DNA from: an uncultured Bdellovibrionales bacterium
Lineage (GTDB): Bacteria > Patescibacteriota > Minisyncoccia > Moranbacterales > UBA2206
Direction of reading: 5' to 3'
DNA length: 45,058 bases
Assembly (NCBI GenBank): GCA_964630615.1
Contig: CAZVVG010000002.1
Span: 2,059-47,116, forward strand
The notes under the pieces: model-generated
Databases searched by the model: none
What the model saw: the letters and a program-made list of their open reading frames with translations, nothing else
Told to the model about the DNA's origin: nothing
Part shown: piece by piece, positions 1 through 45,058 of the stretch
How the letters are laid out: every line of letters begins with the position of its first letter
How positions within the stretch are numbered: the first letter of the stretch is position 1
Translations under genes and position numbers: made by a program

Positions 1-936
1 GATGAAATTCAGGAAGTTTTGAAGGGAGCGGATATGGTTTTTGTCACTTGTGGTTTGGGTGGAGGAACAGGAACCGGAGCAGCCCCGATTGTGGCCGAGA
101 CGGCCAAAGAACTTGGAGCCTTGACCGTAGCGGTTGTTACCAAGCCTTTTTCTTTTGAAGGTGCTCAGAGAAAGGCCATCGCCGATGAGGGTCTGGAAAA
201 TCTGAAAGAAAGAGTGGATACACTAATCACCATTCCCAATGACAAACTTCTTCAAATTATTGATAAGAAAACTACTTTAATCAGTTCTTTCAAAATTGTT
301 GACGATGTTTTGCGCCAAGGGGTTCAGGGGATTTCTGACCTAATTACGAAGCCGGGAATTGTCAACGTGGACTTTGCCGATGTCAAAGCCATTATGGCTA
401 ATAGCGGTTCGGCCCTGATGGGTATTGGTCTGGGATCAGGAGAAAATCGAGCGGCCGAAGCCGCCCGGGCGGCGATTAATAGTCCGTTGCTAGAACTTTC
501 TATTGATGGGGCGAAGGGCGTGCTCTTTAATGTGAGCGGCTGTAGTGATTTGACTATGCTGGAGATAAATGAAGCGGCGAATATTATTACTGAATCCATT
601 GATCCCAATGCCAAGGTGATTTTCGGAGCTGTCATTGACGACTCAATTAAAAAGGGAGAATTGCAAATAACGGTTGTTGCTACAGGTTTTGATGCGGATC
701 GGGTCAAGGAAAATCCGCTGGAAAAAATTTCTCGCCTGAATCGTGAAGAGCAGAAAAAGAAAGAAGAAAAAAACGAAGCTCCAAGGATTACTTTCCCGAG
801 AAAAATTGAAACCAAGATGATTGTTGAAGAGAAAATTCCCCCGCGGGTTAATCGTTCTTTAAAGGAAGAGGGAGGTTTGGAAGAGGATGATGATTTAGAG
901 ATTCCGGCTTTCATCAGGAGAAAAATGGGGAAATAG
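1..936 (+). CDS. ftsZ: Cell division protein FtsZ, 5'-truncated by window edge
   Basis: The frame is open from base 1, upstream of the listed Met at 19. The translation [31 protein letters not shown] carries the tubulin/FtsZ GGGTGTG signature. The C-terminus has the conserved [12 protein letters not shown] tail peptide. Confidence 0.95.
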
Positions 937-1091
937 GATAAAAGGAAAAAATTTTCCTCAAGAAAATCATTAACGAATATCGATGTCCAAGAAACCTCTG
1001 CCCAAAGCAAGGTTTTTTGTTTCTTGGAGAGGGAGTTAAGGAAAGTAAATTGAAAACAAAATACTAAATGAGCTAAAGGAGGAAAGAGAAA

Positions 1092-1433
1092 ATGGCTGGA
1101 AAAGAGAAATTTACACAGTGGTTTATTGAACCGAAAGACAAAAATTTTAATGATAGAATGGCTGAATATCTTTCAATGAGGAAGGGCTTTTGTGCCGAAA
1201 GCCAGCTGATTAAGGATAAAAAGGGGAAAGAAAGAGAAGTCTTTGAAGTTCAATTTTGGCTTTTATCCTACCTTATTCAAAACAGAAGCAGTTTGGGTTT
1301 TAGAAAGTTTAATTTTTATTTCCGGAAAAATTATGGACCGTTAGAGATTCCTCCCAATTTTCTTTTGAAGCCAAAAAAGTCCAAAAAGCTAAAAGCTATG
1401 GAGGAAAAGTTAATCTCTTTAGATAAGGGGTAA
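1092..1433 (+). CDS. Hypothetical basic 113-aa protein
   Basis: ORF preceded by a strong SD (aaaggagg, about 9 nt upstream) and followed by a clean terminator. No family recognised. Confidence 0.55.
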   Translation: MAGKEKFTQWFIEPKDKNFNDRMAEYLSMRKGFCAESQLIKDKKGKEREVFEVQFWLLSYLIQNRSSLGFRKFNFYFRKNYGPLEIPPNFLLKPKKSKKLKAMEEKLISLDKG

Positions 1434-1447
1434 GGCTTAAAATAAAA

Positions 1448-1475
1448 CGCCAGGAAAATTTTCTGGCGTTTTTTT
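1448..1475 (+). terminator. Rho-independent terminator
   Basis: Stem cgccag / ctggcg with a 9-nt loop, followed by a T-run. Confidence 0.7.
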
Positions 1476-1478
1476 GAA

Positions 1479-1492
1479 AGTTATCCACAGCC
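1479..1492 (+). promoter_or_regulatory. 14-mer AGTTATCCACAGCC containing a perfect DnaA-box 9-mer (TTATCCACA)
   Basis: Exact match to the consensus DnaA box at 1481-1489. The same 14-mer occurs inverted at 3378-3391. Confidence 0.3.
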
Positions 1493-1516
1493 TCCCTTGG
1501 CAAGGGAGGGCATAGA

Positions 1517-1529
1517 TGATATAATATCA
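1517..1529. promoter_or_regulatory. Perfect 13-nt palindrome TGATATAATATCA overlapping a TATAAT -10 upstream of lexA (candidate promoter/operator)
   Basis: The palindrome was read directly. It contains TATAAT, and a second TATAAT follows at 1531-1536. It lies about 30 nt upstream of the lexA start. Confidence 0.35.
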
Positions 1530-1556
1530 CTATAATCAACTTAAGCTATCACTAAA

Positions 1557-2225
1557 ATGGAAAAATTAACGACGAAACAAAAAACGATTCTAGAAACCAT
1601 TCGGGAAATAATTGAGAAACGGGGGGAAAATCCCACCGCTTATCGGGTTCATAAGTATTTGGAAGAGGAGGGGGTGGAAATGGGAAACTTGAAAGGAACG
1701 GTTCAGGTAGTGGAAGCTCTGGAAAGAAAAGACCTCCTAAAAAGAGATGAAAATAAACGCATATTCTTGGTGGAAAATGAAGGTTATGCCAATTTTAAGA
1801 ATATCTTTACGATTCCTCTTTACGGTCTGGCTTCTTGTGGAGAAGCTCTGGCTTACGCTGAAAATAATAACGTTGATGGATATCTTCAGATATCCGAAAG
1901 TCTTTTTCGAAAAAGTGATCCGGCCAGACTGTTTGCCGTTAAGGCGCTGGGAGATTCAATGGATAAGGAAGAAATTAATGATGGGGATTACGTGGTTTTT
2001 GAGAAATGCGATTCAAGCTACAACTTTGACGGAAAAATCGTCGTAGCGGTGATTAACGGAATGGCGACTATTAAGCGGTATAAAAAATTAAAACACGGAA
2101 TTATCGGTCTTTTTCCGCATTCAACGAATAGGCTTCACCAACCAATATATTTGGATGAATCGGATAACATTCTAATCGCTGGAATTTTCCGCAAAGTTCT
2201 TCCCGTAACTTTTGTCAGTTTGTGA
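1557..2225 (+). CDS. lexA: LexA-like repressor (wHTH + S24 peptidase)
   Basis: N-terminal winged-helix-like region. Candidate Cys-Gly self-cleavage site in LASCGEA. S24 catalytic Ser in GDSM and Lys in TIKRYKK. Confidence 0.85.
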   Translation: MEKLTTKQKTILETIREIIEKRGENPTAYRVHKYLEEEGVEMGNLKGTVQVVEALERKDLLKRDENKRIFLVENEGYANFKNIFTIPLYGLASCGEALAYAENNNVDGYLQISESLFRKSDPARLFAVKALGDSMDKEEINDGDYVVFEKCDSSYNFDGKIVVAVINGMATIKRYKKLKHGIIGLFPHSTNRLHQPIYLDESDNILIAGIFRKVLPVTFVSL

Positions 2226-2283
2226 ATGATTTTTCTATTTTCTTGCTCCGTGTTAGAATTATTTTGTTAGCGAAAAAACTTCT

Positions 2284-3360
2284 ATGGAAATAACAATTTT
2301 AACAATTTTAGTTTTGGGATTGGGGATTATTATGTTCTTGCTGTTAAGGAAAGAAAAATCCGGCAAAAATGAAGAGATGATTGTTCTTATGGAAAAAATT
2401 TCCAACCTAACTGGTCAGAACGAAAAACTTCGTGAGGTAATCGATAGCAAGCTTAAGGAAACGCACCAGGCCAACCAGAGTCAACTTTTTAACGTTAATC
2501 GGACAATTCAGGAAATTAATAGTCAGTCTGCTAAGTTAATTTCTGAAATAACGGAGAAACTGACCAAACTGGATGACACCAACAAGCAGGTAATTAATTT
2601 TTCCGCCCAACTTCAAAACTTGCAAGACATTCTCAAAAATCCAAAACAGAGAGGCGTTTTAGGCGAGTATTTTTTGGAAGAAACGTTAAAAAATGTGCTG
2701 CCTCCGAATTCCTATAAAATGCAATACGAATTTAAGGATGGGGTCATCGTGGACGCGGTAGTTTTTGTCAAAGAAAAAATTATTCCGATTGATTCCAAGT
2801 TTTCTTTAGAGAACTACGAAAGGATTCTCAATGCCGCGGATGAATCAGAGCGAGAGGCTTTGGAGAAGGCTTTTAAGCAAGACTTAAAAAATCGAATTGA
2901 CGAAACTTCTAAATACATAAAGCCAGAAGAAGGAACTATGGAATTTGCCTTTATGTTTATTCCTTCAGAGGCCATTTATTATGATCTTTTGGTGAATAAA
3001 ATTGGAGCTGTGAAAATTGATACCAAAAGTATGATTGAATACGCGTTTCGAGATAAGCATGTGGTTATTGTTTCGCCAACCTCTTTTTTAGCCTATCTCC
3101 AAACGGTTCTTCAAGGTTTAAGGGCAATGGAAATTGAAGAAAATGCCAAAGAAATTAAATCCAACGTGGCTAATCTCCAAAAGCATATTCTGAACTTTGA
3201 TAATTTTATGCAAAAACTTGGCGCGAGTATGTCAACGACGGTTAATAATTACAATCAGGCCTACAAAGAACTCAATAAGATTGACAAAGACGTGGTGAAA
3301 ATTACTGGCAGTGAAAGAGGAATTGAGCCGGAGCTTTTAGAAAAGCCTAACGTGGAATAA
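2284..3360 (+). CDS. rmuC: DNA recombination protein RmuC
   Basis: N-terminal TM helix, a long coiled-coil, and a C-terminal RmuC-type region (FAFMFIPSEAIYYDL, VVIVSPTSFLAYLQ). Confidence 0.85.
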   Translation: MEITILTILVLGLGIIMFLLLRKEKSGKNEEMIVLMEKISNLTGQNEKLREVIDSKLKETHQANQSQLFNVNRTIQEINSQSAKLISEITEKLTKLDDTNKQVINFSAQLQNLQDILKNPKQRGVLGEYFLEETLKNVLPPNSYKMQYEFKDGVIVDAVVFVKEKIIPIDSKFSLENYERILNAADESEREALEKAFKQDLKNRIDETSKYIKPEEGTMEFAFMFIPSEAIYYDLLVNKIGAVKIDTKSMIEYAFRDKHVVIVSPTSFLAYLQTVLQGLRAMEIEENAKEIKSNVANLQKHILNFDNFMQKLGASMSTTVNNYNQAYKELNKIDKDVVKITGSERGIEPELLEKPNVE

Positions 3361-3377
3361 ATTAAAAATTTCTTTTT

Positions 3378-3391
3378 GGCTGTGGATAACT
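3378..3391 (-). promoter_or_regulatory. Inverted copy of the 14-mer AGTTATCCACAGCC (DnaA-box 9-mer on the minus strand)
   Basis: GGCTGTGGATAACT is the exact reverse complement of 1479-1492. Confidence 0.3.
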
Positions 3392-3409
3392 CTGAATTTT
3401 GGCTTAAAG

Positions 3410-3430
3410 TCTGCCTCTTGGCAGATTTTT
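3410..3430 (+). terminator. Rho-independent terminator after rmuC
   Basis: Stem tctgcc / ggcaga, loop tctt, then ttttt. Confidence 0.7.
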
Positions 3431-3457
3431 AAATTGTGTTAGAATAATAAAAACATA

Positions 3458-3471
3458 TACTATATATAGTA
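3458..3471. promoter_or_regulatory. NrdR-box-like perfect palindrome TACTATATATAGTA
   Basis: The 14-nt perfect palindrome has a core CTATATATAG that matches the core of the published NrdR-box consensus (acaCwAtATaTwgtgt). It lies 43 nt upstream of the nrdR start. Confidence 0.55.
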
Positions 3472-3513
3472 GATATTTCTCATAGCTACACCCTATTACG
3501 TAAAATTATTATT

Positions 3514-3966
3514 ATGAATTGCCCTTTTTGCAATAACTCAGAAACTAAAGTTGTTGACTCCCGGGAAACGAATGAAGGAAAAATTACCCGGCGCCGTCGA
3601 GAATGTTTGAAGTGTGAGGCACGCTTCAGTACCTATGAAGAGGTGGAAATTTTACGTTTGACGGTTATTAAGAAAGACGGATCGCGGGTTGAATATGATA
3701 AAACCAAAATTGAAACCGGAATTCGTAAAGCGCTAGAAAAACGTCCTCTTTCTAAAGAAAAGATAGCTAAGACTCTGGGCGATATTGAATATGAAATTAG
3801 TTCTCTGGAAAAACCGGAAATCACAACCCGGGAAATTGGCAAGATTGTTCTCAAAAAACTCAGGGAGCTGGACGAAGTCGCTTATGTTCGCTTCGCCAGT
3901 GTTTATAAATCCTTTGGTAGCATTGAAAGTTTTAAAAAAGAACTTGACCTTCTGGACAAGGAATAA
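3514..3966 (+). CDS. nrdR: Transcriptional repressor NrdR
   Basis: Zn-ribbon CPFC...CLKC in a textbook NrdR N-terminus (MNCPFCNNSETKVVDSRE), followed by an ATP-cone. Confidence 0.95.
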   Translation: MNCPFCNNSETKVVDSRETNEGKITRRRRECLKCEARFSTYEEVEILRLTVIKKDGSRVEYDKTKIETGIRKALEKRPLSKEKIAKTLGDIEYEISSLEKPEITTREIGKIVLKKLRELDEVAYVRFASVYKSFGSIESFKKELDLLDKE

Positions 3967-4049
3967 ATTTTTTAATTAATTTTTATTAAAGCGGACGAGG
4001 ATGGCGTGTTTGAAGTATTTTCAAAAGCTACTTTCTTGGTCGCGGAAAA

Positions 4050-6254
4050 GTGATGAAAAATAAAAACAAAGAAAAGGGGGAAAAGAAAGGCGATAACAAA
4101 AAAACATCAAGCGGGAAAAGAAGGCTTGAAAACAAGATTAGAAAAATAATCAAGAGAAGCGGAAACATCGTGCCTTTTAACCCGGGAAAAATTACCAAAG
4201 CGGTGGCCAAAGCTTTTCTCGCGACTGGGGAAGGGAGTTTCCAAGACGCCCAAAGAGTAAGCCGAAAAGCCGTTCAGCTTTTAAATAAGAACTACAAAAA
4301 AGGCTATATTCCCGAAATTGAAGAAATTCAGGATTTGGTGGAAAGAGTCCTGATGGTTTTAGATTTTGAAGAAACGGCCAAGGCCTATATTCTCTATCGA
4401 GAACAACATCGAAAAATTCGGGAAACCGAAGAGTCCTTAAGAGAAGCAGTCAGTCTGGTGGATAAATATATTCAAGAAATTGACTGGAAGGTAAAAGAAA
4501 ATGCTAATATGGCTTATTCCTTGCAAGGACTTAATAATTATGTTTCTTCTATTGTCAGCTCTAATTATTGGATGAATCGGGTTTATTCTAAGGAAATTCG
4601 CGAGGCTCACGAGGGAGGAGATTTCCATATTCATGACCTCCAGCTAGTGGCCGCTTATTGTTGCGGATGGGATTTACAGGATCTTTTGCGTCGAGGTTTT
4701 ACTGGAGTTTTTGGAAAAGTAGCTTGCAAGCCAGCGAAGCATCTAGGTTCCGCTTTGGGACAAATGGTTAACTTCATTTATACTCTTCAAGGTGAAGTGG
4801 CGGGAGCGCAAGCTTTTTCTAATGTGGACACTTTACTCGCCCCCTTTGTCCGTTACGATAAACTCAGCTACGAAAAGGTTAAACAGGAAATTCAATCCTT
4901 TGTTTTTAATATGAACGTTGCGACGCGGGTGGGATTTCAAACTCCTTTTTCCAATATTACCCTAGATGTTACTCCGCCTAAAAACTTAGCCGAGGAAGCT
5001 GTTATAGTTGGGGGCGTCCCCCAAAAAGAAACTTACGGAGATTTTCAGGAAGAAATGAATATGCTGAACCGGGCTTTCGCAGAAGTAATGACTTCCGGCG
5101 ACGCGAATGGAAGGATTTTTACTTTCCCAATTCCTACTTATAACATTGGAAAAAATTTTGACTGGAAAGATAAACGTTACGACCCGATTTGGGAAATGAC
5201 GGCTAAATACGGGATTCCTTATTTTGCAAATTTTATCAATTCCGATATGGACCCTGATGATGCGCGTAGCATGTGTTGCCGCTTACGTCTTGATAACCGC
5301 GAGTTGCATAAAAGAGGCGGCGGTCTGTTTGGCGCCAATCCTCTTACGGGTTCTATTGGAGTGGTAACCATTAACCTGCCTCGCTTGGGATATTTAGCAA
5401 AAAACAAAAAAGATTTTTTTAAGCGACTGGAGGGATTGATGAATTTAGCGAAAGAAAGCTTGGAAACAAAAAGAAAATTAATCGAAAATTTGACGGAAAA
5501 GGGCCTTTATCCTTACACCAAGTTTTATCTGGATTCAATTAAGCTCCGCCGTGACTATTATTGGGGCAACCATTTTTCGACGATTGGCTTGGTGGGGATG
5601 AATGAAGCCCTGTTAAATCTTATTGGAGAAAATATAACAACTCGCGCCGGACAAAGACTAGCCAAAGAAATTTTGGAACAGATGCGAGAAAAAATTGTTG
5701 ACTACCAAAAAGAAACGGGCAACCTCTATAATTTGGAAGCGACTCCGGCGGAAGGCACCTCCTATCGTTTAGCCAGAATAGATAAGGAAAAATATCCTAA
5801 AATTGTTTTTGCCAACGATGAGATGGTCAAAGAAAAAGACGCAGAACCTTATTATACCAACTCTTCCCAATTGCCAGTTAACCATACGGAAGACATTTTT
5901 GAAGCGCTGGAACTGCAAGATGAGCTCCAGACTAAATACACGGGAGGAACCGTGTTGCACGGATTTTTGGGGGAAAGAATTATGGACGTGGAAACTACCA
6001 AAAAACTGGTGAAAAAAATAGCCGAAGATTATGCGCTGCCTTATTTCACACTTACTCCGACTTTCAGTATTTGTCCGGTGCATGGATATATTGCTGGCGA
6101 GCACTACACCTGCCCAAAGTGTGTGATAGAACAGAAAACCGAAGTCTACTCGCGCGTTGTGGGTTATATCCGACCGGTAGAACAATGGAACAAGGGAAAG
6201 CAAGCAGAGTTTTCTCAGCGGAAAGAATTCGTTTTAAAAAGTAAAAAAACTTAA
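4050..6254 (+). CDS. nrdD: Anaerobic (class III) ribonucleoside-triphosphate reductase NrdD
   Basis: K-rich N-terminal tail, an ATP-cone, a large NrdD body, a C-terminal CPVH...CPKC metal site and an RVVGY glycyl-radical loop. The GTG at 4050 is immediately followed by ATG at 4053, and either could be the start. Confidence 0.95.
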   Translation: MMKNKNKEKGEKKGDNKKTSSGKRRLENKIRKIIKRSGNIVPFNPGKITKAVAKAFLATGEGSFQDAQRVSRKAVQLLNKNYKKGYIPEIEEIQDLVERVLMVLDFEETAKAYILYREQHRKIRETEESLREAVSLVDKYIQEIDWKVKENANMAYSLQGLNNYVSSIVSSNYWMNRVYSKEIREAHEGGDFHIHDLQLVAAYCCGWDLQDLLRRGFTGVFGKVACKPAKHLGSALGQMVNFIYTLQGEVAGAQAFSNVDTLLAPFVRYDKLSYEKVKQEIQSFVFNMNVATRVGFQTPFSNITLDVTPPKNLAEEAVIVGGVPQKETYGDFQEEMNMLNRAFAEVMTSGDANGRIFTFPIPTYNIGKNFDWKDKRYDPIWEMTAKYGIPYFANFINSDMDPDDARSMCCRLRLDNRELHKRGGGLFGANPLTGSIGVVTINLPRLGYLAKNKKDFFKRLEGLMNLAKESLETKRKLIENLTEKGLYPYTKFYLDSIKLRRDYYWGNHFSTIGLVGMNEALLNLIGENITTRAGQRLAKEILEQMREKIVDYQKETGNLYNLEATPAEGTSYRLARIDKEKYPKIVFANDEMVKEKDAEPYYTNSSQLPVNHTEDIFEALELQDELQTKYTGGTVLHGFLGERIMDVETTKKLVKKIAEDYALPYFTLTPTFSICPVHGYIAGEHYTCPKCVIEQKTEVYSRVVGYIRPVEQWNKGKQAEFSQRKEFVLKSKKT
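6132..6229 (+). repeat. Direct repeat copy 1 (nrdD 3' end encoding the glycyl-radical loop)
   Basis: 98 nt matching 6425-6522 with 4 mismatches by manual alignment. Confidence 0.9.
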
Positions 6255-6289
6255 TCTATAAAAAATTTAAAATAATAAAATAAAAAACT

Positions 6290-6550
6290 ATGGAAAAAAT
6301 AATTTGTCATGACTGTCAAAAAAACTTAACTTCGGGTGAGCCGTACATGCCCTATCAAGAAGGAAAAAATAAATTTTCCAAGTGCCAAGCTTGTTATGAG
6401 CAAGATCCTGTGCTGAGAAACTTTCAGAAAACCGAAGTCTACTCGCGCGTCGTGGGCTATATCCGACCGGTAGAACAATGGAACAAGGGAAAGCAAGCAG
6501 AGTTTTCTCAGAGGAAAGAGTTTATTGTTTCCGAACCGGGTTGTTGTTAG
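6290..6550 (+). CDS. Small stand-alone protein: 4-Cys zinc-ribbon-like N-terminus plus a copy of the NrdD glycyl-radical C-terminus
   Basis: 86-aa ORF with CHDC...CQAC followed by QKTEVYSRVVGYIRPVEQWNKGKQAEFSQRKEF, which is identical in protein sequence to the NrdD tail. It sits between nrdD and nrdG with no terminator in between. Confidence 0.65.
   Translation: MEKIICHDCQKNLTSGEPYMPYQEGKNKFSKCQACYEQDPVLRNFQKTEVYSRVVGYIRPVEQWNKGKQAEFSQRKEFIVSEPGCC
6425..6522 (+). repeat. Direct repeat copy 2 (inside the small ORF)
   Basis: See 6132-6229. Confidence 0.9.
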
Positions 6551-6573
6551 TTTTAAAATGAAAAAAGATAGCG

Positions 6574-6601
6574 GGGCAATCTCGAATGTTCGGGATTGCC
6601 C
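6574..6601 (+). other. 8-bp GC-rich hairpin (gggcaatc / gattgccc) just upstream of nrdG
   Basis: Read directly. There is no T-run after it, so it is not a classical terminator. It overlaps the listed TTG start at 6596 and precedes the ATG at 6614. Confidence 0.35.
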
Positions 6602-7309
6602 TGGTTTAAAGCTATGGTTATCGGCGGTTATCAGAAACTTACTCTTATCGATTATCCAGGTAAATTAGCCTCTACGGTTTTTACCGTGGGTTGCAGTTTC
6701 CGTTGTCCCTTTTGCCACAATCCAGAACTTGTTTTGGATTCCGGGCCCAGCGGAAAAAATATTTTGGAAAAAGACTTCTTTGACTTTTTAAAAAAAAGAC
6801 AAAATAAACTGGAAGGAGTTTGTATTACCGGAGGCGAACCCACCATTCAAAAAGATATTGTTGAGTTTGTAAAAAAAATAAAAAACCTGGGATTCTTGGT
6901 AAAACTTGATACTAACGGCACGCGACCGGACGTCTTGAAAAAACTTTTCGATTTGAAATTGCTGGACTTTGTGGCTATGGATATCAAAAATCAATTGAAA
7001 AAATACGATCAAACTACGGGCGTGATCGGGGATAAAGAAAGAATAAAAATCAGCGTTGAATTAATAAAAAATTCCCAGCTTCCCTATGAATTTAGAACCA
7101 CAGTTGTTCCGGGCCTACATCAGGAGAAAGACTTTGAAGAGATTGCCCGTTGGATTGGAGGAGCGAAAAAATATTATTTGCAGGAATATCGAGAAATAAA
7201 AATCCTCAATCCGAAATTAAGAGAAAAAACCAAAGGGAAAAAAATTGATTTGGAAAAAATTCAAAAGAGAATCAAAAAATATTTCGGGCAAGTAGGCATT
7301 AGGAGATAA
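6596..7309 (+). CDS. nrdG: Anaerobic RNR activating protein NrdG (radical SAM)
   Basis: CSFRCPFCHN is a CxxxCxxC radical-SAM motif, and GGEPT is also present. The listed start is TTG at 6596. The in-frame ATG at 6614 (MVIGGYQKLTLIDYPGK) is more likely the true start. Confidence 0.9.
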   Translation: MPWFKAMVIGGYQKLTLIDYPGKLASTVFTVGCSFRCPFCHNPELVLDSGPSGKNILEKDFFDFLKKRQNKLEGVCITGGEPTIQKDIVEFVKKIKNLGFLVKLDTNGTRPDVLKKLFDLKLLDFVAMDIKNQLKKYDQTTGVIGDKERIKISVELIKNSQLPYEFRTTVVPGLHQEKDFEEIARWIGGAKKYYLQEYREIKILNPKLREKTKGKKIDLEKIQKRIKKYFGQVGIRR

Positions 7310-7314
7310 TTGTT

Positions 7315-7542
7315 ATGAGAATTATAGTTAAAATAATCCCTCGTTCTTCTCGCAATGAAGTTGTAAAAGATTCTGAAGGGGAGTATCGAGTCTGGGTGAC
7401 AAGCGCGCCGACCAAGGGAGAAGCTAATGAGAAATTATTAGAAGTTCTAGCAAAATTTTTTAAAACTCCTAAAAGTTTCCTCAGAATAGTTGGCGGAAAA
7501 TCCTCCCGAATCAAGATGGTAGATCTTTTACTGGTGCCCTAA
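7315..7542 (+). CDS. DUF167 / YggU-family small protein
   Basis: The pattern VKIIPRSSRNEV...GEANEKLLEVLAKFF...RIVGGKSSRIK is typical of UPF0235/DUF167. Confidence 0.75.
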   Translation: MRIIVKIIPRSSRNEVVKDSEGEYRVWVTSAPTKGEANEKLLEVLAKFFKTPKSFLRIVGGKSSRIKMVDLLLVP

Positions 7543-7557
7543 ATAATTTAGACGAAT

Positions 7558-9015
7558 ATGTCTAAATCAAGAATTTTTTTGGCCCTTTCTTTAAGTTTTA
7601 TTCTTGGAATTTTTCTAAGCTCGTTTTCGAATTTAGAAAAAGCAAGGGCTTATTTCTTTTTTTTGCCAGTTTTTTCCATAATTCTGTTGGCTGTCTTTTG
7701 GAAAAATAAAGGAGTTCTCATTGTAGCCTCCTCGATTTTGTTCTTGGCTTGTGGCTTGTTTTTAACGGAAAAAAGACTCTCCGAAATAAGAAACTTAGAC
7801 AAAGAAGGTCAAGAATTTTTTGGCGAAGTTTTAGTTGTTCGGGAGCCTGAAAATAGAGGTCAGTTTCAAAGCTTGATCGTTCAAGCTTCCCCGAAGTTAA
7901 GGTTTTTAATTAGCGCCCCCTCTTTTCCTCGTTTTTTCTACGGGGATAAGCTTGAGATTCGTTGCCAACGAGAAATTCCACGCCGTGAAAACGAAAAATT
8001 TGATTATCGGATGTATTTGGCTAAAGACAGAATTTTTTATGTTTGTCGGAAAAGTGAAGTCAAACTTCTTGAGAGGGAGCAAGGTTTTTACCCCTATTTT
8101 CTTTTGTTAAAAGTGAAAAGCAAGGTAGAGCGAGGCATTAAGAGGCTTTTCCCTTCTCCAGAATCCGGATTGCTTTCTGGATTACTTTTAGGAGGAAGCG
8201 GAAATTTGTCGGAAGGGGTAAAAAATAATTTTTCGCGAACCGGCCTCACTCATATTGTGGCGGTCTCAGGCTACAACGTGACTATTATTGCCGAATATTT
8301 AATGTTATTCGGTTTTTTTATTGGGCTCTGGCGCCAAAAAGCTTTTTGGTTTGCGGTTAGCGGAATTAGCCTTTTTGTTTTGATGATTGGCCTCCCTTCC
8401 TCGGCGGTCAGAGCCGGCATTATGGGTACGTTGCTTCTTTGGGCGGCCAAAAATGGAAGGCTAAGTAATTCGCAAAATGCGATAATTTTTTCCGCCCTAG
8501 TTATGCTTCTTTTCAATCCCTTGCTTCTACGTTGGGATACTGGCTTTCAACTTTCTTTCCTGGCCACTTTAGGAATAATTTATCTTTTTCCCCTTTTGGA
8601 AAAGCGTTTTCAAAAAAGAGAAAAAACTTTGGGTTTGGGAGAAATCCTTCTGCTCACCCTTTCCGCTCAAATTTTTGTATGGCCGGTTATCATCTATAGT
8701 TTCGGCAATTTGTCTCTAATTTCCCCTTTCGCTAACTTGCTTATTTTACCGATAGTTCCGCTCACCATGCTCTTAGGTTTTTTAGCTGTAGCCAGTTTTC
8801 TTATTTTTCCTCCCCTAGGCACTCTTTTGTCTTGGCTGGCTTTTCTTCCGCTTAAATACGAAACGCTCACCGTGGCCTTTCTCTCCCGACTTCCCTTCAG
8901 TAACTTAAGCGTGGAAAGTTTTTCTTGGCTCTGGGTGGTTGCTTGGTATTTAGGTTTAGCCCTAATTTTAATCCAGCTTAAAAAGAAAAAATGCCCAAAA
9001 GAAAAGCAGCTTTAA
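7558..9015 (+). CDS. comEC: ComEC/Rec2 competence channel, N-terminal (DUF4131-like) plus membrane competence domain
   Basis: Polytopic membrane protein with the ComEC core motif FSRTGLTHIVAVSGYNVTI. Confidence 0.85.
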   Translation: MSKSRIFLALSLSFILGIFLSSFSNLEKARAYFFFLPVFSIILLAVFWKNKGVLIVASSILFLACGLFLTEKRLSEIRNLDKEGQEFFGEVLVVREPENRGQFQSLIVQASPKLRFLISAPSFPRFFYGDKLEIRCQREIPRRENEKFDYRMYLAKDRIFYVCRKSEVKLLEREQGFYPYFLLLKVKSKVERGIKRLFPSPESGLLSGLLLGGSGNLSEGVKNNFSRTGLTHIVAVSGYNVTIIAEYLMLFGFFIGLWRQKAFWFAVSGISLFVLMIGLPSSAVRAGIMGTLLLWAAKNGRLSNSQNAIIFSALVMLLFNPLLLRWDTGFQLSFLATLGIIYLFPLLEKRFQKREKTLGLGEILLLTLSAQIFVWPVIIYSFGNLSLISPFANLLILPIVPLTMLLGFLAVASFLIFPPLGTLLSWLAFLPLKYETLTVAFLSRLPFSNLSVESFSWLWVVAWYLGLALILIQLKKKKCPKEKQL

Positions 9016-9833
9016 TTATCTTAATTTTTTTAATAACAATTTTTCTGTTACTCCTTTTTATTATTAAGGCCAATCAAAAGGAATTAAGAGTTATTTTTTT
9101 TAACGTTGGACAGGGAGACTCCGCTTTGATTATTCAGGGAAACCGTCAAATTCTTATTGATGGGGGTTCGGAGGGAAAAATTTTATTAGAAAAGCTTGGG
9201 AAATTTATTCCTTTTTGGGATCGAAAAGTAGAAGTTGTTATCGCTACCCACCCGGATAAAGATCATATCGGCGGCCTGCTAGAGGCTTTTGAAAGTTATA
9301 AAATCGGAATTCTGATAAAGTCAAAAATAGAGAAGGATTCAAGTATTTATCAGGCCTTGGAAGCTTTGGCGGATCAGGAAAAAATTTCCAAATTGGAAGG
9401 CGGGCAGGAAATGAAAATTAGTTGGCCTGGAGAGGTCAATCTAAAAATTTTAAAAGCTAAGAAAGGAAACTCTAATCAAAGTAGTCTAGTTTCACGTCTG
9501 GATTTTGGGGAAAACTCTTTTCTTTTCACGGGGGATATTGAAAAAGAAGAAGAAAAGGAATTAATGGCTAGTTTTCCAGATTTGCTAACAGTAGATTTTT
9601 TGAAAGTTTCTCATCATGGATCAAAATATTCTACCTCAGCGGAATTTTTAAAAAAAGTTCAGCCCAGGGGAGCTATAATCTCCGTTTCCGCTAAAAATCG
9701 CTATGGGCATCCCGCAGAAGAAGTTTTGCAAAGATTAGCCGAAGCTAAGGCGGAAGTTCTGAGAACGGATCGGGAAGGGGATATTATCTTTCGCTGTTTA
9801 GATGCTGAAAGCAAGTGTTTTCGAGCGCAATAA
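8991..9833 (+). CDS. Metallo-beta-lactamase domain protein corresponding to the ComEC C-terminal domain (separate ORF)
   Basis: N-terminal TM helix, then an MBL pattern (ATHPDKDHIGG ... SHHGS). It overlaps the preceding ORF by 25 nt in another frame. Confidence 0.85.
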   Translation: MPKRKAALIILIFLITIFLLLLFIIKANQKELRVIFFNVGQGDSALIIQGNRQILIDGGSEGKILLEKLGKFIPFWDRKVEVVIATHPDKDHIGGLLEAFESYKIGILIKSKIEKDSSIYQALEALADQEKISKLEGGQEMKISWPGEVNLKILKAKKGNSNQSSLVSRLDFGENSFLFTGDIEKEEEKELMASFPDLLTVDFLKVSHHGSKYSTSAEFLKKVQPRGAIISVSAKNRYGHPAEEVLQRLAEAKAEVLRTDREGDIIFRCLDAESKCFRAQ

Positions 9834-9913
9834 TTTTAGGAAAGTTCCTTTTTGCCAGGAGTCGGAATCTATGCTAAATTAAACTTTAGTAATCAATAAA
9901 TCTCATTAAAAAA

Positions 9914-10531
9914 ATGGAAAAAAATCATCCCAGTCAAGAACAAACTTTAGTTATCATCAAGCCGGATGGGGTTCAAAGAACCCTGATTGGTGAAATCCTA
10001 CGTCGCTATGAAAGAACCGGTCTAAAATTAATTGCGCTTAAGTTTGTGATTCCCTCTGAAGAGCAGGCCACGCGCCACTATTATGAGGTGGGCGGAGAGG
10101 TCTGGATTGAGGAAGTTGGAAAAAAAGCTAGGGCCGCTTATGAGCGCCAGGGACTTCAATCGCCGTTTAAAAGCAATAAGGAAAACGGGCAAGCGGTATT
10201 AAGAACTAATGCAAAATATCTGAGTTCTGGTCCGGTTGTGGCAATGGTCTGGCAAGGCAATGGGGCTGTTGGTTTGATAAGAAAAATTACGGGAGGGACC
10301 GAACCTTTGACTTCTGATGTGGGAACCATTCGGGGAGATTTAACCTTAGATTCCTATGCTCTGGCTGACCTAGATAAAAGAAGCGTCAGAAATCTTATTC
10401 ACGCTTCTGGTTCTGTGGAAGAGGCGCAAAAAGAAATTAAAATTTGGTTTCACGAAAAGGAACTACTGAGTTATCGGCTAGTTCAAGAGCAAATACTTTA
10501 TGATGTAAATCTAGATGGTATTTTGGAATGA
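9914..10531 (+). CDS. ndk: Nucleoside diphosphate kinase (long form with internal insertion)
   Basis: TLVIIKPDGVQR, GPVVAMVWQG, GTIRGD and NLIHASGS (catalytic His) are present. Confidence 0.9.
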   Translation: MEKNHPSQEQTLVIIKPDGVQRTLIGEILRRYERTGLKLIALKFVIPSEEQATRHYYEVGGEVWIEEVGKKARAAYERQGLQSPFKSNKENGQAVLRTNAKYLSSGPVVAMVWQGNGAVGLIRKITGGTEPLTSDVGTIRGDLTLDSYALADLDKRSVRNLIHASGSVEEAQKEIKIWFHEKELLSYRLVQEQILYDVNLDGILE

Positions 10532-11090
10532 AGCGGAGAAATTTTTACGATCTGGAGGAATAGGAATTTTGCCTACAGATACTTTATATGGAATAGTGGG
10601 GCGAGCTGAATCAAAAGAGGCTATCGCCAGAATCTATCAAGTTAAACAAAGAAACTTAAAAAAGCCTCTCATTGTTTTGATTAGCTCTTTTTTAGATCTA
10701 AAAAAATTTGGAATAAAATTAGGAGCGGAGGAAAAGAAAAGACTGGAACGTTTTTGGCCGGGAAAAGTTAGCGTTATCCTCCCTAGTGCTTCAAGAAAAT
10801 TTAGCTATTTGCATCGAGGTCGCAAATCATTGGCTTTTCGTCTTCCGAAAAAGAAAAGATTACTTGAGCTCATAAAAAAAACCGGACCCTTAGTTGCTCC
10901 CAGCGCCAATCCAGAGGGAAAACCTCCAGCCCAAACCATAAAAGAAGCTAGGAATTATTTTGGTCGGAAAGTAGATTTTTATGTGAGTGCGGGAAAATTA
11001 AAAAGCCCAGCTTCAACCCTAATCAAGCTCAAGGGTAAGCGACTGAGCGTGCTTCGTTCCGGACAATATAGGATTAAGAATCAAAATTGA
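10515..11090 (+). CDS. tsaC: L-threonylcarbamoyladenylate synthase (YrdC/Sua5/TsaC family)
   Basis: LPTDTLYGIVG, KPLIVLI and PSANPEGKPPA motifs are present. Confidence 0.85.
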   Translation: MVFWNEAEKFLRSGGIGILPTDTLYGIVGRAESKEAIARIYQVKQRNLKKPLIVLISSFLDLKKFGIKLGAEEKKRLERFWPGKVSVILPSASRKFSYLHRGRKSLAFRLPKKKRLLELIKKTGPLVAPSANPEGKPPAQTIKEARNYFGRKVDFYVSAGKLKSPASTLIKLKGKRLSVLRSGQYRIKNQN

Positions 11091-11110
11091 CCAAACAAGA
11101 ATCTCTTGAT

Positions 11111-11140
11111 AAAAAAACCGTCTGCAACCACGGTTTTTTT
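11111..11140. terminator. Bidirectional terminator between tsaC (+) and rpmB (-)
   Basis: The A-run plus accgt pairs with acggt plus the T-run, with an 8-nt loop. It overlaps the rpmB stop codon. Confidence 0.6.
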
Positions 11141-11312
11141 AATTAATTTTAGAAGTAGTTTTCAGGCAGCGAGTACAAATGCGCTTCTTTTTTCCGTCTA
11201 TTTTTTTGGATTGAAGATTAATTCCAAAAGTTCTTAGCGTTGCTACATTGGAATGACTCCTTTTGTTCCCACTGCGAGGAACCCGCCCACAAATCTGACA
11301 AAGCTTACTCAT
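11139..11312 (-). CDS. rpmB: 50S ribosomal protein L28 (57 aa, absent from the supplied ORF track)
   Basis: Manual minus-strand translation gives MSKLCQICGRVPRSGNKRSHSNVATLRTFGINLQSKKIDGKKKRICTRCLKTTSKIN. This has the classic L28 N-terminus (CxxCG..P..GN..SHSN..T.R.F.xNLQ). Confidence 0.85.
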   Translation of the reverse strand: MSKLCQICGRVPRSGNKRSHSNVATLRTFGINLQSKKIDGKKKRICTRCLKTTSKIN

Positions 11313-11441
11313 AGTTATTAAAGGTTATTAAAGAAAACAGGGCGCGTTCTGTTTTAAATATTATCTAGCGTTGCCTGCTTATTGGTTTGATTTATTACAA
11401 AGATTAACCTATCATATTAAAGTAAATTAATCAAGCCCAGT

Positions 11442-12143
11442 ATGCTAAATGAGATCGTTTTAATATTTTTTTACTTCTTGATTTTGGTTTATTCCATTAT
11501 TATTCATGAAGTTGCTCACGGAGCGACGGCTCTGTGGTTGGGAGATAAAACTGCCAAATACGCGGGTCGCCTGACCCTAAATCCAATTAGTCATATTGAT
11601 TTTTGGATGACAATCGCTGTCCCACTAATTATGCTTTTGGCGACAGGCGGACGGTTAGCTTTTGGTGGCGCCAAACCGGTTCCTTACAACCCCTATAATC
11701 TCAAGAACCAGCGTTGGGGTTCCGCCTTGGTGGCCCTGTCTGGTCCGGGTTCTAATTTGATTCTGGCTCTCTTTTTTGCCATTTTAGCAAAGATTATTAA
11801 TTTGCCCCAAGCTCTGAAAATTGACTTGATTAATAACGTGCGAATTGCTGACTGGGCTTCGGTTTCCGAGGTTATTTCTGGATCTATTGGTTCAATCTTT
11901 TTTGTGTTTTGCGTGATGATTATTTATTGGAACGTACTTTTGGCTATCTTTAACCTAATTCCTATTCCGCCCTTGGATGGATCGAAGCTTCTTTTTTCGG
12001 TAATTTCTTTGCGTCTAGAAACAGTGGCCATTTTGGAACAATTCGGTTTTTTTTTCCTAGTGCTGCTTATCTTTCTTCTTCCCGGGCCCTTTAGTTTTAT
12101 TTTAAATTTTTTCTGGATCCTCTTTTTTGGTTTAACCGTCTAG
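11442..12143 (+). CDS. Site-2 protease family (peptidase M50) membrane metalloprotease
   Basis: HEVAHG zinc motif in TM1, a polytopic protein, and a second motif NLIPIPPLDG. Confidence 0.8.
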   Translation: MLNEIVLIFFYFLILVYSIIIHEVAHGATALWLGDKTAKYAGRLTLNPISHIDFWMTIAVPLIMLLATGGRLAFGGAKPVPYNPYNLKNQRWGSALVALSGPGSNLILALFFAILAKIINLPQALKIDLINNVRIADWASVSEVISGSIGSIFFVFCVMIIYWNVLLAIFNLIPIPPLDGSKLLFSVISLRLETVAILEQFGFFFLVLLIFLLPGPFSFILNFFWILFFGLTV

Positions 12144-12166
12144 GAGCCAGCGAAGATTTAGGCGGT

Positions 12167-12195
12167 TGACACTTAAATTGATATCCCTTATTATT
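12167..12195 (+). promoter_or_regulatory. Sigma70-type promoter of the str operon
   Basis: TTGACA, 17 nt, TATTAT, about 100 nt upstream of rpsL. Confidence 0.5.
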
Positions 12196-12295
12196 ATTGT
12201 GCTAGTTTCACTGGCAGTTTTTTAATTTAAGAATGAAAAGATAATTACTTTATTCCAAAAATGTTTTGGTAAATCGAATAAATAAGGAAGCCTCT

Positions 12296-12715
12296 ATGCC
12301 AACTATTAATCAACTTAAGAGAAGACCTCGTAAAAGGACAACCAAGAAAACTAAAACCCCGGCTTTTAAAAATGTTTTTAACACTTTGAAGAATCGGCCG
12401 ATGAAGGACAAGAGTCCTTTTAAGCGAGGAACCTGTCTTAAGGTCAGTACTACAACTCCCAAAAAACCAAATTCAGCCTTGCGCAAAATCGCCCGGGTGA
12501 GGTTGACGAATGGTATGGAGGTAACAGCTTATATTCCCGGCATTGGGCATAATTTGCAAGAGCATTCCATTGTGATTATCCGCGGAGGAAGAGTCAAGGA
12601 CTTGCCTGGCGTTCGCTATCATGTCGTTCGCGGGATTTTAGATACAGCCGGAGTGGCTAACCGAAAAAGGGGTCGGAGTAAATATGGCTCCAAGATTGAA
12701 AAAACTAAGGAATAA
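12296..12715 (+). CDS. rpsL: 30S ribosomal protein S12
   Basis: MPTINQL...[11 protein letters not shown]...[14 protein letters not shown]. The ATG at 12296 is preceded by an aaggaag SD. The listed upstream start at 12266 is judged spurious. Confidence 0.95.
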
Positions 12716-12728
12716 AACCTAATTTTTT

Positions 12729-13196
12729 ATGCCGAGAAGAAAAAGAAGTTACAAAAGAGATCTCAAACCAGATTCCAAATTTGGGAGTGTTTTGGTGAGT
12801 AAGATAATAAACAACCTCATGGAAAGGGGTAAAAAAACCGTGGCGGAAAAGATTGTTTATGATTGCCTTGAGCTGATTCACCAAAAAACCAAAAAAGGCG
12901 GCTTAAATCTTTTTGAACAAGCGATTAAAAATGTTTCTCCTTTAGTGGAGCTTAAATCCCGCCGTGTTGGAGGAGCCAACTACCAGATTCCTATTCCGGT
13001 GATCGGGGAGAGAAGAACGACCCTGGCTATACGTTGGATAAAAATAGCCGCTCAGGCTAAAAAAGGGAAAAGCCTGGCGGAAAAACTGGCTGAAGAAATA
13101 ATCGAAGCTGCCAACAACACCGGAGCCGCGATTAAAAAGAGAGACGATGTCAAAAAAATGGCGGAAGCAAACAAGGCTTTCGCTCACTTTGCTTAA
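12729..13196 (+). CDS. rpsG: 30S ribosomal protein S7
   Basis: MPRR...PDSKF...VELKSRRVGGANYQIPIPV. Confidence 0.95.
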   Translation: MPRRKRSYKRDLKPDSKFGSVLVSKIINNLMERGKKTVAEKIVYDCLELIHQKTKKGGLNLFEQAIKNVSPLVELKSRRVGGANYQIPIPVIGERRTTLAIRWIKIAAQAKKGKSLAEKLAEEIIEAANNTGAAIKKRDDVKKMAEANKAFAHFA

Positions 13197-13232
13197 GCTG
13201 AAATAAAAAAAGATTTGTAATCTTATTCTTTT

Positions 13233-15320
13233 ATGTCCAGACAATATCCCATTGAAAAATACAGAAATATCGGAATTATTGCCCATATTGACGCTGGGAA
13301 AACCACTACCACCGAGCGCATTTTGTTTTATACCGGGATAACCCATAAGATCGGAGAGGTTCACGAGGGAGAAGCGGTTATGGATTGGATGGAGCAAGAA
13401 AGAGAAAGAGGAATTACCATCACTTCCGCTGCCACGACCTGCTTTTGGAAAGATTATCAAATTAATATTATTGATACACCGGGGCACGTGGATTTTACGG
13501 TTGAAGTAGAACGTTCCTTAAGAGTTTTAGATGGAGGCGTGGTAGTTTTTGACGGAAAAGAAGGAGTGGAGCCCCAGTCGGAAACTGTCTGGCGTCAGGC
13601 GGAAAAATATTCTGTTCCCAGGATTTGTTTTATTAACAAAATTGACAAAGAGGGAGCGGATTTCAGTTTTTCTCTCAACTCAATTTGGAATCGTTTGAGT
13701 CCGCACGCGGTTGCCGTCCAAATTCCGATTGGCCTGAGAAGTAATTTTTCTGGAGTGGTTGATTTGATGAAAATGAAAGCTTATTACTTTGAAGGTGAAA
13801 AAGGGGAGAAGGTTAGTGAAAAAGAAATTCCCGAAGAAATATTGGCCGAAGCGAAAGAATGGAGGGATAAGATGATTGAAAAGATTGCGGAAACCGATGA
13901 CGTCCTAACAGAAAGATATCTTGGAGGAGAAGAAATTTCCTTGGCGGAATTAAAGACAGCTCTTCGAAAAGCCGTAGTCAAGGCGAAAATGTTTCCGGTC
14001 TTAACGGGAACGGCCTTGCGTAACAAGGGGGTTCAGCTAGTTTTAGATGCCGTTGTTGATTATTTACCTTCCCCGATTGATGTTCCCAATATTAAGGGAA
14101 TGGATCCTCGGGATGAAAGCCGGGAAATTGAAATAAAAAGCGACGACCAAGCTCCTTTCGCCGCCCTGGCGTTTAAAGTGGCTACGGATCCCTTTGTCGG
14201 ACAATTGACTTTTTTTCGAGTGTATTCCGGAACCTTGAAAGCGGGCTCTTATGTCCTTAATTCTTCCAAAGGAGAAAAAGAAAGAATTAGTCGTATTTTA
14301 AGGATGCATTCTAATCACCGAGAAGAGGTGGAAGAAATTTATACTGGAGGCATCGGCGCTTTAGTGGGAATGAAAAATACAACAACCGGAGACACGCTTT
14401 GCGATCTAAACCATCCGGTGATTTTGGAATCTATTTCTTTTCCCGAGCCGGTGATTTCCATCGCGATTGAACCGAAAACCAAGGCGGACCAGGAAAAAAT
14501 GGGCATGGCCCTTCGCAAATTAGCTGAAGAAGATCCGACTTTTCGGGTTCGCAATGAAGAAGAAACAGGGGAAGTAATAATTTCTGGCATGGGAGAATTG
14601 CATCTAGACATTATTGTTGACAGAATGAAGCGAGAATTTAAAGTTGAAGCGAATATCGGACAACCTCAAGTAGCTTATCGAGAAACCATTAAGGCTCAGG
14701 CGGAAGCCGAGGGAAAATATATTCGTCAGTCCGGAGGACGAGGTCAGTATGGACATTGCTGGATTAAGGTAGAACCTCAAGAGCCGGGTAAGGGATTTGA
14801 ATTTATGGATGAAATTAAAGGGGGAGTTATTCCACAGGAATATATTCCGGCCATTGAAAAAGGCATACGCGAGGCTCTGGATAATGGAGTTTTGGCTGGC
14901 TATCCTTTGGTTGATATAAAAGCCACGGTTTATGATGGGTCCTTTCACGAAGTTGATTCTTCGGAAGCAGCTTTTAAAATTGCCGGATCGTTGGCCCTCA
15001 AGGAAGCCGTGCGTCGAGCCAGTCCAGTTATTTTAGAACCAATTATGAAGGTGAATGTAATTACACCAGAACAGTTTATGGGAGACGTGGTAGGTGACTT
15101 GAATTCAAAAAGAGGAGTAATAAAGGAAATGAATGATCGCGGAGAAGGAAACTCACGAGTAAAAGTCATTGACGCGGAAGTTCCTCTTTCTTCTATGTTT
15201 GGCTATGCTACGCAACTTCGTTCCATGACTCAAGGACGAGCTAATTATGCTATGGAATTTAATCATTATAATGAAGTTCCGAAAAACTTAGCGCAAGAAA
15301 TAGTTGAAGGAAAGAAGTAA
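13233..15320 (+). CDS. fusA: Elongation factor G
   Basis: [28 protein letters not shown], and the full five-domain length. Confidence 0.97.
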
Positions 15321-15327
15321 TTTTTTA

Positions 15328-15356
15328 TTGACAAAAAGATTATTTTAAAGTATTAT
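15328..15356 (+). promoter_or_regulatory. Sigma70-type promoter between fusA and the small ORF/tuf
   Basis: TTGACA, 17 nt, TATTAT. Confidence 0.5.
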
Positions 15357-15376
15357 TTATTCTGCAGATCAAGAAA

Positions 15377-15661
15377 ATGATAGAAAAAAAGTTGAAAGAA
15401 GCCCTAGAGCTTTTGGGAGGAAAAGCAATTCTGAAAGATCAGGAGGATTATTATATCCTTTTGACTTTAAAGGAGTTTCATAAAATGAAAAAGGAGAGCG
15501 TTGAAGGTTTGACAAAACAGGAGCTTGTTGATAAGATAAACACCGATATCGCTATGTGGAAAATGAAAAAAGAACGAGAGGAAGACGCTCTGGATTTGGT
15601 TAATTGGGAAGAGTTTGAAAAAAAAGAGAACCCAGAAGAGATTAAATATGAAAAAACTTAA
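15377..15661 (+). CDS. Hypothetical acidic 94-aa protein inserted between fusA and tuf
   Basis: Clean ORF directly after a consensus promoter. No family recognised, apart from a vague Phd/YefM-like beta-strand pattern (KAILKDQEDYYILLTLKEF). Confidence 0.5.
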   Translation: MIEKKLKEALELLGGKAILKDQEDYYILLTLKEFHKMKKESVEGLTKQELVDKINTDIAMWKMKKEREEDALDLVNWEEFEKKENPEEIKYEKT

Positions 15662-15689
15662 TTTTATTTAATAAGCATAAGCAAAAAAT

Positions 15690-16883
15690 ATGTCAGCAGA
15701 AAAATTTGAGAGGAATAAGCCTCATATCAATGTGGGAACTATCGGCCATGTGGATCATGGAAAAACTACTTTAACGGCCGCTATTCTTCATGTTTTGAGT
15801 TTTTCCGGAAAGGCCAAAGAAAAAGGAGTGGATGAAATTGATAAAGCGCCGGAAGAAAAAGAGCGCGGCATTACCATTGCTACCTCTCACTGTGAATATC
15901 AGTCGGATACGCGTCACTACGCTCACGTAGACTGCCCGGGTCACGCTGACTATATTAAAAACATGATTACGGGAGCCGCCCAAATGGACGGAGCGATTTT
16001 GGTGGTTGCGGCCACTGACGGACCAATGCCTCAAACTAGAGAACATATTCTCTTGGCTTATCAAGTGGGCGTTCCGGAAATAGTTGTTTTTCTCAATAAG
16101 GTTGATATGGTGGACGATCCAGAATTAGTAGATTTAGTAGAGGCCGAAGTAAGGGAATTGTTAGTCAAATACCAATTTGACGGAAAAAACGCAGCCGTGA
16201 TTAGAGGCTCAGCCTTAAAAGCACTCGAAGCTAAATCGATTGAGGATGAATCGGCCAAGCCAATCGTAGAATTAATCAAGGCTTTGGATGAAAAAATTCC
16301 GGTACCCGTAAGAGAAATAGATAAGCCTTTCTTGATGCCAATTGAAGACATTTTTTCCATTGAAGGACGAGGAACAGTAGTAACGGGAAGAATTGAAAGA
16401 GGTGTGATTAATTTAAACGAAGAAGTAGAAATTGTTGGGCTTCGGGCTACTCAAAAAACAACCGTTACCGGAATAGAAATGTTTAACAAATCATTGGATC
16501 GAGGAGAAGCGGGCGACAATGCTGGAATTTTAATAAGAGGGATAAAGAAAGAAGATGTAGAGCGGGGGCAGGTTTTAGCCAAGCCGGGCTCAATTACTCC
16601 GCATACTGAATTTGAAGCCGAAGTTTATGTTTTGACGAAAGAAGAGGGCGGGCGACATACTCCTTTTTTCAAAGGTTATAAACCCCAATTCTATATTCGG
16701 ACTACAGATGTGACGGGAGAAGTAATTCTTCCGGAAGGTACGGAAATGGTCATGCCGGGGGATACGGTAAATATTTCTGTTAAACTAATGGCTCCAGTTG
16801 CGATGGAAGAAGGAATGCGTTTTGCGATTCGGGAGGGAGGAAAAACGGTTGGAGCGGGAGTCGCAACTAAGATTCTGAAATAA
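15690..16883 (+). CDS. tuf: Elongation factor Tu
   Basis: [22 protein letters not shown]. Confidence 0.98.
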
Positions 16884-16893
16884 GTTTTTTCTT

Positions 16894-16931
16894 AGAACCG
16901 CCTTGGTCAAAGCTTGACTAAAGCGGTTTTC
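16894..16931 (+). terminator. Long hairpin after tuf (probable terminator)
   Basis: The outer stem agaaccgc pairs with gcggtttt, and the inner stem gtcaa pairs with ttgac. T residues are at the 3' side. Confidence 0.45.
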
Positions 16932-16975
16932 TAGAGTAAATTTATAAAACTACTCTTTTAAAATTTTTCATTCAA

Positions 16976-17302
16976 ATGATAAAAAGGGAAGAAGAAGCAA
17001 AATCAAGAATTAGAATTAAGATTAAGGCTTACGATAATAAGATTATTGACCAATCCGCTAAGCAAATCGTGGAAACAGCTGAAAGAACTGGAACTAATAT
17101 TTCCGGACCAGTGCCTCTTCCGACCGAAATAAGAAAATTCACAGTTAACCGCTCGACCTTTGTTCACAAAGACGCCCGAGATCAATATGAAATGCGAGTG
17201 CACAAACGCTTAATTGATATTTGGAATCCCAATCAAAAAACCATTGATAGTTTGACCAATTTGGATTTACCGGCAGGCGTAGATATTGAAATAAAAATGT
17301 GA
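16976..17302 (+). CDS. rpsJ: 30S ribosomal protein S10
   Basis: IRIKIKAYD...SGPVPLPT...FTVNRS.FVHK. Confidence 0.95.
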
Positions 17303-17452
17303 GAGACTCAAGAGCGCACTAGTTAAAGTCTTTTGTAAAAAACGAAAGATACTCAGCTAGCCAAATTTTTAGTTTTTGAAATTTTTGGACTGGCCTAAAA
17401 CCAGTTTTTTGTTTATAAAATCCACCGGGAAAATAAGTAATAGACAAAGAGG

Positions 17453-18010
17453 ATGAAAAAATTTATTTTAGGAAAAAAATTAGGGATGACAACGCTTTAC
17501 AAGGAATTGGAAGCCCAAAATATTACCTTGATTGAATGTTCCTCAAAAGTTACGCTTTTAAGAAGCGAAGAGAAAGACGGTTATCAGGCGGTTCAATTGA
17601 GTTTTTCCGGAAAATCCAAAAAAGAAACAAAAAAAGAATTCCGAACAAAAAACTCTTTGCTTAAGGTCGGAGACATTCTGAATGTGGAAATTTTCAATTT
17701 GGGAGAAAGAGTTTTCGTAACCGGAACGAGTAAGGCAAAAGGGTTTCAAGGGGTAGTAAAAAGACATGGTTTTAAAGGTGGACCTAAATCTCACGGACAT
17801 AAGCACAATTTGAGAGCGCCGGGGTCTATCGGATCGGGCTTTCCGGAACACGTAACTAAGGGAAAAAAGATGGCGGGCCGAATGGGGGGAACGGGAGTTA
17901 CGAGTCAGAATTTAAAAGTTGTCTTAATTGATAAGGAAACTAATTTAATTGGATTAAAAGGAGCGGTTCCTGGAATAACCGGATCCCTGGTTAAGATTTA
18001 TAAAAAATAA
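17453..18010 (+). CDS. rplC: 50S ribosomal protein L3 (short form)
   Basis: GKKLGMTT...GTSKAKGFQGVVKRHGF. Confidence 0.93.
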   Translation: MKKFILGKKLGMTTLYKELEAQNITLIECSSKVTLLRSEEKDGYQAVQLSFSGKSKKETKKEFRTKNSLLKVGDILNVEIFNLGERVFVTGTSKAKGFQGVVKRHGFKGGPKSHGHKHNLRAPGSIGSGFPEHVTKGKKMAGRMGGTGVTSQNLKVVLIDKETNLIGLKGAVPGITGSLVKIYKK

Positions 18011-18012
18011 AA

Positions 18013-18648
18013 ATGGCTAAGCTTAAGGTTTTTAATTTAACGGGAAAAGAAACGGGGGAAGTGGAGCTTTCCCAGAAAATATTTTCTTTGCCAAAAAATA
18101 ATGAACTTATTCATCAGGTTTATGTTTCTTTGCTTTCTAATGCTAGGCAAGTAATTGCTCACACTAAGAATCGAGGGGAGAGAGCAGGTTCCGGCATAAA
18201 GCCCTGGAGACAGAAAGGAACTGGGAGGGCAAGAGTGGGATCGGTCAGAACCCCTCTTTGGAGAAAAGGAGGAGTAGTTTTTGGTCCGAACAAAAATCGA
18301 AACTTCAAGAAAAAAGTTAACCAAAAAATGAAAAAGAAAGCTTTGGCAGTGGCTCTGAGTTCTAAATTTTCTGCTAAGCAGATTTTCGTTTTGGAAAATT
18401 TTAAGCTGGCGCATAACAAAACCAAGGAAATGGCCAGGGCTCTAAAAAATTTAAAAATAGCTAATAACGCTCTTTTGATTTTTTCTAAAAAAGAGAAAGA
18501 ACTGAGACTCTTTAGCCGAAATTTAAAAAAAATAGAAAATACCTTAGCGAGCCAGCTAAATGTAGTGAATATTTTAAATAATAAAATCCTAATTTTTTCC
18601 CAAGATTCGCTAAAAGAATTGGAAAAAAGATTTGAGAAAAAAGCTTAA
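18013..18648 (+). CDS. rplD: 50S ribosomal protein L4
   Basis: KPWRQKGTGRARVGS.RTPLWRKGGVVFGP. Confidence 0.95.
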   Translation: MAKLKVFNLTGKETGEVELSQKIFSLPKNNELIHQVYVSLLSNARQVIAHTKNRGERAGSGIKPWRQKGTGRARVGSVRTPLWRKGGVVFGPNKNRNFKKKVNQKMKKKALAVALSSKFSAKQIFVLENFKLAHNKTKEMARALKNLKIANNALLIFSKKEKELRLFSRNLKKIENTLASQLNVVNILNNKILIFSQDSLKELEKRFEKKA

Positions 18649-18660
18649 AAGAAAAAATTT

Positions 18661-18996
18661 ATGAAAGAAGAAGAAAAGAAAAAAAGCGGAGGAGCTCTGA
18701 ATTTAAAAAAAAGTCTTTCGGATGTTTTGATTAAGCCTTGGATTACCGAAGCTTCTACTAGCCTGACTCAGTGGAATAAATATGTTTTCATTGTGGACAA
18801 GAAGGCGGATAAGAAAATAATTGCGCAAGCCGTAAAAAGCCTTTATCGAGTGACAGTTACCTCAGTGAATATTGTCAATGCTCCCAAAAAGAAAAGGGTT
18901 TATGGAAGAACTTCTGGTTGGAAAGCCAGTTTCAAAAAGGCTCTGGTTACGCTTAAAGCTGGGGATAAAATAGACTTATTTCAGGAAAAAAAGTAA
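18661..18996 (+). CDS. rplW: 50S ribosomal protein L23
   Basis: Position in the operon and the pattern LIKPWITEAS...YVFIVDKKA.K..I..AV...Y.V.V..VN. Confidence 0.9.
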   Translation: MKEEEKKKSGGALNLKKSLSDVLIKPWITEASTSLTQWNKYVFIVDKKADKKIIAQAVKSLYRVTVTSVNIVNAPKKKRVYGRTSGWKASFKKALVTLKAGDKIDLFQEKK

Positions 18997-19005
18997 GAAA
19001 ATTCA

Positions 19006-19839
19006 ATGGCGATAAAAATTTATAAAAAAAATACTGCCGGAAGAAGGAATATGTCTCGAGTCGAGGCCGACTTCGTTTCTGAAAAAAATCCGGAAAAATC
19101 CTTGCTCCGAAAGAAAGTAAAAAAAGCGGGACGTTCTCTGGGAAAGATTTCAGTCCGGCATAAAGGCGGTGGCCATAAAAGGAGATTTAGAAAAATTGAT
19201 TTTTTACAAGAAAAGTTAAATATTCCGGGAAAAATTGTTGCGATTGAGAGAGATCCCAACCGGAGCGCCTTTATCGCTCTGATTCATTATCGAGATGGAG
19301 AAAAAAGATACATTTTGGCTTCGGAGGAAATGAGAACAGGCAGAGAAATTATTTCTGGACCGGAAGTGCCGATTAAGCCCGGCAACCGCACGAGGGTTAA
19401 AAATATTCCGGTCGGAACAGTAATTTGTAATGTTGAACTTTTTCCTGGTCAAGGTGGGCAAATAGCTAGGAGTGCTGGTTCCGGAGTTATTTTAACAGCG
19501 GTGGAGGAGGAAAAAGCTCAAATTAAAATGGCTTCCGGGGAGATAAGAATAATTAAGAATGAATGCTATGCGACCATTGGCCGGGTGATAAATTTTGAAC
19601 ATAATGCTATTAAGATAGGAAAAGCTGGAAGAAAAAGATGGATGGGTATTCGCCCGACGGTCAGAGGAACGGCCATGAATCCAGTCGATCATCCTCACGG
19701 CGGAGGAGAGGGGCGTCAGGGAATTGGCTTGAAACATCCAAAAACTCCTTGGGGCAAACCAGCCTTAGGAAAAAAAACGAGAAAAAGAAAGAAATATAGT
19801 AATAAATTTATAATTAAAAGAAGGGGAAAAAGAAAATAG
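19006..19839 (+). CDS. rplB: 50S ribosomal protein L2
   Basis: RGTAMNPVDHPHGGGEGR. Confidence 0.97.
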   Translation: MAIKIYKKNTAGRRNMSRVEADFVSEKNPEKSLLRKKVKKAGRSLGKISVRHKGGGHKRRFRKIDFLQEKLNIPGKIVAIERDPNRSAFIALIHYRDGEKRYILASEEMRTGREIISGPEVPIKPGNRTRVKNIPVGTVICNVELFPGQGGQIARSAGSGVILTAVEEEKAQIKMASGEIRIIKNECYATIGRVINFEHNAIKIGKAGRKRWMGIRPTVRGTAMNPVDHPHGGGEGRQGIGLKHPKTPWGKPALGKKTRKRKKYSNKFIIKRRGKRK

Positions 19840-19850
19840 GATAAAAATAT

Positions 19851-20195
19851 ATGACTAGAAGTCTAAAAAAGGGCCTCTATATTGATGAAAGGCTTTTGAA
19901 AAAAATAAAAGACAAAAAACCAGGAGACCGGACGGCCATAAAAACCTGGTCCCGATCTTCAGTTATTTCTCCAGAAATGGTTGGTTTCACTTTTGGAGTG
20001 CATAATGGCAAGGAATTTATTCCGGTTTTTGTGGGTGAAGAAATGGTTGGCTATCGACTGGGAGAATTTTCTCCGACCAAGAAATTTCAAAGACATGGGG
20101 GAAAGATTCAAAAAGAACTGGAGATAGTGGCTAAGCAAAAAGAACTTGAATCGGCTAAGGCGGCCAAAGTTTCCCTAGAAGAAGGTAAGAAATAA
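19851..20195 (+). CDS. rpsS: 30S ribosomal protein S19 (with C-terminal extension)
   Basis: SLKKGLYID...[21 protein letters not shown]. Confidence 0.95.
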
Positions 20196-20215
20196 TTTTT
20201 CAATCAGATTTTTTT

Positions 20216-20797
20216 ATGAAAGTAAAGGCCAAACTGAATAATTTAAGGATTGCTCCGAGAAAAGTTCGTTTAGTTGCAGAATTAATTAGAGGATTGGATG
20301 TGGAAGAAGCCCTAAATCAAATAAACACTTCTTTTAAAAGAGGTAGTTTACCGATGAAGAAACTCCTTATAAGTGCCATTAATAATGGAGAAAATAATTT
20401 GGGAATTGATCGAAAAAATATGTATGTTTTCCGGGTTTTAGTTGATGCAGGCACTTCGCTGAAGCGCTGGATGCCGAAAGCCTATGGTCGAGCGGGGAAA
20501 ATTCTCAAGAGGACTTCTCAGGTGGAGATTATCCTTGAAGAGCGGGTGGAGGGAAAGGGAAGAAAGAGTCAAGAAGAACTAGAAGCGGCCCGAAAAAAGC
20601 GTCTGGAGGAAAAAATGAAGAAAGAAAAAGAAGCGCTTAAGGAAAGTGAAGAAAAAAGCGCCATCGCTAAAGACAAAGAGAAAGCCACTAAGATTTCTGA
20701 AAAAGTTAAAGAAAGGCCTTCGGAAAAAGGAAAAAGTTCAGAAGATAAAAAAGGAAAGGGCTGGGTCAGCAAAATCTTCAGAAGGAAATCAATGTAA
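20216..20797 (+). CDS. rplV: 50S ribosomal protein L22 with a K/E-rich C-terminal extension of about 80 aa
   Basis: L22 core (RIAPRKVRLVAELIRG...RWMPKAYGRAG.I.KRTS...I.L) followed by a low-complexity charged tail. Confidence 0.93.
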   Translation: MKVKAKLNNLRIAPRKVRLVAELIRGLDVEEALNQINTSFKRGSLPMKKLLISAINNGENNLGIDRKNMYVFRVLVDAGTSLKRWMPKAYGRAGKILKRTSQVEIILEERVEGKGRKSQEELEAARKKRLEEKMKKEKEALKESEEKSAIAKDKEKATKISEKVKERPSEKGKSSEDKKGKGWVSKIFRRKSM

Positions 20798-20834
20798 TTT
20801 TAGAAAAGTTTAAACTCTAAAAATCTCAAAGAAA

Positions 20835-21497
20835 ATGGGACATAAAGTTAATCCGCAAGGAATCAGGGTTGGAATCACTAACACCTGGCGGTCCAAATGG
20901 TTTAATAAGAAAGAATATAGCCAGCTTCTTCAGCAGGATATTAAAATTCGTCAGGGAATAATGAAAAAATGGAAAAGTTCCGCGATCGCGGATGTGGAAA
21001 TAATCCGCTCGGCGGCTGCCGTTAAATTAATCATCAAAACAGCTCGGCCGGGAGTTTTGATAGGTCGCGGCGGAAATGGTATAGAAGAAATTCAGAAATA
21101 TCTAAAAAGAAATTATTTTAAAAATAAAAAGAGTGGTCTCAATGTGGAAATTAAAGAAATAAAGGATTTTTCCAATGATGCCTTTTTAGTGGCCCAAAAT
21201 GTGGCTGAACAATTAGAAAAAAGAATGCCTTTCCGGCGTGTGATTAAAACTATGTTGGAGCAGGTTTTAAAAAGTGGCTCAATCAAGGGAGTGAAAATTC
21301 AAGTTTCTGGACGGTTGGGGGGTGCGGAAATGTCCCGGGTAGAATCGGTTGCAAAGGGAGTTTTACCCTTGCACACCTTGCGAGCCAACATTGACTTCGC
21401 CCGAGCCACTGCCTATACAACCTACGGAACGATTGGCGTAAAAACTTGGCTTTATAAAGGGCAGGTTTTCCAGAAAGAGAAAAAATTTGGGAAATAA
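20835..21497 (+). CDS. rpsC: 30S ribosomal protein S3
   Basis: MGHKVNPQGIRVGI...GRLGGAEM.R.E. Confidence 0.96.
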   Translation: MGHKVNPQGIRVGITNTWRSKWFNKKEYSQLLQQDIKIRQGIMKKWKSSAIADVEIIRSAAAVKLIIKTARPGVLIGRGGNGIEEIQKYLKRNYFKNKKSGLNVEIKEIKDFSNDAFLVAQNVAEQLEKRMPFRRVIKTMLEQVLKSGSIKGVKIQVSGRLGGAEMSRVESVAKGVLPLHTLRANIDFARATAYTTYGTIGVKTWLYKGQVFQKEKKFGK

Positions 21498-21529
21498 TTT
21501 TTTAAATGGAGTAATTTTTCGCGAAAAAT

Positions 21530-21946
21530 ATGTTAATGCCGAAAAAAGTCAAACACAGAAAGATTCAACGGGGCGGTAAAATTTGGGGCGTTTCTAGTCG
21601 AGGAAATACGCTGAGTTTTGGCAGTTTTGGCTTACGGTCTATAGAGAATAATCTAGTTTCCGCTCGCCAGATTGAAGCGGCTCGAAGAGCGATGACGCGT
21701 TATATTCAAAGAGGAGGCAAAGTTTGGATTAGGATTTTTCCGGATAAACCGATGACTAAGAAGGGCAATGAAACTCCAATGGGCAAGGGCAAAGGCTCTG
21801 TGGATCATTTCGTCGCAGTAGTTAAGGCGGGTCGGATTCTTTTTGAGATGGATGGAATAAAGAGAGAGGCGGCCAAAGAAGCAATGAAGTTGGCTTCCTA
21901 TAAGCTAAACGTGAAAACTAAATTTGTTGAAAAAAACGGAGAATAA
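21530..21946 (+). CDS. rplP: 50S ribosomal protein L16
   Basis: [11 protein letters not shown]...[37 protein letters not shown]. Confidence 0.96.
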
Positions 21947-21950
21947 GAAT

Positions 21951-22136
21951 ATGAAGATTCAAGAACTAAAAGAAAAAGAAAAGGCTGAATTGGAAAAACT
22001 TCTAGCCGAAAAGAAAGAAAAGGCCAGGGAGTTACGCTTTTCCATTTCTTCGAAACAAATTAAAAATAATCGGGAATTACGAAATACTAAAAAAGAAATT
22101 GCCCGAATTTTGACCTTAATCAATAAAGCAAAATAG
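21951..22136 (+). CDS. rpmC: 50S ribosomal protein L29
   Basis: ATG at 21951 after a ggag SD. The listed TTG at 21924 overlaps rplP and is less likely. Typical L29 length and helical K/E pattern, and the expected position between rplP and rpsQ. Confidence 0.88.
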   Translation: MKIQELKEKEKAELEKLLAEKKEKARELRFSISSKQIKNNRELRNTKKEIARILTLINKAK

Positions 22137-22139
22137 GCT

Positions 22140-22394
22140 ATGGAAAAGAATGGTGAAAAAAGAGAGATTTTATTCAAGAAGAGAGGAATTGTTGTTAGTG
22201 ACAAAATGGAAAAAACGGTGGTAGTTTCCGTGGTTAGCTTTGAAACCCATCCCCGTTACGGAAAGAAGTATAAAATAACCCGGCGCTATAAGGCGGATGA
22301 TCCGGAAAAAAAGTTTAAAATTGGAGATCTAGTGGAGATTGTTTCTTGCCGGCCTGTGAGTAAAGAAAAAAGGTTTAAGGTTATTTATTCTTAA
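22140..22394 (+). CDS. rpsQ: 30S ribosomal protein S17
   Basis: G.VVSDKM.KT.VV.V......HP.Y.K......K..AHD pattern, and the expected position. Confidence 0.93.
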   Translation: MEKNGEKREILFKKRGIVVSDKMEKTVVVSVVSFETHPRYGKKYKITRRYKADDPEKKFKIGDLVEIVSCRPVSKEKRFKVIYS

Positions 22395-22403
22395 AAAAAA
22401 TAG

Positions 22404-22769
22404 ATGATTCAAGCAGAAACAAGATTAAAGGTAGCGGATAACACGGGAGCTCGCGTTATTGAATGTTTTAAGGTTTTGGGTGGCACTCGTCGACGTTACG
22501 CTCAAATTGGAGATATTGTGGTGGCTTCGGTAAAAGTCGCTGAACCGCGAGGACTAGTAAAAAAGGGCGATAAAGTTAAGGCTGTGATTGTTCGCCAAAA
22601 AAGGGAAAAAAGAAGAAAAGACGGCACCTATATCCGATTTGATGAAAACGCGGCGGTAATTTTAGAAGGAACTGAGCCCAAGGGAACCAGAATTTTTGGT
22701 CCAATTGCCAGGGAGATCAGGGAAAAAGGTTTTAATAAAATAATTTCTCTAGCTTCAGAAGTTTTGTAA
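22404..22769 (+). CDS. rplN: 50S ribosomal protein L14
   Basis: [17 protein letters not shown]...GPIARE.R. Confidence 0.97.
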
Positions 22770-22789
22770 TTCTGGGCTGAGGCTTTGTT

Positions 22790-23095
22790 ATGAAGATTAA
22801 AAAAGGAGATAAAGTAAAAATGCTAATCGGAAAAGACGGCGGTAAAAGCGGAAAGGTTCTAAAAATTTTTCCCCGGGAAGGGAAGCTGACGGTAGAAGGC
22901 TTGAATTTGGTAAAAAAACACAAACGGCCAAGAAGAGAAGGAGAAAAAGGACAGAGAATAGAAATTCCGAGAAAAATTGATACTTCCAATGTTCAACTTA
23001 TTTGTTCCAAATGCGGTCAGGCCACAAAAGCCACCTATGAACTTAAGGGTGAAGAAAAAATGAGAAAGTGTAAAAAGTGCAAGGGAGAAATTTAA
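22790..23095 (+). CDS. rplX: 50S ribosomal protein L24 (with C-terminal CxxC...CxxC)
   Basis: KIKKGDKV....GKD.GK.GKV KOW motif, and the expected position. Confidence 0.93.
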   Translation: MKIKKGDKVKMLIGKDGGKSGKVLKIFPREGKLTVEGLNLVKKHKRPRREGEKGQRIEIPRKIDTSNVQLICSKCGQATKATYELKGEEKMRKCKKCKGEI

Positions 23096-23122
23096 CCTCC
23101 TTAAAAAAAGTAAAGAAAAACT

Positions 23123-23665
23123 ATGCTAAGTTTAAAGGAAAAATATTTAAAAGAAGTTATTCCAGAAATGAAGAAGCAATTTGGCTTTAAGAATGATTTG
23201 CAAGTTCCTCGGATTGAAAAGCTGGTTATCAATGTTGGAATTGGTGGTTTGCTTAACGATAGCGCCTTGGTCAAAGAAGCGACAGATTCTTTATCGGTTA
23301 TCGCGGGTCAAAAAGTGGTTTTAACTCAATCCCGTAAATCGATCGCCGGCTTTAAAATTCGCAAGGGGTTAAAGGTCGGAATTAAAGCCACTCTGCGAGG
23401 AAAAAGAATGTGGGAATTTTTAGAAAAGTTAGTTGGGGCGGCTATTCCTCGAATTCGTGACTTTCAGGGAATCAAAAAATCCGCTATTGATCAAGGGGGT
23501 AATTTGAATCTGGGTGTGAAAGAACACACGGTTTTTCCCGAAATCCTTCCCGAAAAAGTAAAAAAAGTTATCAGTCTCCAGATAAATATCGTAACGGGAG
23601 CCAAGAATAGAGAAGAAGGACTGGCGCTTTTTAAATATTTAAAATTTCCTCTTAAGTTAAATTAG
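23123..23665 (+). CDS. rplE: 50S ribosomal protein L5
   Basis: PRIEKLVINVGIG...AGQK.V.T.SRKSIAGFK.R. Confidence 0.96.
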   Translation: MLSLKEKYLKEVIPEMKKQFGFKNDLQVPRIEKLVINVGIGGLLNDSALVKEATDSLSVIAGQKVVLTQSRKSIAGFKIRKGLKVGIKATLRGKRMWEFLEKLVGAAIPRIRDFQGIKKSAIDQGGNLNLGVKEHTVFPEILPEKVKKVISLQINIVTGAKNREEGLALFKYLKFPLKLN

Positions 23666-23674
23666 TTTAAAAAT

Positions 23675-23860
23675 ATGGCCAAAGAATCAGTAAAAGCGAG
23701 AGCAAAAAAGAAGCCGAAATTTTCCACTCGGATCGTTCGGCGTTGCTGGAAATGCGGAAGAAAACAAGGCTATTTGCGCAAGTTTAATATTTGCCGGATT
23801 TGCTTTCGGGAATTAGCCAGCACTAATCAGCTTCCCGGAATAAAAAAGTCCAGCTGGTAA
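23675..23860 (+). CDS. rpsN: 30S ribosomal protein S14 type Z (zinc-binding, 61 aa)
   Basis: CWKCGR...CRICFRE and a terminal W. Confidence 0.95.
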   Translation: MAKESVKARAKKKPKFSTRIVRRCWKCGRKQGYLRKFNICRICFRELASTNQLPGIKKSSW

Positions 23861-23892
23861 AATTTTTTTATTTAAGTTTTTGATTAATCTTT

Positions 23893-24297
23893 ATGTTAGA
23901 TCCAATAGCAGAGATGTTAGCCAGAATAAATAACGCCCAAAGAGCGGGTAAAAAAGAAGTTTTTGTTAAAGCTTCTAAACTTAAACTTGCGATTGCTAAG
24001 ATTTTAGAAAAAGAGGGCTTTGTGGAAAAAACAACCCACATTAAAGAGGTTAAACTAAGCTTAATTAAGATTGTCCTAAAATACTCAGCTACCTCCCGAA
24101 CCAAGATCATGCCGGCCATAAAAGGAATGAGAAGAATCAGTCGGGAGGGCCAACGTCGCTATATTCAAAACCGTGATATTCGGGAAGTTAAGGATAATTT
24201 CGGCATTGGCATAATTTCCACCTCCAAGGGGGTAATGACAAATTGGGAAGCCAAAAAAAGTGGTTTAGGCGGAGAATATATTTGCGAAATTTGGTAA
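23893..24297 (+). CDS. rpsH: 30S ribosomal protein S8
   Basis: DPIADMLARI.NA pattern and a C-terminal GGE..C..W. Confidence 0.95.
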   Translation: MLDPIAEMLARINNAQRAGKKEVFVKASKLKLAIAKILEKEGFVEKTTHIKEVKLSLIKIVLKYSATSRTKIMPAIKGMRRISREGQRRYIQNRDIREVKDNFGIGIISTSKGVMTNWEAKKSGLGGEYICEIW

Positions 24298-24326
24298 AAT
24301 AAGAAACAGAATTTATATTTTATTTT

Positions 24327-24875
24327 ATGTCAAGAATTGGAAAAAAAATAATTAATCTCCCAAAAAACGTTTCCGTTAAAGTAGAAAAAGGAGATTTGGA
24401 AGTCAGCGGCCCTAAGGGGGCTCTCGATCTAAAAATTCCCAGAGAAATAGAGGTTCAACTTAAAGACCAGGAAGTTTCTTTTCAGGTAAAGATTAAGACA
24501 AAAAAATCAGCCGCTCTTTGGGGCTTGACGCGAGCGCTGGTAAACAATATGGTCATTGGGGTCACAGAAGGTTATCAAAAAAGTCTGGAACTTCAGGGAG
24601 TTGGCTACCGTATGTCCATCCAAGGAAAAAAATTGGTTTTAGTGTTAGGCTTTTCCCATCCGATTGAAATTGCAATACCGCCGGAATTAGAAGTAAAAAT
24701 TGGAGAAGGAAATACCTTGATAATTTCCGGGACCGGAAAGAAAATAGTCGGCCAATTTGCGGCAGATATCAGGAAAATAAGAAAAGCTGAACCGTATAAG
24801 GGTAAAGGCTTCCGTTACGTCGGAGAACAAGTTCGAAGAAAAGCAGGCAAGAAAGCCGCGACCGCGGCCAAATAG
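24327..24875 (+). CDS. rplF: 50S ribosomal protein L6
   Basis: MSRIGKK.I..P..V.V...; EPYKGKG.RY.GE.V..K.GK. Confidence 0.96.
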   Translation: MSRIGKKIINLPKNVSVKVEKGDLEVSGPKGALDLKIPREIEVQLKDQEVSFQVKIKTKKSAALWGLTRALVNNMVIGVTEGYQKSLELQGVGYRMSIQGKKLVLVLGFSHPIEIAIPPELEVKIGEGNTLIISGTGKKIVGQFAADIRKIRKAEPYKGKGFRYVGEQVRRKAGKKAATAAK

Positions 24876-24898
24876 TTTTTTAATCAAGCGATAATTTT

Positions 24899-25249
24899 AT
24901 GAAGAAATTAAATAATAGGAATCAATTGAGGTTGAAAAGAAAAAAAAGAATCCGGGCAAAAATTTCCGGAGATTTGCAGCGGCCAAGAATTTCAATTTTT
25001 AAAAGTCTGAGCAATCTTCAGGTACAAGTTGTTGACGACAAACAGGGTCGAACGCTTCTTGCTTTAACGACCAAGGAAGCTAAGCTGAAAAATAATGTTG
25101 AAGGTGCAAAAAAATTAGGCAAACTTCTGGCGGAAAAATGCCTGAAAAAAAAGATTGAGAAAATAGTTTTTGACCGTTCGGGTTATAAATTTCACGGAAA
25201 AATAAAGTCTTTGGCTGAGGGTGCCAGAGAGGGCGGTTTAGTTTTTTAA
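24899..25249 (+). CDS. rplR: 50S ribosomal protein L18
   Basis: RPRISIFKS...QVVDD..G.TL...; FDR.GY.FHGK.K.LAEGAREGGL.F. Confidence 0.95.
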   Translation: MKKLNNRNQLRLKRKKRIRAKISGDLQRPRISIFKSLSNLQVQVVDDKQGRTLLALTTKEAKLKNNVEGAKKLGKLLAEKCLKKKIEKIVFDRSGYKFHGKIKSLAEGAREGGLVF

Positions 25250-25260
25250 AGATTAAAAAT

Positions 25261-25764
25261 ATGTCTCAAGAGAGAGGAAAATTTAGAACCAGAAGAGAAA
25301 AGCCAGAATTTGATCAAAAGCTTTTAGATTTGGCCCGAGTGACTCGGGTTGTCAAAGGTGGAAGACGCTTTCGTTTTCGCGCGACCTTGGTAATCGGGAA
25401 TCGAAAAGGAAGGGTGGGTGTTGGGGTTGGGAAAGGCGGAGATGTTTCAGAAGCGATCCGCAAAGCCTTTGAAAACGGAAAGAAAAATCTGATTAATGTG
25501 GTAATGAAAAAAAATACCATTCCCCAGAATGTTTTTTGTAAACTCGGAAGTGCTAAAATTATTCTCAAACCGGCTATTCCTGGTAAAGGAATTATTGCCG
25601 GAGGGGCCGTTCGGGCGGTCGTAGATTTAGCGGGAATTAAAGATGTGGTTTCCAAATCTTTAGGCACTTCCAATAAACTCAATGTGGCGCGAGCGACAAT
25701 TAAGGCGCTTTTAGAGTCAGGCAGTTCACTTTCCCGAAAGAAGCGCTTGGGAGAAAAAAAATAA
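25261..25764 (+). CDS. rpsE: 30S ribosomal protein S5
   Basis: V.RV.KVVKGGRRFRF.A.VV.GN..G.VG.G.GK; GGAVRAV...AGI.D. Confidence 0.96.
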   Translation: MSQERGKFRTRREKPEFDQKLLDLARVTRVVKGGRRFRFRATLVIGNRKGRVGVGVGKGGDVSEAIRKAFENGKKNLINVVMKKNTIPQNVFCKLGSAKIILKPAIPGKGIIAGGAVRAVVDLAGIKDVVSKSLGTSNKLNVARATIKALLESGSSLSRKKRLGEKK

Positions 25765-25777
25765 GCTTATTATAAAA

Positions 25778-26236
25778 ATGCAAATCCACAATCTAAAAAT
25801 TGAAAAATCTCAGCGGCGAAGAAAGCGAGTCGGGCGGGGCGGGAAAAAAGGTACTTATTCCGGAAGAGGGAATAAGGGACAAAAAGCCCGCAGCGGTGTT
25901 TCCCTGGATCCGCTTTTTGAAGGAGGACGTTCTTCCTTGGTGGATCGAATGAAAAAAATCAAAGGTTTTAAGTCGCTCAAACCTAAAAACCTAGTCCTTA
26001 AACTTTCCTTACTGGAAAAGAAATTTAAGGACGGAGATTTAATTAATCGGGAAGCTTTGATAGCGTCGGGTTATTTTGGTAGTATGGAAACACAAAGAAG
26101 GAAGATTAAAATTTTAAATTCTCCCGGCTTCAAGACTAAATTAAAAATCTCTTCCCAAGAAATTTATCTTAGCGCTTCGGCTCAAAAGACTATTAAAGCC
26201 GTTGGGGGGGAAATCCTTGCGTCACTCAAAAAATAA
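25778..26236 (+). CDS. rplO: 50S ribosomal protein L15
   Basis: KRVGRGGKKGTYSGRGNKGQKARSG. It starts 13 nt after rpsE, so there is no room for rpmD. Confidence 0.95.
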   Translation: MQIHNLKIEKSQRRRKRVGRGGKKGTYSGRGNKGQKARSGVSLDPLFEGGRSSLVDRMKKIKGFKSLKPKNLVLKLSLLEKKFKDGDLINREALIASGYFGSMETQRRKIKILNSPGFKTKLKISSQEIYLSASAQKTIKAVGGEILASLKK

Positions 26237-26241
26237 AATAA

Positions 26242-27513
26242 ATGCTGGAAAAAATAATTCAAATTTTCAAAATCCGGGAATTAAGAAACAAGATTTTTTT
26301 CATTTTAGCGCTTCTGATCGTTTTTCGTTTAGCGGCTAATATTCCCGTTCCCGGAGTGGATCAAAGTCAGCTGAGAAACTTTTTTGAAGGGAATCAACTC
26401 TTCGGATTGCTGAATCTGTTTTCCGGAGGAGGACTGAGCAGTATTTCTATCGTGATGTTGGGAGTCGGCCCTTATATTACCTCTTCGATTATTATGCAGC
26501 TTTTGACCATGATTGTTCCCCGTTTAGAGCAGCTTTACAAAGAGGAAGGGGAAATTGGTCGCCAAAAGTTCAACCAGTGGACTCGGTGGTTAACAGTTCC
26601 TTTGGCCGCTCTGCAGACTTTCGGGATGATTTCTCTTTTCAAAAGCCAACAAGTTATAACCGAGCTTTCTTCTTTTGGAATGTTTTATATGGTTATCGTG
26701 GCGGTGGCCGGAACGATATTTTTAATGTGGCTGGGCGAATTGATTACCGAGAAAAAAATCGGCAACGGAGTTTCTTTGATAATTTTCGCGGGAATCGTGG
26801 CGGGGCTGCCCGGGGCAGTTTCCCGGGTTATGGCGACCCAGGATTCTTCTCAATTTTTTACCTATATTCTGCTTCTAGTAATTGTCGTTATCGCGATTGC
26901 CGGGGTGGTTTTTGTTAACGAAGGCCAACGCAACATTCCCGTTTCCTACGCTAAGAGAATTCGGGGCAATCGGATGTATGGGGGGACTTCCACTCACTTG
27001 CCGCTTAGGGTCAATCAAGCCGGGGTAATCCCCATTATTTTTGCCATGTCTATAATGCTTTTTCCGGGAATGATTGCTAATTTTCTTTCCAATGTTTCCA
27101 ATCCGACAGTGGCCTCCGCCGCCAGGTTTGTGGGAGGAGTTTTCCAAAACCAATGGTTTTACGGAATAATTTATTTTATTTTAGTAGTCGCTTTCACCTA
27201 TTTTTATACGGCCGTGGTATTTGATCCGAATAAAATTTCAGAGAGCTTGCAAAAACAAGGAGGATATGTTCCTGGAATCCGACCGGGTGCCAACACGGCG
27301 GAATATCTTTATCGGATAATGAACCGAATAATTCTTTCCGGAGCGCTTTTTTTAGGACTAATTGCCGTTTTACCTTTTATTGTTCAGGGAGTGACTAACG
27401 TTAATTCAATTTCTATTGGAGGCACCGGCTTGCTGATTGTGGTTTCGGTGGTGATTGAAACTATCAAGCAAATTGAAGGCCAATTAGTGATGCGGGACTA
27501 TGAAGGATTTTAA
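26242..27513 (+). CDS. secY: Preprotein translocase subunit SecY
   Basis: 10-TM protein with LGVGPYITSSIIMQLL and GELITEKKIGNGVSLIIF. Confidence 0.97.
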   Translation: MLEKIIQIFKIRELRNKIFFILALLIVFRLAANIPVPGVDQSQLRNFFEGNQLFGLLNLFSGGGLSSISIVMLGVGPYITSSIIMQLLTMIVPRLEQLYKEEGEIGRQKFNQWTRWLTVPLAALQTFGMISLFKSQQVITELSSFGMFYMVIVAVAGTIFLMWLGELITEKKIGNGVSLIIFAGIVAGLPGAVSRVMATQDSSQFFTYILLLVIVVIAIAGVVFVNEGQRNIPVSYAKRIRGNRMYGGTSTHLPLRVNQAGVIPIIFAMSIMLFPGMIANFLSNVSNPTVASAARFVGGVFQNQWFYGIIYFILVVAFTYFYTAVVFDPNKISESLQKQGGYVPGIRPGANTAEYLYRIMNRIILSGALFLGLIAVLPFIVQGVTNVNSISIGGTGLLIVVSVVIETIKQIEGQLVMRDYEGF

Positions 27514-27545
27514 GAGTAGCTAGTATTAGGCGTTGATTTTTACAC

Positions 27546-28199
27546 ATGAACATAATAATCTTGGGACCCGCCGGAAGCGGCAAAGGTGTCCAGTCAAAAA
27601 TTTTAGCGGAAAATTTTAATTTAGCCCATATTGATATGGGTCAAACGTTACGCGATTTTGCCCAGGAAGAAAATGCGGTGGGTAAGGAAATTTATGCGAT
27701 TCAAAACCTGGAAAAAGCGCTGGTGCCCAGCCGCATCTTGCAGGAAGTTCTCCGTTTAAAAATCAATTCCTATCACACGGAACAAAGTATTGTTTTTGAC
27801 GGAGTACCACGCACTTTGGATCAGGCAGAATTTTTGGAAAAATTACTTTTAAAATCAGGCCGGAAAATTGACAGAGTTTTTTTTATTAATATTTCCCAAG
27901 CGGAATCAATTTTCCGAATTTCTCAACGCTGGGTTTGCGCCAACTGCCAGAAAATTCTTATTATGGGACGAGATGTAAAAGAGGAAAAGGAGGGTTGTCC
28001 AACTTGTCAGGGTGAGATTGTTAGAAGAATGGACGACACACCCGAAGGAATAAAGAAAAGGCTGGAAATTTTCCAGAGAGAAACTTTGCCGGTTTTGGAA
28101 TATTTCAGAAAGAAAGATCTTTTGGTTGAACTCAATGGAGAAAAGTCAATTAAAGAAGTTTCCCGGGAAATTTCTAAAAATGTGGAAAAATTAATTTAG
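27546..28199 (+). CDS. adk: Adenylate kinase (zinc-lid form)
   Basis: P-loop GPAGSGKG, FDGVPRT, and lid CANC...CPTC. Confidence 0.93.
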   Translation: MNIIILGPAGSGKGVQSKILAENFNLAHIDMGQTLRDFAQEENAVGKEIYAIQNLEKALVPSRILQEVLRLKINSYHTEQSIVFDGVPRTLDQAEFLEKLLLKSGRKIDRVFFINISQAESIFRISQRWVCANCQKILIMGRDVKEEKEGCPTCQGEIVRRMDDTPEGIKKRLEIFQRETLPVLEYFRKKDLLVELNGEKSIKEVSREISKNVEKLI

Positions 28200-28205
28200 T
28201 CATCA

Positions 28206-28973
28206 GTGATTAGGATTAAGAACGAAAAAGAAATTCAGGCGATGCGGGAAGGGGGAAAAATTTTGGCTGAGATTATGGAAAAAATTCATCGCCAAATTTT
28301 TCCCGGACAATCGACCGCGATACTCGACAAGCTGGCAGAAGAGCTTGTTTTTGCTAGTGGGGGAGAGGCGGCTTTCAAGGGTTTCGGAAAAGAAACCGGC
28401 CATCCTTATCCGGGGAACATTTGCGCTTCCCTTAACGCGGAAATTGTCCATGGAATTCCTTCGGCAAAAAGAATTGTCAAGGAGGGGGATATTCTGAAAA
28501 TTGACATCGGCTTAAGATATAAAGGAATGGTGACGGATATGGCCAGAACTTTTCCGGTTGGAAAAATTTCTCCTAAAGCCCGAAAGCTTATTAAAGTCAC
28601 CGAGCAATCTTTCTGGGAGGGGGTCAAGAAGCTTAGAGCGGGAAAATTTCTAAGCCAGTATTCCCAAGCGGTCCAACACTGCGCCGAAAGCCAGGGTTTT
28701 TTTGTGGTGCGTAATTTGGTAGGTCACGGCGTCGGGAGAGAACTGCACGAAGACCCCTATGTTCCCAACTATTACGAAAAGGGAAGTCGGGATTTGAAAC
28801 TGGTTCCCGGCTTGACTTTAGCGCTGGAACCGATGATTAATGAAGGAACCGTGGAAACCATCCTAGAGAAAAATGGCTGGGTTTTCAAAACTCGGGATGG
28901 AAAATTAAGCGCCCATTACGAAAACACCGTTCTGGTTGGAAAGAACAGTCCGGAAATTTTGACGATTTTCTGA
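28206..28973 (+). CDS. map: Type I methionine aminopeptidase
   Basis: GTG start giving (M)IRIKNEKEI. Metal ligands lie in ILKIDIG, DMARTF, GHGVG.ELHE and LALEPM. Confidence 0.95.
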   Translation: MIRIKNEKEIQAMREGGKILAEIMEKIHRQIFPGQSTAILDKLAEELVFASGGEAAFKGFGKETGHPYPGNICASLNAEIVHGIPSAKRIVKEGDILKIDIGLRYKGMVTDMARTFPVGKISPKARKLIKVTEQSFWEGVKKLRAGKFLSQYSQAVQHCAESQGFFVVRNLVGHGVGRELHEDPYVPNYYEKGSRDLKLVPGLTLALEPMINEGTVETILEKNGWVFKTRDGKLSAHYENTVLVGKNSPEILTIF

Positions 28974-29011
28974 TTTTTTATTCTTTGATAATTTTTTGAC
29001 AAAATAAAAAA

Positions 29012-29051
29012 CCGGAAGGCTTACGCGCTTAGGATCAAGCACTGCTTCCGG
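29012..29051. terminator. Possible shared terminator hairpin between convergent map and the minus-strand ORF
   Basis: ccggaag pairs with cttccgg, with inner gctt/aagc pairing. An A-run lies on the left side (a T-run for minus-strand transcripts). The T-run on the plus side is weak. Confidence 0.35.
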
Positions 29052-29059
29052 CCGAGATT

Positions 29060-29377
29060 TTAGGGGGAGGAGTCTATGTTTGTTAATAAAAAATGCAGAC
29101 ATTCCCCACTTCTATCGCAAGATACCCAGCGAGCATCCTGTTCTGATTTCTTCGCCAATTCATGATTTGATATTATCATGATCGCGAAGATTTTTTTTGC
29201 CTTGAGGCTATCCGTTTTAACGACAACCCCTCTTTCCTTGAAAATCCAGGCCTTCATGTTAAGGCCCGAATTATTTTTTAATACTTCCCTTCGCTTCTCA
29301 TGGAAGCCTGAGAAGTATACGGCGCTGGCAAGCAAGACTACCAGCGCTACAAAAATAAAATAAAACCTCTTTTCCAT
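29060..29377 (-). CDS. Hypothetical membrane-anchored 105-aa protein
   Basis: Only sizeable ORF in this gap. It has an N-terminal TM helix (FYFIFVALVVLLASAVYF). No homology recognised. Confidence 0.4.
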   Translation of the reverse strand: MEKRFYFIFVALVVLLASAVYFSGFHEKRREVLKNNSGLNMKAWIFKERGVVVKTDSLKAKKIFAIMIISNHELAKKSEQDARWVSCDRSGECLHFLLTNIDSSP

Positions 29378-29484
29378 TTTTTCCTCCCTTCTCCCTTATG
29401 CGTCTGACAGAAATGGAAAACTGCCGGACAGGGATTTTATTTTTTTAAAATACTAACTCTTAATAATATCACAAAATTAACTAA

Positions 29485-29928
29485 ATGTCAATACCAGTGA
29501 AAAATAAGCCTAAAATAAGCCGAATTTTAGCTATAGATTATGGCCAAGCTAAAATTGGACTGGCACTAGGCGACACGGAAACCAAAATCGCCCTGGCCTA
29601 TAAAACCCTGCCTAATAAAGGTGATTTTTTTACCGAGCTTTCTCAAGTTATTGTGGAAGAGGAAGTTAAGGAAGTAATTCTCGGACTACCAGGACACAGG
29701 GGTTATTCAAAGGGGAATGCTCAAGAAAAAGAAATAAAAAAATTAGGTCAAAAGCTCAAAGAAAAACTTCAGGTTACCATAAAATACCAGGAAGAAATGT
29801 TTACAACCCGGATGGCTCAGAGCCGGCTTAAGGAAGCCGGAAAGAAAAATCTGAAATCCAAAGATGACCCGGAGGCGGCCCGGATCATCCTGGAAAGCTA
29901 TTGGGAAAAAACGGAAAAACTTTCTTAG
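29485..29928 (+). CDS. ruvX: YqgF/RuvX-family pre-16S rRNA nuclease / Holliday junction resolvase-like
   Basis: ILAIDYGQAKIGLALGD at the N-terminus, and the typical size. Confidence 0.88.
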   Translation: MSIPVKNKPKISRILAIDYGQAKIGLALGDTETKIALAYKTLPNKGDFFTELSQVIVEEEVKEVILGLPGHRGYSKGNAQEKEIKKLGQKLKEKLQVTIKYQEEMFTTRMAQSRLKEAGKKNLKSKDDPEAARIILESYWEKTEKLS

Positions 29929-29954
29929 AAAATTGACGAGAGAAAATTCAGAAG

Positions 29955-29983
29955 TTGGGGAAACGCTTTTTTTGTGCTATAAT
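29955..29983 (+). promoter_or_regulatory. Candidate promoter with extended -10 (TGcTATAAT)
   Basis: TTGGGG, 17 nt, TATAAT with an upstream TG. It lies about 50 nt before the GT2 gene. Confidence 0.4.
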
Positions 29984-30031
29984 TAATCAGCAGAAACTCA
30001 AGTTAATTTTTTAATCGGACTAAAATATTTT

Positions 30032-30811
30032 ATGGAAGAAAGACCCTATCTGTCAGTCATTATTCCGGCTTATAAAGAAGGAAAAAGAATTGGCACCAAT
30101 CTTTTAGAAATTGATAAATATCTCAATTCAAAAAATTATTCTTACGAGATTTTAGTGGTAATAGACGGTTCGCCTGATGATACGGCGCAGATTGCCAAAA
30201 GCTACTCGGGAGAAGTAGAAAATTTACGGATAATTGACAATAAAGAAAATCACGGCAAGGGTTATGTTGTCCGTCAGGGTCTTCTAGCGGCTCAAGGAAA
30301 ATTCCGTTTGTTTTTGGACGCGGACGGCTCAACCTCCATTACACATCTGGAGAGTTTTTTGCCGGAATTTTCGAAAGGTTATGACGTGGTTATTGGTTCC
30401 AGGGACATTAAAGGGGCTTTTGTTCAGATTCATCAACCCAAATATCGAGAAGTAATGGGCGATTTAGGCAATTGGCTAATACGAATTGTTTTGGGCTTGT
30501 GGTCATATCCGGATACCCAATGTGGTTTCAAGATGCTTTCTCGTGAGGCGGCCGAAGCGGTCGCTAGTCGGATGGTGATTGACCGCTTTGGTTTTGACTT
30601 TGAGTTGATTATCCTGGCTAAGAAGCTGGGGTTTAAAATAAAACAAATGCCGGTTCGGTGGCTTAATGAAGCGGGTTCCACGGTAAACCTGACGGGCCCC
30701 AATGGTTACGTGCAGGTTTTTAAGGATCTGTTTAAAACCAGAATTCGTCTCTGGATGGGAAAATATAAAATAAAAAAAACAATCAATCCAAATGGAGGAA
30801 ACAAAAAATAA
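30032..30811 (+). CDS. Family 2 glycosyltransferase (dolichyl/polyprenyl-phosphate glycosyltransferase-like)
   Basis: LSVIIPAYKE, VVIDGSPDDT, LDADGS, QCGFK. Confidence 0.85.
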   Translation: MEERPYLSVIIPAYKEGKRIGTNLLEIDKYLNSKNYSYEILVVIDGSPDDTAQIAKSYSGEVENLRIIDNKENHGKGYVVRQGLLAAQGKFRLFLDADGSTSITHLESFLPEFSKGYDVVIGSRDIKGAFVQIHQPKYREVMGDLGNWLIRIVLGLWSYPDTQCGFKMLSREAAEAVASRMVIDRFGFDFELIILAKKLGFKIKQMPVRWLNEAGSTVNLTGPNGYVQVFKDLFKTRIRLWMGKYKIKKTINPNGGNKK

Positions 30812-31802
30812 AACCCAAATTTCCGAATTGAGGCAGGACTTAATAACCGGAGATTGGGTGGTAATCGCGACCGGAAGAGCCCGGAAACCGGAAGATTTTA
30901 TCCAAAACGAAAAGGAAAAAGAAGAAGAAACCGGTGAGAAGTGTTTTTTTTGCTTTCCCGAGGAAACTGAACAAGAAAAAGATGTCTTAATTTACGCTGA
31001 CCAGAAGGGAGACTGGAGTCTTCGGGTCTTCCCCAATAAATATCCCGCTTTTTCCCGGAGCCGGGTTCCGAAACACTTTGAAGATGGTCCCTTTTTCGGA
31101 ATGGATGGAACCGGTTATCACGAAGTGATTGTAACGCGAGATCACAAGCGACACATCGCGCTGCTTAATCCTTTGGAAGTGGCGGAAATTCTGGATGCCT
31201 ATCAAGAACGCTATATTGACCTGATGGGAAAAAAGAGCGTTAACTATATTGAAATTTTTCACAATCACGGTAAAGAAGCGGGGGCGTCCATTGCCCATCC
31301 TCATTCTCAACTAATGGCGATACCCGTAATCTCTCCTTATCTTAAAGGAGAGCTGGACGGAGCGGAAAATTATTACAAGGCCAACAAAGAATGCGCTTAC
31401 TGCATTATGAACGAGTGGGAATGTGAAACTCAAAAAAGGGTAGTTTTTGAAAACAAGGAAAGCGTGGCCTATTGTCCGTTTTCTTCCCGAGCGGCTTTTG
31501 AAGTCTGGGTGGTTCCTAAAAAACATAAACCTTATTTTGAAAGAACGACGGATAAGGAAAAAAAGGAAATTGCCGAAGCTCTTCAGTTTTCTCTTGGTAA
31601 AATTTATCGGGCACTGGGTAATCCGGCTTATAACTTCTATATTCACACCTCGCCTTGTGACGGCAAAGACTATCCTCATTATCACTGGCACATAGAGATT
31701 CTCCCCAAAACCGCCACCTGGGCCGGATTTGAACTTTCCACCGGAATCGAAATTTCCACTATTCAACCCGAAGTGGCGGCCGAATATCTAAGAAAAGTCT
31801 AA
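30792..31802 (+). CDS. galT: Galactose-1-phosphate uridylyltransferase (HIT-type GalT)
   Basis: CFFC zinc motif, FPNKYPAF, and an active-site HPHSQ. It overlaps the GT2 gene by 20 nt. Confidence 0.88.
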   Translation: MEETKNKTQISELRQDLITGDWVVIATGRARKPEDFIQNEKEKEEETGEKCFFCFPEETEQEKDVLIYADQKGDWSLRVFPNKYPAFSRSRVPKHFEDGPFFGMDGTGYHEVIVTRDHKRHIALLNPLEVAEILDAYQERYIDLMGKKSVNYIEIFHNHGKEAGASIAHPHSQLMAIPVISPYLKGELDGAENYYKANKECAYCIMNEWECETQKRVVFENKESVAYCPFSSRAAFEVWVVPKKHKPYFERTTDKEKKEIAEALQFSLGKIYRALGNPAYNFYIHTSPCDGKDYPHYHWHIEILPKTATWAGFELSTGIEISTIQPEVAAEYLRKV

Positions 31803-31813
31803 GCCAAGACCTG

Positions 31814-32293
31814 ATGAACGAAATCATTATCCATTGGTTTTCCGATTTTCCCAAAGAGTTGGCGACTTTTTTGATTGCGCTGATTCCGGTTACCGAACTA
31901 CGCGCCGCTTTACCCTTGGCGTATAAGGTTTACGGACTTTCGGCTTTTAAAGCCTGGTTTTATTCCGTGGCGGGAACCTTTTTTGCCATGGTCTTGATTG
32001 TTACTATCCTTGAGCCAGTTTCTAAATTTTTGTCAAAGCGTTTTAGTTTTTTTGGAAAATTTTTTAATTGGATTTTTGAGCATACCCGTAAGAAAACAGA
32101 CGCGAAAATGGAAAAATACGGCGCCTGGGCAATTTTTATTTTGGCGGCAATCCCTATTCCTTTTGTGGGGGGAATGACGGGAGCCTTGGCAGCCTTTATT
32201 TTTGGGGTACCTTTGAAAAAGTCGCTTCCTTTGCTTCTTTTTGGTACAATGGTTTCAGGAGGAATTGTCCTCTTCTTAACTTTGTATTTTTAG
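31814..32293 (+). CDS. Small polytopic membrane protein (COG2426 / small multidrug export-like family)
   Basis: Four TM segments and LIALIPVTELRAALPLA, which is typical of that family. The functional name is weak. Confidence 0.6.
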   Translation: MNEIIIHWFSDFPKELATFLIALIPVTELRAALPLAYKVYGLSAFKAWFYSVAGTFFAMVLIVTILEPVSKFLSKRFSFFGKFFNWIFEHTRKKTDAKMEKYGAWAIFILAAIPIPFVGGMTGALAAFIFGVPLKKSLPLLLFGTMVSGGIVLFLTLYF

Positions 32294-32335
32294 TCCCAAA
32301 AAAGGAAGAGAGGAAATCTCTAATTCTAAACTCTT

Positions 32336-33106
32336 ATGAACAAAAAAAAGATCTTAGCCGGAAACTTGAAAATGAACTTATTGTCTCCGGCGGAACGGAA
32401 TAAATATTTAGAACTTTTAGAAAAGGCTCTTAAGGGAACAAGCCTTGCCAATGTGGATTTGGTCCTGTTCCCTCCCATCGTGCATCTGGAAGCTTTTCAA
32501 AAAAAGATCGGGAAAAAAGTTGCTCTCGGAGGACAAAACGTTTTTTCCGAGCAGAGAGGTTCTTATACGGGAGAAATTTCTCCGGCGATGATAAAGAATT
32601 TTGGCGGGGACTGGGTGTTGGTTGGCCACAGCGAAAGAAGGAGATATTTTTCGGAGAAAAATGAAGAAATTGCCCTAAAATTAAGTGCGGCGCTCAAAAG
32701 CGGCTTAGCCCCGATTTTATGCGTGGGTGAAAGTCGGGTGGAAAGAGATAATCAGGAAACCTTAAAAGTAATTTCTCGTCAGCTCAAGGATTGCTTGGTG
32801 GAGATAAACCGGACCAAATTGGAGAAAATAACTATCGCCTACGAACCAATTTGGGCGGTCGGAACAGATATAACACCAACCACGCACGAGATTATGGAAG
32901 CGAAAGTTTTGATTCAGAAAGTTCTGGTTGAAATGTTTGGCAAGAAATATGTTGAAAAAACCAGAATTATTTACGGAGGCAGCGTCCATTTAACAAACTT
33001 GGAACAAGTTTGCCTAAAATCTGAGATGGAAGGCGCTTTGATTGGCCGGGAAAGCTTAAGCCCACATGAATTTATTAAAATGGCCAAGATTTTTAACACA
33101 TTTTGA
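32336..33106 (+). CDS. tpiA: Triosephosphate isomerase
   Basis: NLKMN, VGHSERR, AYEPIWAVGT, YGGSV. Confidence 0.95.
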   Translation: MNKKKILAGNLKMNLLSPAERNKYLELLEKALKGTSLANVDLVLFPPIVHLEAFQKKIGKKVALGGQNVFSEQRGSYTGEISPAMIKNFGGDWVLVGHSERRRYFSEKNEEIALKLSAALKSGLAPILCVGESRVERDNQETLKVISRQLKDCLVEINRTKLEKITIAYEPIWAVGTDITPTTHEIMEAKVLIQKVLVEMFGKKYVEKTRIIYGGSVHLTNLEQVCLKSEMEGALIGRESLSPHEFIKMAKIFNTF

Positions 33107-33133
33107 TTCTTAAAAGCAATTTTAAAAAATCCT

Positions 33134-33997
33134 ATGATTACCAGTGTCAAAGAAATTTTACTTCGGGCTCAAGAGGGCAATTACGCGGTCGGTTCTTTTA
33201 ATACTTTTAATCTGGAGACCACCCGGGCGATTATTGAGGGGGCCCGGGAAGCCAAATCTCCGGTTATTGTCCAGGTAACGGAACGAACCATGGAGTATGC
33301 CGGCGGAAGAGGAATCTTCCATCTGATAAAAAACGAGGCTGAATTCTATTCTTCCCAGATTCCAGTCGGCATTCATATTGACCACGGAAGAAGCTTCGAG
33401 TTCATTGAAAGAGCTATTGATATTGGTTTTCCTTCAGTAATGTACGATGGATCAAGGAAAAAATACGAAGATAATCTGGAAATGACAAGAAAAATAACCA
33501 AATATTGTCATAAAAGAAACGTTTGCGTTCAAGCGGAATTGGGCAGCGTTCCTTATTTGGGAGAAGTTAATCTGGGAGAAATTGACTGGAACAAATATCT
33601 GACGGATCCCGATCAGGCCCAGGACTTTGTGAAAAAAACCGGCATTGATTCATTGGCGGTAGCAATCGGAAACGCGCACGGTTTTTTCAAGGAAAAAAAA
33701 GAGATTGATTTTGAGCGGCTGGCGGAAATAAAAAAGAAATGTCTGATCCCTCTGGTTTTACATGGAGCTTCAGATTGGGCCAATGGGCAAGTCAAGGAAG
33801 CGATAAAAAATGGAATTAATTGTTTTAATGTGGATACGGCGATCCGGCTGGCCTTTATTAATAACTTAGCCAAAGCAATTGGTGAGAGGGGAGACATTTC
33901 TTTGGATGCTCGCAAAATTTTAGGCGGGGCCAGGGAGGCCGTTAAAGAAAGTGTCAAAGAAAAAATCCGGAATTTTGGGAGTGAGAAAAAAGCTTAA
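33134..33997 (+). CDS. fba: Class II fructose-/tagatose-bisphosphate aldolase
   Basis: YAVGSFNTFNLE, HIDHG, LVLHGAS. Confidence 0.9.
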   Translation: MITSVKEILLRAQEGNYAVGSFNTFNLETTRAIIEGAREAKSPVIVQVTERTMEYAGGRGIFHLIKNEAEFYSSQIPVGIHIDHGRSFEFIERAIDIGFPSVMYDGSRKKYEDNLEMTRKITKYCHKRNVCVQAELGSVPYLGEVNLGEIDWNKYLTDPDQAQDFVKKTGIDSLAVAIGNAHGFFKEKKEIDFERLAEIKKKCLIPLVLHGASDWANGQVKEAIKNGINCFNVDTAIRLAFINNLAKAIGERGDISLDARKILGGAREAVKESVKEKIRNFGSEKKA

Positions 33998-34021
33998 TCA
34001 TTAATTTTTAAATTTTCAAAT

Positions 34022-35014
34022 ATGTTAAAAATCGCCATCAATGGTTTTGGCCGCATTGGCCGGCCCTCGTTTAAAATTGCTTTTGAGAGGGAGGATCTGG
34101 AAATTGTTGCCGTCAATGATTTGACGGATCTAGAAACCTCCGTCCACCTTTTGAAATACGATTCTTCCTACGGGCGTTATCCGCGAGAAGTTATTGCCGA
34201 CAAGGAAAAATCGGAGATTGTAGTGGACGGCACGCGCGTAAAGTATTTAAGCGAGCGCGAGCCCCAGAAACTTCCCTGGAAAGAATTGGAAGTGGACGTG
34301 GTCTTGGAATGCACCGGGGTTTTTGAAACAACGGCTGAGGCGGAAAAACACCTCCAGGCGGGAACTAAAAAGGTTATTCTCTCCGCTCCGGCCAAGGACG
34401 AAACACCGGTTTACCTTTTGGGAGTTAATGAAAAAGAATACCAAGGAGAAGCGGTGATTTCCAATGGTTCCTGCACCACCAATTGTCTGGCGCCGATGAT
34501 TAAAGTTTTAGACGATTGTTTTGAAGTGGATAAAGGTTTTATGACGACTACCCATTCTTATACGAACGATCAAAGAGTTCTAGATCTGGCCCACAAAGAC
34601 CTGCGTCGGGCCCGATCCGCCGGACTCAATATTATTCCAACTACCACGGGAGCGGCTAAAACCGTCGGAAAAGTGCTGAAAAATTTGCACGGCCAATTGG
34701 ACGGAATTTCTCTTCGGGTGCCTACCCCAGTAGTTTCTATCGTGGATTTTATCTGCATTTTAAAGAAAGAGGCGAATGTGGAAGCAATTAACCGGGCCTT
34801 CCGAGATTCTTCCCAGGGAGACTTAAAAGGAATCCTGGACTGTCAAGCGGAGCCCTTAGTTTCTCTGGATTTTAAGGGCAATGCTCACTCGGCGATTGTG
34901 GATCTTTCGCTGACGATGGCAAACGGTAATTTGGCCAAAGTCGTCGGCTGGTATGACAACGAATGGGGTTATTCCAACCGGCTTGTGGAAATGGCGGAAT
35001 ATGTTTCCCGATAA
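34022..35014 (+). CDS. gap: Glyceraldehyde-3-phosphate dehydrogenase
   Basis: INGFGRIGR, SNGSCTTNCLAP, WYDNEWGYS. Confidence 0.97.
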   Translation: MLKIAINGFGRIGRPSFKIAFEREDLEIVAVNDLTDLETSVHLLKYDSSYGRYPREVIADKEKSEIVVDGTRVKYLSEREPQKLPWKELEVDVVLECTGVFETTAEAEKHLQAGTKKVILSAPAKDETPVYLLGVNEKEYQGEAVISNGSCTTNCLAPMIKVLDDCFEVDKGFMTTTHSYTNDQRVLDLAHKDLRRARSAGLNIIPTTTGAAKTVGKVLKNLHGQLDGISLRVPTPVVSIVDFICILKKEANVEAINRAFRDSSQGDLKGILDCQAEPLVSLDFKGNAHSAIVDLSLTMANGNLAKVVGWYDNEWGYSNRLVEMAEYVSR

Positions 35015-35060
35015 TTTATTGCTTGGGGAAAATAAAAACTAGCTATTTAGAGAAATTTTT

Positions 35061-35084
35061 AAAAAACTTCGTGAGAAGTTTTTT
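35061..35084. terminator. Bidirectional rho-independent terminator after gap
   Basis: aaaaaacttc gtga gaagtttttt is a perfect 10-bp inverted repeat with a 4-nt loop. Confidence 0.65.
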
Positions 35085-35214
35085 AAAATTGAAAAAAAGA
35101 TTTTTTGACTTGCTAAAAAGCTTCCGAAAGCCTAAAATTAAAAATGGAAAGAACCTTTTTAAAATTAGGTTAAATTACTTTTAATTAAATAAAATAAACT
35201 TAATTTGGAAAAAT

Positions 35215-36795
35215 ATGTTCGATATTTTAATAAAAAACGCTTTAGTAGCGGACGGGACAGGTAAACCAATTTATTGGGCGGATGTGGGAATCAAAGAAGA
35301 ACGCATTGCCAAAATTGGAGACCTTAGCAATGAAAAAGGGGAAGAAGAAATTGAAGCTAACGAGCGGCTGCTTTGCCCAGGCTTCATAGATGTCAACAAT
35401 CACAGCGATACCTATTGGCGGATTTTTTCCAATCCAGACCTGGAAAGTCTGGTTTCTCAGGGAATTACAACCGTAATCGGCGGCAGTTGCGGCTCTTCTT
35501 TGGCTCCCTTGGCGAATATGGAAGCGATTTATTCTATTCAGAAATGGGGAAATATCAATCAAATCAATATTAACTGGCAAACTCTCAAGGAATTTCTAAA
35601 AACGGTGGAGAAGAAAAAACTGGCGCTTAACTTCGGGACCTTGGTGGGCCAGGGAACTTTGCGCCGGGGAGTGATGAAAGACGCTACGCGGATAGCCAGT
35701 CTGTCGGAATTTAATTCCCTAAAGAGTCTTTTGTCTCAATCCTTGAAAGAAGGGGCCTTGGGCTTGTCTTCAGGCTTGGTTTATGTTCATGAGCGGAAAG
35801 CTTCAATTGGTGAATTGGAAGAGCTCTTGAAAATTGTTAAAAAATATCAAGGCGTGTACGTAACGCACCTTCGCGACGAACGAAAAAATTTATTGGAAGC
35901 CCTGGAGGAAACTGTTGCCCTGGCGGACAAGGAGAAAATAAAATTGCATATTTCTCACTTGAAGGCTATGGAAAAAAGCAATTGGAAAAAGATGGATGAC
36001 GCCCTGGCGCTTGTTGACGAGACGATCAAAAGGGGGGTGGACATAACTTTTGACGTCTATCCTTATGATTTTACTGGTACGGTTCTTTATACCTTGCTTC
36101 CTTCCTGGATTTCCGAAGGAGGAAAAAAGATAATGCTCCAAAGACTCAAAGACCAAGAAATTAGAAAAAAAGTCGTCATTGATTTAAAAAGTTCCAAATT
36201 TGATTGGTCCAAAGTTGAAGTTTCTAAATCTTTCTTAAGCCGGGTTTTGGACAAGAAAAAGATTGCGGACATTGCTCGGGCTCAAGAAAAGAGCCCGGAA
36301 GAGGCGGTGATAGACATTTTGATTGCTTCGGAAGGAACCGTGGTTGTTTTCACGGAAAGCTTAAGCGAGAAAAATTTGGAAAAAGCTCTTGTTCATTCAG
36401 CCGCCATTGTGGCTTCTAACGGTTCAGGGTATAACCTAAAACACGCGGAAAGCGGAGAGAGGGTTCATCCCCGCAGCTTTGGAGCTTTCCCGCGAGTTTT
36501 TTCTCGCTATGTTCGGAAGAAAAAAATTCTCAGTTGGGAAGAGGCGGTAAAGAAAATGACTTCTCTGCCGGCCCAGAAATTTGGCCTGAAAAAAAGAGGC
36601 GAAATCAAAGAAGGCTTTTTTGCTGATCTGGCGCTTATTGATAGAAATAAGGTTGAAGATTTGTCGGACAAGGAAAGTCCTTACCGCTACAGTCAAGGAG
36701 TGGATCTGGTGGTGGTTAATGGTCACTTAACTCTCAAAGAAGGAAAAATCTTGTCTCCTCGCGAAGGAAAAGTCTTAATGCGCGAAGAACCATGA
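35215..36795 (+). CDS. N-acyl-D-amino-acid deacylase (D-aminoacylase) family amidohydrolase, with substituted active-site positions
   Basis: Family-typical N-terminus (DILIKNALVADGTG...ADVGIKEERIAKIGDL...PGFID) plus GGSCG, THLRDE, HISHLK and HPRSFGAFPRV. However, it has NNH where HxH is expected and SNG where SDG is expected. Confidence 0.8.
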   Translation: MFDILIKNALVADGTGKPIYWADVGIKEERIAKIGDLSNEKGEEEIEANERLLCPGFIDVNNHSDTYWRIFSNPDLESLVSQGITTVIGGSCGSSLAPLANMEAIYSIQKWGNINQININWQTLKEFLKTVEKKKLALNFGTLVGQGTLRRGVMKDATRIASLSEFNSLKSLLSQSLKEGALGLSSGLVYVHERKASIGELEELLKIVKKYQGVYVTHLRDERKNLLEALEETVALADKEKIKLHISHLKAMEKSNWKKMDDALALVDETIKRGVDITFDVYPYDFTGTVLYTLLPSWISEGGKKIMLQRLKDQEIRKKVVIDLKSSKFDWSKVEVSKSFLSRVLDKKKIADIARAQEKSPEEAVIDILIASEGTVVVFTESLSEKNLEKALVHSAAIVASNGSGYNLKHAESGERVHPRSFGAFPRVFSRYVRKKKILSWEEAVKKMTSLPAQKFGLKKRGEIKEGFFADLALIDRNKVEDLSDKESPYRYSQGVDLVVVNGHLTLKEGKILSPREGKVLMREEP

Positions 36796-38201
36796 AAATT
36801 GAAGAATTACGAGGAAAAAAAATTACCGTGATGGGTCTGGGACTCTTGGGAGGTGGCGTAGGCAATATCCGGTTTCTGCACGCAGCCGGAGCTAAAATCT
36901 TGGTAACCGATTTGAAATCAAGGGAAGAACTCTCTGAATCTCTCAAGGCGCTTAAGGATCTGAAAGGAATCGAATATGTTTTAGGCCAACACCGAGTGGA
37001 AGATTTTGGAAAAGCCGATCTAATCCTCAAAACCCCCTTTGCTCAGTGGGAGGAAAATAAGTATGTAAAAATAGCGCTGGATAAAAAAATTCCGGTAGAA
37101 ATGGACTCCAGTCTTTTTTTTAAGCTTTGTAAAAATAAAATTATCGGGGTGACTGGGACTAAGGGCAAGACCACGACCGCCTCTCTGATCTTTGAGATTC
37201 TTAAAAAAGCCGGAAAAAAACCGGTTCCCGTTGGGGTGGGGCAAGTTTCTGTTTTGGATAAGTTGGGAAAGTTAGAGAAAGAGAGCTGGGTGGTTTTCGA
37301 ACTTTCCAGCTGGAGGTTAAGTGGCTTAAGACGAAACCAGCTCAGTCCGCAAATCGCCGTTTTGACCAATCTTTATCCCGATCACCTAAATTATTACAAA
37401 AAAATGGAGGACTACATTCTTGATAAAAAGGGAATTTTTGCTTGTCAAAAGCCGGGTGATTTTTGTATTATTAATTGGGACGACGAGACTTTGAAGCAGT
37501 GGGAAGCGGAAATTAACTCTCAAATCATAAAAATTTCTCAGCAAAAAATAGAACGGGGCAAGGCGGTTTGTATTGAAGACGGAATAATTCTTCTCAAAGA
37601 CGGAATTGATGAAAGAAAAATCCTGGAAATTGAAAAAATTAAACTCAAGGGAAGACACAATCTTTCTAATATCTTGGCCGCTATTGGAGCTTCTTTCGCG
37701 GCCGGAGTGAGTCTGGAAAAAATTCGAGAAGCCGTTTTGGAACTTCGAACACTGCCGGCCCATCGCCTGGAATTGGTTCGGGAATTAAACGGGGTGAAAT
37801 ATTACAATGATACCGCTTCTACTACTCCGGAAAGCACGGTTTCCGGCATTAATTCTTTTGAAGAGCCGATTATTTTAATTTGCGGCGGGGCGGACAAAAA
37901 CCTGGATATGTCGCTTTTGACTGAAACCATCTGTCGTCAGGTCAAGGGAGCGGTTTTTCTGGAAGGCAAGGCTACCGAAAAAATTCTTTCTTTTATGGGT
38001 AAATTTTTCGGGCAAGGAGTGGATGAAAAAAAATTTCCGGTCGTCGGCTCGGTGGAAAAAGCCCTAGAATTAGCCTGTGGTTCGGCGGAAAAGGGAGACG
38101 TGGTTCTTTTTTCTCCGGGTGCCGCCAGTTTTGGGCTTTTTGCCAATGAATTTGAAAGGGGAAACAAATTTAAAGAAGCGGTGATGAAATTGAAATCCTA
38201 G
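36792..38201 (+). CDS. murD: UDP-N-acetylmuramoyl-L-alanine--D-glutamate ligase
   Basis: GLGLLGGGVG Rossmann motif and GVTGTKGKTTT P-loop. The ATG overlaps the stop of the upstream gene (ATGA). Confidence 0.93.
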   Translation: MKIEELRGKKITVMGLGLLGGGVGNIRFLHAAGAKILVTDLKSREELSESLKALKDLKGIEYVLGQHRVEDFGKADLILKTPFAQWEENKYVKIALDKKIPVEMDSSLFFKLCKNKIIGVTGTKGKTTTASLIFEILKKAGKKPVPVGVGQVSVLDKLGKLEKESWVVFELSSWRLSGLRRNQLSPQIAVLTNLYPDHLNYYKKMEDYILDKKGIFACQKPGDFCIINWDDETLKQWEAEINSQIIKISQQKIERGKAVCIEDGIILLKDGIDERKILEIEKIKLKGRHNLSNILAAIGASFAAGVSLEKIREAVLELRTLPAHRLELVRELNGVKYYNDTASTTPESTVSGINSFEEPIILICGGADKNLDMSLLTETICRQVKGAVFLEGKATEKILSFMGKFFGQGVDEKKFPVVGSVEKALELACGSAEKGDVVLFSPGAASFGLFANEFERGNKFKEAVMKLKS

Positions 38202-38241
38202 ACAGGGATTTTTGTTTTTGCTAAAATAAACCACTGTTTTT

Positions 38242-38314
38242 GGGCCTGTAGCTTAGTTGGTAGAGCACCTCGTTTGCAACGAGGGGGTCAGCGGTTCAAG
38301 TCCGCTCAGGTCCA
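38242..38314 (+). tRNA. tRNA-Ala (anticodon UGC)
   Basis: Manual cloverleaf. The acceptor gggcctg pairs with caggtcc and includes the G3:U70 alanine identity pair. The anticodon arm is cctcg-tttgcaa-cgagg (TGC) and the T-arm is agcgg-ttcaagt-ccgct. No CCA is encoded. Confidence 0.93.
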
Positions 38315-38320
38315 CTCGTA

Positions 38321-38356
38321 CTTGACATATTCCTTGACATATTCCTTGACAAATTC
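38321..38356 (+). repeat. 12-mer array A: 3 contiguous units (cttgacatattc x2, cttgacaaattc), 6 nt after the tRNA-Ala 3' end
   Basis: Read directly. Confidence 0.9.
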
Positions 38357-38412
38357 AGGTTCGGTCTTGGTTTCTAGGGCTGATTTATTCTTCCCAGTCC
38401 ATATCCCACATT

Positions 38413-38440
38413 TTGACGAATCAAATGTTTAAGATATAAT
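38413..38440 (+). promoter_or_regulatory. Candidate promoter for the membrane protein gene
   Basis: TTGACG, 16 nt, TATAAT. Confidence 0.4.
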
Positions 38441-38509
38441 ATACTAGCTGAAATAAATAAATTCTTTTCAAAAAGGTACCGAAAAATTATTTGGGTAAAG
38501 TAATTTTTT

Positions 38510-39328
38510 TTGAAAAATATTAAAAAAAATAAAAAAATCGACCTCCTGATACTTATATTCATTCCGATACTGACTGCTTTTGTGTTGCTGTTTTATCGAG
38601 AAAACTTTCTGATCTCCACAATTTTATTTTTTGGAACCCCGTCTTTATATTTGGCGGTCAGACACAAAAAAGCCCTAAAAAAGACTTTTATTTTCTCCCT
38701 GCTTTTTTCCGTGCCACTCACATTCATATTTGATTATCTTATAGCCAAAGATAAAGGCTGGCATATTGTAAGTTCAATTTTACCTTTTAGAATTTTTGGT
38801 ATTGTTGCCTTCGAGCAATTTATTTGGGCGTTTTTGTGGGTTTTCTATATTGTAATTTTCTATGAGTATTTTTTAGATAAGCAAGAAAAACGGTCGATTT
38901 TTTCATTTTTATTTACCAAGAGCGAAACTATAACTAGGCCGATGGAATATTTTGCGCTCGTTCTGTTTACGTTATTATTATTTTTTACTTTTTTTGCCTT
39001 TTTTTGCCCAACATATTTGAAAATCGATTATGCCTATTTAGTGCTCGGTACAATATTCGGAATAATTCCGCTGTCAATTTTCCTTTTCAAATTCCCAAAC
39101 TTTTCTGTCAGATTTTTAAAAGCCACCTTTTATTTCTTTTTCCTTGCTTTAATCATTGAATATGTTGGGTTGAAATTAAATCACTGGATTTTCCCCGGAA
39201 GCAATTTTATTGGAGTTGAAAATTTTTTTGGGTTCATGATTCCTTATGAAGAAATTATGATTTATTTCGTTTTATCAACCCCCATTGTTCTGTCATATTA
39301 TGAATTTTTTGACGACGACAGGCGGTAA
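38510..39328 (+). CDS. Polytopic membrane protein, possibly lycopene-cyclase-domain family (tentative)
   Basis: TTG start and about 7-8 TM segments. Two internally similar halves carry VAFEQFIW and IPYEEIMIY, which resemble the PxEE-type motif of CrtYc/Yd-like domains. The family call is weak. Confidence 0.7.
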   Translation: MKNIKKNKKIDLLILIFIPILTAFVLLFYRENFLISTILFFGTPSLYLAVRHKKALKKTFIFSLLFSVPLTFIFDYLIAKDKGWHIVSSILPFRIFGIVAFEQFIWAFLWVFYIVIFYEYFLDKQEKRSIFSFLFTKSETITRPMEYFALVLFTLLLFFTFFAFFCPTYLKIDYAYLVLGTIFGIIPLSIFLFKFPNFSVRFLKATFYFFFLALIIEYVGLKLNHWIFPGSNFIGVENFFGFMIPYEEIMIYFVLSTPIVLSYYEFFDDDRR

Positions 39329-39477
39329 GGATAATTTTGCCTATAAATAATCTCGCTATCACTCAGAACCCATTTGCATCAGCTAACACGGCTTAAAAGG
39401 AAAAACTCGTTATAAAAAAGACTAACCGTCGCAAGAGGGGAAAGCAGAGAATAATAAAAAAGGCATAGGTTTCTGCT

Positions 39478-40221
39478 CTATTTTCCGGGTGAGGGCTTTG
39501 CATCTGGATAAAAAAAATAATAATCCCGATAACTGGTCAAGAAATTTTTTAGGTCTTTTTTAATTTTTGCAGCCGCTTGAGTGTTTAGGGGTTGGTTTTT
39601 GTATCTCCTTCGGAAATTAACCGCCCGTTCCACTGTGTCAGCAAATTTGAAATTTGGAAAATGTTGTCTGATTTTTTGAGGTAGTGCCTCTTTTTTAATT
39701 AGGATGCCCTGACTAATCAGCATGGCGTCGGCCATGTTGATGATGTAGCCGACTTGGTTCTTTGGTTTTCTCTTGAAAATATTCCATTGGGGATCCATAT
39801 TGGTTGCGTGCAAATAATTCATTCTTAATTCCGTTTCAAGATCCCGTTTCAATATCTCCCGCACATTAATATTTTTATGAATCTGTTGGCCAAAGAGCAG
39901 TTTGCTTTTTTTGGCTAACTTAATCAAATCTAAATTACCAATGAAACGATAACTCTGGTTTTTTCTGAGCCGTTTGAGAAACTCCGGATAGGACCAGAAA
40001 TGATATTTTATTTCTAAGTGCTTTAATGGAACGGCCTGCTGAAAGTCTATTTTAACTGCTCCCTTTTCCTTTAAAATTATCAAGAGGTCGTAATCACTCC
40101 ATCCGGCAAGATTTTCACCAGACCCAAAGCTACCAGTAGCGTAAAGAGAGACAATATTATTTTTTAGATATTTTTTAGCAATTCTAACAATGCCGGCTTC
40201 AATTTTTTTTATTTCCATCAA
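39478..40221 (-). CDS. Pol-beta-superfamily nucleotidyltransferase with a helical C-terminal domain (ANT/KNTase-like or MNT-HEPN-like fusion)
   Basis: The NTase signature YATGSFGSGENLAGWSDYDLLII fits G[SG]x9-13DxD. The C-terminal helical region contains an Rx4H string (RMNYLH). Confidence 0.8.
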   Translation of the reverse strand: MMEIKKIEAGIVRIAKKYLKNNIVSLYATGSFGSGENLAGWSDYDLLIILKEKGAVKIDFQQAVPLKHLEIKYHFWSYPEFLKRLRKNQSYRFIGNLDLIKLAKKSKLLFGQQIHKNINVREILKRDLETELRMNYLHATNMDPQWNIFKRKPKNQVGYIINMADAMLISQGILIKKEALPQKIRQHFPNFKFADTVERAVNFRRRYKNQPLNTQAAAKIKKDLKNFLTSYRDYYFFYPDAKPSPGK

Positions 40222-40443
40222 TTTTAAAGTGTGACAAATTTATTAATCTTTAGGCAAGCTAAATTTATTTTTTCAGGACTCGGAACCTTTTGGGACAATC
40301 CGGGACTTGAGCGAAATTACAAGGGCCTTCTTTGATTTTATCAAGAAAAAGCATCAACTCCAAATATGGGGGAAGAGTTAATATGCCTGAAAAGGAGTGC
40401 TAAGACTAGGTCTGTTTTTTCTTACCTCTTTGATTTTCTTTCC

Positions 40444-40523
40444 GGTTCCAACCAATTCCCCTGAGGGGTACGCGCTCTTGACAAATCCCTTGACATATTC
40501 ACCTCGTCTTACTTGACAAATCT
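40444..40523 (+). repeat. Module B: GGTTCCAACC motif, cccctgagggg hairpin, then 12-mer array B (cttgacaaatcc, cttgacatattc, 11-nt spacer, cttgacaaatct)
   Basis: Read directly. 40489-40524 matches 44452-44487 with 4 mismatches in 36 nt. Confidence 0.85.
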
Positions 40524-40534
40524 CTCTAAAACTA

Positions 40535-40562
40535 CAGAACTTTCACCGAGTTCTGTTTTTTT
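40535..40562 (+). terminator. Hairpin plus T-run (cagaact ttcaccg agttctg TTTTTTT) closing module B
   Basis: 7-bp perfect stem and 7 T. The stem is identical to the hairpin at 44511-44531. Confidence 0.6.
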
Positions 40563-40613
40563 GCCGGCTAACATCCCGAAACATACCCCCCAAGCTTTTC
40601 CCTAGTCTCCAAT

Positions 40614-40642
40614 TTGGAAAACCCAGCTTTTCAAGGTAAAAT
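40614..40642 (+). promoter_or_regulatory. Candidate promoter of the giant gene
   Basis: TTGGAA, 17 nt, TAAAAT, about 65 nt upstream of the ATG. Confidence 0.35.
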
Positions 40643-40706
40643 AGAGTCAATAAGCTCCAGCCGATAAATCATCAGAATAATTAAATTTTTTAATTAAAAC
40701 ACAACT

Positions 40707-43700
40707 ATGACAGAACAATTTAAGAAATTTGATTTTTCCAAACCCGAAGACCAAAAAGAGTTTAACGCCCTGGAGGCTCAAAAAAAGGCAGAAGTAAGAA
40801 AAGGAGCCGAAGAAGAAGCGGCCAAAGAAGGAATGCTAAAGCGTTTATCCGAAGGTAGTATTTATTCTTCCATACGAATCAAAGATGAATTCAAGCTGCC
40901 GGAAGACTTTGTCCAATCAGCTGAAGTCCAATCAGCAGCCAAAGAAGGAATGCAAAAGTGTTTATCCCGAGGCTATTCTGATTATGCCATACGAATCAAA
41001 GACGAATTCAAGCTGCCGGAAGACTTTGTCCAATCAGCGGTCAAAGAAGGAATGCAAAAGTGTTTATCCCGAGGCTATCTTAGCGATGCCATACGAATCA
41101 AAGACGAATTCAGGCTGCCGGAAGACTTTGTCCAGTTAACCGAAGTCCTCTCAGCGGCCAAAGAAGGAATGCAAAAGCTTTTATCCCAAGGCCATTCTGA
41201 TTATGCCATAGAAATCAAGGACCACTTCAAGTTGCCGGAAGACTTTGTCCAATCAGCTGAAGTCCAATCAGCAGCCAAAGAAGGAATGCTAAAGTGTTTT
41301 TCCCGAGGCTATCTTAGTGATGCTATAAAAATCAAAAACCACTTCAAGCTGCCGGAAGACTTTGTCCAGTCAACCGAAGTCCAATCAGCGGCCAAAGAAG
41401 AAATGCTAGAGCGTTTATCCAAAGGCTATATTAGCGATGCCATAGAAATCAAGGACCACTTCAAGCTGCCGGAAGACTTTGTCAAGCCAGCAGCCGAAGA
41501 AGGAATGCTAAAGCGTTTATCCGAAGGCTATCTTAGCGATGCCATACAAATCAAGGACCACTTCAAACTGCCGGAAGACTTTTTCCAGTCAGTCGTAAAA
41601 GAAGAAATACTAAAGCGTTTATCCCGAGGCGATATTGGTTCTGCCATACGAATCAAAGACGAATTCAAGCCGCCGGAAGACTTTGTCCAATCAGCTGAAG
41701 TCCAATCAACCGCCAAAGAAGTAATGCAAAAGTGTTTATCCCGAGGCGATATTGATTATTTCATAAAAATAAAAGACCACTTCAAGCTGCCGGAAGACTT
41801 TGTCCAGTCATCGGCCAAAGAAGGAATGCTAGATCGTTTATCCCAAGGCTCTATTAATTCCGCCATAGAAATCAAAGACCGATTCAATATCAACATACCT
41901 CAGAGCATTCTATTTCAAGAACTTCCCAAACTTCAAGAATTGGTAAACGAAATAGAGAATCTGGCGCCAGGGTTTAATTTCCAAGTGCAAAAGTCCAGCG
42001 ACTTAGCGATAGAGCTATGTCGTTTTCTAAATGATCCGGATCAAATGATAGACAACGTCCGAGAAAATCCCTTCCTGATCGATGCGCTGACTCGCAACTC
42101 CCGTTTTTCCGCCCGTCTCTTGGTTAAATATCAGGAATTTGACACTCTTTCCCAAGAGAATATCAAGAAACTTTATTCCGCCAAAGAGAAAATCCTGGCC
42201 GCTCATCTGGAAATAGATCCAGAATCCCTGGAATTCCGTCAATTAATTCAGGAGGAATTAAGAGAATACAAAAACAATCCGGAAATAGTCGAGGAAATCA
42301 AAGAGCAGGAGATCAATCTGGAAGAATGGCTCAATTATTCAGAAACCAGCTATTTCAATCTGTCCACCGGCGGAAGTGAAGTCGCTTTCTCGGAAAAAAT
42401 CCATACACCGATCGAGAGGATCAAGGAGACAATCGACAGCTACGCCTATACGCTAAAATCAGTCTTAAAAGAATATCGGCCGGAAATGGAAAAGTTTGAA
42501 ATTATTCTGGAAGACGCCAAGTCGATAGCCGACCAAATAGCCAAAATGGAAGCGGCTTTGAATCAGGCCCGAACTGAGGGCAATGAGAAAAAAGCCCAAG
42601 GCATTGAAAGAGGATTGGCTTCGCAAAAAGAAAAGCTCAACAACTTGAAAAAAGGCTTTCTCTGGGACAAGCTTATGGGTGAAATCGCCGCTTTTCAGCG
42701 ATTGAAAAACGATTGCTTTGACGCGCAAAACAGATTGCTGGAAGCGGAAAACAAATTGGACGAAGCTTTGTCTGGAAAAACACCGTCCGGGAAAATGATC
42801 CAGGATATCAAACAGAAGATAACCCAATCCAAAGAAGAGCTGCGCAATAAATTCAGCGATCTGGAAAAAAGAATCGAGGATTTCAAGACCGAACTGCCGG
42901 GATTGATCTCACCTTGCCTGAGCGCTATCCGAACGGAGGCGCTGCTTCAGGAAATCAATCAAAAAATGGCCGAACAATTCAATCACTTTGATACGGATCG
43001 GACCGATTTAGCTAATCTTTTTTCCGAGCGCGGCGACAAAGAAACCGCGCAACTGGAATCCCGCCCGATGAGCATCTTCGTTTGGGCCAGAAACCCGGAC
43101 ATCGATCTTTATCAAGGCAATTACTCGCCCTGCTGCATTTGCATAGACAGCGCGCATATGGGTGCCGAGTCAACAATCGCCGACTACAATACCGATCTGG
43201 GTGTGCAAATTGTAAACATCTGGGATGAAACCAAAAATGAACCGGTAACCGCCGCCTGGTGCTGGTTAGGGGAGAACGAAAAAGGCGAAACCGCGCTGGT
43301 AGTAGACAATATTGAGTCCAATACGCTATATAGCTTAAACTTTTCCGAGCAATTAACCAAAGAGCTATTCGACTATATCAAAGAATATGCTCAAAAAATT
43401 GGCGCGGATAAAGTAGTTTTAGGCAAAGATAATAATGATTTGCCAACCGGCAGTGAATTGGCCAGGATGCCGGAAGATGGAAATAGCTATGAAAAAATCG
43501 GCGGCAGCAATCGCGCTGACGGCTATTTTTTGGAAGCAGAGGGGAGAAGTGTTAAATCAGTTTGGGAACGAACAAAAAAGCGAACAGAGAAAAAACCCAA
43601 AACGGAAAAACGAATCAAAAAAATTGTCTTTAACAATTTGACAACGACGATAATCAAGGAGAATAACTTAAGCCAGATTTTACAAGCGGAAAGAAAAATC

Positions 43701-44150
43701 TATGCTGGCACGGGATTAATTAGCGGGCAAATCTTAACTGAAGATATTAGGAACAATAACGGTTTTGAATTCTCCTTGGCCATGACTGGCTTAAGGCCTG
43801 GAAAGAAATCGGCAGAAACTGTCGCCTATATCGTAGCCGTGGAAGACGAAACCGACGAAGGCGATCCGTCAATCTACCTTGAAGACATCGCGGTTTTGCC
43901 GGAAGCGCAAAGACAGGGAATCGGCTGGGAAATGATGAAAGAGTTGATTAATAAATTGAAAGCCAAAGCGCAAAGAGAAAACAAGCCGGTCTTACTGGAT
44001 ATGCATTTGCGGGAAACCTCCCAGAATTTTATGGCCAGACACAAAGAAGACCTAGAAAGATTGGGAGTAAAATTAATTGAAGAAGCCCTGGTAGCCGATT
44101 ACTATGAAGAAGGCGAAGATTCACTTTATCAGGTTTACGAAGTGAGATAA
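40707..44150 (+). CDS. 1147-aa multidomain protein: 10 tandem 34/39-aa repeats, a coiled-coil region, a Cys-containing alpha/beta domain, and a C-terminal GNAT N-acetyltransferase
   Basis: No signal peptide or TM segment. The repeats span about aa 38-393. The region aa 400-780 is a heptad-rich helical region. Residues about 786-945 (YSPCCICID...ALVVDNIE...LFDYIKEYAQKIGADKVVLG) look GNAT-fold-like but lack a CoA P-loop. Residues about 972-1147 form a clear GNAT domain (IYLEDIAVLPEAQRQGIGWEMMKELI). Confidence 0.9.
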   Translation: MTEQFKKFDFSKPEDQKEFNALEAQKKAEVRKGAEEEAAKEGMLKRLSEGSIYSSIRIKDEFKLPEDFVQSAEVQSAAKEGMQKCLSRGYSDYAIRIKDEFKLPEDFVQSAVKEGMQKCLSRGYLSDAIRIKDEFRLPEDFVQLTEVLSAAKEGMQKLLSQGHSDYAIEIKDHFKLPEDFVQSAEVQSAAKEGMLKCFSRGYLSDAIKIKNHFKLPEDFVQSTEVQSAAKEEMLERLSKGYISDAIEIKDHFKLPEDFVKPAAEEGMLKRLSEGYLSDAIQIKDHFKLPEDFFQSVVKEEILKRLSRGDIGSAIRIKDEFKPPEDFVQSAEVQSTAKEVMQKCLSRGDIDYFIKIKDHFKLPEDFVQSSAKEGMLDRLSQGSINSAIEIKDRFNINIPQSILFQELPKLQELVNEIENLAPGFNFQVQKSSDLAIELCRFLNDPDQMIDNVRENPFLIDALTRNSRFSARLLVKYQEFDTLSQENIKKLYSAKEKILAAHLEIDPESLEFRQLIQEELREYKNNPEIVEEIKEQEINLEEWLNYSETSYFNLSTGGSEVAFSEKIHTPIERIKETIDSYAYTLKSVLKEYRPEMEKFEIILEDAKSIADQIAKMEAALNQARTEGNEKKAQGIERGLASQKEKLNNLKKGFLWDKLMGEIAAFQRLKNDCFDAQNRLLEAENKLDEALSGKTPSGKMIQDIKQKITQSKEELRNKFSDLEKRIEDFKTELPGLISPCLSAIRTEALLQEINQKMAEQFNHFDTDRTDLANLFSERGDKETAQLESRPMSIFVWARNPDIDLYQGNYSPCCICIDSAHMGAESTIADYNTDLGVQIVNIWDETKNEPVTAAWCWLGENEKGETALVVDNIESNTLYSLNFSEQLTKELFDYIKEYAQKIGADKVVLGKDNNDLPTGSELARMPEDGNSYEKIGGSNRADGYFLEAEGRSVKSVWERTKKRTEKKPKTEKRIKKIVFNNLTTTIIKENNLSQILQAERKIYAGTGLISGQILTEDIRNNNGFEFSLAMTGLRPGKKSAETVAYIVAVEDETDEGDPSIYLEDIAVLPEAQRQGIGWEMMKELINKLKAKAQRENKPVLLDMHLRETSQNFMARHKEDLERLGVKLIEEALVADYYEEGEDSLYQVYEVR
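40818..41885 (+). repeat. Intragenic tandem repeat, 10 units of 102 or 117 nt
   Basis: Units begin at aa 38, 77, 111, 150, 189, 228, 262, 296, 335 and 369. The consensus is AAKEGMLKRLSxGxxxxAIxIKDxFKLPEDFVQS(AEVQS). Long stretches are identical at nucleotide level between units. Confidence 0.95.
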
Positions 44151-44218
44151 TCAAATACGTCCCAGAAAATTCCAAGGAGAAAGTAAAAGTCTTTAGGAAA
44201 AATAGAAATCTTTAGAAA

Positions 44219-44244
44219 GCAAGGACAAAACCTCCTTGCTTTTT
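44219..44244 (+). terminator. Rho-independent terminator of the giant gene
   Basis: gcaagga caaaacc tccttgc followed by ttttt. Confidence 0.7.
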
Positions 44245-44262
44245 CTCTTTCCAAAACCCCCC

Positions 44263-44291
44263 GGTTCCAACCGATGAACGTCAGGTACTCC
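44263..44291 (+). repeat. Extra copy of the GGTTCCAACCGATGAA...AGGT motif
   Basis: The first 16 nt are identical to 44401-44416 and then diverge. A shorter GGTTCCAA lies at 44349-44356. Confidence 0.7.
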
Positions 44292-44400
44292 TTAGCGGAT
44301 TTTTGAAAAATTAAAGGTGTTTCAGGTTTCAAACAAAACTAAAAAGCTGGTTCCAATACCTGTCTCAACTTGTCCCATTTCTTCAATTCTGACACGATTT

Positions 44401-44510
44401 GGTTCCAACCGATGAAGCCGAGGTCCACTTGACATATTCCTTGACAAACCCCTTGACATATTCACCTCATCTTACTTGAGAAATTCCTTGACCTATCTCT
44501 TGACAAACCC
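44401..44510 (+). repeat. Module C: GGTTCCAACC motif, AGGTCCAC (identical to the tRNA-Ala 3' acceptor end), then 12-mer array C (6 units with one 11-nt spacer)
   Basis: The units are cttgacatattc, cttgacaaaccc, cttgacatattc, [acctcatctta], cttgagaaattc, cttgacctatct, cttgacaaaccc. Confidence 0.85.
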
Positions 44511-44539
44511 CAGAACTCCAACCGAGTTCTGTTTTTTTT
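44511..44539 (+). terminator. Hairpin plus T-run (cagaact ccaaccg agttctg TTTTTTTT) closing module C
   Basis: Same stem as 40535-40555 and 8 T. Confidence 0.6.
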
Positions 44540-44597
44540 ATTCTCCGCTTACCAACATCTTTTAACTATCAGATATTTATGATATATTTACCTCAGA

Positions 44598-45058
44598 ATG
44601 CCAATCAAAATCGTCGACAAAAAACGCTTCTGTCTTTTTATCTCCCTGGTTATCAGCTTGGTAGTTTTTTTGGTCTTCGGAGTGTATTGGTTCTATGAAA
44701 ACTCCAAACTCAAACCTCTCAATTCCCAGGCAACTACCAGTGAGTTCTTAAACTCCCTCCAAGTTTCCAAAGAAAGCTACTTCCAGAAAGAACCCCTTAC
44801 CACCAAAGAACTCAAGCTTCTTAAAGAAAAACAACCGGAGCTCTTTTCTTCTTCCTCCCAAAGAAGAAGCGAAGCGATCATTAAAGAACACCAGACCCTC
44901 CTTGAATCCATCTCTAAGAATAAACTCGGTCTTCCTAAGGACCAAAACCAGCTCAAAGCCCTAAGTTTCCTCAAGAAACTCTCCCTTAATCCGTATCCCT
45001 TCCCATCTTCCAAAAACTCCCAATCTCTCTTAAACAAGCTCAAAGCCCAAAACTCCCT
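44598..45058 (+). CDS. Hypothetical membrane-anchored protein, 3'-truncated by the window edge (not in the supplied ORF track)
   Basis: Manual translation from ATG 44598 is open to the end of the window: MPIKIVDKKRFCLFISLVISLVVFLVFGVYWFYENSKLKPLNSQ... It has an N-terminal TM anchor. Codon choice is C-ending (ctc, tcc, ccc), unlike the core genes. Confidence 0.5.
   Translation, partial: MPIKIVDKKRFCLFISLVISLVVFLVFGVYWFYENSKLKPLNSQATTSEFLNSLQVSKESYFQKEPLTTKELKLLKEKQPELFSSSSQRRSEAIIKEHQTLLESISKNKLGLPKDQNQLKALSFLKKLSLNPYPFPSSKNSQSLLNKLKAQNS

Follow-up and report, generated by a model that had tools for sequence, protein, structure and literature searches.

A candidate replacement glycyl-radical domain for class III ribonucleotide reductase, encoded between nrdD and nrdG in Patescibacteria

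Oxygen cuts every glycyl radical enzyme at the radical glycine. The closest described systems to the one reported here are GrcA (YfiD) of E. coli and Y06I of phage T4, which, like the 86-amino-acid (aa) protein of this study, are small free-standing proteins that comprise little more than a large enzyme's glycyl-radical loop. As reviewed previously, YfiD/GrcA rescues pyruvate formate-lyase (PFL) that has been cleaved by O2. Whether spare parts exist beyond PFL was treated as a question still to be settled for other glycyl radical enzymes in a 2021 JBC paper and a 2026 Biochemistry review. According to the review, PFL is the only enzyme with a known spare part; an earlier note on this DNA knew of no established equivalent for class III ribonucleotide reductase (RNR).

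The window, the whole 45,058-nucleotide stretch of DNA that was analyzed, contains an nrdR-nrdD-nrdG locus with a small open reading frame (ORF) between nrdD and nrdG (Table 1). The NrdD comprises an ATP-cone and an NRDD domain, exhibits the finger-loop cysteine motif RSMCCRLRLD, and keeps its own glycine loop (Gly705, codon 6162-6164). The small ORF was found close downstream of the nrdD stop as the earlier note had described, at a distance of 35 nt and not the 36 nt claimed. A gene with exactly this sequence had also been called on two independent metagenome contigs (Logan and JGI, one each). The nrdG gene begins 63 nt 3' of the small ORF at the ATG chosen by the gene callers (position 6614; L172/L173), or at 6596 if a TTG is used, and its product scored 216.6 bits against TIGR02495 (cut-off of 131).

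Table 1. Features of the nrdR-nrdD-small ORF-nrdG locus (positions in the window)
Feature	Position	Strand	Basis or remark
Sigma-70-like promoter candidate, TTGGCA-16-TAGAAT with TG	3418..3445	+	Upstream of nrdR; consensus match
Palindrome ATACTATATATAGTAG	3457..3472	+	Just 3' of the -10 hexamer; read from the sequence
nrdR, 150 aa, Zn-ribbon and ATP-cone repressor of RNR genes	3514..3966	+	Pfam Zn_ribbon_NrdR 2.5e-19, ATP-cone 1.7e-21
nrdD, 734 aa, full-length class III RNR	4050..6254	+	Pfam NRDD 1.9e-199; NCBIfam PRK08270 1085 bits
Repeat copy 1, NrdD codons 695-727 (QKTEVYSRVVGYIRPVEQWNKGKQAEFSQRKEF)	6132..6229	+	Repeat search, reference copy
Small ORF, 86 aa, predicted Zn-ribbon, NrdD-type glycyl-radical loop and Cys-Cys tail	6290..6550	+	Pfam NRDD C-terminus
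Four-Cys module (C6, C9 ... C32, C35) of the small ORF, predicted zinc ribbon	6305..6394	+	Invariant Cys and AF2
Repeat copy 2, small-ORF codons 46-78, with putative radical Gly56 (codon 6455-6457)	6425..6522	+	
GC-rich hairpin between small ORF and nrdG, AAAGATAG just 5'	6571..6603	+	Fold and covariation
nrdG, 231 aa from ATG, radical-SAM activase of class III RNR	6614..7309	+	NCBIfam TIGR02495 NrdG2 1.9e-64

The promoter candidate upstream of nrdR was the top consensus match within positions 3300-7700 (10 of 12 positions) and is probably the start of an nrdR-nrdD-small ORF-nrdG transcript; the palindrome beside it resembles what we take to be the NrdR box consensus. The same scan of 3300-7700 returned no promoter-like sites between nrdD, the small ORF, and nrdG, and there were no internal promoter or terminator matches in this three-gene segment. 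Given also the conserved gene order described below, the small ORF would be co-transcribed with nrdD and nrdG. The segment at 6548-6616, which includes the hairpin, had a predicted folding energy of -29.1 kcal/mol (z of -6.6). The hairpin was present in many related loci, and an alignment of 18 copies exhibited compensatory changes in 7 of the 13 pairs. A search of Rfam with the hairpin produced no match, and the element is possibly an internal attenuator or an RNA-stability element.

The earlier note had proposed a profile search of the 86-aa protein, and this placed it on the C-terminus of the Pfam NRDD model (PF13597; positions 510-562 of 562) with 47 bits and an E value of 2e-12, above the curated cut-off of 26.2. 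The Gly_radical (PF01228) and GrcA models gave no match in hmmscan against Pfam and NCBIfam at E values up to 1. Scores against the NCBIfam NrdD equivalogs were 15 to 38 bits, compared with cut-offs of 326 to 585, and the protein has neither the catalytic barrel nor the finger-loop cysteine; it is a domain of NrdD and not an RNR. No dedicated family for it was found in PHROGs, Pfam, or NCBIfam.

The earlier note had also claimed that the small ORF rebuilds the C-terminal architecture of NrdD. This held for the RVVGY loop, but only in part for the metal site, which in the window's NrdD is CPVH...CPKC (three Cys and one His), whereas residues 1 to 45 of the small protein hold the four-Cys pattern CHDC...CQAC. 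Consistent with the note, no DNA repeat was detected between the N-terminal half of the small ORF and nrdD. Profile-profile alignment of the small-protein family with NrdD C-termini (hhalign) covered the loop half alone (41 columns, 80% identity) and gave no evidence that the two ribbons share an ancestor; the order of a Cys site followed by RVxGY is therefore shared in pattern only. In the AF2 model the ribbon part was predicted with a pLDDT of about 80 (strands 4-6, 19-24, and 27-32, helix 33-38), and Gly56 was located at the tip of a hairpin formed by strands 49-52 and 57-60. Confidence in the model was moderate, with a mean pLDDT of 71.8 and values below 60 in the C-terminal third. Foldseek against the PDB returned nothing at E values of 0.001 or below, only generic zinc ribbons of ribosomal proteins, a result that is uninformative since an isolated 86-aa model was set against 600-aa chains. 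A profile search of PDB sequences produced only weak loop matches, to the NrdDs of T. maritima and P. copri (4COI and 8P23; E values of 0.17 to 0.74). The small protein ends in a Cys-Cys tail that the window's NrdD does not have.

The loop is encoded twice in the window. The 98-nt direct repeat reported in the earlier note was confirmed, with 94 of 98 positions (96%) identical and the four mismatches as counted there. A match of this quality within 4.5 kb is far beyond chance; the next-longest repeat within 3500-8000 was 37 nt at 78%. Both copies begin precisely at a codon boundary. The mismatches are GTT/GTC (Val), GGT/GGC (the radical Gly), CGG/AGG (Arg), and GAA/GAG (Glu), and because all four are synonymous, the 33 residues of QKTEVYSRVVGYIRPVEQWNKGKQAEFSQRKEF are the same in NrdD and the small protein, just as the note had stated. 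Its suggestion of gene conversion was supported by the codons used for shared residues, which were identical more often within genomes (0.66) than between genomes (0.46). The within-genome values were bimodal, reaching 0.85 in the window and 1.00 (99/99 nt) in a related locus, L003. These data support the view that the loop-coding segments of nrdD and the small ORF recently underwent gene conversion, the likely origin of the near-identity in the window. Such conversion would keep the NrdD loop and the small-protein loop matched to one socket and one activase. In most genomes the synonymous similarity of the paralogous segments was at background level, which indicates that the small gene is old and that only the homogenization in the window is recent.

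Homologs of the small protein formed 395 clusters at 90% identity, and the best 120 were all 82 to 113 aa in length. An exhaustive HMMER search found small free-standing proteins in at least 150 clusters at 50% identity, and the best 150 representatives were all 42 to 159 aa. The small protein belongs to a large family in Patescibacteria. Full-length identity between the small ORF and its relatives was 60 to 70%, the N-terminal half included. Among 92 sequences, C6, C9, C32, C35, and the loop S-R-x-V-G-Y-I-R-P were invariant and V54 was nearly so, and the dN/dS ratio was 0.32 for the N-terminal half and 0.12 for the loop. The survey of relatives suggested in the earlier note thus recovered small ORFs with intact Cys residues, an intact glycine loop, and dN/dS below 1, rather than the absent, frameshifted, or degenerate copies that it had named as the contrary outcome. 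On this pattern of conservation we conclude that the 86-aa ORF is a real gene under selection and not a decaying duplicate.

The order nrdR-nrdD-small ORF-nrdG was conserved in relatives, including the cultivated Minisyncoccus archaeiphilus (L057), as was the adjacency of nrdG to the small gene, and nrdR lay upstream of nrdD in most related loci that include the upstream region. At one relative (L068), a class I RNR adjoins the small gene. Some relatives, among them L081 and L083, have a full NrdD and no small ORF, and L081 is the nearest relative of the window's NrdD. Since close relatives live without the small gene, its benefit appears to be conditional.

At 24 related loci, representing 22 distinct NrdD cores, NrdD stops 5 to 35 residues past the CPxC ribbon and lacks RVVGY; examples of the C-termini are CPKCMAEQSEGKYLKVKKSEIKK, directly followed by the stop, and CPKCVIEQKTEVFLKVGEEEL, followed by further residues and the stop. 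These proteins end at approximately the radical-glycine position, at which O2 scission of E. coli NrdD is known to occur. The 24 loci encoded no second loop in any forward frame (the strand of nrdD and the small ORF), and the small protein is the sole predicted radical loop there. An assembly or frameshift artifact was ruled out for the loop-less NrdDs by the number of loci, their independent assemblies, their proper stops, and the absence of a loop in the other forward frames. All catalytic motifs tested were retained, RSMCCRLRLD for example in 22 of 22 cores. Roughly one third of the relatives sampled have no radical loop other than that of the small protein, for which "spare" is therefore too narrow a term. 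In a tree of NrdD cores, full NrdDs with the small protein, loop-less NrdDs with the small protein, and full NrdDs alone were interspersed, supporting the view that the NrdD loop and the small protein are, on this distribution, reciprocally dispensable. A search that returned only proteins shorter than 75 aa, and thus could not reach NrdDs, also revealed loop-only ORFs of 47 to 55 aa, in WS6 and other Patescibacteria and in a DPANN archaeon, each flanked by a loop-less nrdD and by nrdG. An RNR divided over two genes is accordingly seen for the 22 related cores and at L085-L088, and not in the window, where NrdD is complete.

The small gene has moved elsewhere in 17 loci. A Fur-family regulator was directly upstream in 13 of these, and a superoxide dismutase (SOD), desulfoferrodoxin, rubrerythrin, or hemerythrin gene was directly downstream in 12, while none of the 71 other cellular loci had such neighbors. 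This placement supports a putative link between the small gene and oxygen. The loop signature of the stress-cluster copies, WHKGKK, was absent among the 120 Paceibacterota NrdDs listed for a Minisyncoccus NrdD query and was carried by P0122, a 67-aa NrdD C-terminal fragment. Viruses also encode the loop. Most of the best 80 IMG/VR matches were small loop ORFs with NrdD and NrdG absent within 4 kb, and the viral copies lie between bona fide structural genes, either terminase and portal or head morphogenesis and tape measure. The archaeal virus ANMV-1 encodes a 144-aa homolog (49% identity), and its 38.5-kb record contained neither an NrdD core nor NrdG. Minisyncoccus archaeiphilus, which has the small gene, is a parasite of a strict anaerobe, and hence oxygen damage may not be the sole selective reason for keeping the gene.

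We hypothesize, with moderate confidence drawn from the sequence comparisons, that the small protein is an NrdG-activated replacement glycyl-radical domain for NrdD, in which a four-Cys ribbon presents the RVVGY loop. NrdG would act on Gly56 by abstracting a hydrogen, as it does on NrdD's Gly705. The loop of the small protein would then enter the NrdD barrel by the finger-loop cysteine and take the place of NrdD's C-terminal loop. Since the window's NrdD keeps its loop, the small protein would most likely serve as a replacement when that loop has been cut by O2 at the radical glycine or has not been activated, and the cell would re-arm an 84-kDa NrdD with a 10-kDa polypeptide. Against this reading, the ribbon of the small protein shows no detectable homology to that of NrdD, and since a cleaved or truncated NrdD retains its own ribbon, two ribbons would have to fit at one active site.

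Alternatively, the class III RNR of the whole lineage might be a two-piece enzyme in which the small protein normally bears the radical. Even with a loop on NrdD, as in the window, catalysis would then depend mainly on the small protein, and the NrdD loop would be a redundant relic that gene conversion keeps similar. This would account for the frequency of loop-less NrdDs beside the small ORF and their scatter over the tree, and for the split versions with a loop peptide of about 50 aa in WS6 and DPANN; the class II NrdJa/NrdJb pair provides a precedent for a split RNR. Moreover, the Cys-rich tail and the downstream hairpin belong to the small ORF and not to NrdD, and are found on NrdD where the small ORF is missing (L081). 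However, 34 distinct genomes have an intact NrdD loop with a protein identity of 0.81 between genomes, which is unexpected for a relic, and L081 and L083 manage with NrdD alone. The stress-cluster and viral copies are also better suited to an accessory or rescue role, and we regard an obligate subunit as unlikely.

Still less probable is that the small protein regulates NrdD as a decoy, competing for NrdG or for the NrdD socket so as to tune or store radical equivalents, or serving viruses to hijack the host activase, with no catalysis restored. A ribbon and loop without a catalytic barrel would be enough to bind NrdG, viral copies without NrdD could be inhibitors, and the conserved hairpin 5' of nrdG suggests controlled stoichiometry. 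A decoy would nevertheless leave the loop-less genomes without a radical route, although both NrdD and NrdG remain intact and conserved there, and it would not need loop residues as strictly conserved as those of NrdD itself.

At first sight the near-identical direct repeat resembles a young duplication, and the ORF might be a piece of the nrdD 3' end that was recently duplicated in tandem, has stayed open by chance, and is decaying. This is hardly credible, however, and was ruled out by the 395 clusters, an N-terminal half orthologous in hundreds of relatives, the invariant key residues, the dN/dS ratios, and the codon comparison, in which most genomes are at background.

Returning to the replacement domain and extending it beyond the window, it is probable, judging from sequence and gene context, that Patescibacteria, DPANN archaea, and their viruses share an unrecognized family of free-standing glycyl-radical cartridges that would be activated by NrdG and plug into NrdD in trans. 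Depending on the genome, the cartridge may be a spare for oxygen-cut NrdD, the sole loop of a two-piece enzyme, a repair part that a Fur/PerR-like regulator induces under stress, or a viral auxiliary gene that sustains the host NrdD. At least three architectures were found: ribbon plus loop, loop only, and leader plus loop. If correct, spare-part systems would for the first time extend beyond PFL to another glycyl radical enzyme, and class III would gain its first split RNR. For the enzyme by which anaerobes make their DNA precursors, the locus and its relatives provide a concrete and abundant spare-part candidate. The NrdDs that are intact except for the missing loop, and that have no loop beside them but that of the small protein, represent a natural version of the key experiment. 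With only three proteins and a cultivated carrier, M. archaeiphilus, the system is directly testable. It may also explain how cells with tiny genomes, in which class III may be the only RNR, survive pulses of oxygen, as 10 kDa would be replaced rather than 84 kDa. The viral copies are likely a new class of auxiliary gene, and hundreds of small proteins labeled "anaerobic ribonucleoside-triphosphate reductase" are misannotated.

The analogy with GrcA that the earlier note had drawn is backed by the loop-less NrdD relatives, the clusters with Fur, SOD, desulfoferrodoxin, and rubrerythrin genes, the viral small gene that stands alone as Y06I does in T4, and the 2026 review. As with GrcA and Y06I, there are cellular and virus-encoded versions, and by analogy the protein is expected to be activated by its partner's radical-SAM activase and to replace a loop severed by O2. 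The genome of the window holds, as in the GrcA case, a small copy of the loop of a full-size enzyme (86 aa, of which 33 residues equal NrdD 695-727). The partner, however, is NrdD and not PFL, and the small protein is not a sequence member of the GrcA/YfiD family (IPR011140), matching only Pfam NRDD. The N-terminus of YfiD is disordered, whereas that of the small protein is a conserved four-Cys ribbon, and, unlike grcA, the small gene lies within the nrdD-nrdG operon and appears to undergo gene conversion with nrdD. For PFL and GrcA we know of no counterpart to the sole-loop situation seen in many relatives. The C-terminal domain of NrdD itself, known from the phage T4 and Thermotoga maritima structures, likewise has a Cys-rich metal site followed by RVVGY, with the 33 residues identical in the window. 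The small protein differs from it in being a separate polypeptide with its own start codon and no barrel, and the ribbons, CPVH-11-CPKC in NrdD and CHDC-22-CQAC in the small protein, do not align. In class II NrdJa/NrdJb of Pseudomonas aeruginosa, an RNR catalytic polypeptide is encoded by two adjacent genes, as it is by a loop-less nrdD and the small ORF and at the WS6 and DPANN loci. The class I NrdA of phage Aeh1 is reportedly split by a homing endonuclease. Both of these splits occur in classes that tolerate oxygen, and neither detaches the element that bears the radical, whereas in the window NrdD is unsplit and the radical element is instead duplicated.

The direct repeat described in the earlier note was recovered as the single outstanding one in a repeat search of the window (94/98 nt identical), with both copies starting on a codon boundary. 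All four differences (GTT/GTC, GGT/GGC, CGG/AGG and GAA/GAG) are synonymous, so residues 695 to 727 of NrdD and 46 to 78 of the small ORF are, as had been claimed, the same 33 residues, RVVGY among them. Residues 1 to 45 of the small ORF (CHDC...CQAC) likewise shared no DNA repeat with nrdD. Profile-profile comparison gave no alignment of residues 1 to 45 with the NrdD C-terminus. What the note described is borne out, with two minor amendments: the gap after nrdD measures 35 nt rather than 36 nt, and the metal site of the window NrdD is Cys3-His.

Coordinates of features in the window and in compared loci (L numbers: relatives and viral contigs)
Feature	Location	Position	Strand	Remark
Promoter-like site and palindrome	window	3418-3472		
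nrdR	window	3514-3966	+	
nrdD	window	4050-6254	+	734 aa
Repeat, first copy	window	6132-6229		98 nt
Small ORF	window	6290-6550	+	86 aa
Repeat, second copy	window	6425-6522		98 nt
Cys85-Cys86 codons	window	6542-6547		C-terminal tail
GC-rich hairpin	window	6571-6603		between small ORF and nrdG
nrdG	window	6614-7309	+	
Split nrdD	L007	1761-3957		two or three overlapping ORFs
Split nrdD	L052	1503-3813		two or three overlapping ORFs
Single nrdD	L081	1931-4123		
Two-piece locus	L085	2947-5144		nrdD, 47-55-aa ORF, nrdG
Two-piece loci	L086/L087			nrdD, 47-55-aa ORF, nrdG
Two-piece locus	L088	2795-5159		nrdD, 47-55-aa ORF, nrdG
ANMV-1 gene	KP703175.1	25525-25959		144 aa
ANMV-1 gene	L170	2677-3111		144 aa

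The small protein scored higher than the curated cut-off of Pfam NRDD in a match to the final 53 model positions, and the Pfam and NCBIfam search gave hits to NRDD/NrdD models alone; the protein is an NrdD domain and no RNR itself. A protein search returned 395 related clusters. The best 120 were all 82 to 113 aa, shared 59 to 71% identity with the query over 87% or more of its length, and belong to Moranbacteria, Parcubacteria and other Patescibacteria. When 1.84 billion representatives were searched exhaustively with HMMER, 3947 hits resulted; as the best 150 were all 42 to 159 aa, the family is large and diverse. The four Cys and the loop residues S-R-x-V-G-Y-I-R-P and Q-W-N-x-G-K were invariant in 92 aligned members, and pairwise dN/dS, computed with synonymous sites near saturation, was 0.32 (N-terminal half) and 0.12 (loop half), both below 1 as predicted. 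The order nrdR-nrdD-small-nrdG recurred in independent assemblies and in the complete genome of the cultivated Minisyncoccus archaeiphilus (L057). By these comparisons the small ORF is a conserved gene, and its reading as debris is rejected.

An AF2 model built with the 92 sequences (mean pLDDT 71.8) placed the four Cys in a ribbon of three strands and a short helix, followed by a beta-hairpin (49-52/57-60) with Gly56 at its tip, which we take with moderate confidence to be the shape expected of a glycyl-radical loop. Foldseek found no significant match to the model in the PDB. At the C-terminus, most small proteins, loop-only ones included, carry a Cys-rich tail (CC, CxC, CxxC or CGC), unlike the Lys-rich tails of adjacent full-length NrdDs. 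The Cys tail resembles the redox-shuttle tails found in class I and II RNRs; alternatively, it may form an additional metal site.

Gene conversion or constraint had been suggested to explain the near-identity of the loops. Among codons for identical residues within the 33 loop codons, the fraction identical was 0.66 between nrdD and small ORF of the same genome versus 0.46 for any between-genome comparison. Within-genome values were bimodal, with a high group (window, 0.85; L003, 1.00, 99/99 nt; L009, L015, L036 and L066, 0.93 to 0.96) and the remaining genomes at background. That most pairs lie at background indicates that the small gene is old and rules out recent duplication as the source. 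By this measure the near-identity in the window is a recent conversion tract, constraint alone being insufficient.

The hairpin (GGGGCAAT...ATTGCCC), which has AAAGATAG before it and a U-rich run after it, folds at -29 kcal/mol (z -6.6); compensatory changes affect 7 of its 13 pairs across 18 copies. It was also present in L001, L003, L006, L009, L018, L020, L027, L028, L030, L031, L036, L037, L046, L051, L054, L055 and other loci. Rfam gave no match for it, and a window scan detected no promoter-like or terminator-like consensus between nrdD, small ORF and nrdG. The hairpin may be an internal attenuator setting the ratio of nrdD plus small ORF to nrdG. The best promoter candidate (TTGGCA-16-TAGAAT) lies upstream of nrdR, and the palindrome ATACTATATATAGTAG after it resembles, in our reading, an NrdR box; this suggests possible NrdR autoregulation of the whole operon. 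In the close relatives L081 and L083, which have no small ORF, the AAAGATAG hairpin sits directly after nrdD, and the L081 NrdD has a small-ORF-like tail (...DRKEFAVAEEANC). This would fit a deletion between two direct repeats or, alternatively, a small ORF that holds the ancestral nrdD 3' end.

Eighty loci from species-representative genomes were compared with the window's proteins. In type A (34 distinct NrdD cores, window included), a full NrdD with its own loop accompanies the small ORF. In type B (24 loci, 22 distinct cores) the small ORF occurs with an NrdD without RVVGY. In type C (17 loci) NrdD is absent within 4 kb of the small ORF, and type D (3 loci) has NrdD only. Type B NrdDs end 5 to 35 residues past the CPxC ribbon in a short, mostly Lys-rich tail, some keeping a stub of the first loop strand (...CPKCVIEQKTEVFLKVGEEEL*), and the sole loop in the forward reading frames of the locus is that of the small ORF. 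All catalytic motifs tested were kept (RSMCCRLRLD in 22/22 cores). Oxygen cuts E. coli NrdD at the radical glycine, and type B NrdDs, ending at about that position, resemble NrdD that is pre-cleaved by nature. A neighbour-joining tree of NrdD cores showed types A, B and D interspersed, with L031 (type B) inside an A clade and L081 (type D) as sister of the window, indicating many losses or regains of the NrdD loop and at least two losses of the small ORF. Such a pattern would be expected if loop and small ORF supply the same function. The split nrdD genes of L007 and L052 (complete genome CP064994, with nrdG about 2 kb further away) reflect either frameshift error or pseudogenes. NrdDs of about 1025 to 1035 aa among Paceibacterota relatives (database proteins P0203, P0229 and P0250-P0259), some matching intein model PF14890, and ORFs of similar length on viral contigs L116-L118 and L158 are probably intein-containing nrdD genes.

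Searching with the loop alone yielded complete proteins of 43 to 70 aa consisting of a short leader and the loop. In WS6 (Dojkabacteria), an archaeal MAG and another Patescibacteria genome, such ORFs separate a loop-less nrdD from nrdG. In L085-L088, nrdD ends just past the CPxC ribbon and the ribbon-less ORF carries the sole RVVGY loop; these loci are predicted to be simple two-piece class III RNRs. IMG/VR held 269 matching stretches, and of the best 80 (L089-L168) the majority were small loop ORFs, with or without ribbon, and had neither NrdD nor NrdG within 4 kb. Neighbours included terminase, portal, head-morphogenesis and tape-measure genes, and one subtype (L114, L123, L137, L151, L163) had the N-terminal leader NGDLxLDNGxxIPAxKR.

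A Fur-family regulator gene directly precedes and partly overlaps the small ORF in 13 of the 17 type C loci, and a same-strand gene for Fe/Mn superoxide dismutase, desulfoferrodoxin, rubrerythrin or hemerythrin follows it in 12; such genes were absent from the 71 other cellular and 80 viral loci. This setting links the type C copies to oxygen stress. Relocated copies lie at about 3600-5500 of L062, L064, L067-L070, L072-L074, L076-L080 and L082. The L064 cluster also holds a bacterial eRF1-like (baeRF) gene and an HD-domain gene, and class I RNR genes adjoin the small ORF of L068, divergently upstream. An NrdD C-terminal fragment with the loop signature of type C copies exists in the database.

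From genomic context and the PFL/YfiD precedent, we lean towards a mechanism in which NrdG would activate Gly56 and the loop would dock into the NrdD barrel where NrdD's own C-terminus otherwise sits; in the window genome the small protein would stand in for a loop cut by oxygen, or for that of unactivated NrdD. Against replacement, close relatives can dispense with the gene, it occurs in M. archaeiphilus, which we take to be a parasite of a strict anaerobe, and two ribbons must fit one active site. That the small protein is a normal, obligate radical subunit even in the window genome is a less likely explanation, and a decoy or regulator of NrdG is improbable. A decaying duplicate is scarcely credible given the invariant residues.

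Type B and loop-only loci would be split RNRs, previously known for class II; our literature search found no description of a split class III RNR or of an NrdD-type free-standing radical protein. The earlier note knew of no established equivalent for class III RNR. According to a June 2026 review, spare parts have been identified for formate-lyases alone among glycyl radical enzymes, the existence of others being yet to be determined. The replacement proposed here would work like GrcA/YfiD, yet by the Pfam and NCBIfam models the small protein falls outside that family. In the archaeal virus ANMV-1 (GenBank), a gene named nrdD in the record and paper codes for a 144-aa ribbon-plus-loop protein, 49% identical to the window's, and the 38.5-kb record contains neither NrdD core nor NrdG. 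Carrying the loop only, such a virus must depend on host NrdD and NrdG, which mirrors the pairing of T4 Y06I with host PFL.

Follow-up and report, generated by a model that had tools for sequence, protein, structure and literature searches.

Tandem 12-nt repeats at the boundaries of a 6.1-kb segment abutting tRNA-Ala in a Patescibacteria genome: candidate att-type junction repeats

Genes and repeats downstream of tRNA-Ala

The right part of the window (the whole stretch of DNA analysed, 45,058 nt) encodes a tRNA-Ala(TGC), followed by three protein-coding genes in two cassettes and three arrays of a 12-nt unit. ARAGORN and Rfam both recovered the tRNA-Ala that an initial annotation had placed here, and folding recovered the separate terminator that it had assigned to the giant gene. 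The features are as follows.

38242-38315, + strand: tRNA-Ala(TGC), no encoded CCA (ARAGORN; Rfam tRNA, 70.8 bits)
38308-38316, + strand: left copy of the 9-bp core repeat AGGTCCACT, in the tRNA acceptor 3′ end; left breakpoint of the segment
38321-38356, + strand: array A, three uninterrupted units (two of CTTGACATATTC, followed by one of CTTGACAAATTC), inside the island at its left junction
38361-38383, + strand: hairpin 3′ of array A, then TTTATTCTTC, a weaker T-run (-10.6 kcal/mol, z -2.0)
38510-39328, + strand: cassette 1, 272-aa polytopic membrane protein of no confident family, with a promoter-like site at 38413-38440
39478-40218, - strand: cassette 1, 246-aa nucleotidyltransferase (PF01909)
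40442-40562, + strand: junction module B, with GGTTCCAACC box (40444-40453), degenerate core GAGGGGTACGCGCT, units B1-B3, and hairpin with T7
40477-40500 (B1-B2) and 40512-40523 (B3), + strand: array B, with an 11-nt spacer between B2 and B3
40534-40556, + strand: hairpin 3′ of array B, then T7 (-9.7 kcal/mol, z -4.5)
40707-44150, + strand: cassette 2, 1147-aa giant protein: ten repeats of 34/39 aa, coiled coil, GNAT acetyltransferase domain at the C-terminus
44214-44244, + strand: the giant gene's own terminator (-14.2 kcal/mol, z -4.0)
44261-44320, + strand: module C0, a decayed fourth copy, CCGGTTCCAACCGATGAACGTCAGGTACTCC then degenerate units (from a repeat-family call and alignment)
44399-44429, + strand: right end of the segment, with GGTTCCAACC box (44401-44410) and right core copy AGGTCCACT (44421-44429)
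44428-44510, + strand: array C, units C1-C3 (44428-44463), 11-nt spacer, units C4-C6 (44475-44510)
44511-44539, + strand: hairpin 3′ of array C, CAGAACTC/GAGTTCTG then T8 (-10.6 kcal/mol, z -6.95, about -7.0)

The 12-nt units

The unit CTTGACANANNC has 10 exact matches in the 45-kb window, where 0.29 are expected (none of 100 shuffled sequences reached 10). Nine of these, each on the + strand, make up the exact units of arrays A, B and C. The tenth, at 41475 on the - strand, is within the protein repeat of the giant gene and is a coding coincidence. Twelve units in three arrays had been described initially; the units and arrays are real, but only nine of the 12 are exact, the degenerate ones being B3 and C4 (one mismatch each) and C5 (two). 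The 7-nt core, CTTGACA, is unbroken in 10 of 12 units and positions 8-12 are variable. This core corresponds to the extended -35 consensus and includes the perfect -35 hexamer TTGACA. Tandem Repeats Finder called a period of 12 for arrays A and C, yet the strict 12-nt phasing previously reported does not hold, as 11-nt spacers in B (ACCTCGTCTTA) and in C (ACCTCATCTTA) create a local step of 23 nt.

A perfect -35 hexamer in the unit could be taken to indicate clustered sigma-70 promoters, with each TTGACA serving as a -35 box. No -10-like hexamer occurs 16-18 nt downstream of any unit, a promoter scan detected no promoter inside the arrays, and every array runs straight into a terminator. The initial annotation had also judged the units not to be promoters. 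With no -10 partner, the promoter reading is effectively refuted at the sequence level, and we consider it extremely improbable.

Tandem 12-nt repeats that contain CTTGACA are widespread among bacterial genomes for trivial reasons: we found them at no fewer than 119 unrelated loci, mostly as perfect tandem copies. The arrays might have no function of their own and represent a minisatellite formed by replication slippage in an intergenic module, later copied along with the cassettes. The differing unit numbers among module copies (3, 3 and 6) and the restriction of the array to this lineage are consistent with such an origin. However, recent slippage gives identical units, whereas 10 of 12 intact cores with variable positions 8-12 form the pattern of a constrained site, and the core coincides with a strong protein-recognition sequence. 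We therefore regard slippage as distinctly unlikely.

Arrays as part of a junction module

The layout is common to A, B and C, with a terminator-like hairpin 3′ of the array. The initial annotation had described a hairpin and T-run closing B and C; both are present, but array A has a hairpin too, and in the present arrangement this one is probably the terminator of the tRNA-Ala transcript. Rather than standing alone, the arrays form the repeat-containing portion of a ~100-130-bp junction module that comprises a GGTTCCAACC box, ~15 nt, a core resembling the tRNA-Ala 3′ end, the 12-nt CTTGACA units (starting 0-5 nt past the core in arrays A and C) and the terminator hairpin. Copies of the module occur at every cassette boundary (A, B, C0 and C), and B and C share 93% identity over 45 nt in the spacer region and 85% across the hairpin. 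ARAGORN and Rfam (E ≤ 10) detected only the tRNA-Ala, with no tmRNA or tRNA-like fold upstream of B or C. A search for a homologous module elsewhere found none, and so offers no comparative support for a role as binding sites.

A second arrangement at the tRNA-Ala end

On the + strand of the window, AGGTCCACT occurs only at 38308 and 44421, which are the two breakpoints. The sequences flanking the two copies are similar but imperfect, and the perfect repeat is only 9 bp. An independent metagenome contig from another sample (L002) matches window positions 36698-38316, including murD and tRNA-Ala, with 0 mismatches, and departs from the window at 38317, where it reads ...GCTCAGGTCCA|CTTGACATATTCCTTGACAAAC. 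Its last 31 nt match 44419-44449 at 29 of 31 positions, and the best match in the array A region has 8 mismatches. In this otherwise identical population, the tRNA-Ala runs straight into the beginning of array C, exactly at the repeat. As A and C have no 30-mer in common, assembly with k=31 could not have misjoined them. The contig ends 22 nt into the array, and thus proves a different junction at the tRNA end and not an empty site; another island could follow. The direct repeat AGGTCCACT (9 bp) delimits a ~6.1-kb segment, 38317-44429, that behaves like inserted DNA. A circular or excised junction of this segment would contain …GCCGAGGTCCACTCGTACTTGACATATTCC…. The first part of the window arrangement was also reproduced, as the independent Logan contig L164 matches 38262-40516 with 0 mismatches.

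In relatives with murD identities of 70-73%, the tRNA-Ala is followed by tRNA-Ile and/or tRNA-Arg and then by secE-nusG-rplK-rplA, and none of those examined has 12-nt arrays after the tRNA-Ala. In one relative, the same tRNA-Ala is abutted by an element encoding a 519-aa large serine recombinase, and the tRNA is thus a hotspot for insertion in this clade.

Cargo of the segment

Homologs of the giant protein (42-74% identity) are scattered over different lineages of the candidate phyla radiation (CPR) in unrelated contexts, compared with a best match of 73% for murD, consistent with horizontal transfer of the giant gene. The giant protein had been suggested as the binder of the arrays, an idea that these data do not bear out: its homologs in three other CPR genomes have no 12-nt arrays nearby, and its repeats match no nucleic-acid-binding family. 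Tetranucleotide composition is most deviant in the window at 37.5-45 kb, a signal inflated by the internal repeats of the giant protein, and GC content is lowest at 38-40 kb. Recombinase genes (integrase, Xis or other) were not detected among the ORFs of 38.3-44.4 kb or among the 17 window proteins scanned against Pfam (seven around the arrays and ten at the left end; ORF lists were also inspected). The segment is thus at most an integrase-less island, either mobilised in trans or decayed.

Att-type junction repeats as the preferred explanation

The reading that we prefer, with a probability of roughly 0.45, is that the arrays are att-type junction repeats, with the units as putative sites for recombination proteins, in a ~6-kb accessory island at the tRNA-Ala end of this Patescibacteria genome. 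The tRNA-Ala(TGC) would then be the integration target. Site-specific recombination at the tRNA 3′ end would have brought the segment in, perhaps by accretion of two cassettes, in which case B would be a decayed junction between them. Given that L002 attaches array C directly to the tRNA, we infer that array C and its hairpin may be the original trailer and terminator of tRNA-Ala, and array A with its hairpin a replacement trailer that arrived with the inserted DNA. Copies of the tRNA-Ala trailer and terminator would account for the orphan terminators that follow B and C. The head-to-tail units could be cooperative sites for an integrase arm-binding domain or for a winged-helix protein of the Xis/RDF type. 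Their binding protein would be encoded elsewhere in the genome, and the segment would then be an integrase-less element that is mobilised in trans or has decayed.

The segment resembles islands at tRNA 3′ ends, including tandem accretions and the integrase-less cis-mobilisable elements (CIMEs), in several respects. It is inserted exactly at the tRNA 3′ end (left boundary 38316/38317), a direct repeat that includes the tRNA end is found at both boundaries (AGGTCCACT at 38308 and 44421), its presence or absence appears to vary between populations, its accessory cargo has atypical composition and a patchy distribution, and internal junction copies suggest accretion. It differs in that it is only 6.1 kb, has no recombinase gene and has a perfect repeat of 9 bp. 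To our knowledge, 12-nt tandem arrays and a terminator copy at the junctions are not described features of tRNA-integrated islands.

The arrays also resemble the integrase arm-type sites and Xis/Cox/RdfS winged-helix sites of attP, attL and attR, being 3-6 short direct repeats, head-to-tail, spaced by about one helical turn and adjoining the crossover core. Tandem head-to-tail sites beside att cores are a known binding mode for integrase arm sites and winged-helix directionality factors, where the documented binding is cooperative and filament-like (PMC11963761). The putative sites reported here differ in having no candidate cognate protein in the window, a period of 12 bp as opposed to about 10-11, and a second motif, GGTTCCAACC, that is on the other arm and has a different sequence. 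Moreover, classical arm sites occur only in attP, whereas array C, based on L002, is on the chromosomal (attB) side. The degenerate core of B counts against the att-type reading, as does the sole recombinase seen at the tRNA-Ala of a relative, which is a serine integrase; serine integrases need no arm sites. Iterated DNA sites had been among the initial proposals. In support, the arrays adjoin the 9-bp repeat that marks an apparent 6.1-kb presence/absence polymorphism, and the module recurs at cassette boundaries; the lack of a recombinase gene and the array on the chromosomal side, which is unusual for arm sites, count against it.

Iterons of plasmids and phage are likewise directly repeated units. 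Their usual length is 17-22 bp, and they are found next to a rep gene and an AT-rich origin. The putative protein-binding units here are 12 bp, with neither rep gene nor AT-rich origin, and replicon iterons were rejected.

A further point against the att-type reading is that it does not account for how closely, almost perfectly, the unit matches the extended -35 consensus (CTTGACA).

Possible RNA and regulatory roles

The arrays could instead, as the initial annotation had also proposed, be transcribed as a tRNA 3′ trailer with a function as RNA. Processing would free a G-poor, unstructured RNA of ~100-120 nt with 3-6 CUUGACA motifs and a terminator hairpin, which could sequester a protein or small RNA, or present a ring protein (e.g., Rho) with regularly spaced pyrimidine-C sites. 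The order of tRNA, array and hairpin in both the window and L002, and the location of all arrays on the transcribed strand, are consistent with this model. In predicted folds the arrays stay unpaired and nothing but the hairpin is stable, and the six units and spacer of C span 83 nt. The inserted DNA carries an array and hairpin of its own, perhaps because a trailer of this kind is maintained by selection, but common descent of att regions explains the shared arrays equally well. The relatives examined have other tRNAs directly after the tRNA-Ala and no arrays, so the trailer is not a conserved requirement. In addition, B has neither a tRNA nor a predicted + strand promoter upstream, the array RNA has no Rfam match, and no complementary partner was identified. 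On balance, we consider an RNA function unlikely.

The closest parallel for such a trailer is 3′ETS-leuZ of E. coli, which extends from a tRNA 3′ end to an intrinsic terminator and is freed as the tRNA is processed. Array A in the window and array C in L002 occupy this position and could be freed likewise, and B does not share it. 3′ETS-leuZ acts as a sponge through one base-pairing site for small RNAs, whereas the predicted trailer has tandem motifs. The arrays do not match a CsrB-type sponge RNA, in which a dedicated small-RNA gene displays many GGA motifs in hairpin loops: the units have no GGA, are predicted to be unpaired and not in loops, and have no Rfam match.

Alternatively, the arrays might be operators or enhancers bound by a DNA-binding regulator or by sigma-70 region 4 itself, arranged head-to-tail like OmpR/PhoB sites and controlling each downstream gene: the 272-aa membrane protein (A), the giant GNAT protein (B) and the ORF from 44598 (C). 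Every array is 88-184 nt before the start codon of a + strand gene, and the unit core is the extended -35 consensus. Pho boxes and other OmpR/PhoB operators have a 6-7 bp core and a 4-6 bp variable spacer, in at least three head-to-tail copies, and the core resembles or can replace a -35 box. Our arrays have a similar conserved core and variable spacer, head-to-tail. Furthermore, ten Limnocylindria (Chloroflexota) genomes have arrays of like unit type and phasing upstream of dnaG, in which four cores are invariant and a GC-rich hairpin co-varies, indicating that such arrays can be selected as sites. However, known pho boxes overlap the regulated promoter, whereas here a terminator hairpin lies between every array and the promoter that follows it, and the ~60-135 nt from the arrays to the predicted -35 boxes downstream is a long distance for activation. 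There is no regulator gene nearby, and regulation would leave the AGGTCCACT repeat and the L002 junction unexplained. An operator role thus seems distinctly unlikely to us.

The arrays upstream of dnaG in Limnocylindria, together with the array after the tRNA in both the inserted and the native arrangement, raise the further idea that 12-nt-phased extended -35 arrays (CTTGACA-A-A-Y-Y-C) with a hairpin are a recurrent, undescribed functional element and not a local accident. We regard this as improbable, more so than any RNA or operator role. If it were true, the arrays would have been retained in the att regions as something that the tRNA gene requires. Any common mechanism could be that the arrays titrate or position sigma-70/RNA polymerase, that a widespread winged-helix protein binds them, or that they provide a 12-nt-periodic RNA signal.

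Tandem CTTGACA arrays form part of a repeated junction module

The sole tRNA of the window is tRNA-Ala(TGC), at 38242-38315, and 3′ of it are three plus-strand arrays of tandem 12-nt CTTGACA units, each followed by a hairpin with a T-rich tail:

Array A: 38321-38356, plus strand, three contiguous units; hairpin after A, -10.6 kcal/mol, z -2.0
Array B: 40477-40500 and 40512-40523, plus strand, separated by the 11-nt spacer ACCTCGTCTTA; hairpin after B, -9.7 kcal/mol, z -4.5
Array C: 44428-44463 and 44475-44510, plus strand, separated by the spacer ACCTCATCTTA; hairpin after C, -10.6 kcal/mol, z -7.0

Tandem Repeats Finder also reported a period of 12 for A and C. The pattern CTTGACANANNC has 10 exact matches in the window, where 0.29 would be expected; the count never reached 10 in 100 shuffles. 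Nine of these matches lie in the arrays, which also include three degenerate units (one or two mismatches each). The tenth, at 41475 on the minus strand, is within a coding repeat (…EDFVK…) of the gene for the 1147-aa repeat/GNAT protein (the "giant gene"), and a degenerate version occurs in every repeat of this protein.

The initial annotation described the arrays accurately, except for the phasing, the number of exact units, the hairpin after A and a fourth copy of the module (C0, below). Its twelve units are present, nine exact and three degenerate, and the 12-nt phasing that it called strict slips by one base at the spacers of B and C. The hairpins closing B and C are as it reported; that after A had been missed. 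It was right that no unit has a -10 partner, and a promoter function of the units is thereby refuted at the sequence level. The unit core matches an extended -35 consensus and every array is upstream of a plus-strand gene, as might suit operators or sites for sigma-70 region 4; however, a terminator lies in between and the distances are large, and we consider this function improbable.

Each of the ten 102/117-nt coding repeats of the giant gene (40817-41887) contains a minus-strand string close to the array unit, YTGGACAAAGTC; the tenth match above is the copy that reads exactly CTTGACAAAGTC (41475-41486). These unit-like strings are probably a coincidence arising from one duplicated codon string (the EDFVQ codons).

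Repeat finding and alignment revealed that B and C have in common a 45-nt stretch (93% identity) that runs through two units and the spacer into the next unit, and a 34-nt stretch (85% identity) in which an identical hairpin stem, CAGAACT/AGTTCTG, precedes T7-8. The sequence CCGGTTCCAACCRAT is found 5′ of B, 5′ of C and again at 44261, and the box GGTTCCAACC has three copies, all on the plus strand and all in these modules. The interval from box to units contains GAGGTCCAC in C, matching the acceptor end of tRNA-Ala (CAGGTCCAC), and a degenerate GAGGGGTACGCGCT in B, with the length of the junction between the tRNA and array A. The fourth, decayed copy, C0 (44261-44320), consists of the box, CAGGTAC and degenerate units. 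Given these repeats and the hairpin after each array, the order of the module is box, tRNA-end-like core, units and terminator, and the terminators after B and C, where no gene stops, are copied tRNA terminators. Whichever function holds, one duplicated module accounts for the orphan terminators and the arrays alike, a point relevant to annotation. A neutral minisatellite would account for the tandem units poorly, as their 7-nt core is conserved and their 5-nt tail variable, and this origin also seems improbable.

An alternative junction at the 3′ end of tRNA-Ala

A Logan metagenome contig from a different sequencing run (L002) is identical to the window over 36698-38316, which includes murD and the entire tRNA. 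Beyond the tRNA it reads …GCTCAGGTCCA-CTTGACATATTCCTTGACAAAC, with neither array A nor the CTCGTA linker. The final 31 nt of L002 are identical to 44419-44449 at 29 of 31 positions, both mismatches being tRNA-specific bases; the best match to the A region has eight mismatches. Since A and C have no 30-mer in common, de Bruijn assembly with k=31 cannot create this join, and real reads must span it. The contig stops 22 nt into the array, and thus shows a different junction rather than proving an empty site. In this alternative arrangement, array C and its hairpin occupy the position of the tRNA trailer and terminator.

The only sequence common to both junction contexts is AGGTCCACT (38308-38316 and 44421-44429), which has no other plus-strand copy. 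Given this repeat at both ends and the L002 junction, the 6.1 kb between the two copies behaves like an insertion at the tRNA 3′ end. We ruled out the box GGTTCCAACC as the crossover site: L002 retains the whole tRNA 3′ end, and the crossover must therefore fall within AGGTCCACT.

A Logan contig from another run (L164) matches 38262-40516 with 0 mismatches, which independently confirms the arrangement of array A, cassette 1 (genes for a 272-aa membrane protein and a 246-aa nucleotidyltransferase) and array B. It ends at the exact base where B3 (CTTGAC) and C4 (CTTGAG) diverge; a B × C recombinant in that sample, with the junction …ACCTCGTCTTACTTGA/GAAATTCC…, would fit this end, though weakly. 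Contig ends inside the tRNA (L001, L164 and L170) were excluded as evidence because tRNA k-mers are common to related species.

Both arrangements are predicted to place an unstructured, G-poor array on the tRNA transcript, ending in a terminator. Escherichia coli has a known 3′ETS sponge at the tRNA-trailer position, and the array-bearing trailer could likewise have an RNA role. We regard this as unlikely, although somewhat less so than the operator and minisatellite explanations, given that the arrays are absent in relatives, that neither a tRNA nor a promoter lies upstream of B and that there is no known partner. Searches 5′ of B and C found no known RNA families, tmRNA or pseudo-tRNAs. Units acting via the tRNA trailer or RNA polymerase would constitute a new type of regulatory repeat.

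The tRNA-Ala locus is an insertion hotspot

The flanks of the window comprise a ribosomal-protein cluster, glycolytic genes and murD. Based on murD, the window belongs to Patescibacteria near Moranbacteria-type genomes, with the closest relatives at 70-73% amino-acid identity. Relatives (L138, L141-143 and L171) share the gene order up to murD, followed by tRNA-Ala, tRNA-Ile and/or tRNA-Arg and then secE-nusG-rplK-rplA (the L171 contig stops in the gene after secE), and no CTTGACA array was found at these loci. In the window, tRNA-Ala is followed by array A, the membrane protein gene, the nucleotidyltransferase gene (opposite strand), module B, the giant gene, C0, C and an ORF without an assigned family. 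Another relative (L168/L169; murD 72% identical) encodes a 519-aa large serine recombinase with Resolvase and Zn_ribbon_recom domains, the gene for which (L168, 5339-6909) adjoins the orthologous tRNA-Ala at its 3′ end, with an overlap in the gene call. Thus, this tRNA-Ala is a recurrent insertion hotspot in the clade.

Between tRNA-Ile and secE of L141 (11680-12040; also in L142 and L143) we noted tRNA-like sequences that are seemingly interrupted: a tRNA-Ile-like gene with a ~50-nt insert, and a tRNA-Arg-like gene whose two parts flank another tRNA-Arg(CCG). Introns or the nesting of one tRNA gene in another could explain them. The ORF 3′ of array C (44598-45058) has an N-terminal transmembrane segment and runs past the window end; the source record may truncate it where the contig stops. 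A search for empty-site contigs in an index of 5.8 billion proteins returned neither a homologue of this ORF nor the query itself.

In tetranucleotide composition, 37.5-45 kb is the region most distant from the remainder of the window (0.021-0.031 vs 0.011-0.021), a signal partly inflated by the giant-gene repeats, and GC content is lowest at 38-40 kb. Homologues of the giant protein with 42-74% identity occur in genomes labelled Falkowbacteria, Buchananbacteria, Parcubacteria, Taylorbacteria and Paceibacterota, and the three contexts inspected are mutually unrelated. In contrast, the housekeeping murD reaches at most 73% identity even in the nearest relatives, a distribution that fits horizontal transfer of the giant gene. 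The giant protein had been suggested as the cognate binder of the arrays. This is not supported, given the absence of CTTGACA arrays beside three homologues (L165, L166 and L167) and given its ten N-terminal 34/39-aa repeats, which match no nucleic-acid-binding family in Pfam, NCBIfam or PDB sequences; a TALE/PUF-like role was dropped on the same grounds.

In L166 (Buchananbacteria), the giant-gene homologue lies between intergenic direct repeats (2430-2780, 5680-5900 and 6935-7021) of 56-87 nt with 73-77% identity, unlike the module of the window in sequence and similarly cassette-like in layout. Cumulative GC skew of the window rises steadily from 1 to ~40 kb (peak ~39-40 kb) and is then flat or falling, and only plus-strand genes lie to the left of the tRNA; the change in skew could reflect foreign DNA or a nearby replication terminus. 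The peak prompted consideration of a dif/Xer-type site, which was rejected as the sites have no inverted-arm structure.

Arrays as parts of proposed att-type junction modules

Our analysis indicates that the arrays belong to att-type junction modules, carried by DNA with tRNA-Ala as its insertion site. Together with its hairpin, array A would be a replacement trailer brought by the inserted DNA, and B and C0 may be remnants of junctions that stepwise accretion left inside the island. The units, arranged head to tail, are putative cooperative sites for a recombination protein, and an excised or circular form would carry the attP junction …GATGAAGCCGAGGTCCACTCGTACTTGACATATTCC…. We assign this overall reading, att-type modules whose units are recombination-protein sites, a probability of about 0.45.

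Next to the crossover core, integrase arm-binding domains recognize arrays of short direct repeats spaced by roughly one helical turn, with five arm sites in the attP of ICEMlSym, and the winged-helix directionality factors Xis, Cox and RdfS and the related BldC share this direct-repeat binding mode (PMC11963761). The 12-bp period in the window, however, exceeds one helical turn. Weak points of the att reading are that no recombinase or Xis-like gene was found in the island or window and that an array is also present on the chromosomal side. Moreover, a serine integrase, the type seen in L168/L169, would not need such sites.

Neither the predicted excised junction GAGGTCCACTCGTACTTGACA nor the box-core-unit pattern had a match among the viral contigs scanned, which also included no relatives of the cargo genes, and no match to the C region turned up when phage and plasmid collections were searched by blastn. 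Transposon ends and integron attC sites were ruled out by inspection: all copies are direct, without inverted-repeat architecture.

To our knowledge, mobile DNA and its insertion sites have barely been described in Patescibacteria (candidate phyla radiation, CPR). The islet is of a known kind, integrase-less and at a tRNA gene; what is new is the unusual junction architecture. The lineage of the window has a recombinase-less cassette stack bounded by tandem 12-nt units and a copied tRNA terminator, and the other lineage has a serine-recombinase element. If the units are recombination-protein sites, they represent a new att architecture and a means to spot such islets in other CPR genomes.

Distribution of similar arrays

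Three phased CTTGACA units occur at no fewer than 119 loci in 185,579 species genomes; the matches listed are unrelated: tandem repeats with a 12-nt unit, -35 boxes in tandem or coding repeats. Two CTTGACAWAYYC-type units were found at 16 loci in JGI metagenomes, none of them homologous, and the viral-contig scan returned 20 loci, mainly coding sequence or duplicated -35 boxes at phage promoters. With no homologous module in these exact-pattern scans (the species-representative matches listed, JGI metagenomes and viral contigs), the module is, among the matches listed, restricted to the window's lineage.

Ten genomes of Limnocylindria (Chloroflexota) have four CTTGACA cores ahead of dnaG, of which three or four keep a 12-nt phasing (upstream of a dnaG-like ORF in L007, L022, L031, L039, L088, L090, L105, L106, L109 and L121; also L136). 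The units (such as CTTGACAAATCC and CTTGACAAACCC) are of the same type as those of the window, and this case is unrelated to the window's module. Across 10 species the cores are invariant and the flanks divergent; after the cores comes a GC-rich hairpin with co-varying sequence (compensatory changes). Thus, this array type can be under selection, and a more general function is conceivable. The array, which may be operator DNA or leader RNA, matches no Rfam family, and a divergent anti-sigma-like gene lies upstream at the dnaG locus.

Two or three tandem CTTGACA boxes also precede Fic-family genes and are present at phage early regions (L008, L032, L097, L103 and L120; viral L145, L149 and L155). 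At several of these loci the last box is at promoter distance from a -10-like hexamer, and the boxes appear to be duplicated -35 elements.

Follow-up and report, generated by a model that had tools for sequence, protein, structure and literature searches.

Small integrase-less cassettes behind a tRNA-Ala gene: a possible recombination-driven cassette site in a 0.74-Mb Patescibacteria-type genome

Introduction

CIMEs are integrase-less, att-flanked elements that accrete in tandem at tRNA genes (PMC5704250). Tyrosine recombinases require identity in a short overlap region only (PMC2817482). Here we describe a locus at which one- and two-gene cassettes without an integrase appear to have accumulated 3' of a tRNA-Ala gene, and which looks like a recombination-driven cassette site, because other samples of the same population carry different joints at tRNA-Ala. 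It lies in a window of 45,058 nt (the whole stretch of DNA analysed, on contig C2), from a metagenome-assembled genome that is tiny (0.74 Mb; 743 kb), of Patescibacteria type, and held in 64 contigs with contig breaks at the tRNA-Ala locus. Patescibacteria/CPR are tiny, host-dependent cells; to our knowledge, gene flow in them is poorly known and few mobile elements have been recognised.

As in CIME/ICESt1/ICESt3-type systems (PMC5704250), the units here are flanked by att-like sites, lack integrase and transfer genes, and follow one another head to tail behind the 3' end of the target gene, with joint loss or movement of composite units being possible. Unlike CIMEs, the cassettes are only 2-4 kb long with one or two genes, the segment of identity is only 8 bp, and neither an ICE or IME nor an integrase partner is seen in the stack. 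Iterated arrays of 12-nt units and a stack of decayed copies of the site mark the joints, and the host has a 0.74-Mb Patescibacteria-type genome.

CALINs, which Cury et al. are said to have described in 2016, are reportedly clusters of attC sites without an integrase. In integrons and CALINs, as at the present locus, small cassettes line up in one direction, their cargo is mostly unrelated, each has a recombination site, the primary site is at one end and no integrase lies within the array; one of our candidate recombinases scores as XerA/integron-integrase-like. They differ in that the sites here are not folded in the attC manner (z about 0), the cassettes carry promoters and terminators, and the anchor is a tRNA 3' end rather than an attI beside intI. 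The attC sites of integrons are imperfect palindromes with R''/L''-L'/R' boxes and fold in single-stranded form; no GTTRRRY/RYYYAAC pair was found bracketing the module. Lambda-type attP sites of heterobivalent tyrosine integrases also have a short overlap identical to the tRNA 3' end, arms of ~100-170 bp with directly repeated short motifs, and an element-borne copy that reconstitutes the tRNA end. In our case, however, the array lies 0-5 nt from the core, has a 12-nt period and runs to as many as 7 units, and an integrase with an arm-binding domain was not found.

IMEX are integrative elements that exploit the host Xer system at dif and are bordered by dif-like 28-bp sites whose Xer-binding arms are inverted. 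They too are integrase-less, often tandem, and moved by a chromosomal Xer-type recombinase, but the 28-nt GGTTCCAACCGATGAAGCCnAGGTCCAC is, on inspection, without inverted 11-bp arms and not dif-like, and the target here is a tRNA gene. The large-serine-recombinase elements of the family, seen at tRNA-Trp in the genome studied here (G000; contig C4) and at the tRNA-Arg beside tRNA-Ala in its closest relative, have a convergent recombinase gene overlapping the tRNA 3' end, much as a truncated gene overlaps the core of our module E; yet the cassettes lack such a gene, and their long conserved array-bearing arms are atypical of simple serine-recombinase att sites.

A single tRNA gene bears a stack of small cassettes encoding membrane, nucleotidyltransferase, acetyltransferase and giant surface proteins, with a recombination core narrowed to 8 bp and a cassette content that varies within the population. 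If the mechanism is site-specific and acts in trans, the locus would be a compact cassette-exchange system whose logic resembles that of CIME accretion and integrons. Such a system would account for the hypervariable surface-protein loci that these organisms have, and its short att sites and candidate recombinases would be open to direct testing.

Results

Anatomy of the locus

Positions are counted from the first nucleotide of the window, and C27 is a separate contig.

38242-38315, + strand: tRNA-Ala(TGC), the anchor (attB-like) gene (ARAGORN; Rfam tRNA 70.8 bits)
38308-38315, + strand: core AGGTCCAC, forming the 3'-terminal 8 nt of tRNA-Ala (identical 8-mer at 44421-44428 and in C27 modules D and E)
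38321-38356, + strand: array A, 3 units of CTTGACAwATTC (TRF period 12, 3.0 copies, 95% matches)
38361-38393, + strand: weak hairpin and T-rich tail after array A (terminator-like site 38361-38383)
38413-38440, + strand: cassette 1 promoter-like site TTGACG-16-TATAAT, 11/12 matches
38510-39328, + strand: cassette 1 cargo, 272-aa polytopic membrane protein, 31.5% GC (ORF; weak TctB match only)
39478-40221, - strand: cassette 1 cargo, 247-aa nucleotidyltransferase (NTP_transf_2; Pfam)
40444-40476, + strand: left part of module B, with GGTTCCAACC at 40444-40453, decayed core AGGGGTAC at 40464-40471 and spacer GCGCT
40477-40523, + strand: array B, units at 40477, 40489 and 40512 plus an intervening degenerate unit of 11 nt
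40534-40562, + strand: terminator-like hairpin ACAGAACT/AGTTCTGT and T run (terminator scan)
40614-40642, + strand: promoter-like site TTGGAA-17-TAAAAT, upstream of the giant gene
40707-44150, + strand: cassette 2 cargo, 1147-aa protein containing ten repeats of 34/39 aa and, at its C terminus, a GNAT domain
44219-44244, + strand: giant gene terminator hairpin GCAAGGA/TCCTTGC and TTTTT (sequence inspection)
44258-44420, + strand: left (P-like) arm of module C, 92% identical to D and 89% to E on C27
44421-44428, + strand: core AGGTCCAC of module C (sequence match)
44428-44510, + strand: array C, six 12-nt units and one degenerate 11-nt unit, no spacer after the core
44511-44539, + strand: terminator-like hairpin CAGAACT/AGTTCTG and T8 (terminator scan)
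44598-45058, + strand: cassette 3 cargo, 5' part of a giant surface-type protein gene that runs past the contig end
C27:2836-3115: module D, a full copy, 92% identical to C
C27:4690-4857: module E, a left-half copy

Our preferred reading, to which we assign a probability of about 0.6, is that integrase-less, CIME-like cassettes have accreted in tandem by site-specific recombination at the 8-bp core, the recombinase acting in trans. Each cassette would then consist of a right arm (the CTTGACAnAnnC 12-nt array and hairpin terminator), a promoter of its own, a cargo of one or two genes, in most cases a terminator, and a left arm of ~170 nt in which earlier versions of the site persist in decayed form (GGTTCCAAC...AGGTnC). 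A junction of two cassettes would unite left arm, core and right arm in a full attP-like module (C and D; ~280 nt); at the tRNA, core and right arm alone are seen (A, attL-like). The stack would run from tRNA-Ala through A, the membrane protein and nucleotidyltransferase, B with its decayed core, the giant GNAT protein, C, the giant surface protein and D to the 477-aa secreted protein, E and the truncated HEPN-like gene, and at its far end to tRNA-Arg, tRNA-Ile and secE.

The arrangement of array, then terminator, then promoter is uniform among the cassettes, and the tRNA gene has a promoter-like site of its own at 38199-38227 (promoter scan). We propose that arrays A, B and C are the right arms of cassettes 1 (its P' arm), 2 and 3, respectively. 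The arrays are probably arm-type or accessory protein-binding sites coupled to a terminator, which would restore a proper 3' end to the tRNA transcript and insulate the cargo promoter; the hairpin after array A is probably the terminator of that transcript.

The repeat modules

There are five copies of the module (A to E), all in one orientation. An earlier note on this DNA had counted three joints, of which A, B and C are real, but D and E on C27 bring the total to five. Its module of ~120 nt holds as to motif order, array and hairpin, but not as to size, as module C spans ~280 nt (44258-44540). Every feature that it described was recovered in its place, including the array core common to B and C (40477-40521 vs 44440-44484; 42/45, 93%) and the similar hairpins (40529-40562 vs 44505-44538; 85%), in which the CAGAACT/AGTTCTG stem is identical and a T run follows. 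The motif GGTTCCAACC occurs at 40444-40453, at 44401-44410 and, in a third copy, at 44263-44272. The left arm of module C contains DR1 GGTTCCAACCGATGAAC...AGGTAC (44263-44288), a middle GGTTCCAA (44349-44356) and DR2 GGTTCCAACCGATGAAG (44401-44417); two of its GGTTCCAA motifs are additional to those described before, and ~45 nt upstream of the left part of module B align weakly to the left arm of C, D and E. Core and array are separated by 5 nt in A (TCGTA, 38316-38320) and in B, and by none in C and D.

The iteration is far from chance. CTTGACA-N5-CTTGACA matches the window 8 times against 0.17 expected, a count that none of 100 shuffles reached, and 14 of the 15 CTTGACA[ACT]A[ACT][CT]C units genome-wide fall within modules. 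No further module copy was found in the rest of the 743-kb genome, and a search for module DNA in 60 genomes of the family and order gave nothing above noise. Neither viral contigs, searched with specific module patterns, nor phages, searched with blastn, gave a match, and no ICE or IME carrying these modules was found. In genome and metagenome contigs, a generic scan (CTTGACA-N5, three units) recovered nothing but 12-nt tandem repeats unrelated to the module. We rejected the idea that the minus strand of the module is coding: reading frames are interrupted in the array, and the left arm does not supply the 3' portion lost from the truncated gene.

The tRNA-derived core

The correspondence between module C and the end of tRNA-Ala that the earlier note had pointed out is exact: AGGTCCAC at 44421-44428 matches 38308-38315, and a 12-mer array adjoins both. 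This octamer, made up of the acceptor 3' strand, the discriminator and one further base, is directly repeated at the borders, being present in the tRNA, C, D and E and decayed in B, and we propose it as the putative crossover or overlap region. The likeness of the modules to the tRNA extends over just 8 nt (10/11 in D). The supposed resemblance of GGTTCCAACC to a T-arm is not significant (local alignment of tRNA and left arm, shuffle p = 0.06-0.5), and a T-arm within the left arm is likewise unsupported, as the alignment yields only AGGTCCA(C), or GCyCAGGTCCA in D.

Cargo

The expected compositional heterogeneity is borne out, with cargo GC ranging from 31.5% to 50%, and the cargo is patchy among relatives, with homologues in 1 or 2 of 40. 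Both the 272-aa membrane protein and the 247-aa nucleotidyltransferase have a homologue in 1/40 relatives; the 1147-aa GNAT protein has none in 24 same-family genomes, and its 58% homologue belongs to a different family within the order. Exact-protein look-ups gave no match for the 247-aa nucleotidyltransferase or the giant GNAT protein, and the remaining look-ups returned only G000-like contexts. PADLOC gave just two weak, sub-significant hits on the cargo. No recombinase or transfer gene was found in the cargo, and modules flank each cassette. The giant gene by itself is probably no longer an excisable unit, because the core at its left border, B, has decayed.

The cassette 3 giant gene most likely continues on C27:3-2813, given a shared rare codon bias (C3 0.40 and G3 0.13 vs genome means of 0.20 and 0.21) and paralogue logic. 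Adjacency of C2 and C27 is most likely but comes from these considerations rather than from the assembly. When contig ends were compared for 55-mer overlaps, neither end of C27 was linked, nor were the ends of C2, C23 and C57 at issue here. A terminator hairpin equivalent to that of the giant GNAT gene follows the 477-aa gene on C27. Giant surface genes also directly follow tRNA-Gln, tRNA-Glu and tRNA-Ala(CGC), where no full module is present.

The empty state in relatives

Among relatives the adjacency of murD and tRNA-Ala is conserved, and 7/10 have the order murD-tRNA-Ala-tRNA-Ile-(secE)-nusG, continuing as nusG-rplK-rplA, so that the region behind tRNA-Ala is an insertion, as had been suggested. 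Contigs from the same population supply its far end, where a giant gene is followed by tRNA-Arg(CCG), tRNA-Ile, orf67, secE and nusG. From the conserved family order and this flank it follows that the cargo behind tRNA-Ala, patchy and of mixed composition, amounts to at least 16 kb. In the closest relative, the ~200 nt that separate tRNA-Ala from tRNA-Arg(CCG) contain a displaced 3' half of tRNA-Ala, and the gene of a large serine recombinase is convergent on tRNA-Arg. Those relatives that have islands at the tRNA-Ala locus show no module-like direct repeats, only tRNA fragments. Even on a conservative reading, tRNA-Ala(TGC) is a family-wide integration hot spot.

Breakpoints and variant joints

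Comparison of the joints places three homology breakpoints (A, E and L260) on AGGTCCAC. Joint A has the core and array of C and D and lacks their left arm; E shares with them the left arm and core and diverges from the next base. Immediately 3' of the E core lies a minus-strand HEPN-like gene, 76% identical to Thermodesulfobacteriota proteins, which is cut at codon 119 of about 197; it ends '...KWWT' (TGG TGG ACC TAG), where its ~197-aa homologues continue 'WWTAYNKxKHHR'. The 78 missing codons are absent from the whole assembly, and the E joint therefore formed on no more than 7-8 nt of identity.

L260, a contig from another run, is 100% identical over 1.6 kb of murD and tRNA, but joins the tRNA end straight to TTGACATATTCCTTGACAAAC, an array of the C/D type, without TCGTA(C). 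The 8 nt shared at this joint are too few for either a k=31 graph artefact or RecA recombination. The empty site predicted by the earlier note, a tRNA followed by a single array, fits as far as L260 goes; the contig extends just 21 nt past the joint. A JGI contig, L299, runs from the giant-gene end through one left arm and the core to the truncated gene, the 477-aa cassette (D to E) being absent. Its switch from D-type to E-type sequence falls within a 30-nt identical stretch near DR1, away from the main core, and could reflect homologous recombination or a low-coverage assembly join. An apparent D-type end in L301 was discounted, as it reaches just 2 nt past the 30-nt repeat in a k=31 graph.

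Candidate recombinases

The window encodes no recombinase, in agreement with the earlier note: PF00589 hits are confined to C57 and C10 and PF00239 to C4, and C27 has none either. The enzyme would be supplied in trans from elsewhere in the genome, where a search turned up three recombinases, namely an XerA/integron-integrase-like tyrosine recombinase (C57), another that is XerC/D-like (C10) and, on C4, a large serine recombinase. None is linked to the stack, and both Xer-like proteins lack an arm-binding domain. The C57 protein, on a separate contig, scores 220 bits against TIGR02249, for which the cut-off is 265. A bolder and rather doubtful version of our reading makes the locus an integron-like, tRNA-anchored platform, at which a chromosomal recombinase of the XerA/integron-integrase-like kind would capture, stack and shed self-expressed one- or two-gene cassettes in trans. 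Equally tentative is the corollary that each cassette would bring a ~280-bp attP-like site made of an 8-bp tRNA-derived core and a 12-nt iterated accessory array. Were this so, a genome with almost no other mobile DNA would gain a dedicated means of swapping surface and defence genes.

Weighing the explanations

The modules may instead be duplicated intergenic terminator or insulator units of a hypervariable surface-protein locus, shuffled by homologous or microhomology recombination with no dedicated recombinase, which we consider unlikely. Such a process suits the L299 crossover in a 30-nt identical stretch and the ~170-nt, ~90% identical arms, as well as the absence of an integrase nearby, the terminators that close the modules with promoters coming next, and the giant genes that follow the three other tRNA genes named above. 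It is harder to reconcile with three independent joints (A, E and L260) that have in common only the 8-nt core, below the length used by RecA, or with L260, in which a crossover in the 18-nt shared array would have retained the TCGTA(C) that is lost. Nor does it account for a joint in the HEPN-like gene that sits exactly on a fortuitous (G)GTCCAC, and since the flanking genes are unrelated, the modules were not spread by gene duplication. From the positions of the breakpoints, we infer that the recombination was probably site-specific rather than homologous. With site-specific accretion as the preferred reading, the island at tRNA-Ala that the earlier note had proposed is retained in its insertion, locus confinement, patchy cargo and variant joints, and amended in the T-arm, the module size and the number of joints.

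The 12-nt arrays could also be regulator binding sites (OmpR/PhoP-type boxes, or reiterated -35-like boxes) for the downstream accessory genes, with an incidental link to the tRNA. Every array is 90-190 nt upstream of a + strand gene, 12-nt CTTGACA tandem arrays lie directly before -10 boxes in unrelated bacteria, and TTGACA units spaced by 6 nt are reminiscent of the direct-repeat boxes of regulators, such as the Bacillus PhoP boxes. Yet a terminator hairpin stands between every array and its promoter, no -10 box lies 16-18 nt past the last unit, and the core breakpoints, left arms and variant joints are left unexplained; we find the idea quite improbable as a replacement for site-specific accretion, with which a regulatory role of the arrays is compatible as an extra function. 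A dispersed repeat of the REP/MITE kind, or a gene for a small RNA, would fit a repeated non-coding unit of ~280 nt that ends in an intrinsic terminator, but is largely refuted and very improbable. The five copies occupy one locus only, across the genome and 60 relatives, so that the REP-like alternative raised by the earlier note fails; they share one orientation and have no terminal inverted repeats. Folding of the module is no better than that of shuffles (z-scores of -0.17 and +0.03 for the two strands) and gave no structure beyond the terminal hairpin, Rfam matched no RNA family to the modules, and a promoter scan found no promoter within the module. Finally, the fragmentation of the assembly into 64 contigs with breaks at the tRNA-Ala locus might suggest an artefact of assembly or binning. 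This we regard as extremely improbable, as independent Logan and JGI assemblies from other runs match A to B, D to E and E onwards exactly (L303, L261 and L297; 99.5-100% identity).

Repeat modules behind tRNA-Ala

The layout described in the earlier note, in which tRNA-Ala is followed by short arrays, by two modules (B and C) and by an 8-mer immediately before the array of C, is all present in the sequence:

38242-38315, tRNA-Ala(TGC), with the 3' end ...CTCAGGTCCAC, then TCGTA
38321-38356, array A, three CTTGACAwATTC units after TCGTA
40444-40562, module B, GGTTCCAACC followed by an array and a hairpin
44401-44539, right part of module C, GGTTCCAACC followed by an array and a hairpin
44421-44428, core AGGTCCAC of module C, with array C immediately adjoining

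Modules B and C do share a motif, an array and a hairpin: B and the right part of C are 93% identical over the 45-nt array core and 85% over the 34-nt hairpin region, which has an identical 7-bp stem and a T run. The reported size of ~120 nt does not hold for C: a BLAST search with this module through the complete source genome (64 contigs, 743 kb, 40% GC; the window is C2:2059-47116) gives it a true span of ~280 nt (44258-44540). Two further copies lie on contig C27:

C27:2836-3115, module D, full length, 92% identical to C
C27:4690-4857, module E, left half only, 89% identical

Repetition of the modules and arrays is far above chance level. Paired 12-nt units match 8 times in the window, where 0.17 matches would be expected, and modules contain 14 of the 15 units of this kind that the 743-kb genome has. 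We found no further module copies in the source genome, nor any in 60 genomes from its family and order, which makes the dispersed, REP-like element that had been offered as an alternative unlikely.

The full module consists of a left arm, the core AGGTCCAC (identical to the last 8 nt of tRNA-Ala), an array of six 12-nt units and a degenerate one, and a hairpin with a T run. The left arm, ~170 nt long, carries three GGTTCCAA motifs, of which the outer two run on to GGTTCCAACyGATGAA(4 nt)AGGTnC. All five copies have the same orientation, and 3' of each right arm there is a promoter-like site, then a + strand gene.

It is most likely, judging from codon usage and protein alignments, that C27 continues the window. 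An extreme codon bias is common to the ORF that starts at 44598 and leaves the window and to the ORF entering C27: C3 is 0.40 where the genome averages 0.20, and G3 is 0.13 where it averages 0.21. For the giant surface-type protein there are two N-termini in the genome, at the end of C2 and on C22 (32% identical, colinear), and also two C-terminal parts, one on C27 and the other where C18 begins. Since C27 and C22 are only 91% identical over their 137-aa overlap, C27 is not part of C22, and by elimination it pairs with the end of C2. A search for 55-mer contig overlaps gave no link between the end of C2 and the ends of C27.

Breakpoints at the core

All homology breakpoints are located on AGGTCCAC. 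What array A has in common with C and D is limited to the core and the array; leftward of the core the similarity stops. Module E has the entire left arm and core in common with C and D, and diverges from the next base on. Past E's core lies a minus-strand ORF ending ...KPPKWWT* (TGG TGG ACC TAG):

C27 4848-5207, - strand, truncated ORF of 119 aa (N-terminal 60% of a ~197-aa family)

Homologues of ~197 aa, from unrelated phyla and up to 76% identical (the best being proteins of Thermodesulfobacteriota MAGs), read on as ...WWTAYNKxKHHR..., a conserved, HEPN-like motif. The 78 missing codons are nowhere in the assembly, and E's left arm is not their coding sequence. Thus the E joint arose between the core of the module and a (G)GTCCAC that the gene happens to contain, with at most 7-8 nt of identity. 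A recombinase that requires identity just in a short overlap region behaves in this way, as PMC2817482 describes for tyrosine recombinases; microhomology-mediated joining is the alternative explanation for this joint. A DUF3800 gene (C27 5269-6123, - strand) adjoins the truncated ORF, and the two look like a defence-like pair that was recently imported and later truncated.

Variant joints in other samples

Exact-protein look-ups brought up further contigs of this population, assembled from other runs. Three of these (L303, L261 and L297) have the exact arrangement of the source genome, and the structure is therefore no assembly artefact. A fourth, L260 (SRR27710296), is 100% identical to the window over murD and the tRNA, and then reads ...CTCAGGTCCAC|TTGACATATTCCTTGACAAAC, where the contig ends. 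In place of array A, this joint carries a C/D-type right arm without the spacer. Its derivation from A would require two deletions (6 nt and 12 nt) and one substitution, all inside 30 nt of a 1.6-kb sequence that is identical elsewhere. Only 8 nt are common at the joint, which excludes both a k=31 graph artefact and a RecA product. The earlier note had predicted an empty site consisting of the tRNA, a single array and the gene at 44598; L260 matches the first 21 nt of that prediction and ends there.

In a fifth contig, L299 (JGI 3300076298), the order is giant gene end, one left arm, core and truncated gene. With a single left arm between the two genes, the cassette of the 477-aa protein is absent. 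The arm is D-type through CCGGTTCCAACTGATG and E-type starting at ATTTTTGAAAAATAAACTGCG, which places the exchange within the 30-nt identical stretch TGAACGTCAGGTACTCCTTAGCGGATTTTT; this stretch includes AGGTAC, the core analogue of the older site copy. The L299 event could also be homologous recombination or a low-coverage mis-join.

The tRNA-Ala/tRNA-Ile interval in relatives

The murD-tRNA-Ala(TGC) order is conserved, and in 7 of 10 relatives tRNA-Ile(GAT) comes next, then nusG-rplK-rplA. In the source genome secE-nusG lies on C23, and tRNA-Ile(GAT) and tRNA-Arg(CCG) are missing from the assembly; same-population contigs (L310, L311) give the order giant gene end, tRNA-Arg(CCG), tRNA-Ile(GAT), orf67, secE, nusG. 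The closest relative, G010 (murD 71% identical), has ~200 nt from tRNA-Ala to tRNA-Arg(CCG), with a displaced tRNA-Ala 3' half between them and a 511-aa large serine recombinase convergent on tRNA-Arg. Other relatives have unrelated insertions or tRNA-Ile fragments at the tRNA-Ala/tRNA-Ile site. The tRNA fragments, with that of G010 included, are:

L286 (G010) ~575-680, 3' half of tRNA-Ala, its T-loop interrupted by a 37-nt insert
L287 (G013) 513-600, duplicated tRNA-Ile 5' part, then ~100 nt of other sequence
L294 (G006) 2070-2232, duplicated tRNA-Ile 5' part, then ~100 nt of other sequence
L292 (G011) 733-756, displaced tRNA-Ile 3' part

These insertions and fragments, together with the conserved flanks, make the interval a hot spot of integration across the family. 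In the population of the source genome it holds 16 kb or more of additional DNA. The motif GCGGGACAAGC is found 5' of several of the tRNA fragments in relatives.

Cargo

The cargo of the stack is accessory. Its GC content, in cassette order, is 31.5% (membrane protein), 36.7% (NTase), 43.4% (GNAT giant), 50% (giant surface protein) and 36.6% (477-aa protein). The membrane protein and the NTase each have a homologue in 1 of 40 relatives. No homologue of the GNAT giant turned up in 24 genomes of the same family, and one of 58% identity belongs to another family. In G047, of another family, a C-terminal fragment of the GNAT giant (L320, 3176-3382 on contig C31; 61% identical, one stop codon) lies ~240 nt upstream of tRNA-Gln (3619-3690), and the full 58%-identical homologue lies elsewhere.

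In the source genome, giant surface-type genes also start just downstream of tRNA-Gln, tRNA-Glu and tRNA-Ala(CGC) (C22:1-1323, C41:1-1238, C36:3828-6902); their products begin with MKYRIVDKKRF, and their third codon positions are rich in C. The trailer of this tRNA-Gln has a hairpin, CAGAACCAACCCCTGGTTCTGTTTTT, similar to the module hairpin. On L311 (1-209; JGI 3300076255), upstream of tRNA-Arg/tRNA-Ile/secE, the last giant gene has a C-terminus that reads ...WSGCSRNCGGGTRT...CNTQPCLPGYKEVSPW*, a thrombospondin type-1-repeat-like motif, and has a paralogue at the end of C36.

Recombinases

No recombinase gene is present in the window or on C27, as the earlier note had stated for the region. 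Its proposed search for tyrosine or serine recombinases elsewhere in the genome yielded three, none of which could be linked to the modules:

C10, XerC/D-like protein, conserved in relatives
C57 (L018) 1204-2106, - strand, tyrosine recombinase of 300 aa, on a contig of 2.1 kb that has an assembly break at its upstream end
C4 (L313) 1375-2949, + strand, large serine recombinase of 524 aa, its 3' end overlapping the tRNA-Trp 3' end
C4 (L313) 2919-2990, - strand, tRNA-Trp, overlapped by the serine recombinase gene

The C57 protein passes the XerA/integron-integrase model (231 bits against a cut-off of 220) and fails the integron-integrase model (220 bits against 265); its orthologues in relatives are patchy, with frequent stop codons. 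The G010 homologue of the C4 enzyme (L286 798-2333, 37% identical) likewise overlaps a tRNA gene, the tRNA-Arg(CCG) beside tRNA-Ala, which points to a family of serine-recombinase elements targeting tRNA 3' ends.

Interpretation and parallels

The sequence data fit best with integrase-less cassettes accreting in tandem at the 3' end of tRNA-Ala. Under such a scheme A would be attL-like (core and right arm), C and D, with an arm on either side of the core, would be complete attP-like joints, B would be a decayed joint, and E a joint into a secondary site. Array, terminator and promoter follow one another in the same order throughout, which points to a double role of the right arm: it may give a trailer and terminator back to the tRNA post-integration, and may also insulate the cargo promoter. 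The 12-nt units may be arm-type or accessory binding sites.

The cassette stack has known parallels in CIMEs and in accretion at tRNA genes (PMC5704250), and the modules in lambda-type attP arms; integron arrays are parallel in logic. Tests for the defining features of integrons, of REP elements and of IMEX did not find them here. Many unrelated bacteria (L035, L045, L059, L089, L104 and others) carry tandem 12-nt CTTGACAnnnnn arrays whose last unit stops 16-17 nt before a good -10 box. Such arrays are reiterated -35 regions, perhaps a general device for promoter tuning or phase variation.

Follow-up and report, generated by a model that had tools for sequence, protein, structure and literature searches.

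Nearest described systems

In N-terminal acetyltransferases, hallmark tyrosines in the α1-α2 and β6-β7 loops bind the backbone of the substrate (PMC7078549). The large, soluble protein considered here, from an uncultured ultra-small bacterium, resembles the cluster of Naa10, Naa50, archaeal Ard1 and bacterial RimI in its C-terminal 160 residues, which have a GNAT fold with a Q-x-x-G-x-G CoA motif and find their best Foldseek matches in that cluster. As in these enzymes, there is one tyrosine in the α1-α2 loop and a pair in the β6-β7 loop, and the MHLR of strand β5 pairs with the LHVR of yeast Ard1 in a phmmer comparison. Sequence identity to the cluster is, however, just 12-19%, and the GNAT lies behind some 985 residues of repeat, helical and CC/DNIE domains. 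No described enzyme of the class is so built.

Two kinds of known assembly offer partial parallels. In NatA the TPR scaffold Naa15 accompanies Naa10, and the combination of an α-solenoid with a Naa10-like catalytic GNAT suggests a functional analogy in which the solenoid positions the enzyme. Unlike NatA, the present protein is a single polypeptide with an additional CC/DNIE domain, and its solenoid is built of a hypervariable repeat of changing copy number that matches no TPR profile. The pairing of a probable GNAT-like domain lacking a P-loop with a CoA-binding GNAT recalls N-myristoyltransferase, although the order of the domains is reversed, N-myristoyltransferase binding CoA by its N-terminal half. 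MshD, Eis and Legionella VipF are also tandem-GNAT enzymes with one non-catalytic half, but here it is the non-canonical half that shows the stronger conservation, and it often occurs with no GNAT at all.

The array itself shares with TALE (34 aa), PPR (35 aa) and PUF (36 aa) proteins its unit length, a solenoid of two-helix hairpins, highly similar units and localised variation. It differs from them in matching no profile and in varying at many positions that follow no discrete alphabet; from PPR proteins it differs also in its helices, which are 17 and 10 residues long. Surface-restricted variation, copy-number change and the formation of paralogue families are reminiscent of the ankyrin, HEAT and TPR/Sel1 arrays of symbiont and pathogen effectors, but the Pfam profiles of those families do not match the 34/39-aa unit.

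Domain organisation and conserved core

The window, a stretch of 45,058 nucleotides, contains on its + strand an open reading frame at 40707..44150 encoding 1147 amino acids; the parts of the gene and the two copies of the flanking intergenic element described below are given on the same strand. Both this frame and its division into repeat array, helical region, Cys-containing GNAT-like domain and canonical GNAT had been proposed in the initial annotation and are upheld. No signal peptide or transmembrane segment is found in the protein (maximum KD19 hydropathy 0.88). The N-terminal cap (aa 1-37; 40707..40817) carries the motif M-x-E-x-F-x-x-F-D-F-S-K-x-E-D-Q-K-x-F, which is common to several family members, with similar N-termini in P0004, P0005, P0006, P0011, P0020 and P0041. 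It is followed by the array of ten units, delimited with TRF and AlphaFold (aa 38-401; 40818..41909). The relative orientation of domains in the AlphaFold models is not reliable (pTM 0.48-0.49).

The region after the array had been taken for about 380 residues of heptad-rich helix. It consists of two parts: long helices, of 19-41 residues, are modelled only in aa 561-780, and aa 402-545 form a run of short helices in the AlphaFold model. Homology and model together delimit a short-helix conserved domain, mid1 (aa 402-560; 41910..42386), with the motif ENPFL..A...NP.FG..LL.KY..FD and 40-65% identity in relatives; searches of Pfam and the PDB gave no match to it. The second domain, mid2 (aa 561-780; 42387..43046), is a predicted long-helix bundle or coiled coil, with helices at 561-588, 604-623, 627-645, 652-689, 695-734 and 740-772 (pLDDT 75-90) and identities of 39-91% in relatives. 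Of 146 additional representatives, more than 100 combine mid1 with mid2 and the Cys domain and, judged by sequence, the helical regions and the Cys domain are the conserved core of the family. The initial annotation had missed this core role, along with the optional nature of the GNAT tail.

The CC/DNIE domain (aa 784-955; 43056..43571), defined by invariant columns, profile search and model, is the best-conserved segment of the protein, at 51-88% identity in relatives. Its motifs are GNYSxCC, DY.TD, AAWCW, DNIE, NDLP and GYYLEAE, and R795, G804, C809, C810, D867 and E870 are invariant in a set of 41 sequences whose identity to the query domain is 28-54%. Searches of Pfam and the PDB gave no matching family. 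The description of this domain as a degenerate GNAT receives moderate support. That it has no CoA P-loop can be read directly from the sequence, and the order of its elements in the AlphaFold model is β2-3-4, α3, β5. The two-domain model of CC/DNIE and GNAT aligns in Foldseek with viral tandem-GNAT N-myristoyltransferases over 350-364 columns (TM-score 0.2-0.25). An hhalign alignment of the CC/DNIE domain with a GNAT is collinear, with DNIE opposite EDIA and GYYLEAE opposite DYYDEGED, but not significant (probability 7.8%). The N-terminal half of the domain, including the invariant CC, is modelled at pLDDT below 50. Going by the model, the domain probably has a GNAT-like fold lacking the P-loop.

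A Lys/Arg-rich linker recognised by its charge (aa 956-985; 43572..43661), which includes KKRTEKKPKTEKRIKK and has low AlphaFold pLDDT, leads to the last domain; the stretch aa 950-985 has a net charge of +9 and a pI of 10.6. The C-terminal domain (aa 986-1147 and the stop codon; 43662..44150) was assigned to the N-terminal-acetyltransferase type of GNAT through Pfam, phmmer and Foldseek. Its match to Acetyltransf_1 (E = 3.8e-7; 30.8 bits against a curated cut-off of 20.7) and the acetyl-CoA motif QRQGIG, kept at aa 1068-1073, agree with its earlier designation as a canonical GNAT. Key residues are Y999 in the α1-α2 loop, Y1057 in β4, DMHLR (1098-1102) in β5 and YY (1132-1133) in the β6-β7 loop. 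Y999, Y1057, H1100, Y1133 and G1073, the second glycine of the CoA motif, are invariant in 19 family members; the first glycine is replaced by E, Q or K in some orthologues. Against yeast Ard1 (PDB 4xnh_B), phmmer places LDMHLRETSQ opposite VSLHVRQSNR and YYEEGEDS opposite YYQDGEDA. The 50 best Foldseek matches in the PDB are nearly all N-terminal acetyltransferases, with Naa10, Naa50, RimI and Ard1 at the top (E = 4.5e-9 to 1e-5), but the protein falls well below the cut-off of the RimI equivalog model (19.4 bits against 86.4). Sequence and model thus identify the domain as a true GNAT of Naa10/Naa50/RimI type.

Variation in the repeat array

TRF finds the tandem array at 40817-41887 with periods of 102 and 117 nt, and the ten 34/39-aa units previously described can all be listed, starting at aa 38, 77, 111, 150, 189, 228, 262, 296, 335 and 369, spaced 34 or 39 residues apart. 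Their consensus is AAKEGMIxxLSxGxIDxAIxIKDxFxLPEEFVQS. A helical-hairpin solenoid is confidently predicted (AlphaFold pLDDT above 90), with one 17-residue and one 10-residue helix per unit. The units are indeed similar, but 'near-identical' overstates the likeness: DNA identity is 77-89% for the first nine and just 60-69% for the tenth, and amino acid identity between units averages 65%. Nor is the variation confined, as had been supposed, to the four or five residues after LSxG, since positions 9, 12, 14-17, 20 and 24 are all hypervariable. These positions are not buried in the core: they are polar, alternate with conserved hydrophobic core positions and lie on a polar stripe of the modelled solenoid. 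Differences between pairs of units are nonsynonymous in 543 cases and synonymous in 104. The repeat has no match in any known structural family.

Neither is this a uniform core gene. Orthologues carry from 2 to 16 units although their cores are 70-90% identical, and near-identical proteins differ by insertion or deletion of whole units. More broadly, the N-terminal solenoid arrays of the family vary in both number and sequence, being built of the 34/39-aa repeat or of HEAT repeats, the latter occupying the position of the array in distant members.

Family, proposed function and genomic setting

Searching with a CC/DNIE profile retrieved at least 606 representative proteins as members of one family. 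Most belong to Patescibacteria, and the others include proteins of Omnitrophota and Melainabacteria. This family of hundreds of proteins is undescribed and uncharacterised, and constitutes a superfamily centred on Patescibacteria. The GNAT tail may be present, absent or encoded by a separate downstream gene. In 100 of 146 representatives the CC/DNIE domain is terminal with no GNAT, and in L003 a true stop follows it. CC/DNIE domain and GNAT form one protein in the query clade; in L005 the GNAT (167 aa) has its own gene, 27 nt downstream of that for the core; and the fusion is seen again in the distant P0166 (HEAT, CC/DNIE and GNAT) and in an Omnitrophota protein in L049. Other repeat-bearing proteins have tails with divergent versions of both domains. 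These arrangements suggest a functional link between CC/DNIE domain and GNAT.

We tentatively suggest, as a possibility that falls somewhat short of probable, that the protein is a soluble multi-domain acetyl-CoA-dependent protein acetyltransferase in which the array is an adaptor and the CC/DNIE domain a partner; the earlier idea that a recognition array might target the acetyltransferase survives in this proposal. The C-terminal GNAT would perform the chemistry, keeping as it does the CoA pyrophosphate motif, the β4 tyrosine, the β5 histidine and the loop tyrosines that hold the peptide backbone. The CC/DNIE domain would most likely pack on the GNAT to make a pseudo-dimer of the kind known from N-myristoyltransferase, MshD or Eis, and might supply a conserved substrate pocket or second catalytic site, with mid1 and mid2 as a putative rigid scaffold. 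An adaptor role for the array is suggested by the solenoid model, the polar variable positions, the nonsynonymous excess, the range of unit number and the substitution by HEAT repeats. The array would be an evolvable recognition surface that decides where the enzyme acts, retargeted by gain or loss of units and replacement of exposed residues; its partner is most likely a protein.

The CC/DNIE domain surpasses the GNAT in conservation and is mostly terminal with no GNAT, and so should have a function of its own, which this proposal leaves unexplained. It could instead be the real enzyme of the family, with the GNAT of the query clade an accessory or regulatory add-on. With its invariant Cys-Cys and Asp/Glu residues among six invariant positions, and with no CoA P-loop, the domain could be a GNAT-related acyl- or aminoacyl-transferase using a donor other than acetyl-CoA, and an occasionally separate GNAT gene is in keeping with this. 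Yet it matches no known catalytic family and has, among the 41 sequences, no invariant His for a Cys-His dyad, and the recurrence of the pairing with GNAT in very distant lineages favours joint working over an incidental add-on. We consider this alternative unlikely, though well short of negligible.

Diversification and copy-number change of the array, together with paralogues within genomes and an N-terminal motif that could be an export tag, might be expected of an effector exported by an episymbiont, acetylating host proteins and tracking variable host targets with its array. The concentration of the family in Patescibacteria, with a member in Minisyncoccus archaeiphilus (L032), a cultured parasite of archaea, and the family's occurrence in Omnitrophota and Vampirovibrionales fit this reading, but many members come from Gastranaerophilales, not known as episymbionts, and some taxon labels of metagenome-assembled genomes are unreliable. 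Since neither a signal peptide or transmembrane segment in the protein nor secretion-system genes nearby are found, we regard export as improbable; it would in any case be a special case of the adaptor-guided acetyltransferase that we prefer rather than a different mechanism. A toxin-like GNAT, also suggested initially, is disfavoured: neither a toxin-antitoxin-type partner nor a real PADLOC match is found, and no relative lies on a viral contig.

A housekeeping role, as a single-chain NatA analogue that docks on a conserved machine such as the ribosome and acetylates nascent N-termini, appears still more doubtful. The closest structures to the GNAT are of Naa10 in NatA and NatE complexes, the N-terminal half weakly matches solenoid auxiliary subunits in Foldseek (9f1b_DB and 9fpz_B, E about 0.1), and some homologues adjoin translation or transcription genes: in L003 a gene for an aminoacyl-tRNA synthetase of tRNA-synt_2 type, with greA ahead of it, stands 5 nt before the homologue, and that in L002 follows rpoD. 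Gene context is not conserved, however, most family members have no GNAT and the RimI equivalog model is failed. Fast evolution of the array, with changing unit number and nonsynonymous excess, fits poorly with docking on a conserved surface. The presence in several genomes of two or more paralogues with different N-termini (L027/L029, L007/L008 and L073) also speaks against such a role.

The weak Foldseek matches of the N-terminal half are headed by designer PPR proteins in complex with RNA or ssDNA (E = 9e-4 to 2e-2), which would speak for nucleic acid as the partner but, with TM-scores of 0.16-0.26 and rmsd of 15-25 Å, the resemblance is one of generic helical hairpins only. A modular TALE- or PPR-like reader bringing the acetyltransferase to specific DNA or RNA, possibly the flanking 12-mers, is very improbable: the unit length, the two-helix hairpins, an abundance of D, N, S, H and Y at the variable positions, Lys3 and Lys22 conserved in more than 80% of units and 12-mer arrays on either side of the gene would suit it, but the 8 or 9 varying positions show no discrete alphabet, the 77 units having 69 distinct tetrads at positions 14-17 and the six most frequent residue pairs covering just 27-44%, so that the code analogy is not supported. 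Pfam, too, finds no PPR, TAL or PUF even at an E of 1, distant relatives place HEAT, a protein-binding class, in the array position, and the 12-mer was not found at any of 85 related loci; a weak argument is the acidic character of the array (net charge -10, pI 5.4).

The 12-mer arrays are present on both sides of the gene, as first reported, although their absence from related loci speaks against the suggested link with the repeat array. They form part of an intergenic element whose upstream copy (40444..40562) consists, in this order, of GGTTCCAACCAAT, three copies of the 12-mer CTTGACAWAYYC and a hairpin with a T-run, and whose downstream copy (44401..44538) has, likewise in order, GGTTCCAACCGAT, five or more 12-mers and again a hairpin with a T-run. 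The upstream copy adjoins the gene, a candidate association only. The promoter-like element claimed for the gene, a 9/12 match at 40614-40642, does not stand out from chance, 12.2 such sites being expected and 16 present. The gene does lack an SD, but this is uninformative because genes with no SD are the norm in this genome, an SD-like motif preceding just 3 of the 46 genes in the window. The location near a tRNA gene is correct, with tRNA-Ala at 38242-38315.

The protein family and its conserved core

The open reading frame proposed in the initial annotation at 40707..44150 (+) proved to be real and codes for 1147 aa. Only the C-terminus of the protein matches a curated family: scans of the whole sequence and of its segments against Pfam, NCBIfam, PADLOC and PHROGs gave the GNAT acetyltransferase domain (aa 986-1147) as the one real match. 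Upstream of it lie an array of 34/39-aa repeat units (aa 38-401), two further regions, mid1 (aa 402-560) and mid2 (aa 561-780), and a domain that we call CC/DNIE (aa 784-955) after its invariant Cys-Cys and its DNIE motif. The catalytic domain is of a known kind; the repeat unit, mid1/mid2 and CC/DNIE have no counterpart among curated families and solved structures. Around 85% of the protein is without a Pfam, NCBIfam or PDB match, yet the core formed by mid1, mid2 and CC/DNIE defines at least 606 representatives in little-understood lineages. Candidate matches to YicC, ApoLp-III, a Type I specificity subunit and a phage head protein were rejected, having zero significant stretches and a score summed over the repeats; matches of repeat-bearing relatives to RGCC, Peptidase_M78 and DnaB_2 in Pfam, located within the arrays, are the same artefact. 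Searches of the available library for literature on acetyltransferases and repeat proteins of Patescibacteria/CPR and on Minisyncoccus brought up nothing describing the family. The architecture, with its unusual evolvable array, is real, found widely and so far unannotated, and the function that we give it here is inferred.

Segment-wise BLAST against relatives identifies CC/DNIE as the best-conserved part of the protein, at 51-88% identity; the GNAT reaches 47-77% and the array 25-59%. A Pfam scan of CC/DNIE alone gave no match. A profile built from 15 family sequences was used in an exhaustive search of 1.84 billion representative proteins, one per 50%-identity cluster, where 606 representatives match at E <=1e-3 and 126 at E <=1e-30. 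In an alignment of 41 sequences sharing 28-54% identity with the query domain, R795, G804, C809, C810, D867 and E870 are invariant, and near-invariant residues sit in the motifs DY.TD, AAW, DN(I/V)E, ND(L/I), K.GG and YYLE.

A one-genome-per-species scan found relatives in 146 stretches, mostly of Patescibacteria: Buchanan-, Falkow-, Moranii-, Pacei-, Parcu-, Gracili-, Vogel- and Harrisonbacteria as well as Minisyncoccus archaeiphilus, a cultured archaeal parasite. The rest belong to Omnitrophota, WOR-1, Gastranaerophilales/Vampirovibrionales or a few metagenome-assembled genomes with doubtful labels. Two or more paralogues are present in several assemblies, at one locus as two adjacent copies (L073:3007-8537). 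The search of 2.9 million viral contigs returned no relatives, and a phage origin was rejected on this ground.

Architecture was classified with local HMMs on 146 additional representatives retrieved by the CC/DNIE profile search. In 100 of these, mid1 and mid2 are joined by CC/DNIE, which occupies the extreme C-terminus without any GNAT, 18 of them having recognisable 34-aa units; a GNAT tail is present in ten, and the remainder are fragments or more distant architectures. At locus L005 the core protein stops after CC/DNIE and a separate gene for a 167-aa GNAT follows 27 nt downstream, while at L003 and L004 there is a true stop after the core and no GNAT in what remains of the contig. The two domains are also paired in distant relatives: HEAT repeats are followed by CC/DNIE and GNAT in protein P0166, and a protein of 3375 aa in an Omnitrophota single-cell genome (L049:3003-13127) has receiver and histidine-kinase ATPase domains after CC/DNIE and GNAT. 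A 3987-aa Gastranaerophilaceae protein (L084:2013-13973) carries two CC/DNIE domains. Five proteins that at first seemed to be repeat-only relatives (P0032, P0037, P0038, P0039 and P0041) have tails with divergent CC/DNIE motifs and then a GNAT. Since repeat-bearing relatives also have CC/DNIE and GNAT, the 34/39-aa repeat is a lineage-specific N-terminal module of one superfamily rather than a promiscuous one. CC/DNIE and GNAT are shown to belong together yet to be separable, with recurrent fusion and fission.

The fold of CC/DNIE was addressed with the second of two AlphaFold models made from family alignments, one of the N-terminal 780 aa and one of the C-terminal 379 aa. In the latter, the elements beta2-beta3-beta4-alpha3-beta5 of CC/DNIE follow the GNAT order, with pLDDT 60-80. 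The invariant Cys-Cys falls in the first 45 residues of the domain, where pLDDT is below 50. Alignment of CC/DNIE with the family's own GNAT by hhalign is collinear but non-significant (global P 0.0012, probability 7.8%); it sets DNIE opposite EDIA where beta4 ends, and GYYLEAE opposite DYYDEGED. The best PDB match of the profile, also not significant (E 0.085), lies at alpha3-beta5 and is to 3g8w, which we take to be a GNAT-family acetyltransferase. With Foldseek, the model of CC/DNIE plus GNAT aligns to viral N-myristoyltransferases over 350-364 columns (E 4e-4 to 3e-3); N-myristoyltransferase is the classic tandem GNAT. These comparisons are consistent with a GNAT-like fold for CC/DNIE but not conclusive. 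The Q/RxxGxG/A loop is absent from the domain, so any donor binding by it would be different. Between CC/DNIE and GNAT lies a Lys/Arg-rich linker (aa 956-985), with a net charge of +9 over aa 950-985.

We tentatively put forward, as a whole model somewhat short of an even bet, that the protein is an adaptor-guided protein acetyltransferase. The NAT-type GNAT would be the acetyl-transfer head; CC/DNIE would pair with it as a pseudo-dimer partner, making a conserved pocket; the helical region would be a spacer; and the array, a modelled solenoid that has a hypervariable face and varies in unit number, would bind a protein and thereby select the target. The model is weakest in that the GNAT is missing from most family members. 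For that very reason CC/DNIE must have its own role, and an alternative that deserves attention, although we think it unlikely, is that this role is what matters here, possibly as catalysis through the invariant Cys-Cys and Asp/Glu. An exported effector would be an attractive, though conjectural, special case of the adaptor-guided acetyltransferase, in keeping with the lifestyles of the family's lineages. Were the targets host proteins, the family would be among the first candidate effector classes of episymbiotic Patescibacteria, and because the catalytic domain is NAT-type the idea is directly addressable by acetyl-proteomics.

The C-terminal acetyltransferase

In Pfam, aa 1037-1087 match Acetyltransf_1 (PF00583) at 30.8 bits, against a gathering cut-off of 20.7 (E 3.8e-7), and Acetyltransf_7 is also above its cut-off (27.8 versus 27). 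The NCBIfam RimI equivalog TIGR01575 scores 19.4 bits, far under the 86.4 required, and the protein is therefore not a RimI orthologue. Mean pLDDT of the C-terminal 379-aa model is 69, with the last 170 residues a confident GNAT fold: the elements of aa 976-1146 follow the GNAT order beta1-alpha1-alpha2-beta2-4-alpha3-beta5-alpha4-beta6-7 at pLDDT 80-95. Foldseek finds 249 PDB matches at E <=1e-3, the best 50 of which are all GNAT-fold acetyltransferases and almost exclusively N-terminal acetyltransferases (E 4.5e-9 to 1e-5). The top 36 are Naa10 (NatA/NatE), Naa50, Naa20/30, archaeal Ard1, bacterial RimI or Coxiella CBU0801. A phmmer alignment with yeast Ard1 (4xnh_B) sets LDMHLRETSQ against VSLHVRQSNR and YYEEGEDS against YYQDGEDA.

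The pyrophosphate-binding (CoA) motif Q/R-x-x-G-x-G/A is present as QRQGIG (aa 1068-1073) between beta4 and alpha3; within the family its second Gly is invariant, while a few orthologues have E, Q or K for the first. Among 19 family sequences Y999, Y1057, H1100, Y1133 and G1073 are invariant. According to a review (PMC7078549), N-terminal acetyltransferases are marked by three Tyr that form hydrogen bonds with the backbone of the substrate, two of them in the beta6-beta7 loop and the third in the alpha1-alpha2 loop. Their counterparts in the query are Y1132 and Y1133 between modelled beta6 and beta7, and Y999 just after alpha1. At the level of sequence and predicted structure, the C-terminus is shown to be a NAT-type GNAT with CoA site and peptide-backbone site intact. 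With the hallmark Tyr and the CoA motif kept, the lack of acetyl-CoA binding that would have told against the initial annotation is not seen in the sequence.

That annotation had also suggested a toxin-like GNAT. The suggestion fares poorly, given a length of 1147 aa, no small partner gene on either side and no real PADLOC match. Nor is a toxin like those of the TacT/AtaT/ItaT toxin-antitoxin modules supported: the best 50 listed Foldseek matches include none described as a toxin-antitoxin acetyltransferase. A housekeeping role like that of NatA agrees with the fold but is at odds with the rapid evolution and paralogy of the family, and we regard it as improbable.

The repeat array and its evolution

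Tandem Repeats Finder places a tandem array with 102- and 117-nt periods at 40817-41887. Ten units start at aa 38, 77, 111, 150, 189, 228, 262, 296, 335 and 369, with a spacing of 34 or 39 aa. The array is far beyond chance, though to call its units near-identical somewhat overstated the case: amino acid identity between units averages 65%, and DNA identity is 77-89% for the first nine and 60-69% for the degenerate tenth. Pfam gave no TPR, HEAT, ankyrin or Sel1 match to the 34/39-aa unit over aa 38-401, HEAT repeats being confined to distant members of the family, and PDB sequence searches with the array returned nothing significant. An acidic N-terminal motif ahead of the units, MPExFxxFDFSKxEDQKxFxxL (40707-40790, aa 1-28), is common to several family members, including one of a distant sub-family (P0041), and could serve as a docking or export tag.

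The model of the N-terminal 780 aa has a mean pLDDT of 85.9, exceeding 90 throughout the repeats. Each unit is modelled as two helices forming a hairpin, the first of 17 residues (EDFVQS-AAKEGMLKRLS) and the second of 10 (xxxAIxIKDx), with a three-residue turn around a conserved Gly between them and an FKLP connector at the end. In the 39-aa units, AlphaFold places the five additional residues as a short break in the long helix. Beyond the array, the region described initially as 380 aa of heptad-rich helix is indeed helical, but a dozen short helices are predicted in aa 402-545 and six long ones, of 19-41 residues each, in aa 561-780, and the supposed single stretch is therefore two distinct regions. 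Nothing significant was found for the mid region in a PDB sequence search. The whole protein has no hydrophobic segment (maximum KD19 0.88) and is acidic, and is therefore soluble.

In 300 units from 42 proteins, positions A1, A2, K3, L10, G13, A18, I21, K22, F25, P28 and S34 are conserved (entropy 0.4-1.1 bits), whereas positions 8, 9, 12, 14, 17, 24 and 26 are hypervariable (3.1-3.5 bits), with 16 and 20 in between. Along the second helix, variable positions 14, 16/17, 20 and 24 are interleaved with positions 15, 18/19, 21 and 25 of the hydrophobic core, so that the variable ones form one exposed stripe with the inter-helix turn; burial of the variable residues, which would have told against a binding surface in the initial annotation, is not what is found. 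Differences between pairs of the ten query units amount to 543 nonsynonymous versus 104 synonymous, and at positions 12, 14-17, 20 and 24 almost all are nonsynonymous. The excess would fit homogenised DNA together with selection for change on one face. The variation in the query array is located between tandem units.

Copy number changes as well. Orthologues whose cores are 70-90% identical have 2-16 units, and one relative (P0005) has four against the ten of the query despite 91% identity in mid2. Six Falkowbacteria-type proteins (P0023, P0025 and P0027-P0030), with heads and tails 99.4-100% identical and arrays of 18-23 units, show <=14 mismatches over ~1700 aa and differ only by in-array indels of 34, 39, 42, 73 and 76 aa. 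These indels are either true population-level copy-number polymorphism or the result of short-read assembly collapsing the repeats.

The analogy drawn at first with the code-type arrays of TALE, PPR and PUF proteins is not supported, there being eight or nine hypervariable positions and no discrete alphabet: 77 units contain 69 distinct tetrads at positions 14-17, and the six commonest residue pairs cover 27-44%. No PPR, TAL-effector or PUF match appears in Pfam up to E 1, and none in PDB sequence searches. The best Foldseek matches of the N-terminal half are designer PPR proteins (E 9e-4 to 2e-2, TM 0.12-0.27, rmsd 14-25 A), which is probably a generic likeness of 34-35-residue helical hairpins. 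The proposed link to the flanking 12-mer CTTGACAWAYYC falls away, the 12-mer occurring in 0 of 85 related loci. Distant relatives have HEAT repeats, a protein-binding class, where the query has its array. The acidity of the array (pI 5.4) argues only weakly against nucleic-acid binding, a net-charge argument that is downgraded because TALE and PPR units are not known to be basic overall either. That the array is a nucleic-acid reader seems to us most improbable.

A broader and more speculative reading, which we would call unlikely while worth stating, is that of an undescribed ‘programmable’ protein-modifying superfamily in ultra-small host-dependent bacteria, with the repeats, a new class of helical hairpin, as a rapidly re-targetable adaptor, a two-part catalytic head of a new GNAT-like domain (CC/DNIE) and the NAT-type GNAT, and variable host, phage or own proteins as targets. 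Retargeting would proceed by gain and loss of units and by diversifying selection on one face. If true, it would amount to an acetylation-based effector or an immunity-like system. Defining CC/DNIE and the 34/39-aa repeat would provide annotation for a sizeable piece of Patescibacteria ‘dark matter’. The repeat, with its confidently predicted solenoid and clear variable face, could also be a binder scaffold, and the array may offer a natural example of retargeting through change in unit number.

Gene surroundings and intergenic elements

Neighbourhoods differ among genomes, with no conserved partner except an occasional split GNAT. Example contexts have rpoD/dnaG upstream with Peptidase_S24 then ftsK downstream, greA then a tRNA-synt_2-type aminoacyl-tRNA synthetase, or Peptidase_M23. 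Within the window, 2.4 kb separate the gene from tRNA-Ala, and it is preceded by genes for a small membrane protein and a nucleotidyltransferase. The latter (247 aa, 39478-40221, - strand), divergent and placed between the tRNA-proximal membrane protein and the large gene, matches Pfam NTP_transf_2 (E 4.5e-7) and, weakly, the PADLOC ‘oligonucleotide cyclase’ (E 8e-4). G+C content around the gene is not unusual. GC skew over 39001-45000 is just below zero (-0.03 to -0.04) despite the + strand location of the large gene, and is positive (0.08-0.25) in all other 3-kb blocks of the window, where genes are also mostly on the + strand. Only three of the 46 + strand genes of the window have a Shine-Dalgarno-like motif in the 20 nt before the start; translation initiation in this organism appears to be largely Shine-Dalgarno-independent.

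A repeated intergenic element occurs in three copies on the + strand (38316-38390, 40444-40562 and 44401-44538; also 44263-44275). Each has three to five or more tandem 12-mers CTTGACAWAYYC and then a hairpin and T-run, the 12-mer having 13 matches against 1.4 expected. The two copies bracketing the large gene, which start with GGTTCCAACCRAT, are clearly paralogous; the third is directly 3' of tRNA-Ala, and AGGTCCAC ahead of the downstream array resembles the 3' end of the tRNA. Rfam finds only tRNA-Ala in the window, the element matching no family, and 85 related loci lack the element. It may represent a tRNA trailer or att-like remnant that was duplicated, a gene for a small RNA, or a set of -35-like boxes.

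Patescibacteria loci commonly contain short tandem arrays between genes (periods of 8-15 nt, 3-8 copies); their sequence differs per genome and they do not consistently adjoin the gene (for example L001:3368-3440, L015:8266-8340 and L010:3571-3627). One locus has a striking series of 8-mer arrays ~250-300 nt apart (L040:7204-9507). Finally, a hairpin GCAAGGA-caaaacc-TCCTTGC followed by TTTTTCTCTTT lies at 44219-44250, ~70 nt past the stop codon of the large gene. Read from the sequence and unlisted by the terminator scan, it is a better-placed candidate terminator than the hairpin within the downstream repeat element.
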